From an uncultured Lentisphaerales bacterium (GTDB taxonomy: Bacteria > Verrucomicrobiota > Lentisphaeria > JABSQK01 > UBA12247), in NCBI GenBank assembly GCA_943788985.1, contig CALSSJ010000010.1:96001-160000 (forward strand): a DNA stretch of 64,000 bases. The letters run 5' to 3'. The notes beneath the pieces were generated by a model that saw only the letters and a list, made by a program, of their open reading frames with translations, ran no database searches and was not told the origin of the DNA. Below are positions 1-64,000 of the stretch, one piece after another. Every line of letters starts with the position of its first letter. The stretch's first letter is position 1. Both the position numbers and the translations under genes were made by a program.

Positions 1-66
1 CTTCTCCTCGGGCAAAGACTGCGCAGGCGCCGAGACAGAGCAAGAGGAAAGCGAGACCAAGATCCC

Positions 67-801
67 TCAACGAGTAACCGCCACGCTACCAGCCGTGACA
101 CGCGCGGTCCGGATCGACTTCTTGGTACTTTGCACCTGCGGTTTGCCGCTTTGGACCGACTCGAACCGAGCCATGGCGAACTCACGCACAAATGGCAGCC
201 AGTGAGGAATTGGCAACCTCCCGAGCCAAACCTTGGTAATATCAAAGTCGACCCCATTGCTCCCCGTTCCGAGCCGCCCCTGCACCGACGTGTAGAGGTC
301 GAGCTTTTCGAAAGCGATGGACTTCAAATGGACACGCGCGACGCCATCAACGGGGAACTCCACGATCACCCCATCCGCAAGAAAGTTCGGGACCGCCCCT
401 TCGATCAACCAAATCTCCTTCTGCTTGAGCTTGGATGCTTCGTCTAATTCCAGGAGGACGTCCGAGATGATGAATGTGGCTTGAGGTTCGGTCAGTGCCA
501 CCGGCTTACGCTTGCCCATACGTTTATACTTGTTCAGAATCCCTACCTGCTCTTTCTCAGACAATGCAGGGTATTCCGTAAACGGCGGCTTAAGCACCAT
601 AAGCACGATCACGCCACCACCGACAACCAGAAGGATAAGGGAGCAGAGCCGCATCAAAAAATAAATAGCGTTCCCGCCTGCCGTGTTTTTGGCGATCAGG
701 TCTGCTGGTTCGAGATTATCAAGATCCAGCTTCTCGCTACAGGTGCGACAGAAGATCGCACCGATCTGGTTTTCAGATTTGCATTTGGGACATTGAATCA
801 T
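67..801 (-). CDS. Zinc-ribbon membrane protein, function unknown
   Basis: N-terminal CPKC...CRTC zinc ribbon followed by one hydrophobic helix (LCSLILLVVGGGVIVLMVL). Confidence 0.75.
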   Translation of the reverse strand: MIQCPKCKSENQIGAIFCRTCSEKLDLDNLEPADLIAKNTAGGNAIYFLMRLCSLILLVVGGGVIVLMVLKPPFTEYPALSEKEQVGILNKYKRMGKRKPVALTEPQATFIISDVLLELDEASKLKQKEIWLIEGAVPNFLADGVIVEFPVDGVARVHLKSIAFEKLDLYTSVQGRLGTGSNGVDFDITKVWLGRLPIPHWLPFVREFAMARFESVQSGKPQVQSTKKSIRTARVTAGSVAVTR

Positions 802-858
802 GGTAAAGCCTTGCTGAGTCGTGGGTTCCCGAACCTGGCGCTGGGGGCGGAGGTCGGG

Positions 859-1158
859 TCAGGTTGACGCGGAGTCGCTTCCAGATGTGCTTGCTTTCGG
901 TTTTTTGCTTTCCGCGGCAGGCTCGCTCTTCGCGCTCGCGCTCCCCGTCTCCTTTTTCGCGTCCGATTTATAGGAGTCCGAGCGATAGTCTGTGGCATAA
1001 AAGCCGCTGCCCTTGAAGATAATTCCAGCTCCGGTCCCGATCAGGCGTTTGAGCGCACCTCCACACTCCGGACAGTCGGCGAGCGGCTCCGCGAGCATGC
1101 TCTGCACCGTCTCGAACTGGTGATCGCATTCTTTGCATTTGTAGTCGTAAGTTGGCAT
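859..1158 (-). CDS. FmdB-family zinc-ribbon regulatory protein
   Basis: MPTYDYKCKEC...CPECGG...IIFKGSGFYATDY signature with a low-complexity tail. Confidence 0.9.
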   Translation of the reverse strand: MPTYDYKCKECDHQFETVQSMLAEPLADCPECGGALKRLIGTGAGIIFKGSGFYATDYRSDSYKSDAKKETGSASAKSEPAAESKKPKASTSGSDSAST

Positions 1159-1316
1159 CTAAATCAGTCTCTCTGTTTCGCGCGCCGCGTCCGCGACCTT
1201 ACCGGCTTCGGTCGGGCAACAAAAGTGGGTGATTATATCGAATGTTAGAGCCATTGCAAGTTCCACTTGAAGGCGCACTGTAGCAGTTCCCCCTGAGTGA
1301 CACGGCGGTGAATCGT

Positions 1317-1856
1317 ATGGAACACGATGTTTGGAAAGAATTTGAAGCCAATACACTTACGCACAGCAACGCTCATTATCTCACGGCTGTGCACGAGTTA
1401 CTAGTCGAGCATGGCTATGCCCGGGTGACCGATGTAGCGAAACGGCTCGGCGTCACGCGCGGAAGCTGCTCAGTGAGCCTCCGTCCGCTCAAAAAGCGCG
1501 GATTAATCACCGAAGATGACAATAAGTTTCTTGGCTTATCCGAAGAGGGCCGCCGGCTGGCCGAAGTCGTGGAGCACAACGCGGAGTTGGTCCATTCCTT
1601 TTTGGCGGAAGTACTTGGTGTTGATGACGAACAGGCGGAAGTCGATGCTTGTAAGATCGAGCATTTGATCAGCATCCAAACAAGCATGCGTCTTCGAGCA
1701 TTCATGGAATCGGTCACTGGCGGTGGCCCAGCCATCCAAGAGTGGTTGAACGGCGTGCGCGCCAAGAAGAGCTCCTGCACCAGCGACGTCGAAACCTGCC
1801 CGGTTTGTCAAACTGTGTGTTTCATGGAGATCGGCAAACACTCCGTCGTGGAGTAG
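1317..1856 (+). CDS. DtxR/MntR-family metal-dependent transcriptional regulator
   Basis: HYLTAVHEL...ARVTDVAKRLGVTRGSCS wHTH and DACKIEH metal-site motif; Cys-rich C-terminus; start taken at ATG 1317 (ORF track starts 1308). Confidence 0.9.
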   Translation: MEHDVWKEFEANTLTHSNAHYLTAVHELLVEHGYARVTDVAKRLGVTRGSCSVSLRPLKKRGLITEDDNKFLGLSEEGRRLAEVVEHNAELVHSFLAEVLGVDDEQAEVDACKIEHLISIQTSMRLRAFMESVTGGGPAIQEWLNGVRAKKSSCTSDVETCPVCQTVCFMEIGKHSVVE

Positions 1857-1929
1857 TCCAGCTCCCTTTTTAGGGAGAAAATTATCCCACTGATTCGTTT
1901 TCTTATGCTCACCCCTGCTCTGTATCCCC

Positions 1930-3090
1930 ATGTCCCGACCTGTCGTTACCCTCGCAAAAGGCAAAGAACGCACGCTTGGCCGTCGCCATCCCTGGATTTT
2001 TTCTGGGGCCTTAACTCGCGTAGAGGCGGAGCTACTGGACGGAGAAGTGGTGGATGTGCACACGTCGCGGGGCGAATTTGTCGCCATCGGCCATTACAAC
2101 CGTGCATCGATCGCCGTGCGCGTGCTCTCTTGGCAGCAGCGTGCGATCGACCATAGCTTCTGGCGTGAGCGGCTCGGCGAGGCCCGCGCGCTGCGCACCA
2201 CGCTGGCCCTGCCAGGCACCGAGACCAATGCTTACCGCCTCATCTGCGGGGAAGGGGACCAGCTCCCAGGGCTGATTGTGGATGTATATGGCTCTGTGGC
2301 AGTCTTTCAGGCGCACGCGCCGGGGATGTTGCGGAGTGCGCAAGCAATCGCTGAGGCGATCGTCGAGACCGTCCCTGAGGTCACCGCGGTGATCGATCGC
2401 AGCAAAGACACCGAAAGCGCTGGCTGGCTGGTGGGAAGCGGTGAAGGCGAGGGCGTGATTCTTGAGCATGGCCATTCCTTCCGGGTCAACTGGCAGCGAG
2501 GCCAGAAGACCGGCTTCTTCCTGGATCAGCGCGAGAATCGTGCCCTGCTGGCCCGCTATGCGCCTGGGCGAAAGGTCCTGAATGCCTTCTGTTTTACCGG
2601 CGGCTTCTCTGTCTATGCGGCGAAGGCCGGTGCGGCGCATGTGCTGAGTGTGGACTCCTCCGCCGATGCCCTAGCCCTGGCGCAGGCCAATTTGACGCTC
2701 AACGACATCCCCGAGGAGCGGGCCAGCTGCCACAAGGCAGATTGCATGAAATACCTCAGAGCGTTGCCAGATGAACCCGACCTGATCATTCTTGATCCAC
2801 CGGCATTTGCCAAATCCAAGCGCGCACGCCACGCAGCCGTCCAGGCCTACAAACGGCTGAACGAAGCCGCACTACGCCAGCTTCCGGATGGCGGGATCCT
2901 GTTTACGTTCTCTTGCACGCAGGTAGTTTCGCGGCAACTCTTCGAAGACACCATTGCCGCTGCCGCCTTCTCTGTCGGGCGTCACGTAAGAGTTCTTGAA
3001 CGCATGGCTCAGCCTGCAGATCACCCCGTTTCAGTGTCGCACCCGGAGGGCAGTTACCTCAAGGGCTTGGTTTTAATTGTCACAAAATAG
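1930..3090 (+). CDS. rlmI: Class I SAM-dependent rRNA methyltransferase, RlmI family
   Basis: HPWIFSGA PUA domain, EGDQLPGLIVD, GQKTGFFLDQRENR, LDPPAF, TFSC and YLKG motifs. Confidence 0.88.
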   Translation: MSRPVVTLAKGKERTLGRRHPWIFSGALTRVEAELLDGEVVDVHTSRGEFVAIGHYNRASIAVRVLSWQQRAIDHSFWRERLGEARALRTTLALPGTETNAYRLICGEGDQLPGLIVDVYGSVAVFQAHAPGMLRSAQAIAEAIVETVPEVTAVIDRSKDTESAGWLVGSGEGEGVILEHGHSFRVNWQRGQKTGFFLDQRENRALLARYAPGRKVLNAFCFTGGFSVYAAKAGAAHVLSVDSSADALALAQANLTLNDIPEERASCHKADCMKYLRALPDEPDLIILDPPAFAKSKRARHAAVQAYKRLNEAALRQLPDGGILFTFSCTQVVSRQLFEDTIAAAAFSVGRHVRVLERMAQPADHPVSVSHPEGSYLKGLVLIVTK

Positions 3091-3209
3091 CTAAGACAAC
3101 TCAGTCTTTCGATTACAGGCAGTTGCATCAATTCACGATCTCGCCAGGTTCCTAACTCGTGAACCTTGGCGCCCGGGCCGCATAAAGGCTCCACATTTCT
3201 GTCTGATTT

Positions 3210-4021
3210 TTGTTCGCGCTGAGTTCAACAGCACAAGTCAGAATCAGTTCCAGTCCAGTGCGGGTAGGTTCTGGAGCGCGTGAAGTTGGTCAAGACGGTG
3301 CATTTGTTGCCGTGGCCGATGACGGCACGGCGCCCAATTGGCATCCTGCTGGCTTGTCGAAACTGTGGCGGCCGGAGCTTTCGTTCGCAGTCGATCATTT
3401 TTTCAGCAAGCAGATGTGGATGCCGAATTTTTTGGTACATCACACTCATTAGGCCTGACTGACTTGAACTAACTGAGTGCAGTGTAACCCCTCGAAGGCA
3501 GGCCCTTTGCTCTCTCCCTGAGCAATCTCAAACAGTATCGCTTCAATCGTGACGTTGTGAGAACCAATCGATAAAGTGAAGTTCTCATCACCCAATTGGA
3601 TACGTTCAGCGTAAACAGCGAATTCGCGGCCAGATTGGAAGGCGAGTTCTCGTCACTCACCCCTGCGCTTAGCTACGACGTGAATGAGAAACTCCCGCTT
3701 GGCATTGCCTTCAGCATTTGGAACCACGATGTTACCGGTGCCTGTCAGATCGAAGAGCGCCAACTTGACGGGGGCACAACAGAACTTGTACCCAACTTCT
3801 TTGGCTTGCCAGGAATTCCACGCTACGTAACTACTATCGACAGTGGCTACTCCTTTCTTCCCGGTGGGATGTATCGAGCCACCAAGGAATGGGCCCTTGC
3901 GGTTGCGTTGCGACTGGAACACACGCTTGACCTAGATGTAGTTACTAAATCCTGGAATACCATCACGTACACGGACGGTAGCCCTGCCGATGTCCGTGCG
4001 CCCAACCGCGAGCAGCGTTAA
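3210..4021 (+). pseudogene. Fragmented FadL/OmpP1/TodX-like outer-membrane transporter
   Basis: VGSGAREVGQDGAFVAVADDGTAPNWHPAGLSKLWRPELS resembles the family N-terminal GARALGMGGAFxAVADDATAxxWNPAGL; broken by stops and frame changes; beta-barrel-like fragment at 3596-4021. Confidence 0.6.
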
Positions 4022-4057
4022 GCAGAGCAGCGGGTTCCCCACCGCTCGTACACTGGG

Positions 4058-5169
4058 GAGTAATTTGCACTTGTTGTGTATGGTATTTTCGGTTGGGAGA
4101 GGTCCACCGTCGGTATGGGTTTGTACTTGGTTTAGGCCGCTTGTTGGAGTTTTTCGATTTCGTCCTCGAAGATTATGGCCGAGGCGAAGGGCTTGATAAT
4201 CAGGACGTGACCGTTTAACCTGCAACAACCTTTCGATGCCTCTAAGGCAAGCTTGAGGACCAGCCCCGGGGTACTTGTAAGCAAAGACGGCGAAGAAGAG
4301 CTGGTGCGATGCCAGAGCGTCAGTCTTGGTCTCCGCCAGGTACATCTCGTGAATCATGCCCTTGGCCTTCGGCTGCAACTTCTTAGGAAGCTTGTCGAGA
4401 ATGTTGGCGGTCTTGTGAACCCAGCAGCGTTGGCTGCGGCTCTCACGGTAGCCGCCTTTCACGGCAATGAGTTCCTTGCGGCCATCCTTGGTCGATTCCA
4501 TTACCACCAAAGTGCACAGCTTGTTCTCGTCGATCCGCACGTTGAAGTGGATGCCGTCAACCCAGACATATACCGACTGTTCAGCGCTGAGATCACGGCT
4601 ATTACATTGCTTGTACTCGTGAGTTCAGCTTCGCGTCAGCCAGCTCACACAGGCACCCGACAGATTGCGGGCACCAGGCCCGAAGAGTTCTCGTGATGCT
4701 GGCAACATGTGCCCCGTGGACAACCCTTTGAACTAGAAATAGCAGACAGCTCCATCAAGAATCAAAGTTCGGCGCTTGTAGCTTGTGATGATCGCACTTT
4801 GATAGCAGTCGCCGCCTCCAGAGCGGTCACGCGTGCGGGGAACACGAAGGGGAACAGGGCCCGTACCTGTCTGAACAACGCGTTCTTTGTGGAAGCCATT
4901 GCGAACGATGGCTCTACGTCCATCGGCTGTGCGCTTGCCTTGCATGTCCTGTACAAACTGCGAAAGCTCCTCCTCGAGAATCTCCTTCCGCGCACCACGT
5001 AAGTGACCCCGCAGCGTCTCTTCCAGGCTGATCTGTGCGCCGGTTGACGACAGCGATTGAAAAGATAGTGTGAGGATGAGGCGTTCTCCTTCTGCTGGTT
5101 TTCGACACCCATACCGTGGGCAAGCCTCACCCTTTCAACTTCTCCACCCACAACTTCTGGAAGTTACTC
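4058..5169 (-). mobile_element. Degenerate IS256-family insertion sequence
   Basis: Transposase fragments VRNGFHKERVVQTGTGPVPLRVPRTRDR (4733-4945) and DGRKELIAVKGGYRES/QRCWVHKTANILDKLPK (4250-4540); imperfect terminal inverted repeats GAGTAATTTGCACTTGTTGTG (4058) and CACAACTTCTGGAAGTTACTC (ends 5169), 16/21 match; no clear target-site duplication. Confidence 0.85.
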
Positions 5170-5423
5170 TACTCGTAACTAGCGATGGAAGCGTCCAAGG
5201 GCACCAAGGTACATATTCAGTGGAGCGAAGGGTACCAAGGCGCGGACGCGCACCGTGCAGGTTCAGACCGGGCGTTCGACTTCCTCTCTCATTTTCTAGC
5301 TCGCCGGTTGCTGCCCTTGAACCACAAGCCGGCAAGATTTCGTCGCGCCAGGTTGGTTGACCGGTCTGGCCCACGCGGAATAGTACCGCGCGCGGGCGGC
5401 ACCAAAACGTAGGAAGATTTTCG

Positions 5424-8203
<2,780 letters not shown>

Positions 8204-8207
<4 letters not shown>

Positions 8208-10621
8208 GTCAGCGATTGGTAGAGCTGGACAGCCAAGTCAAGGCCGGTGGGGGAACGGTAGTCCGTATGGACAAGCGCACGATCTGCTCCTGCTGCCAGC
8301 AGTCCCGCCCTCCAGGCTACATGCTGACCCGGGTCGGGAAGGTGGGACGCTTCTGTGCCCACTGCGTGGGAGAACGCTGGGTGAAGTCATTGCCGCCAGA
8401 AGCTGAGAGCTGGTCTCCAGAGCACGTTTGCAGGCTGTTGACCGGGGATGCCTCTGAACGCGTGATGGGCATCAGTGCAGTTCTCGGGTATAGCGAGAGA
8501 CCAGCATTGTACGGCCGTTACAGCGCGCAGACGCTTCCGTTGGGCAAGAGTATTTCAGTGCGCGAGACCCTGCTCGCCTGTGTGGCCTACCCGGGGCAGA
8601 CTTGGCTGGACAGCATGGTTCGCTTCCTCGCCATCACAGGGATGCTGGATGTGATCCGCGAGCCGATCACCGAGGCGCTTATCATAGACACCTCAGTCCT
8701 ATCTCCCGCCCCAATGATCAAAGCTGCGGCGACGATGATTGGCAGCACCCGGCTGGAATTGGACAAGAAGATTAGATGGCTCTATGACTTCAGAGATCAT
8801 CCGGACTCCGGGGTACTCGGGACAGTCATAGCGGCACTCCAAACCTTGGGCCCTTCCGGATTTGAAGAGGTAGAAGAAGCCTTGGACTTGCAGCCACTGA
8901 TCGATCAGATCATGGCTGGACACAAGGCCGGTGACCTCAGGAATATCATCAACGCGGCCAAGCGACTTGCTGGGATCGAGATCACCGCCGGGACGACCAA
9001 GGCGGATATGGCCCTGGCCTTGGCCCGAACGCTCGGCACTGCTGCCGGAATGCGCGAGTTCTATGACAAACTCTCGCCAGAGTTCCAACAGGTGGTCAAC
9101 TTCATGGCCTGGCAAACGGTGCCGGTGCCCCCTGAGAAGATCGAAGCTAAGACCGGGGTTTCCGTGGTCGACGTCGAGCAGGGCCTGTATACCCCAACAG
9201 TTCGCCTGAAGAGTTCGTTCAGCGGATTGCTCAACTTCGAATCTGACTATTATCAACGCATTGTCCGGATTAGTCTCCAGCACTGGCTCAGACTCCGCTT
9301 GAAACCAGCTTTGCCAGTGCCGGAGAAGGCCCGGCTGCAGGGAACAACAAAGCAGCCGAACTTTCCTGGTGCGCGCATCCTCCAGGCGGACCCAGCATTT
9401 GTCAGCCGCTTTCCTTCTCTGGATGCCATGTGCCAGCAGGGCGTGATTGCGCGCAAGAAGAACGGTACCCCGACCGTAGCAGGACTGCGCGCCCTGCAGG
9501 AAGCAGGCTGGGAGCTTGATGAGTTTTACCCCAACGTCCGAAAGCTCGCCCACCGACGGCTGGAAATCCTCGTCTGCCTGGGGGATGCCGGGGCTGCCAC
9601 AGCCACTGCGCCCCGCGCGAAACCGGCCGAAGTGCTTTGCAACTGGCTGGATCTATTGACCAAGCCGCCCGCACATCCTCTCCACTCGGGGTTCCTTCCT
9701 CCGCAGTTCATGCCCCAGCTCAAGAATGTCTATCACGCAATGTGGAGCGATGCAGCGGCCGTGTGTCTCGAATCGTTGGAGGCAGTCATGGCCGCCGTGC
9801 CCAAAGGGCAGTGGGTCACACTCGAGGACCTGCACGACTTTATCCTTTACAACAGCCTTCCGCTTCCGGTCCCGCCTTGCTGCCATGACGCCTATCTGAG
9901 CGTTCAGGGAAAGTGGGGCCTCGAGCGCCAGCACCTCGGCGGGAATCAGAACACCCATTGGGAGAAGCCGCTGGTTCGCACATTCTTCATGGTTCTTGCT
10001 GCCATCGGAGTCGTCGACGCCGTCATTGTGCCGCCCGAGGAAACCTCCAAGATCGATCCACCAGAGGACTACCTGCCGACGACCGAGGCCCTCAAGGCTG
10101 TGCGCCTGACGGCGGTCGGTGAGTGGTACTTCCAAGGCGGCCCCGAGACCTGTCTCGAGGAGCAGGCCATGGGCGAAGTCGTGCTTGACGAGCGTCGGCT
10201 GTTTATCCGCCTTACCGGTAGCAATCCCGTTCTCGAGGTCGCCCTCAAGCAGGTGGCGCAGCCTATCGGCGGTGGATTTTATCGAATCGACGGGGGCAGC
10301 TTCCTCAAAGACTGTACCAGCGAGGCCCATGTCCAGCGGAAAGTGGACACGCTCAAGTCCCTGCTGCCGGACGCACTCCCTGCGGTCTGGGAAGACTTCT
10401 TCGAGAACTTACTGCTGCGGGTCAATCCGCTCACGCCCGCTCCGTTCACAGTCCTGGAAGTAGGCGAATCCCCGGAGTTCAGGCAATTGCTACGGACCGA
10501 GCCCGCCCTGCGGGCGCTCACGATCATGGCCGAAGGCGGACGGATCCTGGTGAAAGCCGGCGACCGCAACAAACTCAAGAAACGCCTTCGAGACCTAGGC
10601 TACTTCATCGACTGCTTCTAA
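8204..10621 (+). CDS. Hypothetical protein with N-terminal Zn finger and probable C-terminal helicase-associated (XPB-partner-like) domain
   Basis: 805-aa ORF with ATGA overlap on the SNF2 stop; CSCC...CAHC; C-terminal VRLTAVG...YRIDGGSF...LPAVWEDFF resembles helicase-associated domains (inference). Confidence 0.75.
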
Positions 10622-10668
10622 CCGCACGCGGGTAGGCTGCGTGGCCGATTCAGCCTGGACCGGTCATT

Positions 10669-11500
10669 TCAAAGAAGCCTATGCCCGAAAATTCGGACGC
10701 CTTTGAGGTGGAAGAAGTTCGGTTCGTCGTTGTGACTGCCGATGCGGATAAAGCGGGCGCTAGGTTTTCCCTCGAGCGGGATCAGCCAGCGGTCCTCGGG
10801 CTGGGCCGCGACAAAGGCCGGGTGCCAAGTGATCAAGTCGGACGACAGACTGATGTAGAGTTGCTGGGTGCGCTCGGCGAGGTTTGGACGGTTGACGACT
10901 TCTACTCCTGCCAGAGTATATACGGTTCCTAGGTCAATCATCAGCCAGGGTTCCGTCTCTGACGCGGAATGGAAGGAAAAGTCACCGGCCTGTGTGGTCA
11001 GCAGGGTGTCGGGATTGTCAGTCGACCACTCGCTGGTGCTGCTGCAGGTCACGGTGGCATCCGGCGAAATCCAAGTCCACTCTTGCGGGACATCCTTCGG
11101 CAGCGCTGGAAGGGGTGCCGTTTTCGCTGCCTTTGGGAGCTTACCGGTGACCGGTTTAGGTAGCGCGTTGACCGGAATCAGAGCCTGACGTTCGGCCACG
11201 ATTTCACAGTCGGGCAAGGCCTCGCGCGGCTGAGACACGCCGGTCGCTGAGATCTCGGTGTCGTTGATGAACAGGCACTGCAAGTTGGTCAGTGCCGCGA
11301 GCGCCGGCACGGCCTTGTCGGTCAGGGGCGTGCCAAAGAGGTTCAGACTCTCAATGCCCGTGGGCAGAGTTTGCACCAGCGTACCTGACGCTGTTGACCG
11401 CGATAAGTCCGCGGCGACAAGACTGGACATTGCCTCCATAACCTCTGCTGACGCATCGCTCAGCTCGGCAGCGAGAATCTTGAGTTCGGCGATCAAGCCA
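10669..11500 (-). pseudogene. Truncated LRR + discoidin (F5/8 type C) domain protein
   Basis: LNLFGTPLTDKAVPALAALTNLQCLFINDTEIS LRR; FHSASETEPWLMIDLG...VVNRP...ARFIRI discoidin; upstream part of the ORF looks non-coding or chimeric. Confidence 0.6.
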
Positions 11501-11559
11501 GCGACCGGAAGGAGGGCTACGAGAGCTTCATCCCCGACGACGTATGGGCTGAGCACGGA

Positions 11560-11796
11560 GCACTCGAACTGCAGGTCGGAATCTTGCACGATGAATCGCT
11601 GGCGGCACGACTGCCCTGCCCAACAGCCCCGGAACTCGTGGCCATCGCCGTGCCGAAGCTCCGCGAAGGGCATACAGCTGAGGCATTTCTCGATGTCCTT
11701 GATGCGCTGGAAGAGCCGCTGGCTGAAGCAATGCCAGCCAGCTCGCAGGAGAACGAACTGGAGAACAAGCTGCAGCCCTTTCATCCCCGACCGTAA
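11560..11796 (+). pseudogene. C-terminal remnant of a TPM-domain-like protein
   Basis: LELQVGILHDESLAARLP...LEEPLAEAMPASSQENELEN resembles TPM-domain C-termini; no N-terminus found. Confidence 0.35.
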
Positions 11797-12026
11797 CCAG
11801 TCGCAGACTGACTAATCCGCCGCGTTCCGAGCAGCCGCCGTGACCGGAAAGTAGGGGCCAAGCAGCCGCACGCCGTACTGAAGCTTCTCCCGAAACTGCC
11901 AATAGCTGCCGATCGCGACCTCCTTGTGATCCTCTCCAGCGGTGAACCCAGCATCCAGATGCTGTTGAAGTTCATCGGACAACGGCCCGGCCAGCAGCAG
12001 CGACTTTGAAGCTGAAGCCTTGTTCG

Positions 12027-13406
12027 TTAGTCGTGGCCTTGGGCTTGCGCGGAGGAGGCGGCACGGTATCGCTTGCTTGCCCTTTTGTAAATTATGAACG
12101 AAGCAGGGATTCGCAACAGACAGGCGCTCATGTACGCGACTCCAATTCCGGTGACGCCATGTGTGCGCCCGAGCGTCACCGTATAGAGCAGAAGCCCCCC
12201 CGTAAAAATGAGCGAGACGATCATCAAGGGCTCTTCTTTGTGTGCCCGCATGTATACAGAGAAGGGCAGACTACAGCGCAGGAGGAACGCAGCGATCAGG
12301 AACAAGATCGCCTGGCTCGGCACCAGCACCACGTCTGCCTCCTCCGTATTAAACTCCGGATAGATGACGATGCCGATAAAAAGAACTCCCAGCAGAAAGG
12401 CATGAATCGGAAAGGTCACCGCGAAAATGCGAGTGAGCCGTTGGTGAAGCGTACGATAGGCCTTTTTAGCCACGTAGACGCCAAATTCAGGAGTCCGCGC
12501 GATCACCCACGTGCCGGTGATACTGGTGACGGCAGCAATGAGATTGATCGTCATCCCCAGCCGCCCTGCTGCCGCTGCGCCTTCCGACGCAAAAATGGTC
12601 ATATTGAACACGGGAAAGACAGCGATATCGCAGCCGGTAGCCAGCGCCATCCGCCATTGCATCGGGACTACTTCGCGAATCCACTCCATCTTCGCCGCTT
12701 CCGGCTTCTGCAGCATCGAGCGAAAGAATCCGCCATAGCGCCTGAGCAAGAAGAATAGGACCAGCGCGACCTGCGTGCCCGCCAACGCCACACAGGCCCA
12801 GAGTTCGCCTCCCAACGCGATCGTGCCCCACAGGGCCGGACGCGTTAAGAAGGCTTCGACGGCCTGGAAGCGGTATACCTGTTTAACCTCGCCACAGCCC
12901 TGGAGGAGGGCTAATGTCGGTGTCAGCGCGAACTGAATTCCGACAAATAGGCTCAGCGCCAGCCATGGGGCCTGCCAGGCTATATCCGTGTCACCAGCAG
13001 TGTTGCTGAAGAACACGTAGCCACCGATGGCCAAGCAGATGGCCACCAAAACCCCCACGGTGGCGAACCAACCGAGCGTCACCCGGTACAAGCAACGCAG
13101 CCGACTCAATGCGTCAGGATCACCCTGCGGTAGCCCATCCTCGTCTCGGTGTAAGTGGGCCCATTCATGGCTTGCGAAGTGCATCGCCACCGTGCGAAAT
13201 CCCAGCTCCAAGAGGTTCTGTAGAGCCACAATGCTGGTGAAGGTAAAGTAGAATCCTTGGAGCTCAGACGAGAAAAATGCGACCAGCAAGAGGATGGTGA
13301 CGGGGCCACCCAACACCGTCCAAACCCGCGTGCCGATCCCAAACAGCACCGTCTGATCGATGTCCAGTGCGCGTAGCAAACGCCTGCCGCGTTCGCCGTT
13401 CTTCAT
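12027..13406 (-). CDS. Polysaccharide/O-antigen flippase (Wzx-like)
   Basis: About 12 TM helices, ELQGFYFTFTSIVALQNLLELGF motif; overlaps the epimerase stop. Confidence 0.8.
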   Translation of the reverse strand: MKNGERGRRLLRALDIDQTVLFGIGTRVWTVLGGPVTILLLVAFFSSELQGFYFTFTSIVALQNLLELGFRTVAMHFASHEWAHLHRDEDGLPQGDPDALSRLRCLYRVTLGWFATVGVLVAICLAIGGYVFFSNTAGDTDIAWQAPWLALSLFVGIQFALTPTLALLQGCGEVKQVYRFQAVEAFLTRPALWGTIALGGELWACVALAGTQVALVLFFLLRRYGGFFRSMLQKPEAAKMEWIREVVPMQWRMALATGCDIAVFPVFNMTIFASEGAAAAGRLGMTINLIAAVTSITGTWVIARTPEFGVYVAKKAYRTLHQRLTRIFAVTFPIHAFLLGVLFIGIVIYPEFNTEEADVVLVPSQAILFLIAAFLLRCSLPFSVYMRAHKEEPLMIVSLIFTGGLLLYTVTLGRTHGVTGIGVAYMSACLLRIPASFIIYKRASKRYRAASSAQAQGHD

Positions 13407-14425
13407 GGCTGCTGGATATCCACTCCTGCGGCGCGTCGGCGTGCTTCCACCTGCTCCCGATGCCCATTCCGCCAGTCCACCAGTTCCCGCAACCCATCCC
13501 GAAGTTTGACCATTGTCAGAAAACCAAGGTCATTCCGCGCCGCTTCGATACTGCCGATCCGGTTCTGGACAAAGGTCTGCCCCGCCGGTTCGTACGCAGG
13601 CTCTAGGTCGGACTCAGTCACCTCCAGAATCAGCTTGGTCAACTCCGAGATGGACGTCTTGGTCCCGCTGCCCACGTTATAAAACTGGTCGGTCGCATCT
13701 GCGGCCATCGCCTTGATGTTGGCCCGGGCCACATCGCTCACGCAAATGAAGTCGTAGGCTTGCGAGCCATCGCCATAGATCGCGGGCGGCAAGCCACGAT
13801 CCAGCCGATCCAGCATCTTCATGATGACCGCGATGTAGGCGCCGCGGTAGTCCTGCCGAGCCCCGTACACGTTCATGTAGCGAAGCCCCACGTAGTCAAA
13901 GTGCTGGGCCGTCCCCTGATAGCGATGAAACAGGGCGTGCAGCATCTGCTCGCCAGCGATCTTGGTCGCCCCATAGAACGTGTCATTGTTCAGCGGGTGC
14001 GACTCGGGCATGGGCTCCTGGACCGCATCCCCATACACCGACGCGCTCGAGGAGTAGACCAGACGGCTCACACCCGCCTTGAGCGCACACTCCAGCACAT
14101 TAAACGTACCCCGGATATTGACATCGAAGGCAGCCTTCGGGTACTCATAGCAATGCAACAGCCACAGGGCCGCGAGGTGAAACACCCCGTCCATCCCCGC
14201 CATCGCATCCTGCAACACATCTGTCTGCAAGATATCGCCACCATGCGGGAAAATGCTGCAACGCTCATCAAGCAACGCCTGCTCAAGGTTCTCGCGCGAC
14301 CCACGGCTGAAATTGTCGAATACAACAACCTCGGCCACATCCTGTTGCAGGAGCTGGTCCACGACGTGCGAGCCGATGAAGCCAGCACCACCTACTACGA
14401 GAAAACGCTTCCCCGTCAGTTCCAC
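13403..14425 (-). CDS. NAD-dependent epimerase/dehydratase
   Basis: GGAGFIG Rossmann motif, SSSASVYG, YGATK catalytic motif, RYMNVYG. Confidence 0.93.
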   Translation of the reverse strand: MELTGKRFLVVGGAGFIGSHVVDQLLQQDVAEVVVFDNFSRGSRENLEQALLDERCSIFPHGGDILQTDVLQDAMAGMDGVFHLAALWLLHCYEYPKAAFDVNIRGTFNVLECALKAGVSRLVYSSSASVYGDAVQEPMPESHPLNNDTFYGATKIAGEQMLHALFHRYQGTAQHFDYVGLRYMNVYGARQDYRGAYIAVIMKMLDRLDRGLPPAIYGDGSQAYDFICVSDVARANIKAMAADATDQFYNVGSGTKTSISELTKLILEVTESDLEPAYEPAGQTFVQNRIGSIEAARNDLGFLTMVKLRDGLRELVDWRNGHREQVEARRRAAGVDIQQP

Positions 14426-14604
14426 GTTGCTCCCCCTCGTTAGTCACTGGCGCCTTGGCATACAATCGTCCATAACGATGGACGAAATCTACGATAAACT
14501 GCCACGGCGGGACCGCAAGAGTTCACACCTCACAGCTCGCAGCTCAGCGGGCACCAGCGAAATACGCGACCAGTTCGATCGCGTATTTCGCAACAGGCAG
14601 GTGC

Positions 14605-16600
14605 TTAGGCCTGCAGGGTCTCGCCCTGGAAGACCATCAACTCGCCGACCAGCTTAGCGAAGCGCTGCGCGTCCTTCAAGTCACTGCCTTCCGACAGCAG
14701 AGCCTGGTTGTAGAGCAAGTCCACGTAGTCACCGAGCTTGTCCTTGTTGTCCGCACCAAGCAGGCCATCCATAATGCCAACCAATGCGTGATCGGGATTC
14801 AGCTCGAAAACCCGCTTGCTGGCAGGTACGTCCTGATTCATGCTCTTGAAGATACGCTCCATGTGCGCGTTCATGCCGCCCTCACCGGCCACCAAGCAGC
14901 TTGGGCTGTCGGTCAGGCGATTCGAAAAGCGCACTTCCTCCACATCTTCGCCCAAGTGCTCTTTGACGTAGGTCAACAGATCCTTATGCGTCTCGCCAGC
15001 AGCATCCAGCTTCTCCTTGCTCTCGGCATCATCACCCAGCTCCAGGTCGCCGCGGTCCACCGGTTGCAACTGCATGCCGTCGTACTCGGTGAGCGCTTGG
15101 ATGACCCATTCATCAATCGCGTCGGTCAGGTACAGCACTTCGTAGCTCTTCTTCTTGAAGACTTCCAGGTGTGGGGAAGCTTCCACTGCGGTGCGGCTGT
15201 CGCCCGTGATGTAGTAGATCGCCTTCTGGTCTTCCGGCATCCGATTGCGCACTTCGCGCAGGTCAGTCAGCACACCAGCCTCAGTCATGCTGCTCTCGAA
15301 CAACACCAGCTCTTGCAGCTTGTCACGATTCGTCGTGTCGAAGTGCAGCCCTTCCTTGAGGATCTTGCCGAACTCTTGGTAGAACGCCAGGTACTTATCG
15401 TTCTGCTTGGTCTTCATCTTCTTCAGCGTGCTAAGGATCTTCGTCGTCAGGTTGCGCTGGATGCGCTTGACCATCGCATCTTCCTGCAGCAACTCACGAG
15501 ACACATTCAGTGGCAGGTCATTGCACTGCACCACACCCTTCACGAACCGCAAGTACTCAGGCACCAGCTCTTTGCAGTCGTCCATGATAAAAACGCGCTT
15601 CACGAACAAGTGAATGCCCCGGCGGCTTTGCTCCGGCATGTAGAGATCCATCGGTGCCGTTGACGGCAGATAGAGCAACGCGGTGAACTCCACCATGCCC
15701 TCAGCCGTGAAATGGATAATCTCGGAAGGCTCATCGTAGTTGTGGGAGATATGACGGTAGAAGTCTTTGTACTCGTCGTCCTTGATCTCGCTCTTCGGCC
15801 GGGTCCACAGCGCCTTCTGGGAGTTCAAAGTCTGCGTGTCCACGGTTACGACCGCGTCTTCGCCTTCGATGATGTTGCCTTCCTCATCCTTCGGCTGCTC
15901 TTCGCGCGTGATGTCCATCACGACCGGGTATTCGACAAAGTCAGAATACTGCTTCACGACCTTGCGCAGCTTCCACTCGTCCAGGTACTCGCCAAAATCA
16001 GACGTATCTGCTGGATCGTTGTCTTCGTCGTCGTCAGACTCGATCACGACTTGGTTCTTGAGATGCAGGACAATCTCCGTGCCCGGCTCATCCTTGGTCG
16101 CATCATTTACTGTGTAGGAGCCATCTCCGGTCGAGGTCCAGCTCGTTGCGGAGTCCGCAGGCTGATCCGCGCGGCGGGTCACCAGGCTCACTTTATCCGC
16201 GACCATGAATGCGGAATAGAAACCAACACCAAACTGCCCGATCATGTCAGGATTTCCGGCAGCGTTCGCAGCCTTCAATTCCTGCAGGAACGCCTTAGTC
16301 CCCGAGCTGGCGATCGTGCCAATATTTTTCTCTACTTCCTCGCGGCTCATGCCGATACCGGTGTCGGTAATCGTGAGCGTATGCGCATCCTTGTCTGGAC
16401 TCAGCTTGATCTGCGCAGTCGCATCGTCGAACAGAATCTCCTTATTAGACAGCGACTCGAAGCGCCGGCGGTCAATCGCGTCAGACGCGTTCGACACCAG
16501 TTCGCGCAGAAAAAATCTCTTTATTCGAGTACAACGAGTGGATAACCAGCTCCAGCAGTTGCTGGACCTCTGTCTTAAATTTCTTGGTGCTCTTGCCCAT
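14605..16600 (-). CDS. htpG: Chaperone HtpG (Hsp90), with a +1 frameshift in a homopolymer near 16510
   Basis: [30 protein letters not shown] from ATG 16600 (AAGGAG RBS) joins [11 protein letters not shown] after one extra base; [10 protein letters not shown] and LPLNVSRE motifs. Confidence 0.93.
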
Positions 16601-16708
16601 GCTAAAATCTCCTTGGAGAACGTTTGCTGAATGAATTGTAGTGAATAGAGTCAAGCTTGGTATGGTCGTTTGTTGCGCGCGCCATTCAACCGCAATTGCA
16701 CAGGCTTC

Positions 16709-18812
16709 ATGGCAAAACGATCCCGCAAAAAGACCCCTGAGACAGCAAATCTTCCGTTTGGTTTCATCTTGGCTGGGATCCTCCTCGCGACCGCCGCTGA
16801 TCTACGCGCCCGTCACCGGCTTCGACTTCGTCAACTACGACGATGACGTCTATGTGGTCGACAATCCCCACCTCCGCGATGGCCTGAGCGCCACCACCGT
16901 GCGCTGGGCCTTCACCCAGCTGCATGCCAGCAACTGGCACCCGCTCACCTGGCTGTCACACGCGCTCGACGTCCAGCTCTTCGGCATGCGTCCGGGCGCG
17001 CACCACACCGTCAGCCTGCTGCTGCATCTCGCCAATGCCGCCCTGCTTGCGCTGCTCCTGTTGCGCATGACCGGCCGCCGCGGCTGCGCCCTCGCCGTCT
17101 GTGCGCTCTTCGCCCTGCACCCGCTCCGCGTCGAATCAGTCGCTTGGATTGCCGAGCGCAAAGACGTGCTGTCCACCTTCTTCGGCCTCCTCGCCATGCT
17201 CGCCTATTGCCAGGCGTTGCGGAGTTCGCAACGCCGGCGTTGGCTCGCTGCTTCGCTGGGCTGCTTTGCCTGCAGTCTGCTGGCCAAGCCCATGTTCGTC
17301 ACCCTGCCCTGCCTGCTGCTAGTGCTCGACATCTGGCCGTTCCAGCGCAAAACCCCGTGGAGCACGCTCCTAGTCGAGAAAATCCCGTACTTCCTGCTGG
17401 CTCTCGGTTCCTGCATCGCCACCGTGATCGCCCAACGCTCCGAGGCCATCGTCTCACTCGCGCATGTCGCCCCGGCAATGCGCCTACAAACCACCCTCGT
17501 CGCCTACGCCCGCTACCTGGGGGCCAGCATCTGGCCCGGTCCGCAGGCAGCACTGTATCCCTATCCCGATCACTGGCCGCTGCTGATCCTGCTGGCCGCG
17601 TCCGCTGCCGTTGCCGGCATCACCGCCGCCGCCTGGCGCTTCCGCCAAGCCCATCCGCATGCGCTCACTGGCTGGCTTTGGTACCTCGGCACCCTCGTCC
17701 CGGTGATCGGGCTCGTGCAGGTTGGCGAGCAGGCCTACGCAAATCGCTACAGCTACCTGCCCTGCATCGGCCTCGCCATTGCCATCGTCTGGACTCTGGC
17801 AGCCCTGCTGCCACGTCGCCCCGCCATCATCATCGCCGTGCTTGCCACGGTGCTTTGCGGAGTTCGCACCGCCCAAGAACTGCCCCACTGGCGCAACTCA
17901 GAAGCCCTGTTCCGGCGCGCGCTCGCCGTCACCAAAATCAATAGCATCGCCAGCAACAACCTCGCCCACGAGCTCAACCAGCGCGGCGACTACGCCGAGG
18001 CAGCCACCCTCCTCGCCGAGGCCCTCCAGCACAAGCCCCATCACGCGCCACTACTGAACAACTATGGCTTGAGCCTCAAGGGGCTGGGCAGGCCCGCAGA
18101 AGCCCTCCAAGCCTTCCAAACCGCCTTGACCAAGCGGCCCCGATTCGGCGACGCCGCAAACAACATCGGCGACATGCTCTCGCGGGCCGACAGGCACGAG
18201 GAAGCACTCCGCTTCTTCCGTGATGCCGAAGCCTTGAGCCCGTACGACGCCAGCCCGCCCTACAATCGTGCCAACACCCTGCGCAAACTGAAACGGTTCG
18301 ACGAAGCAATCGCCGCCTATCGCATTGCCCTGGCGCGAGATCCGAAATACACCAAGGCCTGGAACAATCTCGCCATTGTCCTCGCCCAGAGCGGCGACCA
18401 GAGCGCCGCCGCCGAAGCGTTTGAGCACGTCCTGCACCTCACCCCAGATGACAGCAGCGTGCGCCACAACTATTCCCTGCTGCTGGGGCAGATGAATCGC
18501 TACGACGACGCAATCGCCCAAAGTCGCCAGGCGCTACGCATCTGGCCCTCCTACCACCAAGCGATGGACCAGCTTGCCACGCTATTGCTCCGTCACCCAG
18601 ATCCGGCCAAGGCGAACCCAGCCGAGGCCGAACAGCTTGCGAACTCCGCAATCCAGCTGCACGCCAGCGACTGGCGCTATCACTTCCGGCTTGTGCGCGC
18701 CCAGCACGCGCAGGGCAAGGACAATTCCCAGGCGGTGGAGGCCGCGCTCGCCGTCGCGCCCAACCCCGCGATCCGAAAACGCATTCTAGAATTTCGCCGC
18801 GCAGCCCCATGA
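16709..18812 (+). CDS. TMTC-like membrane protein (putative GT-C mannosyltransferase) with C-terminal TPRs; probable frameshift near 16790
   Basis: [43 protein letters not shown] motifs plus TPRs; ATG 16709 gives MAKRSRKK plus a TM segment in a different frame. Confidence 0.85.
18591..18800 (+). repeat. 210-bp direct repeat, copy 1 (3' end of the TPR gene)
   Basis: Gapless alignment with 22622-22831, about 31 mismatches by manual count. Confidence 0.9.
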
Positions 18813-18871
18813 TCTCTGAGACTGTTTCGCTCCAGGAATTTCGCGCAGGCGGTCATGCATTGATCAGGCGA

Positions 18872-18894
18872 CTCGGGTCGGAGACCCAAGCTAC
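18872..18894 (-). repeat. REP-like palindrome
   Basis: GTAG followed by CTTGGGTC-TCC-GACCCGAG hairpin between convergent genes. Confidence 0.5.
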
Positions 18895-18963
18895 CGTTTC
18901 CTGGTTCCATGGCGCAGCGGAAGAAGATGGAGGTTGACCTTGACGAGTCGAAGGCCCTCTTCG

Positions 18964-19380
18964 CTACATCGTGAACCAGTTCTCGAGAGTCAGTCCGGGC
19001 CATTCGCTGAAATCGGCAGTGTTCCGTGTCACGAGCGTGAGGTTGTGATGGGTGGCGACAGCTGCAATCTGGCCGTCCACAAAGGTCGGCGTCAAGCCGC
19101 AGGATTCCAGTGCTGCTCGCTCCTGGGCGTGCAGAACGGCGGCAGCGTCATCGTAGGGGAGAACCGGTAGCCTGCTGACAACATCGTGAAGGTACTGCGC
19201 AATACGCTCGCGTTTGCGTCCCAGTGCCATGCGGGCAACTCCGTACTGAAGTTCATGCAGGACGGGGGCAGCGATGGCGATCTCATCCGCGTGCTCATCC
19301 AGTTTGACGAGAACGCCCCTATCTGGCTGTGGTCGTGCAGGTTCGGATATGATGTTGGTGTCAAGCAGGTAGAGAATCAT
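18964..19380 (-). CDS. vapC: VapC PIN-domain toxin
   Basis: YLLDTNIISE, E in LHELQYG, DGQIAA, LVTRNTADF. Confidence 0.93.
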   Translation of the reverse strand: MILYLLDTNIISEPARPQPDRGVLVKLDEHADEIAIAAPVLHELQYGVARMALGRKRERIAQYLHDVVSRLPVLPYDDAAAVLHAQERAALESCGLTPTFVDGQIAAVATHHNLTLVTRNTADFSEWPGLTLENWFTM

Positions 19381-19658
19381 TCAAAGACGTACCCGTCGCG
19401 TGGCATCCCGCGATCGCGCCAGCTATCGGCCTCTCCCTCCCTTAAGCACTCGTCAGACTCTGCTGAACGCTCTAGGAACGAATGGAGTGCAGGTTGAAAT
19501 CCCAAAGAAGACGATGCCAGAGCCTGATATCTGTCATGCGACATCACCACAGCGACAGGCTGCCCGTAGCGCGTAATTCCTATGTCTTCCCCGGCTTCCA
19601 CCTCATGGACCATGGCGGGTAGCTCATTCTTTGCCTGCGCTATGCTCAACGTCTTCAT
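19377..19658 (-). CDS. Phd/YefM-family antitoxin
   Basis: LSIAQAKNELPAMVHEVEAGEDIGITRYGQPVAVV; AGGAGA RBS; overlaps the toxin start. Confidence 0.92.
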   Translation of the reverse strand: MKTLSIAQAKNELPAMVHEVEAGEDIGITRYGQPVAVVMSHDRYQALASSSLGFQPALHSFLERSAESDECLREGEADSWRDRGMPRDGYVFE

Positions 19659-19697
19659 CGCCTGTCTCCTAGTATCACTGCTAGCCCTTGCTCCCCC

Positions 19698-19726
19698 ACT
19701 ATAGCCATAGGATGGCCATCTTTCAA
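19698..19726 (-). promoter_or_regulatory. Sigma70 promoter with tandem palindromic operators for the TA operon
   Basis: TTGAAA-17bp-TATAGT on the minus strand; ATGGCCAT and near-palindrome ATAGCCAT lie in the spacer/-10. Confidence 0.7.
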
Positions 19727-20234
19727 ATGTAGAGCTGTGCTGCTACTCTCCGCGAACCAATAGGTCATTCCCCCTCCAGCCGGTCAAGCGCAATGTGATG
19801 CAAATCGCTTGTCCCTAAGCCGAAGGCCGCGTTTTCTGTCCATCGCCCGTAATCCGCGTGTGGTGACCTCCATCTCCACTTGTCAATTGAATGCTCCATG
19901 TTGGCTGTTTAGGATCACCTTGAGCGAGCTCGGTTTCGCGAGAATGAAATTGGCTCACTGGCATCCATAGGGTGCCGCTCCTATCTAATCTTAATCCAAA
20001 TTCTCCTACATTCTCTGGAGACCGCCATTCTCCAAGGCGCCGAATACCCACCGGTTTTGAGCAGGTCTGGGACTTTCAGCCCGATGCCTTTTGGTGAAAT
20101 CCCCGATGTCTATTTCGGACCGCAGCGAGTTCCCAGGCAGGACGCTTCCTGAAAGTTGTTGTTTACACACATAAACTGAAACACCTATGGGATGCCTGTC
20201 AGGGTGGTTGCGGGTTGCGGATGCAACGCGCTAG

Positions 20235-20681
20235 TCAAGGCCGGGCAGCGGCCAGATCGGCGACGAGCTCGACGACGGCGGCCAGATAGGCGTCCCACGC
20301 GATCGCTGTCCACGTGGCCTTATACGTGGAAAGTGGGGCAGATATGTACAGAGATGGTTGGCTGTCGGCCAAAGCCTGCGCGGCTATGGCATCGAGTTGA
20401 ATCTGCAGGTCAGGTGGAGCGATGCCGTGGGCTTCGAGGAGGGCCTGGAGCTCAGGATCAAAGCTGTTCCGGTGGCGCTGAAAGAGCGATTTGGCACCGG
20501 TGAGTGGATTGAGGGCGCGAATGGCGTCGGAGAGGTGCTCGCGCCGAGAGGCGTGCTTACGACAGAGGGCTTGGACTTCGCGGACGGCGGGGGCCGTGGG
20601 TTGGCCAATCGGGCCGGGCTGGGGCGTGCAGGCCCCAGCGAAAAGCATGACACCGAGATGAACGAAAGGCTTGGTTTCCAT
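20235..20681 (-). CDS. Putative lipoprotein, unknown function
   Basis: Lipobox-like LFAGAC near the N-terminus; AAGGAGG RBS just upstream. Confidence 0.55.
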   Translation of the reverse strand: METKPFVHLGVMLFAGACTPQPGPIGQPTAPAVREVQALCRKHASRREHLSDAIRALNPLTGAKSLFQRHRNSFDPELQALLEAHGIAPPDLQIQLDAIAAQALADSQPSLYISAPLSTYKATWTAIAWDAYLAAVVELVADLAAARP

Positions 20682-20840
20682 TTTATCCTCCTTGCGGATG
20701 GTTGCGGGTTTCGCAAGCTCGTCAACGCGAGCTGTTGCGTTTCACCGGTCACTATGGGAGGGAGGCGCGTGCCAGATGGTGTCACGGTGGGAGTCGCCCT
20801 CCCCTACTTACCCGAGTCGGAGAACTCGTCCTCGGCCTTT

Positions 20841-21338
20841 TCAGTCTACTGAGGCGCGGAGGAGCGCGGTCAGAACCAAGCCGATGTCCGAGGCGTCGAG
20901 GCGGAGCGAGACGCAGAGGTCGTCTTCGGACTCACAGGCGTTGATGCGGATTGGCAATGGCGTTGAGAGAGTGGATACCTCTGCGATGCCACGGTGCGTC
21001 TCGACCATCTCGTTGCGGGATTCGCAATGAAGCAAACGGACAGCCTGGCACGTACCGGGCACAGAGATCCGGGCCAGCATCGCGTCGGTTGCGGAGATCG
21101 CACTCGCCAGAATGCACTCCTCGCGGCTGCCGTTACCGACTTGGAACGACGATGTGCCGTAGGTCATTGCTTGGATCATGGATGGTAGAGAATGGCCATC
21201 GCTCCAGGCAGCAACTCTGGCGTCTGCGGGAGCCTGGCAGAGCCGGGCGAGTGCGCGCTGGCGCGAGATTCCTTGGTGGCATCCCTGCGTATCGCTGAAA
21301 AAGTGCCAGTTGTGGAGTTCGGGAGCGTCCTTGCTCAT
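20841..21338 (-). CDS. Hypothetical protein coupled to the WYL gene
   Basis: ATGA overlap with the WYL stop; no recognised motif. Confidence 0.5.
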   Translation of the reverse strand: MSKDAPELHNWHFFSDTQGCHQGISRQRALARLCQAPADARVAAWSDGHSLPSMIQAMTYGTSSFQVGNGSREECILASAISATDAMLARISVPGTCQAVRLLHCESRNEMVETHRGIAEVSTLSTPLPIRINACESEDDLCVSLRLDASDIGLVLTALLRASVD

Positions 21339-22351
21339 GGGGAACTCTTGGTGTCGTGCTCTGGATAGCGGGCGAGCCGTCCAGTGCTCTGGGGCGCGTG
21401 GTGGGCGTTGGCGACTGCACGGGCTTTGGTCATGATCTCAGCGCGAAGCTCTTCCGGCTCGACCACTTGGAGCTCGGGGGCATTATAGAGGATCCAAGAA
21501 ACCACGACGGGGCGCGGTACGCGAGGGAAAAGCATTTCGAGGCCGCCGTCCGGAAGCCGCCGGTCGTACTGACCGGCGAACCACTCTCGCTCGGCATAGA
21601 ACCCCGCGCAGTCGGCTGCGCAACGTACTTTGACATTCTCGACAGTTTCCAAACCGAGGACGTTTCCTGTGCGAAGATGAGTCAGCAGGCCTTCTCGCGG
21701 GAGGAAGGCTTCCTGCGTGCGGTGTGCGTCGGCGACTCGGTGGAGAGCAAGGGTTCGGGCTGCGTTGCGCAGTCGACACCAGACACGGGCATACCAAATG
21801 CCCTCTTGCGCGAAGAGAGCGTGGATTTCGATGTCGCGACGTGCAGCGGAACGGCGCGGCGACGTGTAGTCCACGCGCAGTACGTGGCGCTGCTTCCAGG
21901 CATAAAGGATGTCTTCGATCGTGTCGGCTTGCAGATCTGCAATACCGTTGGTGGCGAGGATCAAAGGCAGCAGGGCTTGGACTTCGGCAGCTTCGGGACG
22001 AACCAGCGACACAGGCGCGTACATAGCCTCGCGGAGGACGGGGCTCAATGCCAGCTCGATACCTCCGCCAACCACGACATTCGGTAGCACTTCAGCCCCG
22101 CACAGCGGGGCGATGGGGAAGGCCCAGTGCTCATCAACGAGCGCGTAGCCGTGCTCCTCTGGGTCGTATTCGAGCGGGCAGTCGAGCACATCGCGCAGGT
22201 AGGCGATGTCGCGTTTGATGGTCCGCACGCTGGCGGCCAACGGCCCATCGTGAAGCTCGGCGGCGTAGCTCTCGGCGTTTGGGTAGCATCGGGTTTTAAG
22301 CCGCTCGATGAAGCCGATAATTCGATTGAGCTGGCGGCGTTGGGGCTCCAA
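21335..22351 (-). CDS. WYL-domain transcriptional regulator (YafY/PafB-like, HTH-WYL-WCX)
   Basis: SVRTIKRDIAYLRD HTH; RRDIEIHALFAQEGIWYARVWCRLRNAARTLALHRV WYL core; VVEPEELRAEI WCX. Confidence 0.9.
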   Translation of the reverse strand: MEPQRRQLNRIIGFIERLKTRCYPNAESYAAELHDGPLAASVRTIKRDIAYLRDVLDCPLEYDPEEHGYALVDEHWAFPIAPLCGAEVLPNVVVGGGIELALSPVLREAMYAPVSLVRPEAAEVQALLPLILATNGIADLQADTIEDILYAWKQRHVLRVDYTSPRRSAARRDIEIHALFAQEGIWYARVWCRLRNAARTLALHRVADAHRTQEAFLPREGLLTHLRTGNVLGLETVENVKVRCAADCAGFYAEREWFAGQYDRRLPDGGLEMLFPRVPRPVVVSWILYNAPELQVVEPEELRAEIMTKARAVANAHHAPQSTGRLARYPEHDTKSSP

Positions 22352-22621
22352 GATGACATCTCCCAGGTTGTGGTGTCGGGACTAGTGAGTGAGGTAGAAA
22401 GGCTCTCATCCCAAACGAAGAAACATGCAGGGGCAGGCCATATCGTGGCACGGGCCTGCCAGCAAGACAAGAATACCGGCTAACTCGATCCGGTCCAATA
22501 TAGACGGCATTGGCTTACGGCCCGGCTTCATTATCGGCCATGGGGGACGCGTCCCGCGAACTGAACTTCAGTAGGCGGCACTGAGCGCCACACCTACTCC
22601 CTGTTGCTGGACGGGATGGCT

Positions 22622-22834
22622 CGTCACCCAGATCCAGCGAGGCGCGGCGCAGCCGAGGCCGAACAGCTTGCGAACTCCGCAATCCAGCTGCATGCCGGCG
22701 ACTGGCGCTATCATTTTCGCCTCGTGCGCGCCCAGCATGCGCTGGATAAGGACAATGCCCAGGCGTTGGCGTCCGCGCTCGCCATCGCCCCGAGCCCCGC
22801 GATCCGAAAACGCATCCACGAATTTAGCCGCTGA
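22622..22834 (+). repeat. 210-bp direct repeat, copy 2 (orphan 3' end of the TPR gene with its own stop)
   Basis: Translates [39 protein letters not shown]...IRKRIHEFSR*, matching the C-terminus of 16709-18812. Confidence 0.9.
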
Positions 22835-23059
22835 CGCAGCGTCCCGGTGGTCCGAAAGAGTTTGTTGACGTCAAACACAGCGACTGCCCTTGTCGGAGTC
22901 CCGCCTTCAGGCCGCAGTTTATGAGCAGGTTTAGCGGCCGAAGCGCCCGTAGAGAACCGCCCCCAAAAGCGGAAGCTTCGCGGGCTCAGCCGAGCTTGCG
23001 AGACAGCCGAAGGCAACCCCGTCGGCAACCGCCCCATTTACGCAGACTCGTTTTGCGCG

Positions 23060-24373
23060 ATGCGTGGCAAGGAGTACTTTGCCGTGATGGATTGCATCTG
23101 TCACAACTTCTATTTCTCCCGGCCTTTGCGCAGCGACTGGGCACACTGGTGCTGGGAATTTGGCGAGCGCTACGCCGAGACCTTCAAACTCTCGATCGAT
23201 CGCTACGATTTCACGCCCTATGATCACCATCCGGGCGGCAAAAACCAGGACGAGATCGACGACGCGCTGCGCGAGGACCTCGCCGCCGAACGTGTCATGA
23301 CCTTGGTCATGTGCTCGGACGACGCCGGTCGCGACGAGGAGGGGGGCGAGACCTTCGCCTTCAGCGTCGCAGACCTTCGCCACAGCCACGGCTACGGGCA
23401 GATCTACCTCCAAGTTGCGAAGTCCGCATACCCAGTAGGGCAGGCCGCTCGCGACACGATCCGCGCCATCCTCGACGACCTTACCACCATGTTTCAGGTG
23501 GATTACGGCTTCGTCGACCAACTCCCCGCGAACGAACGCCCGCGCTACTACTACAGCGGCATCGGCCTGCGTTCGTTCTCCGAGAACGCCGAGCGCGACT
23601 TCCTCGAATGGGACGTGCAGGCGCCATACTTTCGCAACCTCTACCGCTCCGTCACCTGGGGCACCTGGCTGACGCCCGGACATTGGGGCGCAAGCGTTGC
23701 GCCGGATACGATCCTCGCCGACCTGTCGGCCACGGGCGCGCAGGGATTCATCCCTGGGACCTATCCCGGCGTCTTCATCGGAGCCGCCGGTGAAATTATG
23801 AGCAGTGCGGACCCCGCATTTGGCGCCTTTGGTGAGCGTCTCGCTGCCGCGCTGAAGACACTCAACATTCACAGCATGCACACCTACCAGCCGAGCGAGG
23901 ATACGCTCTTTGCGGTCGCTCCGCATCCGGTCATCGACCGCGGACAGACCGAGCCAGAACCGGCACCGGTCTTCGAGGAAGAAATGCCGATGATCCCCAG
24001 CGACGACGATGGCCCCGTCACCTCCGTGATGACGCTCGAAGCATTCTTCCATCCAGCCCAAGACGAGAGCGCGATCGGGCGCAGCCTGCTCGATCACCCG
24101 GGTCTCGAGGCCTTCGCTGACACATTTCGCGAACTCCGCAGAGACAAATCCGTGTCCGATGTCGTCATTCAAATCTCGAATGATGATCCGGACGACGAAC
24201 GCGACCTCGCAGAATGGGTCTACATCACCACCTCGCACGACCAAGACGTCCTCGAAGACAGGCTGGCAGATCTGCAGCCAGATGTCATCCACCAAGGCCT
24301 GCCGCCGGGAGCTCCAGACGGATTTCCGCCGCCACCGACGGGAATGGAGATTTTCGCGGTCTGGTGGGACTGA
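23060..24373 (+). CDS. Acidic two-domain hypothetical protein, possibly immunity-protein-like
   Basis: 437-aa ORF with genome-typical codon bias; PEPEPAP linker; ends in WWD. Confidence 0.7.
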   Translation: MRGKEYFAVMDCICHNFYFSRPLRSDWAHWCWEFGERYAETFKLSIDRYDFTPYDHHPGGKNQDEIDDALREDLAAERVMTLVMCSDDAGRDEEGGETFAFSVADLRHSHGYGQIYLQVAKSAYPVGQAARDTIRAILDDLTTMFQVDYGFVDQLPANERPRYYYSGIGLRSFSENAERDFLEWDVQAPYFRNLYRSVTWGTWLTPGHWGASVAPDTILADLSATGAQGFIPGTYPGVFIGAAGEIMSSADPAFGAFGERLAAALKTLNIHSMHTYQPSEDTLFAVAPHPVIDRGQTEPEPAPVFEEEMPMIPSDDDGPVTSVMTLEAFFHPAQDESAIGRSLLDHPGLEAFADTFRELRRDKSVSDVVIQISNDDPDDERDLAEWVYITTSHDQDVLEDRLADLQPDVIHQGLPPGAPDGFPPPPTGMEIFAVWWD

Positions 24374-24418
24374 ACCTTTTTATCATAAAGAAAATATAGA
24401 AAACGACCTGGAGACACG

Positions 24419-25858
24419 ATGAGCCAACAGCAACGCGCCACGTATGAAAACCCTCTGGTTGGCCGCTATGCCAGCAAGGAAATGAGCTTTGTCTGGTCCC
24501 CACAGAAAAAGTTCAGCACCTGGCGTCACCTCTGGATCGCGCTCGCCCAGGCCGAGCAAGAGCTTGGCCAGGATATCAGTGATGAGCAATTGGCGCAGAT
24601 GCGCGAGTTTGCCGATACCATCAATTTCGATGTGGCCGAGGAAGAAGAGCGCGTTCGCCGCCATGATGTCATGAGCCATGTCCATGCCTTTGGCGTGCAA
24701 TGCCCAGCCGCGAAGCCCATTATTCACCTTGGTGCCACCAGCTGCTACGTCACCGACAATACCGAGCTAATCCAGATTCGGGCAGCCTTGGAGCTGACCT
24801 CTGTCTCCTTGCTCAAGCTGATCCGGGCACTCCGCGACTTCGCGGTCACGCATCGGGCGCAGGCCACCTTGGGCTTCACCCACTACCAGCCAGCCCAGCT
24901 TACCACCGTCGGCAAGCGCGCCTGTCTCTGGCTGCACGACTTCGTCCTCGACTACGAAGAGCTGCAGCACTTGCTGTCACAGTTCCCGTTTCGCGGCGTC
25001 AAGGGAACCACCGGCACCCAAGCCAGCTTTCTCGAGCTCTTCAACGGCGACCACCAGGCCGTCAGCGCGCTGGATCGCCGCGTCACAGAGTTGATGGGCT
25101 TCAAGCGGTCGCTGCCAATCTGCGGGCAGACCTACACCCGCAAGATCGACACCATGGTGCTCAACGTCCTCGCCGGAATCGCCTCCAGCGCACACAAGAT
25201 GGCTACCGATATTCGCCTGTTGATGAACCTCAAGGAAGCGGATGAACCCTTTGCCGAGAAGCAGATCGGCTCCAGCGCCATGGCCTATAAGCGCAACCCA
25301 ATGCGCAGCGAGCGCGTCTGCTCCATCGCTCGCTACGTCATGACCCTGCCCAACACCGCCGCTGGCACCCATTCCACGCAGTGGTTCGAGCGCACCCTCG
25401 ACGATTCGGCCAACCGCCGCATCATCCTGCCCGAGGGCTTCCTCGGCACCGATGCGATCCTCGCCATCTCGACCAATGTTGCCTCCGGCATGAGAATCTG
25501 GCCGCTTGTGATCGAACGCCGGATCCAGGAAGAACTCCCGTTCATGGCCACCGAGAACATCATGATGGCCTGCGTCAAGGCAGGCGGGGATCGCCAGGAA
25601 CTACACGAAGTCATCCGTCTCCATGCGGTCGCGGCCGCGAATCGCGTCAAAGAGGAAGGCGTCGAGAACGATCTGCTCGATCGCGTGCGGACTGATTCGC
25701 GTTTCACTGCGATTCATGATACCCTCGACAGCATGCTTGATCCGTCTGGTTTTGTCGGCCGGGCTCCTGAGCAAGTCGATGACTTTGTCGAACAAGTCGT
25801 CGATCCGATTCTTACCAACCTGTCGGATGACAGCAGCGCTGCTGATCTGCAGGTCTGA
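24419..25858 (+). CDS. purB: Adenylosuccinate lyase
   Basis: RHDVMSH, IHLGATS, GSSAMAYKRNP signature, QWFERTLDDS. Confidence 0.96.
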   Translation: MSQQQRATYENPLVGRYASKEMSFVWSPQKKFSTWRHLWIALAQAEQELGQDISDEQLAQMREFADTINFDVAEEEERVRRHDVMSHVHAFGVQCPAAKPIIHLGATSCYVTDNTELIQIRAALELTSVSLLKLIRALRDFAVTHRAQATLGFTHYQPAQLTTVGKRACLWLHDFVLDYEELQHLLSQFPFRGVKGTTGTQASFLELFNGDHQAVSALDRRVTELMGFKRSLPICGQTYTRKIDTMVLNVLAGIASSAHKMATDIRLLMNLKEADEPFAEKQIGSSAMAYKRNPMRSERVCSIARYVMTLPNTAAGTHSTQWFERTLDDSANRRIILPEGFLGTDAILAISTNVASGMRIWPLVIERRIQEELPFMATENIMMACVKAGGDRQELHEVIRLHAVAAANRVKEEGVENDLLDRVRTDSRFTAIHDTLDSMLDPSGFVGRAPEQVDDFVEQVVDPILTNLSDDSSAADLQV

Positions 25859-25886
25859 CCAGTCCCATCCCCAAGAGGCCAATTCC

Positions 25887-26237
25887 ATGGCTAAGCTACT
25901 TTGTTTGATCACGTTGGCCGCAGCCCTCGCCAGCTGCAACATGCTGCGCATGCCCACGATGGGGCCTAAGGATGAGCAATCCTCATTCCGCCAGGTGACT
26001 GCGCTGCATGACAGCGGAAAGTACGCTAAGGCCTTGGTGGCGCTCGACGCCTTCGCTGCAGAGTACCCAGCCACGCCAATGGAATCTGCCGCCATCTACT
26101 ACCGGGCGTCATGCCTGGTCGGCACCGGCGACGAAGCGCAGGCCCGCGAGTTGTTTATCAAGCTCGCGACCGGCCGGGCCGGACCGTGGAAGGGCAATGC
26201 TGCCATTCGACTGCACCAACTCGACGAGAAAAAATAG
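25887..26237 (+). CDS. Small TPR lipoprotein (BamD/YbgF-like)
   Basis: Lipobox LASC; FAAEYPATP...AIYYRA TPR-like helices. Confidence 0.7.
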   Translation: MAKLLCLITLAAALASCNMLRMPTMGPKDEQSSFRQVTALHDSGKYAKALVALDAFAAEYPATPMESAAIYYRASCLVGTGDEAQARELFIKLATGRAGPWKGNAAIRLHQLDEKK

Positions 26238-26238
26238 G

Positions 26239-27543
26239 ATGAAGCTGGCACCTCTCCTTGCGATCTTCGCAGCAGTCTGGTGCGGTGCCCAGGCACCGGC
26301 ACCAATCCTCTCCGCCAACCCTCCCATGGAGGCGCTGAGTCTTGCGGATGCCAAGCGCGAAGCAGTCACCAACAGCCCCACGTTGGCCGCGCTAAGGGCC
26401 CGCGTATCTGCTGCCTCAGCCGTCTGGCGTCAGGCCCGTGCCAGCCAGGCTCCGACGCTCTCTGCCTCCTATGCCGCCAGCCGCTTGCAGCACCAGCCCA
26501 CAGGCGGCTTCTCGACAGGCGGGCCGGAGAGTGCCACCTCACTCGCTCTCGACCTCGAATACCTGCTCTACGACGGCGGTGCCAGAAAGCACCAAATCAG
26601 CGCGACCGAGCACGATCACCTAGCTGAAGAACTCAGCCTCCAGGAAGGGCTGCGCGGCCTGCGGTTTGCCGTCGCCCGGGCCTACCTCGGCATCCTGCTC
26701 GCGGAAGCCCGCGGCCAAGTTGCTCACGCCGAGCAGGAGATCAACGCCATCTTCCTGCGCGATGTCGAAGTGCGGGCCAAGCTCGGTGCCGCTGCCCGGA
26801 CCGACGCCCTGAACTTTCAGCTGCGGATCAACAACGCCAAGCTTCGCGTGCGCAATGCCGTCCGCGATGCCCACGTAAACCGCTTCACCCTGCTCGCGCT
26901 CATGGGCCGCGCTGGCGACAGCCACCTCGCCGTCCAGCAGGTTCCGATACAGCCGCTGAACCTCGAGCTGCCCGAGGCACGGCGCCAAGCCATGCAGCAG
27001 CGCCCTGACCTCGAGCAACTTCGTGAGCAATTGCGCGCTGCCAAGGCCCGCGTGCTCGCGGCTGGCGCCGCCTTCAAACCCACAGTCACGCTCTCCGCCC
27101 AGGCGGGCTTCAGCGGCGACCGCCTGCTGGATTTCCGTGAAGACAGCTTTGGCACCAACGCTACAGCCGCTGCCCGCTGGCAGCTGGTCGACGGCGGAGC
27201 CCGCGACGCTGGCGTCGATGCCGCCATGGCCAGCGTCGAAGCCGCAGACTCGCTGTTGACTGAACGCTGGCAAACAGTGATTCGCGAAGTCCGCCAAGCG
27301 CTTGAAGAACACCGCAGCACCATCGATAAACTCACGCTCTATCGCGAAAACGTCAGCCTCAGCCGCACTCAGGTGGGTGACACCAAGACCCGCTACAATG
27401 CCGGGGTTGAGACCCTCACCCGCGTCAACGAAGTGCTCACCGAGCTGTCTATTGCCGAGGGCAACCTCGCCGCAGGCGAGATCGCAGTCTCGCTCGCGTG
27501 GGAGAACGTGCATTACGTGCTGAACACGCCCTCCGCCGAATAG
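26239..27543 (+). CDS. TolC-family outer-membrane efflux protein
   Basis: Signal peptide; NSPTLAA, LYDGG, QRPDL, LVDGG and RYNAG OEP motifs. Confidence 0.88.
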   Translation: MKLAPLLAIFAAVWCGAQAPAPILSANPPMEALSLADAKREAVTNSPTLAALRARVSAASAVWRQARASQAPTLSASYAASRLQHQPTGGFSTGGPESATSLALDLEYLLYDGGARKHQISATEHDHLAEELSLQEGLRGLRFAVARAYLGILLAEARGQVAHAEQEINAIFLRDVEVRAKLGAAARTDALNFQLRINNAKLRVRNAVRDAHVNRFTLLALMGRAGDSHLAVQQVPIQPLNLELPEARRQAMQQRPDLEQLREQLRAAKARVLAAGAAFKPTVTLSAQAGFSGDRLLDFREDSFGTNATAAARWQLVDGGARDAGVDAAMASVEAADSLLTERWQTVIREVRQALEEHRSTIDKLTLYRENVSLSRTQVGDTKTRYNAGVETLTRVNEVLTELSIAEGNLAAGEIAVSLAWENVHYVLNTPSAE

Positions 27544-27557
27544 CGCCCCCGTCCCCG

Positions 27558-28346
27558 ATGCCCGACCAGCCCGAGCGACTATCTACGCTGCACACGCTCA
27601 GGCGCGGCGTCAGCGATTTTAAAATCGCCCACCGTCTGGTCTGGGACCAGAAAATCTGGCGCATGCTGGTAGTTCCGGGGCTACTTAGCGTCCTCTACTG
27701 GCCCGCCGCATTCTATCTGACCTACCGCGGCCTACACCTCGCCACCGACTTCTGGATTGGCCGTACCGAGTCACGCTGGCTGGTGATTACCGGCGTGATC
27801 GTCCTCGGACTGATTCTGGGTGGGTCCATGCTAGCCGGCGCCATCCTGCTGCATCGCGCCTTCATCATGACCGTCTGCGCGCCCATCTGGGGGCCCGTCT
27901 CCGAACTTGCCGAGCGTGCCCTCCTCGGCACAACCGGCCCACCGCTATCCATCCGCCAGATGGCCCGTGACATTCGCCGGGCCATCTTCGTCACCACGAT
28001 CCTGGTTGCGCTCTCCGCATTCATCTTCATCGGCTGCTGGGTGCTCACCTTTGTCCCGATCGTCCAGGTCGCCGCCATCGTCTTTCTGCCGTTTGCCCAG
28101 ATGTTCCTGGCTGGCGCTGGCTTTGTCGATCCCGTGCTCGAGCGCCGCAAGCTGTCCGTCCGCGAAACCTTTCACTACATCTGGGCGCACCGCTGGCGAA
28201 TGGTCGGCAACGGCTGTGGCTACACCTTGCTGCTGCTATTTCCGATCGTCGGCTGGTTCCTGGCCCCTGGCTACGCCGTCGTTGCCGCCACAGTCGGCGC
28301 CGTCCGCGACGAACAGCCCGGTGAAACCTTGCCCGAGCTACAGTGA
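27558..28346 (+). CDS. EI24/CysZ-like membrane protein
   Basis: APIWGPVSELAE, FVDPVLERR and PIVGWFLAP motifs; several TM helices. Confidence 0.75.
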   Translation: MPDQPERLSTLHTLRRGVSDFKIAHRLVWDQKIWRMLVVPGLLSVLYWPAAFYLTYRGLHLATDFWIGRTESRWLVITGVIVLGLILGGSMLAGAILLHRAFIMTVCAPIWGPVSELAERALLGTTGPPLSIRQMARDIRRAIFVTTILVALSAFIFIGCWVLTFVPIVQVAAIVFLPFAQMFLAGAGFVDPVLERRKLSVRETFHYIWAHRWRMVGNGCGYTLLLLFPIVGWFLAPGYAVVAATVGAVRDEQPGETLPELQ

Positions 28347-29224
28347 GTGCCGCCCCGCGCATCTGGCTCTTTGGTGCCACCAGCATGGTTGGCTGGAGCG
28401 TGTACCAAGCCGACCCCACCGCGATTCGCCCCTTCTGCAACCGTCACGTAAAACATCCGAAATGCGCAGACTGGACGCGCATTCAGATCGACAGCCTGCC
28501 TCACCTCGAAGCCCTCTTTGCCACCGGCAAGCCAGACATCCTGATCCACTGCGGCGGGGTTTGCGGAGTTCGCAAATGCGAGGAAAGCATGGACTGGGCC
28601 TGGCGGGTCAATGTGCTCAGCATGGCCGCGATTCTCGTCGCCTTGCCCACCAGCGTACGCCTGGTCTACGTCTCGTCCGATCATGTCTTCGGCCACGCCG
28701 AATCCCCGTGTCTGGAGCAAACCACCCCCACGCCCATCAGCCACTATGGTCGCACCCGCGTGGCGGCCGAAGAGCTGCTGCGTGAAGCCCGGCCCGACGG
28801 CCTGATTCTCCGCGTACCGCTCGGTGTCGGCCCCTCAATCGACGGACGCACTGGGCACCTGGACTGGTTGCAATACCGACACGGCCGCGGCTTGCCGATC
28901 ACCGTGATCAAGGACGAGGTCCGCGCCGTAGTCAGCGCCCCCGCGCTCGGCCGCCGCATTCTCGACTACGCGCATTCTTCCATCACCGGTACCCGCCACA
29001 TAACCGGCCCCACCATGGATCGCGTCGAGCTGGCGCAGAAACTCTGCGAGGCAATTCCGCTTTCGGCAGAGATCAAAGTCGAGAGCCGCCACGCCCAGTG
29101 CTACCCGCACCTGGGCACCGTCCGACTGGAGACGTCCTTCACAGACGCGCTGGCCGAGCCCCTCCCGCTACCAGAGTTGCTTACTGGGAGCGCCGGTTTT
29201 AACCGGCCCCACCACGCCCGATGA
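28343..29224 (+). CDS. RmlD-like (dTDP-4-dehydrorhamnose reductase family) SDR
   Basis: GATSMVG, YVSSDHVFG, PISHYGRTR (Lys of YxxxK replaced by Arg); stop codon lies inside the first repeat unit. Confidence 0.8.
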   Translation: MSAAPRIWLFGATSMVGWSVYQADPTAIRPFCNRHVKHPKCADWTRIQIDSLPHLEALFATGKPDILIHCGGVCGVRKCEESMDWAWRVNVLSMAAILVALPTSVRLVYVSSDHVFGHAESPCLEQTTPTPISHYGRTRVAAEELLREARPDGLILRVPLGVGPSIDGRTGHLDWLQYRHGRGLPITVIKDEVRAVVSAPALGRRILDYAHSSITGTRHITGPTMDRVELAQKLCEAIPLSAEIKVESRHAQCYPHLGTVRLETSFTDALAEPLPLPELLTGSAGFNRPHHAR

Positions 29225-30090
29225 CGCCATGACTGGGCTGACTTGGTGACAATGCGACTGCTAGCCGGGCGTCATCGGGTCATGGCGTCGTCGGGAGTCA
29301 TGGCGTCACCAAGTCACCAAGTCCTATTCCATCACGCCCCAGGCGTGAGTGCTGGCGGGTGCAGCAGGACTTGGTGACTCGATGACTTGGTGACGCCCGA
29401 TGACGCCATGACTGGGCTGACTTGGTGACAATGCGACTGCTAGCCGGGCGTCATCGGGTCATGGCGTCGTCGGGAGTCATGGCGTCACCAAGTCACCAAG
29501 TCCTATTCCATCACGCCCCAGGCGTGAGTGCTGGCATAAGGGCAGGACTTGGTGACTCGTGACTTGGTGACGCCCGATGACGCCATGACTGGGCTGACTT
29601 GGTGACAATGCGACTGCTAGCCGGGCGTCATCGGGTCATGGCGTCGTCGGGAGTCATGGCGTCAACAAGTCACCAAGTCCTATTCCATCACGCCCCAGGC
29701 GTGAGTGCTGGCGGGTGCAGCAGGACTTGGTGACTCGATGACTTGGTGACGCCCGATGACGCCATGACTGGGCTGACTTGGTGACAATGCGACTGCTAGC
29801 CGGGCGTCATCGGGTCATGGCGTCGTCGGGAGTCATGGCGTCAACAAGTCACCAAGTCCTATTCCATCACGCCCCAGGCGTGAGTGCTGGCATAAGGGCA
29901 GGACTTGAGTGACTTGGTGACGCCCGATGACGCCATGACTGGGCTGACTTGGTGACAATGCGACTGCTAGCCGGGCGTCATTGGGTCATTGCGTCGTCGG
30001 GAGTCATGGCGTCAACAAGTCACCAAGTCCTATTCCATCACGCCCCAGGCGTGAGTGCTGGCATAAGGGCAGGACTTGGTGACTCGGTGA
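29214..30090. repeat. Tandem array of 5 near-identical palindromic units of about 171-179 bp
   Basis: Unit starts ACGCCCGATGACGCC at 29214, 29393, 29570, 29749, 29920; core CCATCACGCCCCAGGCGTGAGT at 29329, 29508, 29685, 29864, 30035. Confidence 0.97.
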
Positions 30091-30175
30091 TTGCTGCAGG
30101 CTCGTCCTATTCCACCACGCGAGCCGTGGTATTGTCCAGCAGTCTGCATGCAAATATATCAGCGAGTCATTTATC

Positions 30176-30895
30176 ATGAGCGGAATTTACCACCAAAGCG
30201 GTGGATATCGTAAGCTGCACTCCTTTAGCTTCGCCACGATCATCCATCTCGGGTGCATTGACTTCTGCAAGCGCTTCATTCACTGGAAGGAAGACTCGCT
30301 GGGTAAGGCAGTGGGCCAGATGGTCGGCGCGTCGCGGTCCGGAAAGCAGAATATCATTGAAGGCTCGGAACGAGCCCGAACCTCTGCTGAGACGGAGATC
30401 AAGCTCACCGATGTGGCAAAGGGAAGTCTCAGTGAGCTGCAGGGAGACTTTGAGGACTATCTGGTCTCGCGCGGCGTAGTGCCTTGGAGCGTTCAGGACC
30501 CAAGTCACACAGCCATCATGGCGCTCCGGCTAGATACATTCGAATACACCGACGACTTGCTGCACGATTACTGGACGTTTCTGCTGTTGCAGAAGGCAAA
30601 GTTCTCGCAGTGGCTGGACAACGAGGATCCTATTGTGGTGGCCAACGCGCTTATCGTACTGATCCAGCGTGCGACGGGCTTGCTTGGGCGCCAACTCAAG
30701 GAGCTAGAGCGCGCCTTCCTTGAGCGCGGCGGCGTTCGCGAGCAGATGACCAAGGCCCGGCAAGAAGCGCGGGCCGAACCAGAGTCCCCGGCCTGCCCAC
30801 AATGCGAGGCGCCAATGCGCAAGCGTAATAGTGCGCGTGGGGACTTTTGGGGATGTAGCACGTATCCCGCGTGCAAAGGCACTCGGCAGGTGTGA
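30176..30895 (+). CDS. Four-helix-bundle protein (23S-IVS/Avd-like fold) with suffix domain and topoisomerase-type C4 zinc finger
   Basis: GGYRKLHSF, QMVGASRSGKQNIIEGS, EIKLTDVAKGSLSELQGDFEDYL, ANALIVLI...LLGRQL...FLERGGVREQM, CPQC...FWGCSTYPAC. Confidence 0.9.
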   Translation: MSGIYHQSGGYRKLHSFSFATIIHLGCIDFCKRFIHWKEDSLGKAVGQMVGASRSGKQNIIEGSERARTSAETEIKLTDVAKGSLSELQGDFEDYLVSRGVVPWSVQDPSHTAIMALRLDTFEYTDDLLHDYWTFLLLQKAKFSQWLDNEDPIVVANALIVLIQRATGLLGRQLKELERAFLERGGVREQMTKARQEARAEPESPACPQCEAPMRKRNSARGDFWGCSTYPACKGTRQV

Positions 30896-30904
30896 GAGCG
30901 CGCG

Positions 30905-31532
30905 TGACAATGTGTCCTGGCCGGGAGTCACCAAGTCCTGTCCCATCACGCCCCAGGCGTGAGTGCTCGCGGGTCCAGCAGGACTCGGTGACTCGATGAC
31001 TTGGTGACGCCCGATGACGCCCGATGACGTCATGACTGGGCTGACTTGGTGTCAATGCGACTGCGATGCCGTGGCGTCAATCGGGTCATCTGCTAGCCGG
31101 GCGTCATCGGGTCATTGCGTCGTCGGGAGTCATGGCGTCAGCAAGTCACCGAGTCCTGTTCCATCACGCCCCAGGCGTGAGTGCTCGCGGGTCCAGCAGG
31201 ACTCGGTGACTCGATGACTTGGTGACGCCCGACGACATCATGACTGAGATGACGCCGTGGTGGTGTGACTTCCTGTCGGCCGTCATCATGTCATCGCGTC
31301 GTCGGGCGTCATGGCGTCAGCAAGTCACCAAGTCCTGTCCCATCACGCCCCAGGCGTGAGTTCTCGCGGGTGCAGCAGGACTCGGTGACTCGATGACTTG
31401 GTGACGCCCGGCGACATCATGACTCGGCTGACGCAGTGACAATGTGTCCTGGCTGGGAGTCATCAGGTCGTCGGGAGTCACGGCGTCACCAAGTCCTGTT
31501 CCATCACGCCCCAGGCGTGAGTGCTCGCGGGT
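30905..31532. repeat. Second, more diverged array of the same repeat family (4 cores, same orientation)
   Basis: Core CCATCACGCCCCAGGCGTGAGT at 30943, 31161, 31340, 31501; spacing 218/179/161 bp. Confidence 0.95.
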
Positions 31533-31538
31533 GGATAG

Positions 31539-31547
31539 TGTTATAAT
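31539..31547 (+). promoter_or_regulatory. Extended -10 promoter element upstream of the MFS gene
   Basis: TGtTATAAT immediately after the last repeat core. Confidence 0.55.
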
Positions 31548-31622
31548 GACACGGCGCCAACGCACCGGCCGCGAGTCGTAGGATTGTCCGTGTTCTCTCC
31601 ACCAACCGAGCCAAAGTCTGAT

Positions 31623-32819
31623 ATGCAACGCACTACCTACGGTTACATCGCCACCTTTCTTATGGACTTCACCGTTGGCGGGGCCATTCTCGGCATCGGT
31701 TTTCATCTGCGGGCACTTGGCTACGGTCCCTTGCAGATTGGCTTCACCTTATCTGCCGGCATGCTTTGCTATTTCATCGCCTGTACGATCCTGGCTCGGT
31801 ACTATCCGGAGCGTGACCCCTTTAAGGCGATCGTTGGCGGGCTCATTCTCAACTGCATCAGCTTGCCGCTCCTATTTGTCGTCAATACCATCCCGGGATT
31901 CCTCTTCTTCACAGCGTTGAATGCGACCGGGATGGCGATGTATTTCGCCAGTATGCAGGCATGGATGACGGTCAATTTCTCGCGTGACGCCATGAACACC
32001 ACGATTGGCAACTATGGGTTGGCATGGACGAGTGGCTTGATGAGCGGCCCGGCATGCGCCGCGGTAGTTGGCAGGTTTTGGACGGCGCAAGGGTGGGGCC
32101 CCGAATATCACGCGCCCTACGCGCTCTGCATCGGTGCCAGTACGATCGCGGCGCTTCTGGCGTTCCAGCGATTTCGACACGACCCACCGACGACCGCGCA
32201 CAAAGAGAGAACCAAATTCTGGAGGAGTTTCGACACCGACGACTACACCCGGTTCATGATCATAGCATTGCTCATGAACTTGGTCGGCAACATCAGTGCG
32301 GGAATCGTGCGCAACCTGGTCGCTATCCTTGAGGTCACGACCGCCACCGGCGGATTGGTGAAAATCAGTCAAGAGCAGGCCGGTTATCTGAGTGCGGCAT
32401 TGTCGGGCGCAATTTTCGTATCGATTCTGCTCTTTCGTTTCTACCGAAAGTGGGCCATGTCTATGCGCTACGTCCTCGGCCTGCAGGCCCTGATCCTGCC
32501 TGCGGCTTTGATCTTCCTGTGCACCCATGACTATTGGTTGTTCGTGTTGGCAGCTGTCTGCGTAGGCTTCATGAACGGCTTTGCGTTCTACAGCGCGGCC
32601 TCGTACGCGCTTCAGGCAGGTGAGAAAGGGCAGCGCAACATCACGATCAATGAGGTCGTGGTTGGGCTCGGAGGCTTTACTGGCGCCATGGGGGGCGGCC
32701 TCATCGCCCAGCATTTTGGCAACGCGATCGCGTTCGCATCGCCATTATTGGTGGTGATCGCAGTGGTGCCGTGGCAGTTTCGGCTGTATCGCAAAAGGCC
32801 AGACGGCCCCTGGGAGTAG
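31623..32819 (+). CDS. MFS transporter
   Basis: About 12 TM helices, GNYGLAWTSGLMSGP motif C-like; start taken at ATG 31623. Confidence 0.85.
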   Translation: MQRTTYGYIATFLMDFTVGGAILGIGFHLRALGYGPLQIGFTLSAGMLCYFIACTILARYYPERDPFKAIVGGLILNCISLPLLFVVNTIPGFLFFTALNATGMAMYFASMQAWMTVNFSRDAMNTTIGNYGLAWTSGLMSGPACAAVVGRFWTAQGWGPEYHAPYALCIGASTIAALLAFQRFRHDPPTTAHKERTKFWRSFDTDDYTRFMIIALLMNLVGNISAGIVRNLVAILEVTTATGGLVKISQEQAGYLSAALSGAIFVSILLFRFYRKWAMSMRYVLGLQALILPAALIFLCTHDYWLFVLAAVCVGFMNGFAFYSAASYALQAGEKGQRNITINEVVVGLGGFTGAMGGGLIAQHFGNAIAFASPLLVVIAVVPWQFRLYRKRPDGPWE

Positions 32820-33109
32820 TTCGTTGGCTTGGCGTGCGTCATAGCCGAGGCGTACCAAGCGTCATCCGCTCGCCTATGAGTGAGGAGGCAGGCTGCATTG
32901 GGGCAGCGCGGCACGGGATGCGGGGCCTCACATTGGCCCCATCTGAGGTGATGTCTATGCCCGTCCTGCAAGGTGGCGCGACGCTGATCTGCCCCCGGAC
33001 GTCTGTTCTCTCTAGCCTTACCGTACAGTCCCGTGAGGCTCGCAATCTAGACGGATTCTCGTAATGTTCACGCCCGCGAGACAATCATAACCGCTTACTG
33101 GACACGGCC

Positions 33110-34309
33110 TTGCAACAACCCCGCAGACTCGAGAATGTCGACTACGATGCCTTCGGTGAGGAGGTTTTTGCACTCAGGGACGAAATCCACGCCAAGCTTG
33201 GCAAGGAAGACCTGGCGCATCTGTGGCGGATGATCTGGCTTAATCGGATGTTCACCTTCATTGGCTACGCGACAGCGTGGATTCCAAACCCGATCAGCAT
33301 TTACTGTCTGAGCCAAGGAGTTTTCGGGCGCTGGTTGATCACCCACCATGTCAGCCACGGTGGCTACGACGCGGTACCGAACGTACCCGAGCGGTTCAAG
33401 AGTAAGGTCTTCGGCCGGGGGCATCGTCGCTGGCGGGATTGGTTCGATTGGATCATCCCGGAAGCTTGGCATCACGAGCATAATATCCTGCACCATTGCC
33501 ACACCAGCGAGGTGAAGGATCCGGATCTTGTCGAAGATTTATCCGAGTTTTTACGAAGTTCCGGCCTCCCGAAACCGCTCAAGTACGTGATCATTTTTCT
33601 GGCTGGGATCACCTGGAAGTTCAGCTACTACGCACCAAACACCTTACGGACCATGGATCACAACGGGGTGGAGCCGACCACGTCATTGTGGCGCGCAGTC
33701 TGGTGCAATGGGCTGGATCTGCGAGTTTCTCGGGTACGCCGCCTCTGGCTCTCCTGCTATTTCCCGTACGCCACGGTGACCTTTATTCTGATCCCGTTGG
33801 CCTTCCTTCCCTTTGGCAAGTGGGTCGTCCTGTCAGTCCTGATTAATCGCGTACTGGCCGAGTTCCTGACTAACTTTCACTCGTTCTTGGTCATCGCCCC
33901 GAACCACGCTGGCGAGGATCTGTATCGCTTCGATTATCGCTATAAGGGCCGCGGTGAGTTTGCCGTGAACCAAGTCATCTCGTCCTGCAATTATCATTGT
34001 GGCTCGCCGATTGGCGACTACCTGCAAATCTGGCTCAACTATCAGATCGAGCATCACATCTTCCCGCGGCTCCCGATGATTCGCTACCGAGAGTGCCAGC
34101 CTGTCGTCAAAGAGATCTGCGAGCGCCACGGCGTCCCCTACGTGCAGGAACCCGTCTGGAAACGTTTCTGGCGCATGGTCCAAATCATGGTTGGCGACAC
34201 CAGCATGCAATGGCTGTGCGAGGCGGAAATTCAGCAGATGGTGCCTCCGGCAGTCGCCACGTGTCCCAGCGCTTCCGAGGACGCGGGGACCCATGGCAAA
34301 GCGGCGTAA
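33110..34309 (+). CDS. Fatty acid (acyl-CoA) desaturase
   Basis: His boxes HHVSHGGYD, HNILHHCHT and QIEHHIFP. Confidence 0.92.
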   Translation: MQQPRRLENVDYDAFGEEVFALRDEIHAKLGKEDLAHLWRMIWLNRMFTFIGYATAWIPNPISIYCLSQGVFGRWLITHHVSHGGYDAVPNVPERFKSKVFGRGHRRWRDWFDWIIPEAWHHEHNILHHCHTSEVKDPDLVEDLSEFLRSSGLPKPLKYVIIFLAGITWKFSYYAPNTLRTMDHNGVEPTTSLWRAVWCNGLDLRVSRVRRLWLSCYFPYATVTFILIPLAFLPFGKWVVLSVLINRVLAEFLTNFHSFLVIAPNHAGEDLYRFDYRYKGRGEFAVNQVISSCNYHCGSPIGDYLQIWLNYQIEHHIFPRLPMIRYRECQPVVKEICERHGVPYVQEPVWKRFWRMVQIMVGDTSMQWLCEAEIQQMVPPAVATCPSASEDAGTHGKAA

Positions 34310-37300
34310 GGCGAAGGCGACTCAGCGCTCAGAACAGAGTGCGGTGGCGTCGGCACTCTCCTTTCAGTGGTGTGCGATCGGCTTGATCGTCCTCGCGACC
34401 ATCCTCGTCTATGGGCGCACGGTGAGCTTCGAGTTTACCAACTGGGATGACAACGTTCTGCTGCTGGAGAACGAAGCGGTCAGGTCGCTATCACCCGCTG
34501 GAATCGTCGAGATTTTTACCCCCAAAGCCGGTGCCACCTATCAGCCGATTCGCGTATTGAGCTATGCCATCAACTGGGCCATCCATGAGGACAGCCCGAT
34601 GGGCTACCATCTGATCAACATGATCCTGCATGGCCTGGGTGCAGTCTTTCTGTTTCTACTGTTGTTTGACGGTTTGCCGCGCCTGCTTGGGCCGGAGCAA
34701 CGGCATACCGGCATGGTCGCTCTGATTGTCGCCCTGCTCTTTGCCGTGCATCCAGTGAACGTCGAATCCGTGGCCTGGGTGTCTTCCCGCAAGTATGGCT
34801 TGCTGGGCAGCTTTTACTTTTCGGCCTGGTGGCTGTATGTACGCGGGACGGCAGGCGAGTCGCTCGACTGGCGCTTCCTCGGCGGGGCACTGGCCTGTAC
34901 CCTGTGTGCAGTCCTCTCGAGTCCGTTTGGCGTGACCCTTCCAGCCATGATCGTGATGTATGACTATTGCAGTCGCCGCGAGCTCAACCCGCTACCGCTC
35001 GCTGTAGAGCGGAAGTTGCCCTACGCGCTGTTCTTCTTTTGTGCGATCGGGATCGTTCCGTTGCTGATGAGTCTGGCGCCCTCGAAAAAGCAGATCGTCT
35101 CGCATGTAATCAAGGAGAACCGCGCCTACACGCTCTTGACCATGCATCGCTGTGTGTTCGACTACGGCCGCAATTTGGCCGCTCCCTTCTGGCTGAACAA
35201 CCGCTACCCGGATCGCTTCGTCAAAACCATCGGCAATCCCAAGGTTTTGATTGTGCTAGTGGGTGCGCTGGCGCTCATCGGCCTGGTCATCATCAACTGG
35301 CGCCAGAAGCAGATGGTCCCGCTCTTTTGCTTTGGCTGGTTCATGATCACTTGGCTCCCGGTCTCGAACATCATCGCTATCTCCACGCTGATGGCGGATC
35401 GCTACATGTACCTTGCGGCGATCGGCGTCTTTCTCGGAGCCGCACTGGCCAGTTCGCTGCTGCTGAAAGAGGCCCGCGTTCTTGCTGCTGTCTGGGCCGT
35501 CATCGTGGTCGCTATGGCCAGCATCGGCTATCAGCGCACCAGCGTGTGGCAAGACAGTGTCGCGCTCTGGAAGGATTCGATCGCCAAGGACTCCGGCAAC
35601 TACCTGGCCCATAACAGCCTAGCCAATGCCTATACCGAGCTGCGTGACTGGGACCTGGCGATGACGCACTACAAGCGAGCGCTGGCATTGAACAAGGACT
35701 ATCACGTCGTCCATTTTAACCTCGGCCAGCTCTATGATGATCTTCAGCAGTATGATGATGCGATCGCCTCCTATGAGCGATTTCTGGTCGAGATCGACAA
35801 GCGTGACGAGGACACGAACCGGGTCGACGCCATGATGAACTTAGGGGTGGCGCTCGGGTTCCAGGGCGAGTTTGGCAAGGCGCTTGCCTTACTCGAGGAC
35901 GCACTGGCCGTAGATGAGACCAGCCATCGTGGCCACAACAACCTCGCAAACGTCCTGAATCTCTCAGGCCGGGACGAGGAAGCCAAAGCATCCTACTTGC
36001 GGGCGCTTGAGCTTGAGCCAGACTTCCCCGAGGGGCACTATAACTTCGCCTCTCTCTACGCGAAGCTGAAACAAACCGACCTGGCAGTGAAGCACTATCG
36101 TCTGGCGCTCGAGCAAAATCCTGAGTATGCCGATGCCTACAACAATCTGGCGAACATTCTCAAAGACGCCGGGAAGCTCGACGAGTCCATCGCCTACTAC
36201 AAGAAGGCGCTCGGATTCTACCCGGATAACGCTGCGATCCACAACAACATCGCCGTTGCCTACCGCAAGAACGGGCAGAGTGGGCTTGCCAAGAAGCACA
36301 GCGATAAGGCCATGGCCCTCAATCCAAGCAATCCCGTGATCTACTTCCGCCAGGGGAATGACCTTGTCAAAGCAGGCAAGCTAGACGAGGCGCTAGTTGC
36401 CTACCAAGAAGCCATCGGCATTGACCCCTATCATGCCACCAGCCTGGCGCAGGTCGGGCACATTCATCGCTCGCGCAGTGAGCACGAGCAGGCGATCGCC
36501 CACTATGAGAAAGCCGTCGAGTATAATCCGCGATTGCGTACTGTGCAGCGCTATCTGGCCGAGCTCCTGACGCCGCGCAATCCAGAGCGCGCGATCCAAG
36601 TCTACCGCGATTACCTAGACCGGCACGCCGATGATCACAACGTCAGGATTAATCTTGGCGCCTTGCTGTTTGCCCAAAAGCGCACGGGCGAGGCCATTGT
36701 GGAGTACGCCATGGTATTGGAGGAAAAGCCGGACTTCTACGAGGCAAATCTGAACATCGCTGTGGCGCTGCAAACCAGCGGGCAGAAGGAGAAGGCTGTG
36801 GCTGCCTACCGGACTGCACTCAAGCTGAAGCCTGAGCAGACCAAGGTGCGCACTACGCTTGGCGCGCTGGAACTCGAGCTGGGCCAGTTCGAAGCCGCGA
36901 TCAAGGACCTGGAGCCGTTGGCCAGGGCGGATCGAAAAGTCGCAACCTTCTTTGGCTCACAGGCCAAGACCCGGCCTAAGTTTGCGGAGGCCCTCGCCAC
37001 GGCATGGGGCGAATCCAGCGAAGCAAACCTGCTCTACGTACTCGGTGCCACACTGGCCCAGGTCGGGCAGGTAGACGCGGCAATCGCCAGCCATCAGCGC
37101 GCACTCACGGTCGACGAGAAGCTGCTTGACTCACTGCAGGCGATTGGCAGCCTGCAGTTTCGCGCTGGTCGCTCGGCAGAGGCGCTCAAGGCCTTTCAAC
37201 AGGCACTGGCAATCGGCCCTGCTACCGCCGAGATTCATAACAATCTCGCCTCAGCCTACTTCTCGGCCCAGCAGCCGAAGAAGGCGATTGAGCACTTTGA

Positions 37301-37382
37301 ACTCGCACTCAAGTTGGACCCGAATCACAAGTTGGCAAGGGAGAATCTCTCCCGCATCCGCGGTGCCATCGAGCAGCCGTAG
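34293..37382 (+). CDS. TMTC-like membrane protein with long TPR array
   Basis: FTNWDD, YQPIR, VHPVNVESVAWVSSRK and MADRYMYL motifs, then many TPRs; start MAKRRK at 34293. Confidence 0.9.
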   Translation: MAKRRKAKATQRSEQSAVASALSFQWCAIGLIVLATILVYGRTVSFEFTNWDDNVLLLENEAVRSLSPAGIVEIFTPKAGATYQPIRVLSYAINWAIHEDSPMGYHLINMILHGLGAVFLFLLLFDGLPRLLGPEQRHTGMVALIVALLFAVHPVNVESVAWVSSRKYGLLGSFYFSAWWLYVRGTAGESLDWRFLGGALACTLCAVLSSPFGVTLPAMIVMYDYCSRRELNPLPLAVERKLPYALFFFCAIGIVPLLMSLAPSKKQIVSHVIKENRAYTLLTMHRCVFDYGRNLAAPFWLNNRYPDRFVKTIGNPKVLIVLVGALALIGLVIINWRQKQMVPLFCFGWFMITWLPVSNIIAISTLMADRYMYLAAIGVFLGAALASSLLLKEARVLAAVWAVIVVAMASIGYQRTSVWQDSVALWKDSIAKDSGNYLAHNSLANAYTELRDWDLAMTHYKRALALNKDYHVVHFNLGQLYDDLQQYDDAIASYERFLVEIDKRDEDTNRVDAMMNLGVALGFQGEFGKALALLEDALAVDETSHRGHNNLANVLNLSGRDEEAKASYLRALELEPDFPEGHYNFASLYAKLKQTDLAVKHYRLALEQNPEYADAYNNLANILKDAGKLDESIAYYKKALGFYPDNAAIHNNIAVAYRKNGQSGLAKKHSDKAMALNPSNPVIYFRQGNDLVKAGKLDEALVAYQEAIGIDPYHATSLAQVGHIHRSRSEHEQAIAHYEKAVEYNPRLRTVQRYLAELLTPRNPERAIQVYRDYLDRHADDHNVRINLGALLFAQKRTGEAIVEYAMVLEEKPDFYEANLNIAVALQTSGQKEKAVAAYRTALKLKPEQTKVRTTLGALELELGQFEAAIKDLEPLARADRKVATFFGSQAKTRPKFAEALATAWGESSEANLLYVLGATLAQVGQVDAAIASHQRALTVDEKLLDSLQAIGSLQFRAGRSAEALKAFQQALAIGPATAEIHNNLASAYFSAQQPKKAIEHFELALKLDPNHKLARENLSRIRGAIEQP

Positions 37383-37528
37383 TTCGTAAAATAGGATCGG
37401 GGCTCCGTGCCCGTCGCAGTAGTAGAGACGAGCACGAAGCCCCGTCATATTTGATCAGCCATTGAATTCGCGCCACGCGCCTGCAACTTTCTGTGATTGG
37501 TATCGTACTGGAATTCGGAGGTGACGAG

Positions 37529-39240
37529 ATGACGCGTACGTTCTTCGTCGATACGGTCCAGCAGGGGTGCCTACGCAAGACCCTCGAAGTCCTCGGCAAG
37601 GCCTACGGACCGCTGGCTTCCGGAGCCCCCATGGTTGATCCGGATGGCGAGAGTATCAGCATTGTGGTGAATTTGGCCGGTCAGCTCCGGGCCAGTGGCC
37701 CGTGGGCTGTGACGCGTGAGTTTTCCCCGCTTGCCGTGCCCAAACCAAGAGACCGCGCACCGACTTTCGGCCCTGCCTGCACTGGCAGCCGCGGCTGGTG
37801 ACCGATCGTTTGGGCCACGAGGAAACGCGATTCAGGCTGAATGATGCCGCCAGCGCCTTCCGCATCATTGCCGAAGGCAATACCTGGGATGGTGCAGTGG
37901 GGCGCGGTGAACCCGTCGTGCGCCCACAGCCCCAGCTGGATGTTGCAGCCTAGGCTCCCACGCTTCCGCTTGCAGGCGGTCGCATTCAGCTGCCCATCAC
38001 AATGCAGAACTACGGCCAATCTCAACTCCCAAGCTGCACGGTCCAGATGCAACGCAAGGGTGAAGAGGTCCAGACTATCCGCGACCCGGTCGAACTGCCT
38101 GCCGGCGAGACTAAGGCCGTGCGATATGACTGGACGGTTCGCGAGGGGCATGAGGCACTGCTTGTGCTGACAAGCGCTGGAGATCTCGAGGATCGGCGCG
38201 TGCTCAAACTGCCCAGCAAGGCGCTCGGCTAGCCGCACGAATATAGCACGAGTGGCGTGTTTACCCGCGAGATCGCTGTGCCGCTTGCCCTGCCCGAGCG
38301 GTCACTCACAGATCTTGAACCCACGCTCAGTTGCTACACGTCGGCGCTCGACCAGGCGAGTGAAGCGCTTAGCGGCATGCTCCGCGAGCCGCATGGCTGT
38401 TTCAAGCAGACCAGCGCCACCAACCACCCGAACGTACTCATTTTCCAGTACTTCAAGCAATTTCCAGAGCACGCGGATCCAGAGCTGATGGCATTCTCCC
38501 AACGTTTTCTGACCAGCGGCTAGGAGCGCCTGGCCGGTTCCGATTGCAGCAAAGGTGGGGTCTCCATGTACGGAAAATCTTCCCCGAGCCCGATGCAGAC
38601 AGCGTTGGCCGTTCTGCAGTTGACCGATATAGCGAAAATTCACGAGGCTGTTGAGCCGAAAGTGATCGAACGCGCACGGGCCTTGCTGCGCGGCCTCCGT
38701 CAACGCGACGGCTCCTTTACTACGAGCGCTTGTTGAGTCTGGCGCCACAGGCCTGCATGGGGCTGGCTGATGACTCCGCGCCGCGGCGGGCATTTCGGCG
38801 GAACACAGGCGACGGTACTGGCCCTGATCGCCCTCTTGAAGGTGGGCGGTGAGCGGCTCACTTGGTGATTTCCCGGTGCACGTAAATGGCGCGGCACCGA
38901 TCATCATGGATCTCGAGCAGACCGATCGACACTCCCTCTCGATCCAATACGGCCGGAACGTGATCACCTTGCTCAGCGAGAGCGCCGCGCCAGTTCCCTT
39001 TCAGTTTCACGTCCAGACCAGATTGCGAATTCCGCAAAACTCGATCAGTTCAAACTTGCGCCTCGAGTTCCAGGGCCCCACGACTGCCAATCTCGCCGAA
39101 TTGGTGGAATGGAAACTGATACTGCGCAATACTGGCAAGATCGCGTTACCGAATGTGGTGGTCGAGCTTGGGGCGCCAGCCGTGCTCTTACGGCAGGTCG
39201 CACGCCCGGTTCGCCGCACCTTCCGACATTCAGGTCCCGG
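37529..39240 (+). pseudogene. Decayed alpha-2-macroglobulin-like (thioester protein) gene
   Basis: MLREPHGCFKQTSATNHPNVLI resembles the GCxEQ thioester region; TALAVLQLTD...QRDGSF; C-terminal PNVVVELGAPA; in-frame TAGs at 38230 and 38521 plus frameshifts. Confidence 0.7.
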
Positions 39241-39269
39241 CGGAGTAAGCTATATGGCCGTGGTACCTC

Positions 39270-39705
39270 AGGCGCGAAAGGCGAGTCTCAATACGCGGAT
39301 ACCATGGAGTTGGTCCTTTTCACCAGCGCCATGCCTGGGATCGGCACGAGCCGCAAGGACTACTTCTATTCGAACCCGCTGCCGGTGAACGCAGCTGGCT
39401 GCGAGGAAACCGAGACCGAGTTTTTTACCCGCACAGGCTACGTCGAATGTTTCTGTTGTCCGTCGAATCTGGTACGGACCATCGCCAAAGTCTCCGGCTG
39501 GGCCTACAGCCTTGCGGACAATGGCGTGGCCGTGAATCTCTACGGGGGCAATACCCCCGATACCACGCTGATAGATGGCTCTGCGCTAAAGCTTAACCAA
39601 GAGAGCGCACATCCCTGAGACGGGCAGGTCAAGATCACCATCGATACCTGCAAGGCTGAGCCGTTCTCCCTGATGCTGCGGACCCCAGATTGGGCAGAAG
39701 GCCGC
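39270..39705 (+). pseudogene. Fragment of a GH127 (beta-L-arabinofuranosidase-like) glycoside hydrolase
   Basis: YADTMELVLF...YFYSNPL...CFCCPSNLVRTIA...VNLY...HP*DGQVKITI...LMLRTPDWA. Confidence 0.75.
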
Positions 39706-39759
39706 CACTGCCCTCCAACCATGGTCGTTAGCTCACCAGACCGTCTGCGGTCAGTGAAG

Positions 39760-40329
39760 TCAGTCGCTTGCGCAGTTCGCCAGAAACCAGCGATGAATGG
39801 CGAGGTCCTCGGTCAGTTCCGGGTGAAACGTCGTCGCCAGATGGCGACCGTTGCGCACCATCACTGGAATGCCTTTGTGTTCGGCCATAACCTGTGCGTC
39901 TCCCGTCTCGATGATACGAGGAGCGCGGATAAACAGGTAGGTCGCACGATGGGCGGGCTCAATCGCGACCGCCAGCTCCGCCGCAAAGCTCTCGTTCTGC
40001 GCGCCATAGGCGTTGCGCTCGATCACCATGTCCAGAAGCCCCAGTGAGCGTTGTTGCGGATTTCGCACTTCGCGCGCCATGAGAATGCTGCCGGCGCACA
40101 CGCCCCAGACCGACTTGTGCGCAGCGAACAGCACCAGCGCCTGCCACATCTCGCTGGACGCCGCGCGTAGCATAGTCGAGCTTTCGCCGCCGGGAATCAC
40201 TAGCGCGTCGAGCCCGCTCAGCTGGCCTGGTTCCAGCACTTTTGCGGTCTCCGCACCGCATGCTGCGAACTTCGCAGTATGCGGCTCAAGGCAGCCTTGC
40301 AGACCAAGCAGGCCGATCTTTTTCGTCAC
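39760..40329 (-). CDS. pdxT: Pyridoxal 5'-phosphate synthase glutaminase subunit
   Basis: GLLGLQG, IPGGESS, GVCAG, RNAYGAQNESF, FIRAP, FHPE. Confidence 0.95.
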   Translation of the reverse strand: MTKKIGLLGLQGCLEPHTAKFAACGAETAKVLEPGQLSGLDALVIPGGESSTMLRAASSEMWQALVLFAAHKSVWGVCAGSILMAREVRNPQQRSLGLLDMVIERNAYGAQNESFAAELAVAIEPAHRATYLFIRAPRIIETGDAQVMAEHKGIPVMVRNGRHLATTFHPELTEDLAIHRWFLANCASD

Positions 40330-41210
40330 TACCAGCCGCGGCCAGCGAGCCGCTCGGCAGCGGGGATCGACTCCATGGTCAGGCTTGGCATGGCCTCGCC
40401 TAGATTGCGGGAGGCTTCCATCACTTTGGCTGGGTCGTTATAGTAAATCGTTGCTTCGACAATCGCCCGGGCGAACCCCGGCGGATCGGACGAACGAAAG
40501 ATTCCAGACCCAACAAACACCGACTCGGCACCAATTTGGCGCAAGAGTGACGCATCAGCAGGAGTCGCGACGCCGCCAGCGGCAAAATTTGGAACTGGAA
40601 GCTTGCCGTGCTCAGCCACATACTGCACCAAGTGCAGCGGTGCTTGCAGATTCTTGGCCGCTGCGTACAACTCAGCGCTGTCCATCTGGGTCAGCTTCTT
40701 TATCTCTTGAACGATCGTGCGCATGTGCCGCACCCCTTCGACGACGTTGCCGGTACCAGCTTCGCCCTTGGTGCGAATCAGGCAGGCGCCTTCGCTGATG
40801 CGTCGAAGTGCCTCGCCAAGATTGGTGGCGCCACAGACAAACGGTGCGTCGAACAGCGTCTTGTCCACGTGGTTGTCGTCATCCGCAGGCGTCAGGACCT
40901 CGCTTTCATCGATAAAGTCGATGCCCAGCGCCTGCAAAACCTGCGCTTCGGCAAAATGACCAATCCGGCACTTGGCCATGACTGGGATCGAGACTGCTTC
41001 CTTGATCCGGGTGATCATCTCCGGGTCGCTCATCCGCGCCACGCCGCCCTCCTTGCGTATGTCGGAAGGCACGCGCTCCAAGGCCATGACTGCGCAGGCT
41101 CCGGCTTCCTCAGCGATCTTCGCCTCTTCGACATTCGTGACGTCCATAATCACGCCATTACAGAGCTGGCGTGCCAGCCCTACATTCAGCTGCCTGCGTT
41201 CCTCGGTCAT
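40329..41210 (-). CDS. pdxS: Pyridoxal 5'-phosphate synthase lyase subunit
   Basis: [44 protein letters not shown]. Confidence 0.97.
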
Positions 41211-41302
41211 CGATCTACCTTCTAAATTCGCACGTGTTTGATGCATCTGGAAAAAACGGTACTAATAGTCGCTGCAGTCAAATTTTCCCTCGCAATTCCC
41301 CT

Positions 41303-41818
41303 ATGTCCACTCCAAAAATATTCGATGGCGCCCGTGATGCCTGGCTACTGCAGTCGGATGAGCAGCTTTTGCGCGACTGCCGGGTGGACAGCTACCGTGG
41401 CTCTGGTCCGGGCGGGCAGCACCGAAACACGTCCGATACCGCCGTGCGGCTGACTCATCAGCCGAGCGGGGCAATCAGTACGGCCAGTGAGCGACGGTCC
41501 CGCAAGCAGAATCATGCAGCAGCGGTCCAGCGCCTCCGGCACCAAATTGCGGTCTGCGTGCGCTGTTCGCCCGCAATCGCCCCTGAGAAGCCCAACTGGC
41601 AGCTGTCCCTGGCAAACCCGGCCTATCCGCTGCTGATTGCTCACGTTTTGGATGCCGTCCAAGAGGCAGAGGGCGCCGTGGGCGACACAGCCCGCGCCAT
41701 CGGCCTTTCGACCGGGAAGCTAATCCGCCTGTTGCACCGTGACTCAGCCGTTTGGCAGGCCGTCAATCGCGTTCGCGCCGAGCACGAGCTGCATCCTCTG
41801 AAGGCCCCTCACCGTTGA
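41303..41818 (+). CDS. Peptide chain release factor-like (RF-1 domain) protein
   Basis: RGSGPGGQHRNTSDTAVRLTH GGQ motif; C-terminal HTH-like LSTGKLIRLL. Confidence 0.85.
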   Translation: MSTPKIFDGARDAWLLQSDEQLLRDCRVDSYRGSGPGGQHRNTSDTAVRLTHQPSGAISTASERRSRKQNHAAAVQRLRHQIAVCVRCSPAIAPEKPNWQLSLANPAYPLLIAHVLDAVQEAEGAVGDTARAIGLSTGKLIRLLHRDSAVWQAVNRVRAEHELHPLKAPHR

Positions 41819-42199
41819 GCACAAGCGATGCCCAGGCGATCGTCGACGAAGCTTCCACGCGAGCCGTGCGCCAAGGTGCCAGCGTTACTTACTGACTGCC
41901 CGGTCCCGATGGCCTGAATGTCCGCCTGCGCGTCGCCGGTGAGCAGCGCGACTTGTTGCATGTGCCTTGCGCGCTTGGGGCCCAATGCGTAACCAGACTG
42001 AAGGGGTTGGCCAAGCTGCTGACCTCTCAGCCCCGAATCTCGCAGGACGGTGCGCTTTGTCACACCTGCGGAGATCGTGCAGTAGCCCCACGCGTTTCCA
42101 CGCTTTCCACCTCGGATCGCGAGCGCGCCACTGGGCGGGTGCACCGTGCTATGCTTACCGAGCGCTAACTCGCGGACCTTGGTTTTTAGCCGGAGATCC

Positions 42200-42832
42200 T
42201 GCGCACCATCGAAAGCTGGCTCAAGCTGCCCGGGGGTCTGATCATCCTGCCTGTGCCTACAGGTTGTGGCAAGACCACGACTATCGATGCCATGGTGCGC
42301 GAGTTGCTGCGGCTCAATCAGGACCCGGCCAGCGTCATCACCCTAGAAGACCCCATCGAAGCAGAACTGCGTAGCGTTCCCCAAATGCGCGTCGGGCAGC
42401 TCAGCGATGGCGACGACTGTGGCTACGCTGCCGCTCTGCGCTTAGCGTTGCGCCAAAATGCGAAGGCGCTGCTCGTCGGATAGATGGGTGTTGGTGGCTA
42501 CTGCGCTCACCGGCCACCGCGTCATCACCACATCCCACACTGCCGACATTGCCTCCGTCTATGCGCCCATTCTTCATCAGGGCTTCGAGCCTTTTCTGGT
42601 CTCTGCCGCCATCACCGAGGTGATGACCCAACGGGTGATACGCGGCGCGGCTAGGGTCGTGCCGCGAGCCGCCGTACTGACTCCGGGCGATGACTGGCGT
42701 GAATTTCTCTGCACCGGCCCCGGCCTGCGGGACATCCGCAAACGAGCCGTGGCATTTCCCCTGATCAGCTTGAGTCGCCCCAGAGCTCAGTCCCGTCCTC
42801 ACTACCTTGCACCTGTTGCGGAACAGACCTGA
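42200..42832 (+). pseudogene. Decayed GspE/PilB-family secretion ATPase
   Basis: PTGCGKTTT, ITLEDPIE, ALRQNAKALLVG* (stop where E is expected), frameshifted TGHRVITTSH...TQRVIR. Confidence 0.8.
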
Positions 42833-43030
42833 ACGGGCACATCCGTTCCAAGGGGCATAACAGATTCAGCTTCACTAGCGTAGGGCCTGTGCCACAGGAC
42901 AATCACGGCCTAGCTTGTGCTCGCCAAGAGCAAAGATGTGCATACCCTGTATAACGCTGGGCGTATTTCGCCTGTTCTCCGCGCTTAGTCGCCTGAATTC
43001 CGCGAGAACCAGCATTTAGCCAAACTCGTC

Positions 43031-43059
43031 TTGCACAGTTGGGGGCGTTTCAGTACATT
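43031..43059 (+). promoter_or_regulatory. Sigma70 promoter of rpsB-tsf
   Basis: TTGCAC-17bp-TACATT; GAGGAGG RBS before the TTG start. Confidence 0.65.
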
Positions 43060-43147
43060 AGCCGCTTTTGCGTTTTCGGCGCGTAGCCCGTATGCCGTCG
43101 CATCTATATAACACATTTTTGATTTTCTCGGTCAAGAGGAGGCACAA

Positions 43148-44224
43148 TTGGCAACGGTCACGATTCAGGATTTGCTAGACGCCGGTGTCCATTTCGGACA
43201 TCAGACACAACGCTGGAATCCCAAAATGAAGTCATTCATTCATGGGAAGCGTAATGGGATTCATATCTTCGATCTGCGTCAGACTATCCACGGCCTGAGC
43301 CGTGCCTGTAATTTCGTCTATGAAATTATTGCCGATGGCGGTCAGATTCTGTTTGTCGGCACAAAGCGGCAGGCGCAGGATATTGTTCGCGGCGCTGGCG
43401 AGGCCACTAATATGCACTATGTCTCGGAGCGTTGGCTCGGGGGGACCCTTACGAATAATCAGACGATTCGCAAGAGCATTGATCGCATGGAGGAACTTAC
43501 CCAACTCGAAGAGTCTGGCGAGCTGGCAAAGCGCGGCAAGCGCGAAGCTTCCGCCCTTCGTCGCGAATCCACCAAGTTGACACGCAACTTGTCGGGTATC
43601 GTCAACATGACCGATATGCCCGATGTAGTTTTTGTCGTAGACGTCAATCGCGAGGATATTGCAGTGCGTGAGGCACAGCGCCTCGGCATTCCGATCGTCG
43701 GACTCGTCGATACCAATTCGGACCCTGCCCGTGTCGATCACATCGTCCCAGGCAATGATGACGCGTTGCGCTCCGTAAAGCTTATCACCGACACTATCGT
43801 TGGGAGCGTCCTCGCTGCCAAGGAAATCTTTATCGAGAAGCAGGCTGAAGAAGAAGCTCGTATCGCTGCTGAGCAGGCTGCAAAGAAGGCAGAAGCAGAA
43901 GCTGCACGTGCCGCTGCTGATGCTGCTGCTAAGGCCAAAAAAGCTGAGGCGGAGAAAGCTGCTGTTGACCAAAAGCCTGCTGCTGACCAAAAGCCTGCCG
44001 CTGACCAGAAGCCTGCCGCTGACCAGAAGCCTGCTGCTGCCAAGAAGCCTGCTGCTGCCAAGAAGCCTGCTGCTTCCAAGAAGCCTGCTGCTGCCAAGAA
44101 GCCTGCTGCCAAAAAGCCTGCTGCTAAAAAGCCTGCTGCCAAGAAGGCTGCTCCTGCTGAAAAACCTGCTGCTGCCAAGAGCAAAGACGAAGCTGAGGCC
44201 CCGGCCGAAAAACCCGAAGCGTAA
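43148..44224 (+). CDS. rpsB: 30S ribosomal protein S2 with long Ala/Lys/Pro-rich tail
   Basis: AGVHFGHQTQRWNPKM, RWLGGTLTN, VDTNSDP, PGNDDA. Confidence 0.97.
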   Translation: MATVTIQDLLDAGVHFGHQTQRWNPKMKSFIHGKRNGIHIFDLRQTIHGLSRACNFVYEIIADGGQILFVGTKRQAQDIVRGAGEATNMHYVSERWLGGTLTNNQTIRKSIDRMEELTQLEESGELAKRGKREASALRRESTKLTRNLSGIVNMTDMPDVVFVVDVNREDIAVREAQRLGIPIVGLVDTNSDPARVDHIVPGNDDALRSVKLITDTIVGSVLAAKEIFIEKQAEEEARIAAEQAAKKAEAEAARAAADAAAKAKKAEAEKAAVDQKPAADQKPAADQKPAADQKPAAAKKPAAAKKPAASKKPAAAKKPAAKKPAAKKPAAKKAAPAEKPAAAKSKDEAEAPAEKPEA

Positions 44225-44250
44225 ACCGCACTGCGTATACGATTTCGATG

Positions 44251-44290
44251 AATCACCCGCCGCGGGACCCGCGTCGGGTGATTTTATATA
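44251..44290 (+). terminator. Stem-loop between rpsB and tsf (possible attenuating terminator)
   Basis: AATCACCCG...CGGGTGATT stem with inner CGCGG/CCGCG pairing, followed by TTATATA. Confidence 0.55.
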
Positions 44291-44327
44291 CACGCCTGCG
44301 AACTACCCAAGAAGAGGAATATTGACC

Positions 44328-45134
44328 ATGGCTATTACCGCCGCACAGGTAAAACAGCTCCGGGACAAGACCGGGGCTGGAATGATGGACTGTAAGAAAG
44401 CTCTCACCGCCGCAGACGGCGACTTTGAGCTCGCGATCGAGAATCTCCGCAAAGCCGGGATCGCCAAGGCTGCCAAGAAAGCAGACCGGGCCACCACGGA
44501 AGGTACGATCGTACTTCGCAGCGCTGACGGAGTTTCCGTAGCTGCAGAAGTGCTCTGCGAGACTGATTTTGTCGCCAAGAACGAGCGTTTTGTAGACTAT
44601 TGCCAAGCGTTGCTTGACCGAATCGTCTCGGACCATAGCGAAGACGGTGAGATTGGCGAGGCCGTACGTGCTGCCGAGACCGAGCGCATTGGCGCTCTTG
44701 TCACCAACGTCGGTGAGAACATCCAGATTCGCCGAGTTGCACGCTGGAATACGGACAGTGCAGGCACCTATTCCCATGGTGGGCGCATTGGCGTAGTCGT
44801 GGAGGGCACTGGCCTCAACGAAGAAACCGGGCGACAACTCGGAATGCAGATCGCAGCTGCCAACCCGACCTATATCACACCGGCCGACGTCCCAGCCGAG
44901 TTGATTGCGAAGGAAAAAGAGATTGCCGCAGCCCAGCCTGATTTGGCCAACAAGCCTGCGAACATCATCGACAAGATCCTGATCGGCAAGATCAGCAAGT
45001 GGTACACCGAAGTCTGCCTCACCAAGCAGCCTTGGATCCACGCAGAAGACAAGTCTTCCGTCGAGAAAGCACTCAAGGGCGTAACCATCAAGCGCTTCAT
45101 TCGCTGGTCCGTCGGCGAAGAACTGGAAGGCTAG
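44328..45134 (+). CDS. tsf: Translation elongation factor Ts
   Basis: [36 protein letters not shown]. Confidence 0.97.
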
Positions 45135-45139
45135 AAACT

Positions 45140-45865
45140 ATGAATGTCGCGAACTGCCGCCGTATTCTTCTTAAGCTCAGCGGTGAAGCGCTGCAAGGTG
45201 AGGCTGGTGGCGTTGACCCTGCGGCCACCTGTAAACTTGCTGTCGAAGTGAAGTACGCGGCGGATCGCGGTGTTCAAGTAGCCCTCGTCATTGGGGGTGG
45301 CAATATCTTTCGTGGCATGGCCGCATCCCGCAAGGGCATGGACCGCGTCACTGCGGATCACATGGGCATGCTCGCGACCGTGATCAACGCACTCGCCTTG
45401 CAGGATGCCCTTGAGGCCATTGGCGTGCCTACCCGGGTGCAGACCGCCATCCCCATGGACAAGATTGCAGAGCCCTACATTCGCGGCGTTGCCAACGGTC
45501 ACCTCGAGAAGGGCCGCGTCGTCATCTTCGCAGCCGGCATCGGCAACCCGTACTTCACCACCGATACCACGGCCGCTTTGCGGGCCAGCGAGATCGGTGC
45601 CGATGTCGTACTCAAGGCCACCAAGGTAGACGGCGTCTACAGCGCTGACCCAGTTACCAATCCTGATGCTGAGCGCTACTCGCACATCACCTACGAGCAA
45701 GCCATCAGTCGCCAGTTGCGCGTCATGGACATGACTGCCTTCACGCTCTGCATGGAGAATAGCATCCCCATTATCGTCTTCAACTTCCATCGTGAAGACG
45801 GCCTCGAGCGCATCTTCGACGGCGACTTCAGCCAGGCCACCATGGTGGACGGCGAATCTTCCTGA
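45140..45865 (+). CDS. pyrH: UMP kinase
   Basis: [42 protein letters not shown]. Confidence 0.97.
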
Positions 45866-45869
45866 CTTC

Positions 45870-46985
45870 GTGGGCGCGTACCTCGACAACGCCGCCTCCA
45901 CGCCCCTGCATCCCGAGTTGATTGCAGGATTTGCGGACTCCGCAAACCGCTTCTTTGTCAATCCCGCCTCCGCGTACCCACTCGGGCAGAGCGCCCGTCG
46001 TGAGCTGCTGCGTTGCGAGCAAGTGCTCCTCACCGCGCTCGGCATTCCCGCCGACGAAGCGCAGATCATCTGGACCAGCGGCGGAACCGAGGCGAACAAT
46101 CTCGCTCTTCGCAGCTTCTCCGACTCCGGCCCCATTGTCGTAAGCGCTGCCGAGCATTCCTCCGTCGGCGCTTTGCGTGAGGCCGTGGCTTGCCCCTGGC
46201 GTGTGGTCCCAATTGATGCCGCTGGATCACTGGATCTTGGCGAACTCTGCAACGCCTTGGACAGCACCGTCTCGCTCGTCTCGGTACATGCCGTGCAAAA
46301 CGAGACCGGCGCCCGTCAAGACACCGAGCAGATCGCTGCGATCATTCGCGAGCATGCGCCCCAGGCACGCCTCCATCATGACGCCGTGCAACTAGCTGGC
46401 AAGCTGCCACTGTCCTGGGCGGGCTTAGATATGCTGACGCTATCTGGGCACAAGCTACACGGCCCTGGCGGTGCCGGAGCGCTCATTGTACGCAAGGGTG
46501 TGTCGTTGACGCCGCAGATCCTCGGGGGCGAGCAGCAAGGCAATCTGCGCTCTGGGAGCATCGACGTGTGCGGAGTCCGCAATCTCGCCGAAGCCGTGCG
46601 GCTCACGGTGGAGAAAGCTGCGGACTTCGCAGTTTGCGAACTCCGCAATGCGCTGGTGGCTGGGCTCAGCGAGCTTTCGCTGCCAAACGGTCGCTCCGTG
46701 TTGCTGAATTCACCGCCCGACGGCAGCCCGTACATTGTCAACGCCAGTTTACCTGGCTACGAAGGCGCGGTGCTGGTGCGGATGCTTGGGATGGAGGGCA
46801 TCATGGTCGCTGCTGGCAGCGCCTGTTCGGCGGCAACACGCACGCCTAGCGCGGTCTTGCTGGCAATGGGGCGCAGCCACGAACAGGCCTTTGGAGCCCT
46901 GCGCTTCAGCTTTGGCATCCAGAGTACGCCTAGCGACGTCGAAGCCTGTCTGGCGGCCTTGCGCAAGCTCCTCAAGGACTACTGA
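45870..46985 (+). CDS. Cysteine desulfurase (IscS/NifS family)
   Basis: YLDNAAST, TSGGTEANN, HDAVQ, SGHK (PLP Lys), GSACS (catalytic Cys). Confidence 0.92.
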   Translation: MGAYLDNAASTPLHPELIAGFADSANRFFVNPASAYPLGQSARRELLRCEQVLLTALGIPADEAQIIWTSGGTEANNLALRSFSDSGPIVVSAAEHSSVGALREAVACPWRVVPIDAAGSLDLGELCNALDSTVSLVSVHAVQNETGARQDTEQIAAIIREHAPQARLHHDAVQLAGKLPLSWAGLDMLTLSGHKLHGPGGAGALIVRKGVSLTPQILGGEQQGNLRSGSIDVCGVRNLAEAVRLTVEKAADFAVCELRNALVAGLSELSLPNGRSVLLNSPPDGSPYIVNASLPGYEGAVLVRMLGMEGIMVAAGSACSAATRTPSAVLLAMGRSHEQAFGALRFSFGIQSTPSDVEACLAALRKLLKDY

Positions 46986-47097
46986 GCTACTGGGAGCGCA
47001 GGCGGATCGCCTGCTCCACCCCCAAATGCGAACTCCGCAACAAGGCACGGAAGGCCAACCACTGGTTCCCGTTCTTGATCGGCCCCAATTATCCTGG

Positions 47098-47352
47098 CTA
47101 GCGGTCAGCCCAACTGATCTGGAGAATCTTCACGTGCCGATCAGGCCAGTCGGTCCAGAAGTGGATGGCATACTTCTCGAAGACACAGACGTCCAAGAGT
47201 CTGCCCTGCGCATCGGCCGCTACGTAATCGGAGTGACGTTGCGGATACTCGCGGATGGCATGGAGTTGGCCGAGGATCGCCCGCCGCTGCTCCTTCGGCA
47301 GGTCATCCATAAACGCAAGCGCATCGATCTCGATGCGCTTGCGAAAGCTCAC
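47098..47352 (-). CDS. Putative RelE/ParE-like toxin
   Basis: 84 aa; ALAFMDDLPKEQRRAI helix and C-terminal beta strands (YAIHFW...VKILQI); overlaps the upstream small ORF. Confidence 0.55.
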   Translation of the reverse strand: MSFRKRIEIDALAFMDDLPKEQRRAILGQLHAIREYPQRHSDYVAADAQGRLLDVCVFEKYAIHFWTDWPDRHVKILQISWADR

Positions 47353-47558
47353 TCGCTGTCTTCTGCCAGGCCAAGACGCTTGTCTAAATCGTCGAGGTCC
47401 ACCCAGTTGGCTGGTGTGTTGTCGTCGATCTTGCCTGCCATACGTTGAGCATGCGCCCGGCGCTCTTCACTCTCTAACGCCAGCAACATGGCCAGGGCTT
47501 TGCGGCGTTCGCTAAGCGGAAGCGCCTGTAATTGTGGCGCGATATCGGCCAGAGCCAT
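47349..47558 (-). CDS. Putative addiction-module antitoxin
   Basis: MALADIAPQLQALPLSERRK...WVDLDDLDKRLG; small, acidic C-terminus, 4-bp overlap with the toxin-like ORF. Confidence 0.55.
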   Translation of the reverse strand: MALADIAPQLQALPLSERRKALAMLLALESEERRAHAQRMAGKIDDNTPANWVDLDDLDKRLGLAEDSE

Positions 47559-47982
47559 GGTCTTTCGTCTTTTTACCTGCGTGTCAGTACTCTCCAATAT
47601 CGTCGCCTTGGCTGCGGAAGCAGCTAGCAGTGCAAGAAAATCGGCGCGCCGGGGGAAATTACCGACGTCGACAGTCCCACTTGAGCCCCTGAAAGTCAAC
47701 CGCTGCACATTCTGGAAAATGCCCAGATGGGCGCTGCCATCGTGTCTTCTAGCACCACGAAGGACTCAAAGAGTACGAAGGTTTTAATCCGGGAAGGATT
47801 AATCCAATTTTTCTGTTGCGCTTGGTAGGGAGCAGCGTCACCAAGTTGCCACTAATTCGGGTCTGGGGCGCTTTTCAAGGATGGGGCCGAGATAATCCGG
47901 CCAGAACTTTGAGCTATGCGCGGACGCCGATCAAGTCAGTCAAGGGCAGCAGACCGTTGCCCGCTGGCGGCTTCGGTAGCGC

Positions 47983-48909
47983 CTAGCGGTTCGACAACTG
48001 TACTTGTAGCGCCTCTACCTTGAACCCTGACCGCTGGGCGGTAAGCCCCAATCTAAATGGTGGTTGGGCCGAGAAGCGACCGGAAATGCGAACACCATTC
48101 ACCTCGGCAACCAGTAGGCCGTCACTGGCGGTGATCGTGAGCTTAAATTGTGTAGTTAAGTCCAAGGCCAGCGAACTCGCGCTAGCGACTAACTCCTCTG
48201 CGGATACGTCGTAGATCGTAAATGGCAGGTCATCGTTAATCGCCACGAAGTACGATTGACCATTTGCCCCGGTGATTGAGACGCCCTTTCCGTCCGACTC
48301 ACCAAGCCCCAGAAGCCCTATCTCTCCTCGTAGCCTGAACCAGCGAGGGATACGATTTTTATATTCTAAGGACGAAGTTTTTGAGCTATTGGCGCGAGCA
48401 ATCCTTCCTTTCCGAACGTGCCAGTCTTTGTCCCCGTCTGGCTGCTTCCACTTGGTGGCACGGTCGAGTAAATCCACAGTCTTTTGGTCTTTTTTCTCTT
48501 TCACTCTTGGCGGCTCTTCTGGATCTCCCGTGGGCACCTTTGAGTGTTTTGAGGGTTTTTCGCCAAAGAGGGCCGCCGCCGCTGCGCACTCGCGACGCGC
48601 AGCTTCCGCTCCATCTAGGTCACCTTCACGCACAAGTGACCATTCAATATTAAGGAGCTCCGTCTGGTACTCTTTTAGGATCCGGCTGCGCCTTTCGCGA
48701 TCATGCTGTTCGAGATCCTGACTCGATTCCCGGAATGTACCGCGTGCTGAAACAACTTCTTTAAGAAGCGAAGCGGGTGCGCCATTCATGCTTCGGCTGG
48801 CCTCAAGACGTGCAATCTCGGCCAGAAGTTCCTTTGTCGCCCCCAGACTTCCAGTTTGCTGGTAGTGCGTACGTAGACGCTCTAGTTCCTCGAGATACTG
48901 CTGGACCAC
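47983..48909 (-). CDS. Hypothetical protein (coiled region plus beta-sandwich), N-terminus uncertain
   Basis: 308-aa ORF, more AT-rich than neighbouring genes; no firm motif. Confidence 0.55.
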   Translation of the reverse strand: MVQQYLEELERLRTHYQQTGSLGATKELLAEIARLEASRSMNGAPASLLKEVVSARGTFRESSQDLEQHDRERRSRILKEYQTELLNIEWSLVREGDLDGAEAARRECAAAAALFGEKPSKHSKVPTGDPEEPPRVKEKKDQKTVDLLDRATKWKQPDGDKDWHVRKGRIARANSSKTSSLEYKNRIPRWFRLRGEIGLLGLGESDGKGVSITGANGQSYFVAINDDLPFTIYDVSAEELVASASSLALDLTTQFKLTITASDGLLVAEVNGVRISGRFSAQPPFRLGLTAQRSGFKVEALQVQLSNR

Positions 48910-49334
48910 CTTGGCTTGATCAGCACGCCCCCTTTCTTCTGAACCGGCCAGCCTCTGCTCCTAGCTATTCCGCAGCGCCGCAATTCCGCCCTGCTGAGCA
49001 GATACCGAAATGCATGCAATCAGGACACTACTAATGATTCTTGTCCAGCGGTTGTTCATGGTGAGCTCGTAATGCGTAAGAAGGAAAATGTCCAGGGGGT
49101 TTGCAACCTATTCTCGGTTGGCGAGGTCGTATCCGAGGTAGGTAGGTTGGAGAAATAGCCATCGGTGGCTGCGTCGATATCTGCCGTGTAATGGCGGAGC
49201 TTGATGACGTCGATGCCGCTGCGCTGTATGCGGTACCAGGCTGGACGGTGAGGCGCAGGTCCCATCTGCTGTGGACAAGGCAGCTGGGCGCTGAGGTCAA
49301 CGGGAAGAGAACAATTGGGTGCCCGACTACTGAG

Positions 49335-51905
49335 CTACGATTGCCGCAGCGCATCGAGCGCAGTGCGGCGGTAGACCTGGACGCTCTGGAGAGCGCCGAT
49401 GGTCAGAGTGAGGCAGACGATGCCGAGAAAGCCGACTGCCGCGCTTGCCCAGCCCGCTGAAAACGGCGTCTCGAAGACAAACAGAGCGAGGCAGCAGGTG
49501 GCAACGAGTGCCTGGCCGATCCCGACGCTCGCGGCGATCGCTCCCACACTGGCAAACTCAGTGGCCATGATCCACAGGATTTGGCGGCGCGAGGCACCGA
49601 CGGATTTGAGCAACACACTCTCGCGCAGGCGTTCCTCGCGCGTGGCCCACAGCGAGGCGCTCAGGACTAGCAGCCCGGTGACCATCGAGAAGCCCGCCAT
49701 GAAGCGAATGGCAAAGGTAATGTTGTCCATGATTCCGCCGAGTGACTTCACGATCAGCGAGAGATCCACCGCGGAAACAGTCGGGTAAGCGGTGACGACC
49801 GCGTGCTGCAGCGTTGCGGACTTCGCAACATCCGGCGCATGGAGCGCCAAGACGTTCGAGTGCGGGGCTTCCTCAAGGACGCCGTTGGGAAAGACGAAGA
49901 AGAAGTTCGGCTGGACCCGATACCAATCGACGATGCGGACTCCGCAAATGACGGTCTCCATCTGCAGCCCCTGGACGTTGAAGGTGACGCTGTCACCGAG
50001 CTTGATCTTCAGGTCTTCTGCGATCCCTTCCTCGATCGTGACTGGAACCGGGCCGTCGTCGAGGCTCGCATGGTTCGGCATGGTCCCCTCTGAGAGTGAC
50101 TCCGAGTCCACCAGTGCGCCGCGATAGGTAGAGCGATATTCGCGGCGCAGCGTCCAGCCCGGGACGCGCTTGCCGCGGGGCAGCTGCTGGTTGGCGTCGC
50201 GAAGCTCCTTCACGGAGCGACCATTGATTGACTCGATCCGCATCGAAACCAGCGGCACCCGGTCATTGATCTCAATGTTGTGGGTGCTTACAAGCTCTTC
50301 GACACCCTCGAGCTGATGCGGCTGAATGTCGAACAAGACGAGGTTGGGGCCGTTGCGATCGTCGCTGCGCTCGAGTTGATCGAGGATTTGGTGCTGACTG
50401 AAGTGCAACGTGGCCAGCAGGAACGAGCCGAGGCCGATGGCCAGGATCAAAACCAGGGTCTGGTTGCCGGGACGATAGAGATTGCGCAGTCCCTGACGGA
50501 TCGGGTACGGCAGCCCACGTACAATCAGGCGCTTGACCACGGCCAATGTGGTCCAGCCGAATAAGCTGAGTAGCCCGACTGCGAGGAGGAGACAGCCAGA
50601 CATCGCAAAGCCATGTAGCCGATTCGGGGCGGTCAGGCCACCGGCAATCACGACGATGGCCACCAGCAGCCCGTACACAGGCCAGCGCCACGGATCCTTG
50701 GGCAGCTCGCCCGCCTCGGGTCGCAAGGCCGCTAGCGGTGAGACCAGGCGAATCCGGATCAGCGGCGGGATCGCGAATAGAGTCGTCCCAATCACACCGG
50801 CGGCAAGGCCGAGGCTTGCTGCCTGCCATGAGAAGGTGGGGGTCAACTCCAGCGGCATCAGCTCGCCGAATACGGCCGGTAGTGCCAGCTGAAGTATACT
50901 GCCCAAGATTGCGCCGGCCAGCCCTCCGAGCACGCCGAGGCCAATCGCCTGAGCGACAAACACAGCGGTAGTCTGGGCGATGGTCCCGCCGAGGCAGCGC
51001 AAGACTGCGATCTCCGCAATCTTACTCCTGACGTGCACGTGAACCGCGGTCCCAATCCCGATTCCTGCCAGCAGCAAGGCGGCGAAGGCCACCAGGTTTA
51101 GAAACTGATAGAGCCGGTCCAGCCGTCTGCCGATCTTGGCTCGGCGAGTTTGGACGGTGTCCCAGGCGACGCCATGCTCGGCTTCCCACGCCTTGGCCTG
51201 CTCGGCGATCGCCGGCAGTTGCTCGGGAGAGGTGAGTTTCAGAAACCTGCGACGGAATACCCGGCTGCCGAAGCGTAGCAGCCCAGTGCCCTGGACCAAG
51301 TCGCCATGGATCAAGACGCGGGGCGCGAATTGTGACATGACCACGGTTTCGCCCGGCATGGCGGTCAGGCTAGCAATGACTTCGAAGCGCTGCTCGCCCA
51401 GCACCATTTCGTCGCCCTGCTGGATTCCTAGCTGCAGCATCAAGCTGCTCTCGAGGATGGCCACGGGGGCCCCGGAGCGAAAGCGTTGCGCGGCCTCCGG
51501 TGGCTCGGTTTCGATCTCGCCGTAGAACGGGAACCCGCCCTCGATGCCACGGACGGCTACCAGGCGCGTCTGATCGTGGCGCGGAAATCGCGCCATGTTG
51601 AAGAAGCGGGTCTCGGTGGCGAACTCCGCAGCTGGCACCTTGCGCAGATAGTCGTCGATCTCGGCCGGAAACTCACCGCGGGAGCGCACGACCAGATCCG
51701 CGCCAAGCAGCGACTTGGCCTGCTGGTCAATAGCACGCGTGACATCGCGCCAGAACGCCTGCAGGGAGACCAGCGCTGCAACGCCCACGGCAATGGACGA
51801 GAGATAGAGCAGCAAACGCCGGCGCTGGCCGCGCGAATCACGCCAGGCAAGGCCCCAGGTATACGGCTGGAACAGGCGTCGCAGCAACGCCCAGAAGAGG
51901 CTCAT
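49335..51905 (-). CDS. ABC transporter permease, YbbP/FtsX-like
   Basis: LAWRDSR, LLGADL, IAVLRCLG, PNLVLFDIQP, LRREYRSTYR, PNFFFVF; duplicated FtsX architecture. Confidence 0.92.
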   Translation of the reverse strand: MSLFWALLRRLFQPYTWGLAWRDSRGQRRRLLLYLSSIAVGVAALVSLQAFWRDVTRAIDQQAKSLLGADLVVRSRGEFPAEIDDYLRKVPAAEFATETRFFNMARFPRHDQTRLVAVRGIEGGFPFYGEIETEPPEAAQRFRSGAPVAILESSLMLQLGIQQGDEMVLGEQRFEVIASLTAMPGETVVMSQFAPRVLIHGDLVQGTGLLRFGSRVFRRRFLKLTSPEQLPAIAEQAKAWEAEHGVAWDTVQTRRAKIGRRLDRLYQFLNLVAFAALLLAGIGIGTAVHVHVRSKIAEIAVLRCLGGTIAQTTAVFVAQAIGLGVLGGLAGAILGSILQLALPAVFGELMPLELTPTFSWQAASLGLAAGVIGTTLFAIPPLIRIRLVSPLAALRPEAGELPKDPWRWPVYGLLVAIVVIAGGLTAPNRLHGFAMSGCLLLAVGLLSLFGWTTLAVVKRLIVRGLPYPIRQGLRNLYRPGNQTLVLILAIGLGSFLLATLHFSQHQILDQLERSDDRNGPNLVLFDIQPHQLEGVEELVSTHNIEINDRVPLVSMRIESINGRSVKELRDANQQLPRGKRVPGWTLRREYRSTYRGALVDSESLSEGTMPNHASLDDGPVPVTIEEGIAEDLKIKLGDSVTFNVQGLQMETVICGVRIVDWYRVQPNFFFVFPNGVLEEAPHSNVLALHAPDVAKSATLQHAVVTAYPTVSAVDLSLIVKSLGGIMDNITFAIRFMAGFSMVTGLLVLSASLWATREERLRESVLLKSVGASRRQILWIMATEFASVGAIAASVGIGQALVATCCLALFVFETPFSAGWASAAVGFLGIVCLTLTIGALQSVQVYRRTALDALRQS

Positions 51906-51912
51906 GCGTGCC

Positions 51913-53274
51913 TCACAAGGTGATACCGTACTTCTCGATCTTGCGGATGATGGTCCGCCGGCTCAGGCCGAGCTGTTTGGCGGCGCGGGTTCGATTGCCG
52001 TCGTGGGCAATGAGCGCGCGCTCGATCAGCAGCCTTTCGTTCTCATCGTGCGTGAGTGGCGTGCCAGTGGCAACGGCGGCAGTCGCGCCGGGATTGTAGG
52101 ACACGCGGATCTGCTCGGGGACGTCGGCCAGCGAGATGAGCTCAGTTCGCGTCATCACGACCATGCGCTCGACGGCGTTGCGGAGTTCGCGCACGTTCCC
52201 GGGCCAGTGATAGGCCACCATGGCGTCGACTACATCCGGGGCGAAGCCATGAATCGGCTTCTGGTTCTCAGCCATGTACTGCTTCAGAAAGAAGTCCAAA
52301 AGCAAGGGAACGTCCTCACGGCGGTCACGAAGCGGGGGCATGTGCAGATTGATTACGTCGAGCCGAAAGTACAGATCCTCGCGAAACTTCCCTTCGTCCA
52401 CCAGCTGGCGCAGGTTGCGGTTTGTCGCGGCGATTAGGCGCACGTCCAACTGGACGGGGCTGGAGCCGCCGACACGCTCGAAGGAACGCGACTCCAAGAC
52501 GCGCAGCAGAGTCACCTGCACGGATTGCTCGATCTCGCCAATTTCATCGAGGAAGACGGTACCGCCGTCGGCTGCTTCGAGCCGTCCGGCGCGGCGCTCG
52601 TGTGCGTTGGTGAAGGCTCCTTTCTCGTGGCCGAACAGTTCGCTTTGGAGCAGTGAGGGCGCGAGGGCGGCGCAGTGAATCGCCGCGAAGGGCTTGTCGG
52701 CGCGATCGCTCAATTGGTGAATCGCGCGTGCAACCACTTCCTTACCGGTGCCGTTCTCTCCGGTCAACAGAATCGTGCTTCGCGCGGGGGCCACTTGCTC
52801 CACAGTGTCGAGCATCTTCTGCATGGCTGGCGAGCGCCCGATGATGTTCTCGAACGCGTACTGATTCGCCAGCTCCTGCTTGAGACGCCTGTTCTCGGTA
52901 CGCAGACTGCGCTGCTCGAGATTGCGGGACAGGACCAGCTCAAGATCATCCAGATTGATCGGCTTGGTGATGTAGTCCGCAGCTCCGGCCTTTACGGCGG
53001 CCACTGCGGTGTCGATCGAGCCATAGGCGGTCATGACGATGCAGGTGGGCGGATTGGCCATAGTGGCGACTCGTTGGACAAAGGAGATGCCGTCCAGCTC
53101 CGGCATTCGCATGTCGGTGAGCACAAGATCGAAGCTGTTCTCTAAGACCATGTCCAGGGCGCGCGCGCCATTGTCCGCCAGAAACACTTCATACACTGGG
53201 CTCAGCGCTCGGCGGAGGCCTTCGCGCGTGTTGCGTTCATCGTCGGCGATCAGCAGGGATGGTTTCCGGGACAT
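51913..53274 (-). CDS. Sigma54-dependent response regulator (NtrC/AtoC family)
   Basis: REC domain (ADDE, DMRMP), GENGTGKE, GAFTNA, FLDEIGE, WPGNVREL, Fis HTH. Confidence 0.95.
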   Translation of the reverse strand: MSRKPSLLIADDERNTREGLRRALSPVYEVFLADNGARALDMVLENSFDLVLTDMRMPELDGISFVQRVATMANPPTCIVMTAYGSIDTAVAAVKAGAADYITKPINLDDLELVLSRNLEQRSLRTENRRLKQELANQYAFENIIGRSPAMQKMLDTVEQVAPARSTILLTGENGTGKEVVARAIHQLSDRADKPFAAIHCAALAPSLLQSELFGHEKGAFTNAHERRAGRLEAADGGTVFLDEIGEIEQSVQVTLLRVLESRSFERVGGSSPVQLDVRLIAATNRNLRQLVDEGKFREDLYFRLDVINLHMPPLRDRREDVPLLLDFFLKQYMAENQKPIHGFAPDVVDAMVAYHWPGNVRELRNAVERMVVMTRTELISLADVPEQIRVSYNPGATAAVATGTPLTHDENERLLIERALIAHDGNRTRAAKQLGLSRRTIIRKIEKYGITL

Positions 53275-53355
53275 GGCACTCCTCTCCAAGTTTTGCGAAC
53301 TCCGCAAACACTACGCTAATACGAAACTGTGTCAAATAGGCACAGTGGTCGAGTT

Positions 53356-54738
53356 CTATTTCGGGAGCATGCTCTCCACTAGCTCGTCTGCCTGTTGAAT
53401 GCAACTCGGGATGCCAATGCCGCGATAGCAGCAGCCGGTGAGATGGAGGCCGGGCGTATCGGAGACGGATTCCTCAATACGATCGATCCGGTCGAGGTGG
53501 CCGACGTCATACTGCGGGTTGGCAGAGATCCAGCGTGAAATCGCGGTATGCTCGGGGTGGGTGCGCAGCTGGAGGCGGTCACGCAGCTCGAAGAGGGCGA
53601 GCGCGATCAACTCGTCATCGGTCTGGGCAACCAGATGCTCGTTGGCTGCGCCACCGATAAAGACGCGCAGGAGGATGTGGCTGTCGGGCGAACGGTTGGA
53701 GAACTTGCTGGAGGTCCAGGTGCAGGCAAGCAACTGGCAGCGTTCGGTGGCGGGGACGATAAAGCCGTAGCCATCTAGCTCGCGACCTACGTCCTCGCGT
53801 CGGAATGCGAGCGAGACGGTGGCGGTACTGACGAACCGGATCTTTCGCAGCAGGTCGGACAGGTAGGGCCAGTTCCTCTGCAAAATTACCGCGGAAACGT
53901 TGGCAGGGGTAGCCAGGACAACAGCACCCGTTTTGTGCACGGCGCCGCTGTGCTCAAGCACTTGGAATGTGCTATTCCGGCGGCTGATAGACCGTACGGA
54001 GGCGTTGTAGCGCACGTCATCGAGCCTTGGCTCTAGGGCTTCGATCAGGCTTTGCATGCCGCCTTTGAGACTTACGAACATGGGCTTAGACGGACCCTTG
54101 CTCGCACTGGCCAGACGGGCGAACCCGCGGATCAGGCTGCCGTTTTCTTCCATGGCTAGAAACTGCGGAAAGGTGGCCCGCATACTCATCAGCTCAGGGT
54201 CGGCGACGTAGATGCCAGCCATCATTGGCCCGGCAATGCGATCGAGTGCTTCCTGGCCAAAACGACGGCGCACAAACTCGCCCAAGCTCTCGTCGCTGCC
54301 CTCTGCCAATGGGGCGGCGAACAGGTCGCGCAGCATGGCCATCTTGCCGGGCCAGCTCAGCAAGCGATCGCGCAGCAGCGAGCGAAGGCCGGTGGGGACA
54401 GTTAGGCGGAAGCCGGGGGCCAGCGGGATCAGGCGATCGTTCTGGAGGACGTAGACTTTGCGAATATCCGGGTTGGCGGGGATGATTTCATCGCCGAGCC
54501 CGAGTTCTTTGATCAGGCCGACTCCGGCTGGATACTGGGAGATGATGGCGTCTGGCCCCCCTTCGCAGACGAACTCGTCGGAACGATGGGTGACGATCTT
54601 TCCGCCGGCACGCGGCGAGGCTTCAAGAACGCGGACGCGAAGGTCTGGCGCGCGTTGTTTCAGGAACCAGGCCGTAGAGAGTCCGCTGATCCCTGCTCCG
54701 ACAATGAGAACATCTGTGTCTATAGGTCGTTGCTGCAT
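53356..54738 (-). CDS. hemG: Protoporphyrinogen/coproporphyrinogen oxidase (HemY type)
   Basis: VGAGISGL, EGGPD, AGIY, CTWTSSKF, PQYDVGH, GIGIPSCI. Confidence 0.92.
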   Translation of the reverse strand: MQQRPIDTDVLIVGAGISGLSTAWFLKQRAPDLRVRVLEASPRAGGKIVTHRSDEFVCEGGPDAIISQYPAGVGLIKELGLGDEIIPANPDIRKVYVLQNDRLIPLAPGFRLTVPTGLRSLLRDRLLSWPGKMAMLRDLFAAPLAEGSDESLGEFVRRRFGQEALDRIAGPMMAGIYVADPELMSMRATFPQFLAMEENGSLIRGFARLASASKGPSKPMFVSLKGGMQSLIEALEPRLDDVRYNASVRSISRRNSTFQVLEHSGAVHKTGAVVLATPANVSAVILQRNWPYLSDLLRKIRFVSTATVSLAFRREDVGRELDGYGFIVPATERCQLLACTWTSSKFSNRSPDSHILLRVFIGGAANEHLVAQTDDELIALALFELRDRLQLRTHPEHTAISRWISANPQYDVGHLDRIDRIEESVSDTPGLHLTGCCYRGIGIPSCIQQADELVESMLPK

Positions 54739-54801
54739 GGCGCCGCTTGATCATGTGCCGTTCGTCGAATACGACACGGTACATCAAGTCGTATAAATTG
54801 A

Positions 54802-56025
54802 TCAGGGCAGGTCGAGGCCGTTATTGGGAACGCCGAGGATGTTGCAGGTGAAGTCGCCGCCGAATATCACCAACTCGTACAGAGTCTCGTCGAAATCGTG
54901 GTCTGCGAGGCAAACGGGTGGCTCGCGGCTCCCGGTTCGCGCCGCCGCAAAGATGAGGGCCCGGGCTCCGGGAGCAGGCCCAGCCATTTCATTTATCAGC
55001 TCCTGCATCCCCGTCACGTTGCGATTGATCTCGCGTCGCGTCGCAAGCAGATCGACCTCTTCAATGATCACCAGCGCGGGCTGGTGGTAGCTCGCTAGGC
55101 GAAAGACCTCGCGGATGGTCTCGGGCTCCATCGCTGTTGGCACGATTGCTGTGTGCCCGCTGCAGGCTCCACTGAGGTGCTTGCATAACAGGGTCTTTCC
55201 CGTCCTCGGAAGGCCATACAGAAGGACGCCGGTCTTGGCCACCAGTCCATGGGAGGCAAGTAGATCTTGATTGCGCGATTGTTCGACGACGCAGCGGTTC
55301 AAGACGGCCAACAACTCACCGGCGAGGGTCATCCTCGTGGGGCAAAACTCTGGCTTATCGCAGACTTGAATTGCCTGGTTGACGGCGTCACGTCCGGGGG
55401 ATACCTGCAGCAGCTTACCACGTAAAAAGGAACCCTTGCTGGCAGAGCGCATAATGGACCGAATGGCTTCGCTTGCGCCCTCTTGTGTTAATGACAAGAC
55501 CCGCAGGATGCCCCGGTCTACTGTGGCAACTGCCAATTCATAGAAGTCGTTTCTCCCACGGGCAATAAAACTAACCACACAGGGCCCGCCGTTGCGGACC
55601 AGCAAGTAGCTTGCATTGATGGGCAAGATCTCGAATGAGTCGGCACCAACTTCGATCGTTTCTCGTCTGATAGTTCCGACTTCGGCGGTGTCCCCCATCT
55701 GGCCGTCCATACACAGCACTTGACGCCCTCGGCGCATATCAATGCTCCTGGAGCTCGAGATGTCCATACGTAGGAAGCTGGCGTTCTTCCAGGTTATCCC
55801 GAGGTGTCGCGCAATGTGGTAGGCCACGCCATATCTCATGACCCAAGCTTTGACGGTCAGCCAAGACAGGAATGAGCCGATAACCACCCCGACGAGGACA
55901 GCTGTAAGCAAATGGCCTGCATGCTCATTCCAATTCGCCCAGAGAGAGCGTCCCGCGACTATCGCGAAGAGCAAAATCCAGAGGCCGCCGAGCAAGTTAG
56001 AACGAGTATCGTTTAAACGCTTCAT
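54802..56025 (-). pseudogene. Membrane-anchored AAA+ ATPase, degenerate
   Basis: Two N-terminal TM helices; altered Walker A GLPRTGKT, Walker B IIEEVD; sensor-1/SRH region appears deleted. Confidence 0.6.
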
Positions 56026-56283
56026 GGGTTCTTAGAGAGGAACTGGGGTCGAGGCGACGGAGCAAAATCAGTCGTGATGCTGTGCAGCAGCACTACCGGG
56101 CGCGCAAGGTAATGTTGCACAGTTAGCCGCCCTGACAGCACGAAAGCAAGCGGGCCGTCCCGGCCCCCGGCAGCGAACAAGCGAAAGGTCGGTTTACAGC
56201 GACCTTACGCGCGATAGGTTAGCAACTTGTGCGAGGCCCCTGCGCCCGATAATACCAGTATTGAACCAGTGTGTGACCTTCTT

Positions 56284-57942
56284 ATGGCATCCTCTCGTAT
56301 AAACCGACCTAAAACCAAGTTTATCTTTATCACTGGCGGCGTGATTTCGTCTCTGGGAAAAGGCATCACGACGGCTTCTCTGGCGCTTCTTCTGAGTCGC
56401 CGGGGCTATTCAGTGCGGATGCAAAAGCTCGATCCTTATTTGAACGTCGACCCAGGGACAATGTCTCCGTATCAGCACGGTGAAGTGTACGTCACGTCAG
56501 ATGGCGCGGAAACAGACCTGGACTTGGGCCACTACGAGCGGTTCAGCGGAATCCAGTGCGGCAAGTCGAGTAACTACACAACCGGTCGGATCTACAGCGC
56601 GGTGATCGAGCGCGAGCGCCGTGGTGATTACGACGGGAAGACCGTGCAGGTGATTCCGCATGTGACTGATGAGATCCGCGAAGCGATCTGGTCCATTGCC
56701 GCAGAAGAGCCAGACATCGCTATCATCGAGATTGGCGGGACTGTCGGTGACATTGAGTCGCTTCCCTTTATCGAGGCGATTCGCCAGATGCGGCAGGATT
56801 TGGGCCGAGGCAACTCGGTTTCCTTACACCTGACTCTGGTGCCGTATATTAAGGCGGCCGGAGAGCTGAAAACTAAGCCATCGCAGCAGTCGGTCGCCCA
56901 GTTGCGGGAGATTGGTCTGGTTCCAGACATGCTGGTCTGCCGTACGGAGCGACGGTTGGGCCGGGAGCATCGCGAGAAGCTGGCGCTGTTTTGCAATGTC
57001 GACCGCTCGCTAGTGTTTGAAGAGCGCGATGTCGCTCACACCATCTACGAGGTGCCGCTGGAGCTCGCCAAGCAAGATATGGACACCTACATCCTAGAGC
57101 ACTTGGCTCTGCATGTGCGCGCCGTCGATCTCAGCGACTGGGAAGAGATGTGCCAGCGTCATATCAGCCCGCCGAACGGTGTCGTCGAGATCGCAGTCGT
57201 CGGTAAATACGTGCAGCTTCGTGACGCGTACAAGAGCATTTTTGAAGCACTGGACCATGCCGGTATCGCCAACGGCGTACGCATTAAGACGCGCGCCGTG
57301 GACGCAGAGAAGCTCGAAGCAGAAGGCGGTGCGGCCCTCTTGGCTGGCGTGCATGGCGTTCTGGTCCCCGGCGGGTTTGGGGATCGTGGCATTGAGGGCA
57401 AGATTCAGGCCGTGCAGTTTGCCCGTGAGAAGCTCTACCCTTTTCTTGGGATCTGTCTCGGGATGCAATGCGCGGTCGTGGAGTTCAGCCGAAATGTCTG
57501 CGGATACGAAGGCGCGCACAGCAGCGAGTTTGCCCCCGACACTCCCCATCCCGTCATTCACTTGATGTCCGAGCAGGAAGGCGTGACCGAACTCGGAGGC
57601 ACCATGCGCCTGGGGGGCTGCGAGTGTAAGGTCGAGAAACGTTCCAAGGCGTATCAGGCCTACAAAGAGCAGACGATTTCGGAGCGCCACCGCCATCGCT
57701 ACGAGTTTAACAATGACTATCGGGAAAAGCTAAGCAAGAAGGGGTTGAAGTCCACGGGTGTAAACCCGGATAAGGACCTCGTCGAGATTGTTGAGTTACC
57801 AGCGCATCCATGGTTCGTGGCCGCACAATTTCATCCGGAGTTCCAGTCTACTCCGCTGCAGTCGCATCCGTTGTTTCGCGACTTCGTGAAGGCAGCCCGG
57901 GAGCGCCGCGACACCCCACCGGAGTTGTCGCTCGAGTCCTGA
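56284..57942 (+). CDS. pyrG: CTP synthase
   Basis: [49 protein letters not shown]. Confidence 0.97.
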
Positions 57943-58431
57943 GCAGGTACTCCTGACGAAGCAGGCCGAGAAAGCTCAGGAAGACCTGGCTATTGCTGGA
58001 CTTATCTACGTCGTCGATAAGCAACACGATGTCGCGCCCAACCTCTCGAGCAAAGCGGGCGACAAAAGCCGCAAGGCTTTCTGAGTCGGTCACGTCTTGG
58101 CCGAGTGCCTGCACGGTCTCAGGCAGACCTGGTTGATTAAATCGATCGTCTGCACGATCTGGCTCACGACCCCAGCGGCCAAGCTCTCTTCGCTGTCAAA
58201 CATCAAATCGCCTACGCCTTCGATGGATAGTGGCAGCACCAGATACTCGTCGCCAAGGCGGCGCAGCAACTCGAACAGCATGGCAGTCTTGCCGTATTGC
58301 CGGGGCCGGTTGATGGCAAAATAGTGGCCTCGTTCGATCAGAGCCCGAATGCGCGCTAACTTTCCCGACATGCCTACCATAAAGTGGCGCTGTGGGTTGC
58401 AACTTCCCGTGACATTGAATACGCGGCGCAT
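57935..58431 (-). pseudogene. Truncated and frameshifted AAA-like P-loop ATPase
   Basis: FNVTGSCNPQRHFMV...NRPRQYGKT, then in another frame VLLIDDVDKSSNSQVFLSFLGLLR; runs into the pyrG 3' end. Confidence 0.75.
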
Positions 58432-58636
58432 GATCGACCCCGGGTGAGATATATCGCCGCTACGACCCACCGCAGTCAGTGGATCATCCTCACACGAGCA
58501 AGCTTTATGGCGCGAAGGCTAGCTTGAATCACTCACGCACTATCTACTCCGAGGCGGGATTGCACATCAACTCGCCAATTTCATCGCGACGCCAAACTCA
58601 AGCTGTCTGGACACCTTTTCGTATGAATTATCCACA

Positions 58637-59272
58637 CTAGAACGGCGGTGGTGAGAAGAACTCGCAGCGTTCGCCATTTACAGGATGAGTGAAGGCCAGG
58701 GCGAAGGCGTGCAGCAGCATTTTCCCAGGGCCGGTGCCAGCGCCGTAGAGAGGATCGCCGACGATTGGCAGGCCGACTCCCAACTCATGGGCCATGTGCA
58801 CGCGCAGTTGATGCGTTCGACCTGTGACTGGATGCAGCAGGACGCGGGCACGGCCCTCCTCGACTTGGACGACTTCCCAGTGGGTAATGCCGAGCTTGCC
58901 CTGGACGGGGTCATGAATCTGGTGGGGGCGATTGTCCACATCCAAGCGAAAGCGCAGAACGACCGAGCCGGATTGCTCGCTGGGTACGCCGGTGAGGATG
59001 GCGACGTAGCGCTTGTCGGTTTCGCGGTTCTGAAACTGGATGGATAAGGCCCGCTTAGCCTCTTTCGTGCGGGCTACCAGCATGAGCCCTGAGGTATCCA
59101 TGTCGAGCCGATGCGCCTCGGGTTGGACCGGGCAATCCGCGAATTTATCTCGCACGCGCGCGGTCACGCAATCGGCGTTTTCCGGGCCGCGGCCGGGGAC
59201 TGCCAACAGGCCCGATGGCTTGCAGACCACGACAAAGGCATCGTCGATATGGAGGTACTCGAGATCAGTCAT
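58637..59272 (-). CDS. rluA: RluA-family pseudouridine synthase
   Basis: KPSGLLAVPG, HRLDMDTSGL, TGRTHQLRVH, IVGDPLY, LLHA. Confidence 0.92.
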   Translation of the reverse strand: MTDLEYLHIDDAFVVVCKPSGLLAVPGRGPENADCVTARVRDKFADCPVQPEAHRLDMDTSGLMLVARTKEAKRALSIQFQNRETDKRYVAILTGVPSEQSGSVVLRFRLDVDNRPHQIHDPVQGKLGITHWEVVQVEEGRARVLLHPVTGRTHQLRVHMAHELGVGLPIVGDPLYGAGTGPGKMLLHAFALAFTHPVNGERCEFFSPPPF

Positions 59273-59999
59273 CGAGGCCACACAGAACAAAGCCCAGAAT
59301 GGGTCTGCAGCGTTCTTCGCAGCTCGGATAGAACTCGCCACTGCGCTTGTTGCCGCTGAGGCCACCCCAATAGAACTCGGCGAGATCGACCGGCGTAAGC
59401 CCGGCCTGCGCGGCGTGGCACAGGAGCTTGGGGGCGCAGCACTCGCCCACGCCTCCGGGCATCGCCCGCTCGTTCGGATAGACTTCGCGCACGCTCCGGC
59501 ATTGGCCTGAGAAGTTGTGAAGCAGATAGAGGTCCGGCAATACGGCAAAGAGCTCTTGGGAACGCCGTTTGCGCTGGGCAAATATCTCAGCTCGGCGATC
59601 AGCGTCCTCGACTTGCGCCAAGGCCGCTGTATCCTGTTTGATCAGCGCCTGTGCAGGAAGGACGAGGTCCTGGTAGTGATTCTCGGCTAGCAAGGAACCG
59701 ACCCACCCGGGAATATTGCGAACTCCGCCATAGAGCGAGGAAAAAGCGCGTAGGACCACGGTCTTGCCCTCGGCATCCCGACACTCGAGGACGCCGAACA
59801 TGTGGCCGCGCTCTAGTTGGAAGAGATAGTCGAACGCCAATTTTGGATTTGCGGAGGCCGCATCGGTGAGGAAGTCGAGCCGTTGCAGGGCTTCGAATTC
59901 TGCCATGAGCTGGAGCGCGTGGTAGCGCGCATTGGCGGCGCCCAGGGTGTGCGTGGTGCCGCAAGCTTGGCAGAGCCCGTAACAGCCGTGGTCGCTCAT
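59265..59999 (-). CDS. Stand-alone homologue of the N-terminal domain of long-form RluA proteins
   Basis: GHMFGVL, LRAFS, PGGVGECCAPKLL, AEFYWG, FYPSCEERCRPILG. Confidence 0.75.
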   Translation of the reverse strand: MSDHGCYGLCQACGTTHTLGAANARYHALQLMAEFEALQRLDFLTDAASANPKLAFDYLFQLERGHMFGVLECRDAEGKTVVLRAFSSLYGGVRNIPGWVGSLLAENHYQDLVLPAQALIKQDTAALAQVEDADRRAEIFAQRKRRSQELFAVLPDLYLLHNFSGQCRSVREVYPNERAMPGGVGECCAPKLLCHAAQAGLTPVDLAEFYWGGLSGNKRSGEFYPSCEERCRPILGFVLCGLDD

Positions 60000-60814
60000 T
60001 CTGCCGCGATACGCGCCATGGCCAGTTTCAGGTCCGCCCAGACGGTTCGCTTGAATTGCTCCATGAAAAGGAGATACGAGGGCGGATAGGTGGCCAGGCA
60101 GGGAATTCCATCGAGCTCGAGCCAAGTGCCGCGGGTGTCTTCGAGGCGCTTCTGGAATAGCACCTGTAGCGGGACGCTGCCGAAGAGCAGGATGACTTTG
60201 GGCCGGACCAACTCGAGCTCGCGCCGTAGGTAGTGCGTGCAGCAAGGGATGGTGTCCGGGATATCGACGTCGACAAAATCCGGCTGGCAGCGAATGGTGC
60301 TGGTAAAATAGAGGGAGCGGCGAGTGAGGTTCATGGCACCGAGCATTTTCTCTAGCAACTCGCCTGCGGCACCGACTTCGTCTTGTTGTGGCCTGGCCGA
60401 GACAATTGCGAGGTCGGCCCGGGCCGGCCCGCGGCCCAGCGAGCGCTGCTCAGCACGGGCGCAGCTAGGGCAGGAGGTATCCTGCTGGAAGAGCTCGCTA
60501 AGGGCGGCTATTTCGGGGACCTGCTCGAGAGTGGGCATGCTCGCAGGCCGCGCAGCGACGGGTCTGAGCTGTGGCAGCACTTCCGCGATTGGGCGTGGCT
60601 GCGAGGGCACGTGGGCGACTGGCTTTTTGGGGGGGGCATCCGGTACGGGTGCTGTGGTGGCTGGAGGGACAGGCCGCGGAGGCTGGGCGCTGGCGATGAG
60701 TGAGAGGGCCTGCAAGTTTTCCGGGCTCACCTCGACGTACTTGTGCCCAGTATCTCGCTCTTCCTCGAGAATCGCGAGCAGTTGGCCGACGAAAGTTGCG
60801 GAGTTCGCGGTCAC
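59996..60814 (-). CDS. Uracil-DNA glycosylase family 4-like protein (divergent)
   Basis: CPSC, GRGPARADL, AGELLEKML, RCQP, YLRRELELVRPKVILLFG, TYPPSYLL, WADL. Confidence 0.8.
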   Translation of the reverse strand: MTANSATFVGQLLAILEEERDTGHKYVEVSPENLQALSLIASAQPPRPVPPATTAPVPDAPPKKPVAHVPSQPRPIAEVLPQLRPVAARPASMPTLEQVPEIAALSELFQQDTSCPSCARAEQRSLGRGPARADLAIVSARPQQDEVGAAGELLEKMLGAMNLTRRSLYFTSTIRCQPDFVDVDIPDTIPCCTHYLRRELELVRPKVILLFGSVPLQVLFQKRLEDTRGTWLELDGIPCLATYPPSYLLFMEQFKRTVWADLKLAMARIAAE

Positions 60815-61719
60815 TCGCCGGTCTCCGGCTCGGCCGTGCTGCTGAAGTCATCGAACCACGCACAGCGCTGGTCGCGGGCCTGGCTGAGGATTTGCTCCAA
60901 TGCGTCCCAGTTCTCGTTCTCGAGGGCGGCTCGGGCCGTCTGGAGCTTGGCATCGAAGGCGTCTAGGGTTTCGAGCACGGATTGCTTGTTGTGGCGAAAG
61001 ATATCGAGCCACATCTGTGGCTGGGCCGCGGCGATTCGCGAGACATCGCGAAAGCCGCCAGCGCAGGCGAGGCGTTGGGCATCGACGTCGCCATCGTCCA
61101 GCACGGTAGAGACCAGTACGCTGGAAAGCAGGTGGGGGACGTGGCTGGCTCGAGAGACCGCGGCATCGTGGCGGTTCGCTGGCAGCTCGTAGACCTGAGC
61201 ACCCATCTGGTCCCAAAATATGCGGAGGAGTTCGACGGCTTCGGGCTCGTCATCTTCTGTGGGGGTGAGAAAGACGATGCGATCCTGATAGAGGTCGGCA
61301 TCGCTATGTTCGAGCCCGGACTTTTCGGACCCGGCCATCGGGTGCGAGCCGATGAAATAGACGCCCTGATTAAAGAGGAGGTCGCGAACTTCGCGGACGA
61401 CTGAGCCTTTTACGCTACCGACATCTGTGACCAGACTGCCAGCGCGAAAGGATTTTGCATGTTGCTTGATAAAGGCGACGGAGGCCGTCAGCGGTAGGCA
61501 GATGACGGTGAGGTCTACGACCGGCAGAATCTCGGCGGGATTGTCGCTGCCAGCTTCGAGGATGTCTGCGTCACAGGCCGCTTGGAGCACTTCGGTGCGA
61601 CGAGCTATGCCGAAGACGCTTCTAGCGCCGATCCGGGTGAGTCTTTTCGCAATTGAGCCGCCGAGCAGGCCGAGGCCGGCGACTGCCACCCGGCTCGTAT
61701 TCAGAATCGTCCGTTCCAC
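60811..61719 (-). CDS. tyrA: Prephenate/arogenate dehydrogenase
   Basis: GLGLLGGS, TDVGSVK, HPMAGSEKSG, SHVPH, GGFRDVSRIA. Confidence 0.93.
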   Translation of the reverse strand: MERTILNTSRVAVAGLGLLGGSIAKRLTRIGARSVFGIARRTEVLQAACDADILEAGSDNPAEILPVVDLTVICLPLTASVAFIKQHAKSFRAGSLVTDVGSVKGSVVREVRDLLFNQGVYFIGSHPMAGSEKSGLEHSDADLYQDRIVFLTPTEDDEPEAVELLRIFWDQMGAQVYELPANRHDAAVSRASHVPHLLSSVLVSTVLDDGDVDAQRLACAGGFRDVSRIAAAQPQMWLDIFRHNKQSVLETLDAFDAKLQTARAALENENWDALEQILSQARDQRCAWFDDFSSTAEPETGE

Positions 61720-62799
61720 TCAGCCGTCGCCTTCCGCTGGCAACAGAAAGAGATCCTCGGGACGGGCAAAGCAGGTGACCATCTCGCCGACCGCGCGCAT
61801 GGGCGGGTGGAGCTCGAAGGCGCGAATGTGGAAGTCTTGGACGTTCAGGTCCAGCTGCCCGATCTCGCCCAGATAGGTGATGCCGATAATCTCTGCCTCG
61901 AAGCTGTTTTCGCCTTGGGTGATGCCACTCTGTACGGCAAGGGCTTCCGGGCGAATGCAGGCCTGGGCTTTGTCGCCGATGTTGAAGCCTTGGTGATGTA
62001 CACGGGCGCGGAACTCACCGAACGGGTTGGTAACTTGGCAACTCGCACCATCCACCTGGGTGACTTCTGCAGGCAGGCGATTGATGTCTCCGACGAACTC
62101 GGCGACGAACCGGTTGGCGGGCTTGAGGTAGATCTCGCGCGGGGTGCCGACTTGCTGCATGATGCCGCCGTGCATTACGGCGATGCGGTCGGCCATGCTT
62201 AACGCCTCTTTCTGCTCATGCGTGACGTAGACAGAGGTGAGGCCGGCTTCTTTGCAGATTCGCCGCAGCTCGGAGCGCATTAGCTGGCGCAGCTTGGCGT
62301 CGAGATTTGAGAGTGGCTCGTCGAGCAGCAGGACTTTGGGGCGCACGACGATGGCACGGGCCAAGGCCACGCGTTGTTGTTGGCCTCCGGAAAGCGCCGG
62401 TACTCTGCGGTTTGCGAACTCCACAAGTCCTACGACTTCTAGCGCTTCCATGGCTCTTGCCTTGCGTGTCTTGCTGTCTATTCCCTTAATCTGGAGCCCG
62501 AAGAGTACGTTCTCAAGCACGGTCATATGTGGCCAGAGGGCGTAGTTCTGGAAGACGAGGGCAGTCTCTCTTGCTTCGGTAGGCAGCGAGGTGACGTCTT
62601 GCTCGTCAAAGAGGATCTGGCCGTCGTCTGGCTGCAGAAAGCCAGCGATTAGGCGGAGCAGAGTGGTCTTACCACAGCCACTGGGGCCAAGCAGGAAGAA
62701 CATTTCACCGGCACCGATTCTTACGTCGATATTGGAAAGGACCGGTTTGCCTTTCTCATAGGCCTTCTGGACATGCTGAATGGTAACTGTGGTCATCAC
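61720..62799 (-). CDS. ABC transporter ATP-binding protein (PotA/FbpC-like, TOBE domain)
   Basis: GPSGCGKT, LSGGQQQR, LLLDEP, VTH. Confidence 0.95.
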   Translation of the reverse strand: MMTTVTIQHVQKAYEKGKPVLSNIDVRIGAGEMFFLLGPSGCGKTTLLRLIAGFLQPDDGQILFDEQDVTSLPTEARETALVFQNYALWPHMTVLENVLFGLQIKGIDSKTRKARAMEALEVVGLVEFANRRVPALSGGQQQRVALARAIVVRPKVLLLDEPLSNLDAKLRQLMRSELRRICKEAGLTSVYVTHEQKEALSMADRIAVMHGGIMQQVGTPREIYLKPANRFVAEFVGDINRLPAEVTQVDGASCQVTNPFGEFRARVHHQGFNIGDKAQACIRPEALAVQSGITQGENSFEAEIIGITYLGEIGQLDLNVQDFHIRAFELHPPMRAVGEMVTCFARPEDLFLLPAEGDG

Positions 62800-63085
62800 T
62801 CTGCCGTGGGTGTTGGGAAACTTAGGCTACTCTATCGTGCCGTCGTTATTTTTGTAGTCCGAAGGGGCAGTTGCGCTGGATGGTGGGGGCACACGCCGCA
62901 GAAAAATGAATCACTAACAGGCAGCAACGAATTGCCAAATGAAGAGTGGCGTCATCCCCGGCCTTTGCGCATTCGAGATTCGCTGGCTGTTGGATATTCC
63001 CGGGATGCTAGTGTGGCGTGTTACAAGTTCGTTGGAAAATCCGAAATGCCTCTTGCATCGACCGACGAACTTGCGAGATACCACA

Positions 63086-63985
63086 CTAGAAGGAGTAGAC
63101 CAAGAGGGTGTTGTAGGTAGTCTGCATTTCCTTGGCGATGTCAGAGTAGAGATTGCGCAGCTCGAGCCGGAGTTTTAGGGAACCACTGGCGCTTACGGGC
63201 ATGTCGAGTCGGTTCTCAAGTTCGAGCTGGAGGTGATTATCACCCTCGAGCAGCGGGGTGTAGCGGACGGAGCTGGCAAGCTTGCCTTGATTGGACCAGC
63301 GCTGGGTATAGAACAGCCCCATGTCGACACCGGGCTCGGCAGAGCTCTGGCCGTCTTCGTATTCTTCGAAGCGCCAAAGGCTGCCGAGACGGGCTTCGAG
63401 CGAGCGTGGTTTGGCGTCAAAGAGAAAGTAGCCAAGGCCCACGCTGGCAGTGGAACGCAGAGTCAGCTGTTCAATGGCGTCGGTTTCAAGCTCGTTGCGC
63501 ATGTACACGGAGTTGCGCCCACAGAAGCGTGTGTATAAGTCGACGCCGCCGACGAGTTCGTTGTTTACGGCGTCCTCGTCACGCTGGGCGTAGTTCCCAC
63601 GCATGTAGGTCTTGAGGCTCTTGCGGGCAGTCTTCTGCTGGGCGGCAAAGCTGCCATAGACGCGGTTGTACTCGCGCTGGGCGGATTTTCCGGTGACCCC
63701 TGCGCTGATCTCGAAGCGCCAGTTGTCCTTGGTCGCAGCTTTCTTCTGGAGAGGAGAGGATTGAACGACGGCAGTGGCGTTGGCTGGTGAGACTGGCTTG
63801 ATGGCCGCGCGTGGGATATCGAGCAGCCCCAGAAGGGTAGTTTTTAGTTGGACGTGGTCGGCCGTTTGGGCGGTGATCTCGCCATGTAGGACGGTGCCGT
63901 CGCGCAACTGGATGGCTTCGCCAAAGGTGATGCCGGGTAGGAGGAGGATCAGAAGTGCGGTGGTGTGTTTCAAAATGCTTGCCAC
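63086..63985 (-). CDS. DUF481-like outer-membrane beta-barrel protein
   Basis: Signal peptide, LRDGTVLHGEI N-domain, GLGYFLF, terminal YSF. Confidence 0.8.
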   Translation of the reverse strand: MASILKHTTALLILLLPGITFGEAIQLRDGTVLHGEITAQTADHVQLKTTLLGLLDIPRAAIKPVSPANATAVVQSSPLQKKAATKDNWRFEISAGVTGKSAQREYNRVYGSFAAQQKTARKSLKTYMRGNYAQRDEDAVNNELVGGVDLYTRFCGRNSVYMRNELETDAIEQLTLRSTASVGLGYFLFDAKPRSLEARLGSLWRFEEYEDGQSSAEPGVDMGLFYTQRWSNQGKLASSVRYTPLLEGDNHLQLELENRLDMPVSASGSLKLRLELRNLYSDIAKEMQTTYNTLLVYSF

Positions 63986-64000
63986 TGCCAGTATTGGATG

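Follow-up and report, generated by a model that had tools for sequence, protein, structure and literature searches.

The four-helix-bundle family considered here was first seen in the intervening sequences (IVSs) of 23S rRNA, and to our knowledge no function has been assigned to these S23p, IVS-protein and Avd-like proteins since that discovery. Structure 8ub7 contains Avd within an RNA-protein complex, which we take to be a precedent for nucleic-acid binding. In the passages of PMC4990558 that deal with them, the 23S rRNA IVSs with an ORF (S23p) in Coxiella burnetii and Leptospira are treated as selfish elements of sporadic distribution, and the published IVS stem, of 28 bp, is cleaved by RNase III. 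Proteins of the TIGR04258/TIGR02436 and Pfam 23S_rRNA_IVP type also lie inside cas loci, for example between cmr3 and cmr2, according to the relevant passages of PMC3936711.

Here we describe a gene of this family that sits among long palindromic repeats in a window of 64,000 nucleotides (the whole stretch of DNA analysed) from an uncultured Lentisphaerales bacterium. We give about an even chance to the reading of the locus as an IVS-like cassette of gene and hairpins, from which gene-less hairpin modules have multiplied in tandem and dispersed in the manner of REPs or MITEs. No published description of such a gene-plus-hairpin class outside rRNA was found.

The gene and its flanking repeat arrays

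An earlier note on this DNA had described a 239-aa gene between five upstream and four downstream co-oriented palindromic units with an invariant 22-nt core, and this description holds (Table 1). The units are ~179 nt each, and the core, CCATCACGCCCCAGGCGTGAGT, occurs in nine exact copies, all on the + strand, five upstream and four downstream of the gene; shuffled sequence gave a match in 0 of 100 shuffles. Each unit consists of a left arm, a 45-nt loop, a right arm and a 40-nt linker that carries the core, so that the gaps between arms alternate between 40 and 45 nt. The two arms, of 47-48 nt, are 83% complementary and are composed of TGAC/GTCA motifs phased ~8 nt apart; among 15 representative copies, conservation is higher in the TGAC cores than in the spacers. 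Tandem Repeats Finder reports the upstream stretch 29214-30086 with a period of 179 (4.9 copies, 94% matches) and also with a period of 356 (2.5 copies, 96%). Downstream, where the units are more diverged, it reports 31098-31438 and 31111-31533, again with a period of 179 (84-91% matches). Folded as RNA, 29214-30175 reaches -547.9 kcal/mol, compared to -399.2 +/- 6.6 for shuffles (z = -22).

Table 1. Positions of the gene, its enclosing stem and the repeat units in the window
Feature	Position	Strand	Basis or remark
Upstream tandem array, 4.9 units of ~179 nt	29214..30090	+	Tandem Repeats Finder, arm alignment, RNA fold
Core copy 1, mini-hairpin TCACGCC/GGCGTGA	29329..29350	+	exact match
Core copy 2	29508..29529	+	exact match
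Core copy 3	29685..29706	+	exact match
Core copy 4	29864..29885	+	exact match
Core copy 5	30035..30056	+	exact match
Left half of 19-bp gene-enclosing stem, one G-U pair	30067..30085	+	complementarity and MFE fold of 30030-30975
Gene-proximal leader	30091..30175	+	likeness to gene-less units stops near 30090-30104
Four-helix-bundle protein gene, 239 aa	30176..30895	+	ORF translation; TIGR04258 suffix type and C-terminal C4 zinc ribbon, residues 207-238
3' trailer	30896..30924	+	30904-30924 like loop segment of gene-less units (GTGACAATG...CCGGG)
Right half of gene-enclosing stem, pairs with 30067-30085	30925..30943	+	complementarity and MFE fold
Downstream array, 4 units; first and last truncated, one 218 nt	30926..31533	+	
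Core copy 6	30943..30964	+	exact match
Core copy 7	31161..31182	+	exact match
Core copy 8	31340..31361	+	exact match
Core copy 9	31501..31522	+	exact match

The gene lies inside one repeat unit and is enclosed by a 19-bp stem, which is the layout of ORF-bearing 23S rRNA intervening sequences. Its leader carries a variant of the core at 30104-30134, with a CCACG/CGTGG mini-hairpin. The gene-less units are the gene-bearing module minus the gene, namely two arms (here taken as roughly 55 nt each), a short loop, and a linker in which part of the leader is repeated.

A CRISPR array was considered and ruled out; whole 179-nt units repeat, without unique spacers. Rfam 15 returned nothing at the gathering score and two sub-threshold matches only, both to miRNA models, and a promoter and terminator consensus scan of 29100-31700 gave 0 and 0 sites. 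A TTGTCC-N17-TATATC sequence, spotted by eye upstream of the ATG, fails the rule of the promoter scan.

The domain calls of the earlier note were confirmed by HMM search. TIGR04258 (four helix bundle suffix domain) scores 64.6 bits over residues 154-200, above its cut-off of 40, and Zn_ribbon_Top1 (PF01396) scores 40.8 bits over residues 207-238, above its cut-off of 32; the four cysteines of the zinc ribbon can be read in the translation (CxxC ... CxxxxxC). TIGR02436 (21.7 bits, cut-off 24) and PF05635 (20.1 bits, cut-off 33.8) fall below their curated thresholds, and judged by sequence the protein is a distant branch of TIGR02436/PF05635 (23S rRNA IVS protein). The fold of its predicted structure (pLDDT 88) is the four-helix bundle of Xcc0516, BT_0352 and Avd: comparison of the model gave 2gsc (Z 14.3, rmsd 1.6 over 112 residues), 2rld (Z 12.1) and the Avd chains 8ub7_B (Z 11.0) and 4dwl (Z 10.4), the last two in line with the Avd-like fold proposed before, and the best Foldseek matches are 2gsc chains. 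Searches of the PDB by sequence, with the single sequence or a profile, gave no match below E 0.1, and PADLOC and PHROGs yielded only weak matches to the protein, at the level of the zinc ribbon. The family is very widespread, with a relative encoded in at least 535 stretches, out of 601 candidates listed from species-representative genomes, and an RSGKQNIIEG block is invariant in an alignment of 62 family proteins.

The neighbours of the block are genes for an RmlD_sub_bind and an MFS_1 protein, and the six ORFs scanned between 26008 and 37382 include no transposase, integrase, RT or cas family, both as previously described. No rRNA match was found within 28000-33000. Matches to RVT_1 occur in the genome only on two other contigs (C31 and C21) and not in the window; a diversity-generating retroelement was rejected as a candidate, with no RT or template/variable repeat pair beside the gene and the nearest RT matches on other contigs. 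In the nearest genomes compared, RmlD is only 45% identical and there is no synteny; among 8 order-level relatives, none has an MFS or CysZ gene next to its RmlD orthologue.

It is scarcely credible that the arrays are an assembly artefact, with collapsed or expanded repeats that are absent as such from the organism. The four RmlD-repeat, repeat-gene-repeat and repeat-MFS junctions were found again, at 99-100% identity, in contigs that come from two independent metagenome studies of DNA, summed depth goes up over the repeat bins, the stretch is found in runs of 10 studies, and a similar two-sided array is present in an unrelated MAG (L023). Such an artefact would nonetheless fit two observations: none of the contigs listed from other runs spans an array, so that the unit numbers of 5 and 4 rest on one assembly, and two repeat copies elsewhere in the genome (C7 and C41) have near-identical flanks with small indel differences, which suggest assembly noise in the repeats. 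Contigs from outside also join 29387, 29515 and 29743 to 31224/31349, with short sides, and these joints probably derive from other repeat copies. RNA-library contigs cover the gene and adjoining repeat units; because these are contigs, may contain DNA and end at repeat borders like the DNA contigs, they give no transcript start or processing.

Repeat copies and a paralogue elsewhere in the genome

Tandem amplification of the gene-less module has given the 5 + 4 units at the locus, and further copies are scattered over ~20 other, mostly intergenic, places: 20 were found, 16 of them between predicted ORFs. A gene-less copy on C31 adjoins a 41-residue zinc-ribbon remnant of the gene. The solo copy on C7 brought along ~210 nt of the RmlD 3' end, which speaks for segmental copying and against precise transposition. 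The repeats showed no consistent target-site duplication; the exception is a ~24-nt loop segment repeated on either side of a second gene, on C38. A REP/RAYT-like element, one of three mechanisms offered in the earlier note, fell on the search for Y1 transposases (PF01797), which gave 0 matches in the genome (83.6% complete); because none was found, the repeat family is not of the REP/RAYT kind. What the note had offered as grounds for abandoning its proposal, a repeat scattered genome-wide and explained by a RAYT transposase elsewhere, is thus half borne out, in that the repeat is scattered, mostly without the gene, but no RAYT-type transposase was found. A strict whole-genome scan for 7-9-nt periodic runs returned only 45 runs and missed imperfect arms.

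The gene on C38 encodes a paralogue that is 77% identical to the 239-aa protein and has its own repeat family (family 2) of the same build. It lies at the hairpin apex of that family; 4.4 units of 171 nt are found downstream of it and ~1.5 upstream. Family 2 also forms a gene-less array of 1.3 kb on C39, and family 1 once flanks an unrelated gene, for an AAA_14/DUF4143 ATPase (C41). A gene fragment on C45 has no obvious hairpins.

These copies bear on a rival explanation that we regard as possible but rather unlikely, in which the hairpins disperse independently of the gene, like REP/BIME or MITE repeats, through host recombination or with the help of an enzyme whose gene lies elsewhere. Four-helix-bundle genes, like other accessory genes, would then have a preference for landing sites in or between the hairpins, such as the hairpin apex. 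The many gene-free places, the gene-less family-2 array and the ATPase gene within family 1 would all be expected of such a repeat, as would the insertion-like appearance of the C38 gene between its two loop segments. Against this, no Y1 transposase was found in the genome, which is 83.6% complete, and of the 3 genes in it that are flanked on both sides by these repeats, 2 belong to a rare family with only 3 TIGR04258 matches genome-wide. Almost all of the ~20 other places lack the gene.

Homologous loci in other phyla

Flanks were compared at 80 homologue loci kept from the candidate stretches, which come from many phyla, with seed-based and DP hairpin detectors. Local hairpins scoring at least 30 lie within 170 nt upstream at 26 of 78 loci (0 of 67 control windows) and within 170 nt downstream at 15 of 80 (0 of 77 controls). 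The upstream flank matches the downstream flank in inverted orientation at 35/78 loci and in direct orientation at 33/78, compared to 0/75, 0/75, 0/67 and 0/67 in controls. Strictly periodic runs of 6-11 nt number 0.73/kb near the gene and 0.031/kb far away. Altogether, a hairpin or matching-repeat signal of some kind was detected at 50 of the 80 loci and at none of the controls, while 30 gave no flank signal with the detectors used.

The motif also varies with the protein. Among 22 close loci (L017-L038), 14 have GTCAC, 6 have GCGAC and 2 have neither, and distant relatives without the zinc ribbon have a 9-nt AAGGAC motif. The repeat motif type follows the protein tree, on which five motif labels require 4 changes, the minimum. 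The gene and its phased-repeat hairpins have been inherited together across phyla, and with matching hairpins in relatives from so many phyla they look like one inherited package. The earlier proposal that gene and repeats form one unit gains support from the homologue flanks, from the agreement of motif and protein tree, and from the two-sided arrays of the C38 paralogue. Co-inheritance of motif and gene would equally follow from plain common descent without recognition.

Other measures were less telling. Flank mean MFE at the homologue loci, in these GC-rich genomes, is hardly lower than in controls and so is uninformative. In a strand-specific RNA pairing test, the more stable strand was the sense strand at 48 loci versus 30 for the upstream flanks and the antisense strand at 50 versus 30 for the downstream flanks; this G-U strand asymmetry is inconsistent across homologues, and the 8/9 sense bias in the window arises because the units are related.

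It is very improbable that these are ordinary intergenic palindromic repeats unrelated to the gene, which would then lie between two arrays by chance. A genome-wide repeat and the lack of a mobility enzyme beside the gene would suit that explanation, but it leaves unexplained the enrichment of flanking repeats at homologues with signal-free controls, the 19-bp stem around the gene and the leader and trailer modules common to the units; the homologue flanks, the C38 arrays and the motif-tree agreement already largely refute it. An independently spreading repeat is favoured by three relatives (G009, G018 and G022), in which no contig with the TGAC-phased pattern has a TIGR04258 or TIGR02436 match, and hairpins thus also exist without the gene nearby. 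Against it, motif type tracks protein clade across genomes and each of two paralogues has its own family, an agreement that needs a specific protein-hairpin link. Of 30 relatives, 13 have TIGR04258 and 17 lack it; the pattern occurs at multiple places in 4 of the former and 0 of the latter, which is only a weak hint given that these genomes are related to one another and that lineages differ in motif.

Interpretation and comparison with known systems

If the locus is an IVS-like cassette with multiplied hairpin modules, the protein is, by analogy with Avd, probably an oligomeric nucleic-acid binder. It would recognise the folded arms by their phased TGAC steps, as ssDNA or RNA. The long stems may mark off the transcript of the gene in the way that RNase III stems do for rRNA IVSs (the genome does encode an RNase III), and spread and array growth could proceed via recombination or slippage between repeats, with no dedicated transposase. 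A bolder proposal, which we consider distinctly unlikely, is that the protein acts in trans on a new, non-HUH class of REP-like mobile palindromes, recognising the 8-nt-phased TGAC arms of its own family and promoting their copying, tandem amplification and insertion. Were this true, 23S rRNA IVSs, the "IVS protein" genes embedded in operons and many phased intergenic repeats that lack an explanation would be one element type. The two paralogues, with their separate hairpin families, gene-less arrays and solo copies in one genome, are a natural experiment in which protein-hairpin recognition and its specificity could be tested directly. The locus ties the four-helix-bundle family to repeat proliferation of the REP or MITE kind.

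As with MITEs, the gene-less copies are more numerous than the gene-bearing unit and still have its arms; unlike MITEs, they come with no transposase and no consistent target-site duplication, and one copy (C7) carries flanking host DNA. The likeness to REPs, BIMEs and REPtrons (a RAYT gene flanked by its REPs) is that copies of a palindromic repeat flank a gene and are also scattered and clustered intergenically, and that each paralogue has its own repeat family. However, the flanked protein is a helical bundle without a known catalytic motif rather than a Y1/HUH transposase, the units are hairpins of ~140 nt rather than 20-40 nt, they occupy ~20 places rather than hundreds, and the flanking copies are in direct orientation. 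With Avd of diversity-generating retroelements (4dwl, 8ub7), the modelled protein shares the four-helix-bundle fold (Z 10.4-11.0). The cas-locus proteins of PMC3936711 belong to the same family and are likewise wedged between operon genes, although the relevant passages of that account do not mention flanking repeats or hairpins. Compared to 23S rRNA IVSs, the element lies between RmlD-like and MFS genes and not in a 23S rRNA helix, its arms are 8-nt-phased TGAC repeats, its hairpin module also exists gene-less, in tandem and dispersed, and its protein has an extra TIGR04258 suffix and zinc ribbon. What it has in common with these IVSs is that complementary borders pair into a long stem, 19 bp in this case, whose loop holds a gene of the same superfamily.

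Anatomy of the C10 element

The gene for the 239-aa protein lies between two arrays of tandem repeats, and its neighbours are RmlD-like and MFS genes, as the earlier note had proposed and a scan of neighbouring ORFs bore out; the other ORFs scanned nearby encode OEP, CysZ/EI24, a fatty-acid desaturase and a TPR protein. The five upstream and four downstream co-oriented copies of a 22-nt core claimed in that note were recovered as nine exact matches in the window, all on the + strand, with no match in shuffles of the window. Each repeat unit is a long imperfect palindrome: its two arms, of 47-48 nt and 83% complementary, are separated in turn by a 45-nt loop and by a 40-nt linker, in which the core sits. 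The arms consist of successive TGAC/GTCA motifs at a spacing of about 8 nt (repeat family 1). Unit pairs of the upstream array are 96-100% alike, and this array folds far more stably than its shuffles (z = -22). The last ~200 nt of the RmlD-like gene are bounded by a 15-nt exact direct repeat (TAACCGGCCCCACCA).

Coordinates of the features (positions within the window, G000:C10:96001-160000, unless another contig of the source genome, G000, is named)
Feature	Position	Strand	Description
Gene, 239 aa	30176-30895	+	ORF translation
Upstream tandem array	29214-30086		4.9 units of 179 nt, 94% matches
Downstream array	to 31533		four units, more diverged (84-91%)
Enclosing stem	30067-30085 with 30925-30943		19 bp, one G-U
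Core variant in leader	30104-30134		
Direct repeat, 15 nt	29001-29015 and 29200-29214		
Solo hairpin, remnant and RT gene (L121)	G000:C31:42897-43523, 45785-46048		
TIGR02436 gene	G000:C15:83588-83905		
Blocks around ATPase gene (L117)	G000:C41:4301-6330		
Gene-less family-2 array (L119)	G000:C39:3879-5218		6.6 units of 203 nt
Duplicated RmlD segment	G000:C7:10923-11134		
Near-identical flank plus array	G000:C7:73623-74267 and C41:4182-4578		single-base indels differ

Similarity to the gene-less units ends at about 30090-30104 and returns at about 30904-30926. The MFE fold of 30030-30975 includes the enclosing stem, the core variant lies within an 85-nt leader, and the trailer holds the loop segment known from gene-less units. 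The break and return of similarity, the enclosing stem and the leader and trailer modules together place the gene in the interior of one hairpin module.

The stretch is present in runs of 10 marine and estuarine metagenome studies. Contigs from two DNA studies reproduce, with 0-1 differences, the RmlD-repeat junction (to 29243), the repeat-gene-repeat arrangement (30033-30799, 30069-30955) and the repeat-MFS junction (from 31503); none of the contigs of these two studies spans a whole array. The region is also represented in two RNA libraries of one study, by contigs at 30033-30541, 30282-30726 and 30627-31005; one RNA-library contig links 30942 to 31161, omitting exactly one 218-nt unit. This join could reflect either variation in copy number or a collapsed assembly, and the RNA-library contigs are compatible with expression and copy-number variation without proving either.

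The protein and its homologues

The C10 protein matches TIGR04258 (64.6 bits, cut-off 40) and Zn_ribbon_Top1 (40.8 bits, cut-off 32), so that two of the domains first proposed for it stand; the third, TIGR02436, gives a weak match that is, like that of PF05635, under its cut-off. The closest structural match of the AlphaFold model (pLDDT 88) is Xcc0516 (2gsc; Z 14.3, rmsd 1.6 over 112 residues), which Foldseek also ranks first, followed by BT_0352 (2rld; Z 12.1). Avd comes next (chains 8ub7_B, with Z 11.0, and 4dwl, with Z 10.4), in agreement with the shared fold suggested previously. Because helical bundles in general commonly score high Z values, only 2gsc and 2rld stand clearly apart.

At least 535 relatives were confirmed among 601 candidate stretches, and the best 80 of these were analysed; the closest among the 80, from Victivallales, Kiritimatiellia and Lentisphaerae MAGs, are 65-71% identical along their whole length, ribbon included. 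An alignment of the C10 protein with 61 of the 80 fetched homologues contains 28 invariant positions, among them the block R54-S-G-K-Q-N-I-x-E-G63. The 19 left out had an internal stop in the coordinates used (14), were cut by a contig end (2) or fell outside 180-280 aa (3).

All eight loci inspected by eye have phased-short-repeat hairpins on both sides of the gene. Strict periodic runs, found in 22 of the 80 loci, reach 0.73/kb close to the gene (up to 250 nt away) versus 0.031/kb beyond 600 nt. Hairpins scoring at least 30 occur upstream at 26/78 loci and downstream at 15/80 (control windows, 0/67 and 0/77), and the upstream flank matches the downstream one in inverted (35/78) or direct (33/78) orientation, with no match in four control comparisons. 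At least one flank signal is present in 50/80 loci, with 30/80 showing none, and the control windows give no signal, although these take in coding sequence and the contrast is partly one of intergenic versus genic DNA. The counts are conservative, because the gene ends used are incorrect for pseudogenes; L023 is one such homologue locus, with arrays on both sides (134- and 122-nt units). One of the eight inspected loci lies, by eye, between putative ATP-synthase ORFs.

The 22 close loci compared are GTCAC-rich (14), GCGAC-rich (6) or neither (2), and distant relatives that lack the ribbon have 9-nt AAGGAC steps. Motif labels on a 23-protein tree (omitting loci L023, L032, L037 and L038) require the minimum number of changes, arguing that gene and arms travel together; co-travel alone does not prove recognition. 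Neighbours are co-oriented with the homologue gene in 47/73 cases upstream and 45/73 downstream, and this limited co-orientation argues that the cassette does not depend on host read-through. In several close homologues (L017-L020, L024 and others), the frame extends 4-10 codons beyond the position at which the C10 protein ends in the alignment and enters the downstream hairpin's first arm.

Paralogues, remnants and dispersed repeats

TIGR04258 matches occur at three places in the source genome, on contigs C10, C38 and C29. The C38 paralogue (240 aa, 77% identical to the C10 protein) sits at the apex of a hairpin from a different repeat family, family 2, which is built like family 1: 8-nt-phased GAGTCAA arms are followed by a linker with its own mini-hairpin. 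Downstream of the C38 gene the array has 4.4 units of 171 nt and upstream ~1.5, and a loop segment of ~24 nt lies on either side of the gene. On C29 the gene copy is frameshifted, and phased repeats of the AGTCC type flank it. Additional gene remnants are found on C45 and C31, the latter consisting of 41 zinc-ribbon residues (68% identical) that immediately adjoin a solo TGAC hairpin. An RT gene (RVT_1, 135.7 bits) lies ~2.3 kb from this hairpin and remnant. On C15, a canonical TIGR02436 gene (86 bits, in-frame TAA) is bracketed by another inverted and direct repeat (ATATCCAATAACCAACACGGAAT...).

In the source genome, the exact core is nearly confined to the C10 locus, with one further 2-mismatch match on C26. 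The hairpin module is scattered over 20 other places (BLASTN and an nhmmer profile), 16 of them between predicted ORFs. An array of at least three hairpin units occupies the C7 contig end, and on C41 a 458-aa AAA_14/DUF4143 ATPase gene is bracketed by family-1 copies. Both C41 blocks begin with a common left border (GAAAGGCTCGG.CCCTCATGACTG) that is also found on C32 and at the C7 end. Family 2 likewise occurs beyond C38, and its gene-less C39 array begins immediately 3' of an ORF's stop codon. A comparison of 15 representative copies shows stronger conservation in the TGAC cores and in the outer CAGGAC/GTCCT ends than in the spacers. The source genome (4.58 Mb, 48 contigs, 83.6% complete) gave no hit to a Y1 transposase.

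On C7, one solo copy follows a duplicate of the final ~210 nt of the RmlD-like gene that is 69% identical and riddled with stops, so that here too a hairpin comes after this segment. Because this 3' segment was copied along, the sequence points to segmental duplication as the route of spread, at least for this copy. The near-identical C7 and C41 stretches may be two separate copies in the genome, variants from different strains or noise of the assembly.

Five genomes, picked for holding a GTCAC-type gene, were searched for three phased GTGAC motifs with at most one mismatch. This pattern occurs 18-25 times per genome (reversed control pattern, 0), and a TIGR04258 match is present on only 6 of the 46 pattern contigs. 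Among 30 order- or class-level relatives, the pattern is on at least two contigs in 4/13 genomes with TIGR04258 and 0/17 without; in the relatives G009, G018 and G022, every pattern contig lacks a TIGR04258 or TIGR02436 match. The phased hairpins thus form an independent class of dispersed repeats in this group.

Candidate mechanism and rRNA intervening sequences

Beyond the anatomy, gene-arm co-inheritance, second cognate pair, dispersal and decay of some gene copies observed here, the C10 protein may bind the phased TGAC arms, as suggested by the Avd precedent and the TopA-type ribbon. Ribbons of this type bind single-strand DNA. The repeats would proliferate through recombination or slippage. 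By analogy, the hairpin stems might act like those of 23S rRNA intervening sequences (IVS); an RNase III gene is present in the source genome.

Passages retrieved from open-access full texts make no mention of phased hairpin arms flanking such genes outside rRNA. They report 18 23S_rRNA_IVP genes within cas loci (PMC3936711), this protein family in rRNA insertions of CPR bacteria (preprint 10.1101/2024.02.27.582315) and the Coxiella IVS (PMC4990558). The last describes an ORF-bearing 23S rRNA IVS with a 28-bp border stem that is cut by RNase III, and the C10 element has the same topology, with its ORF within a border stem.
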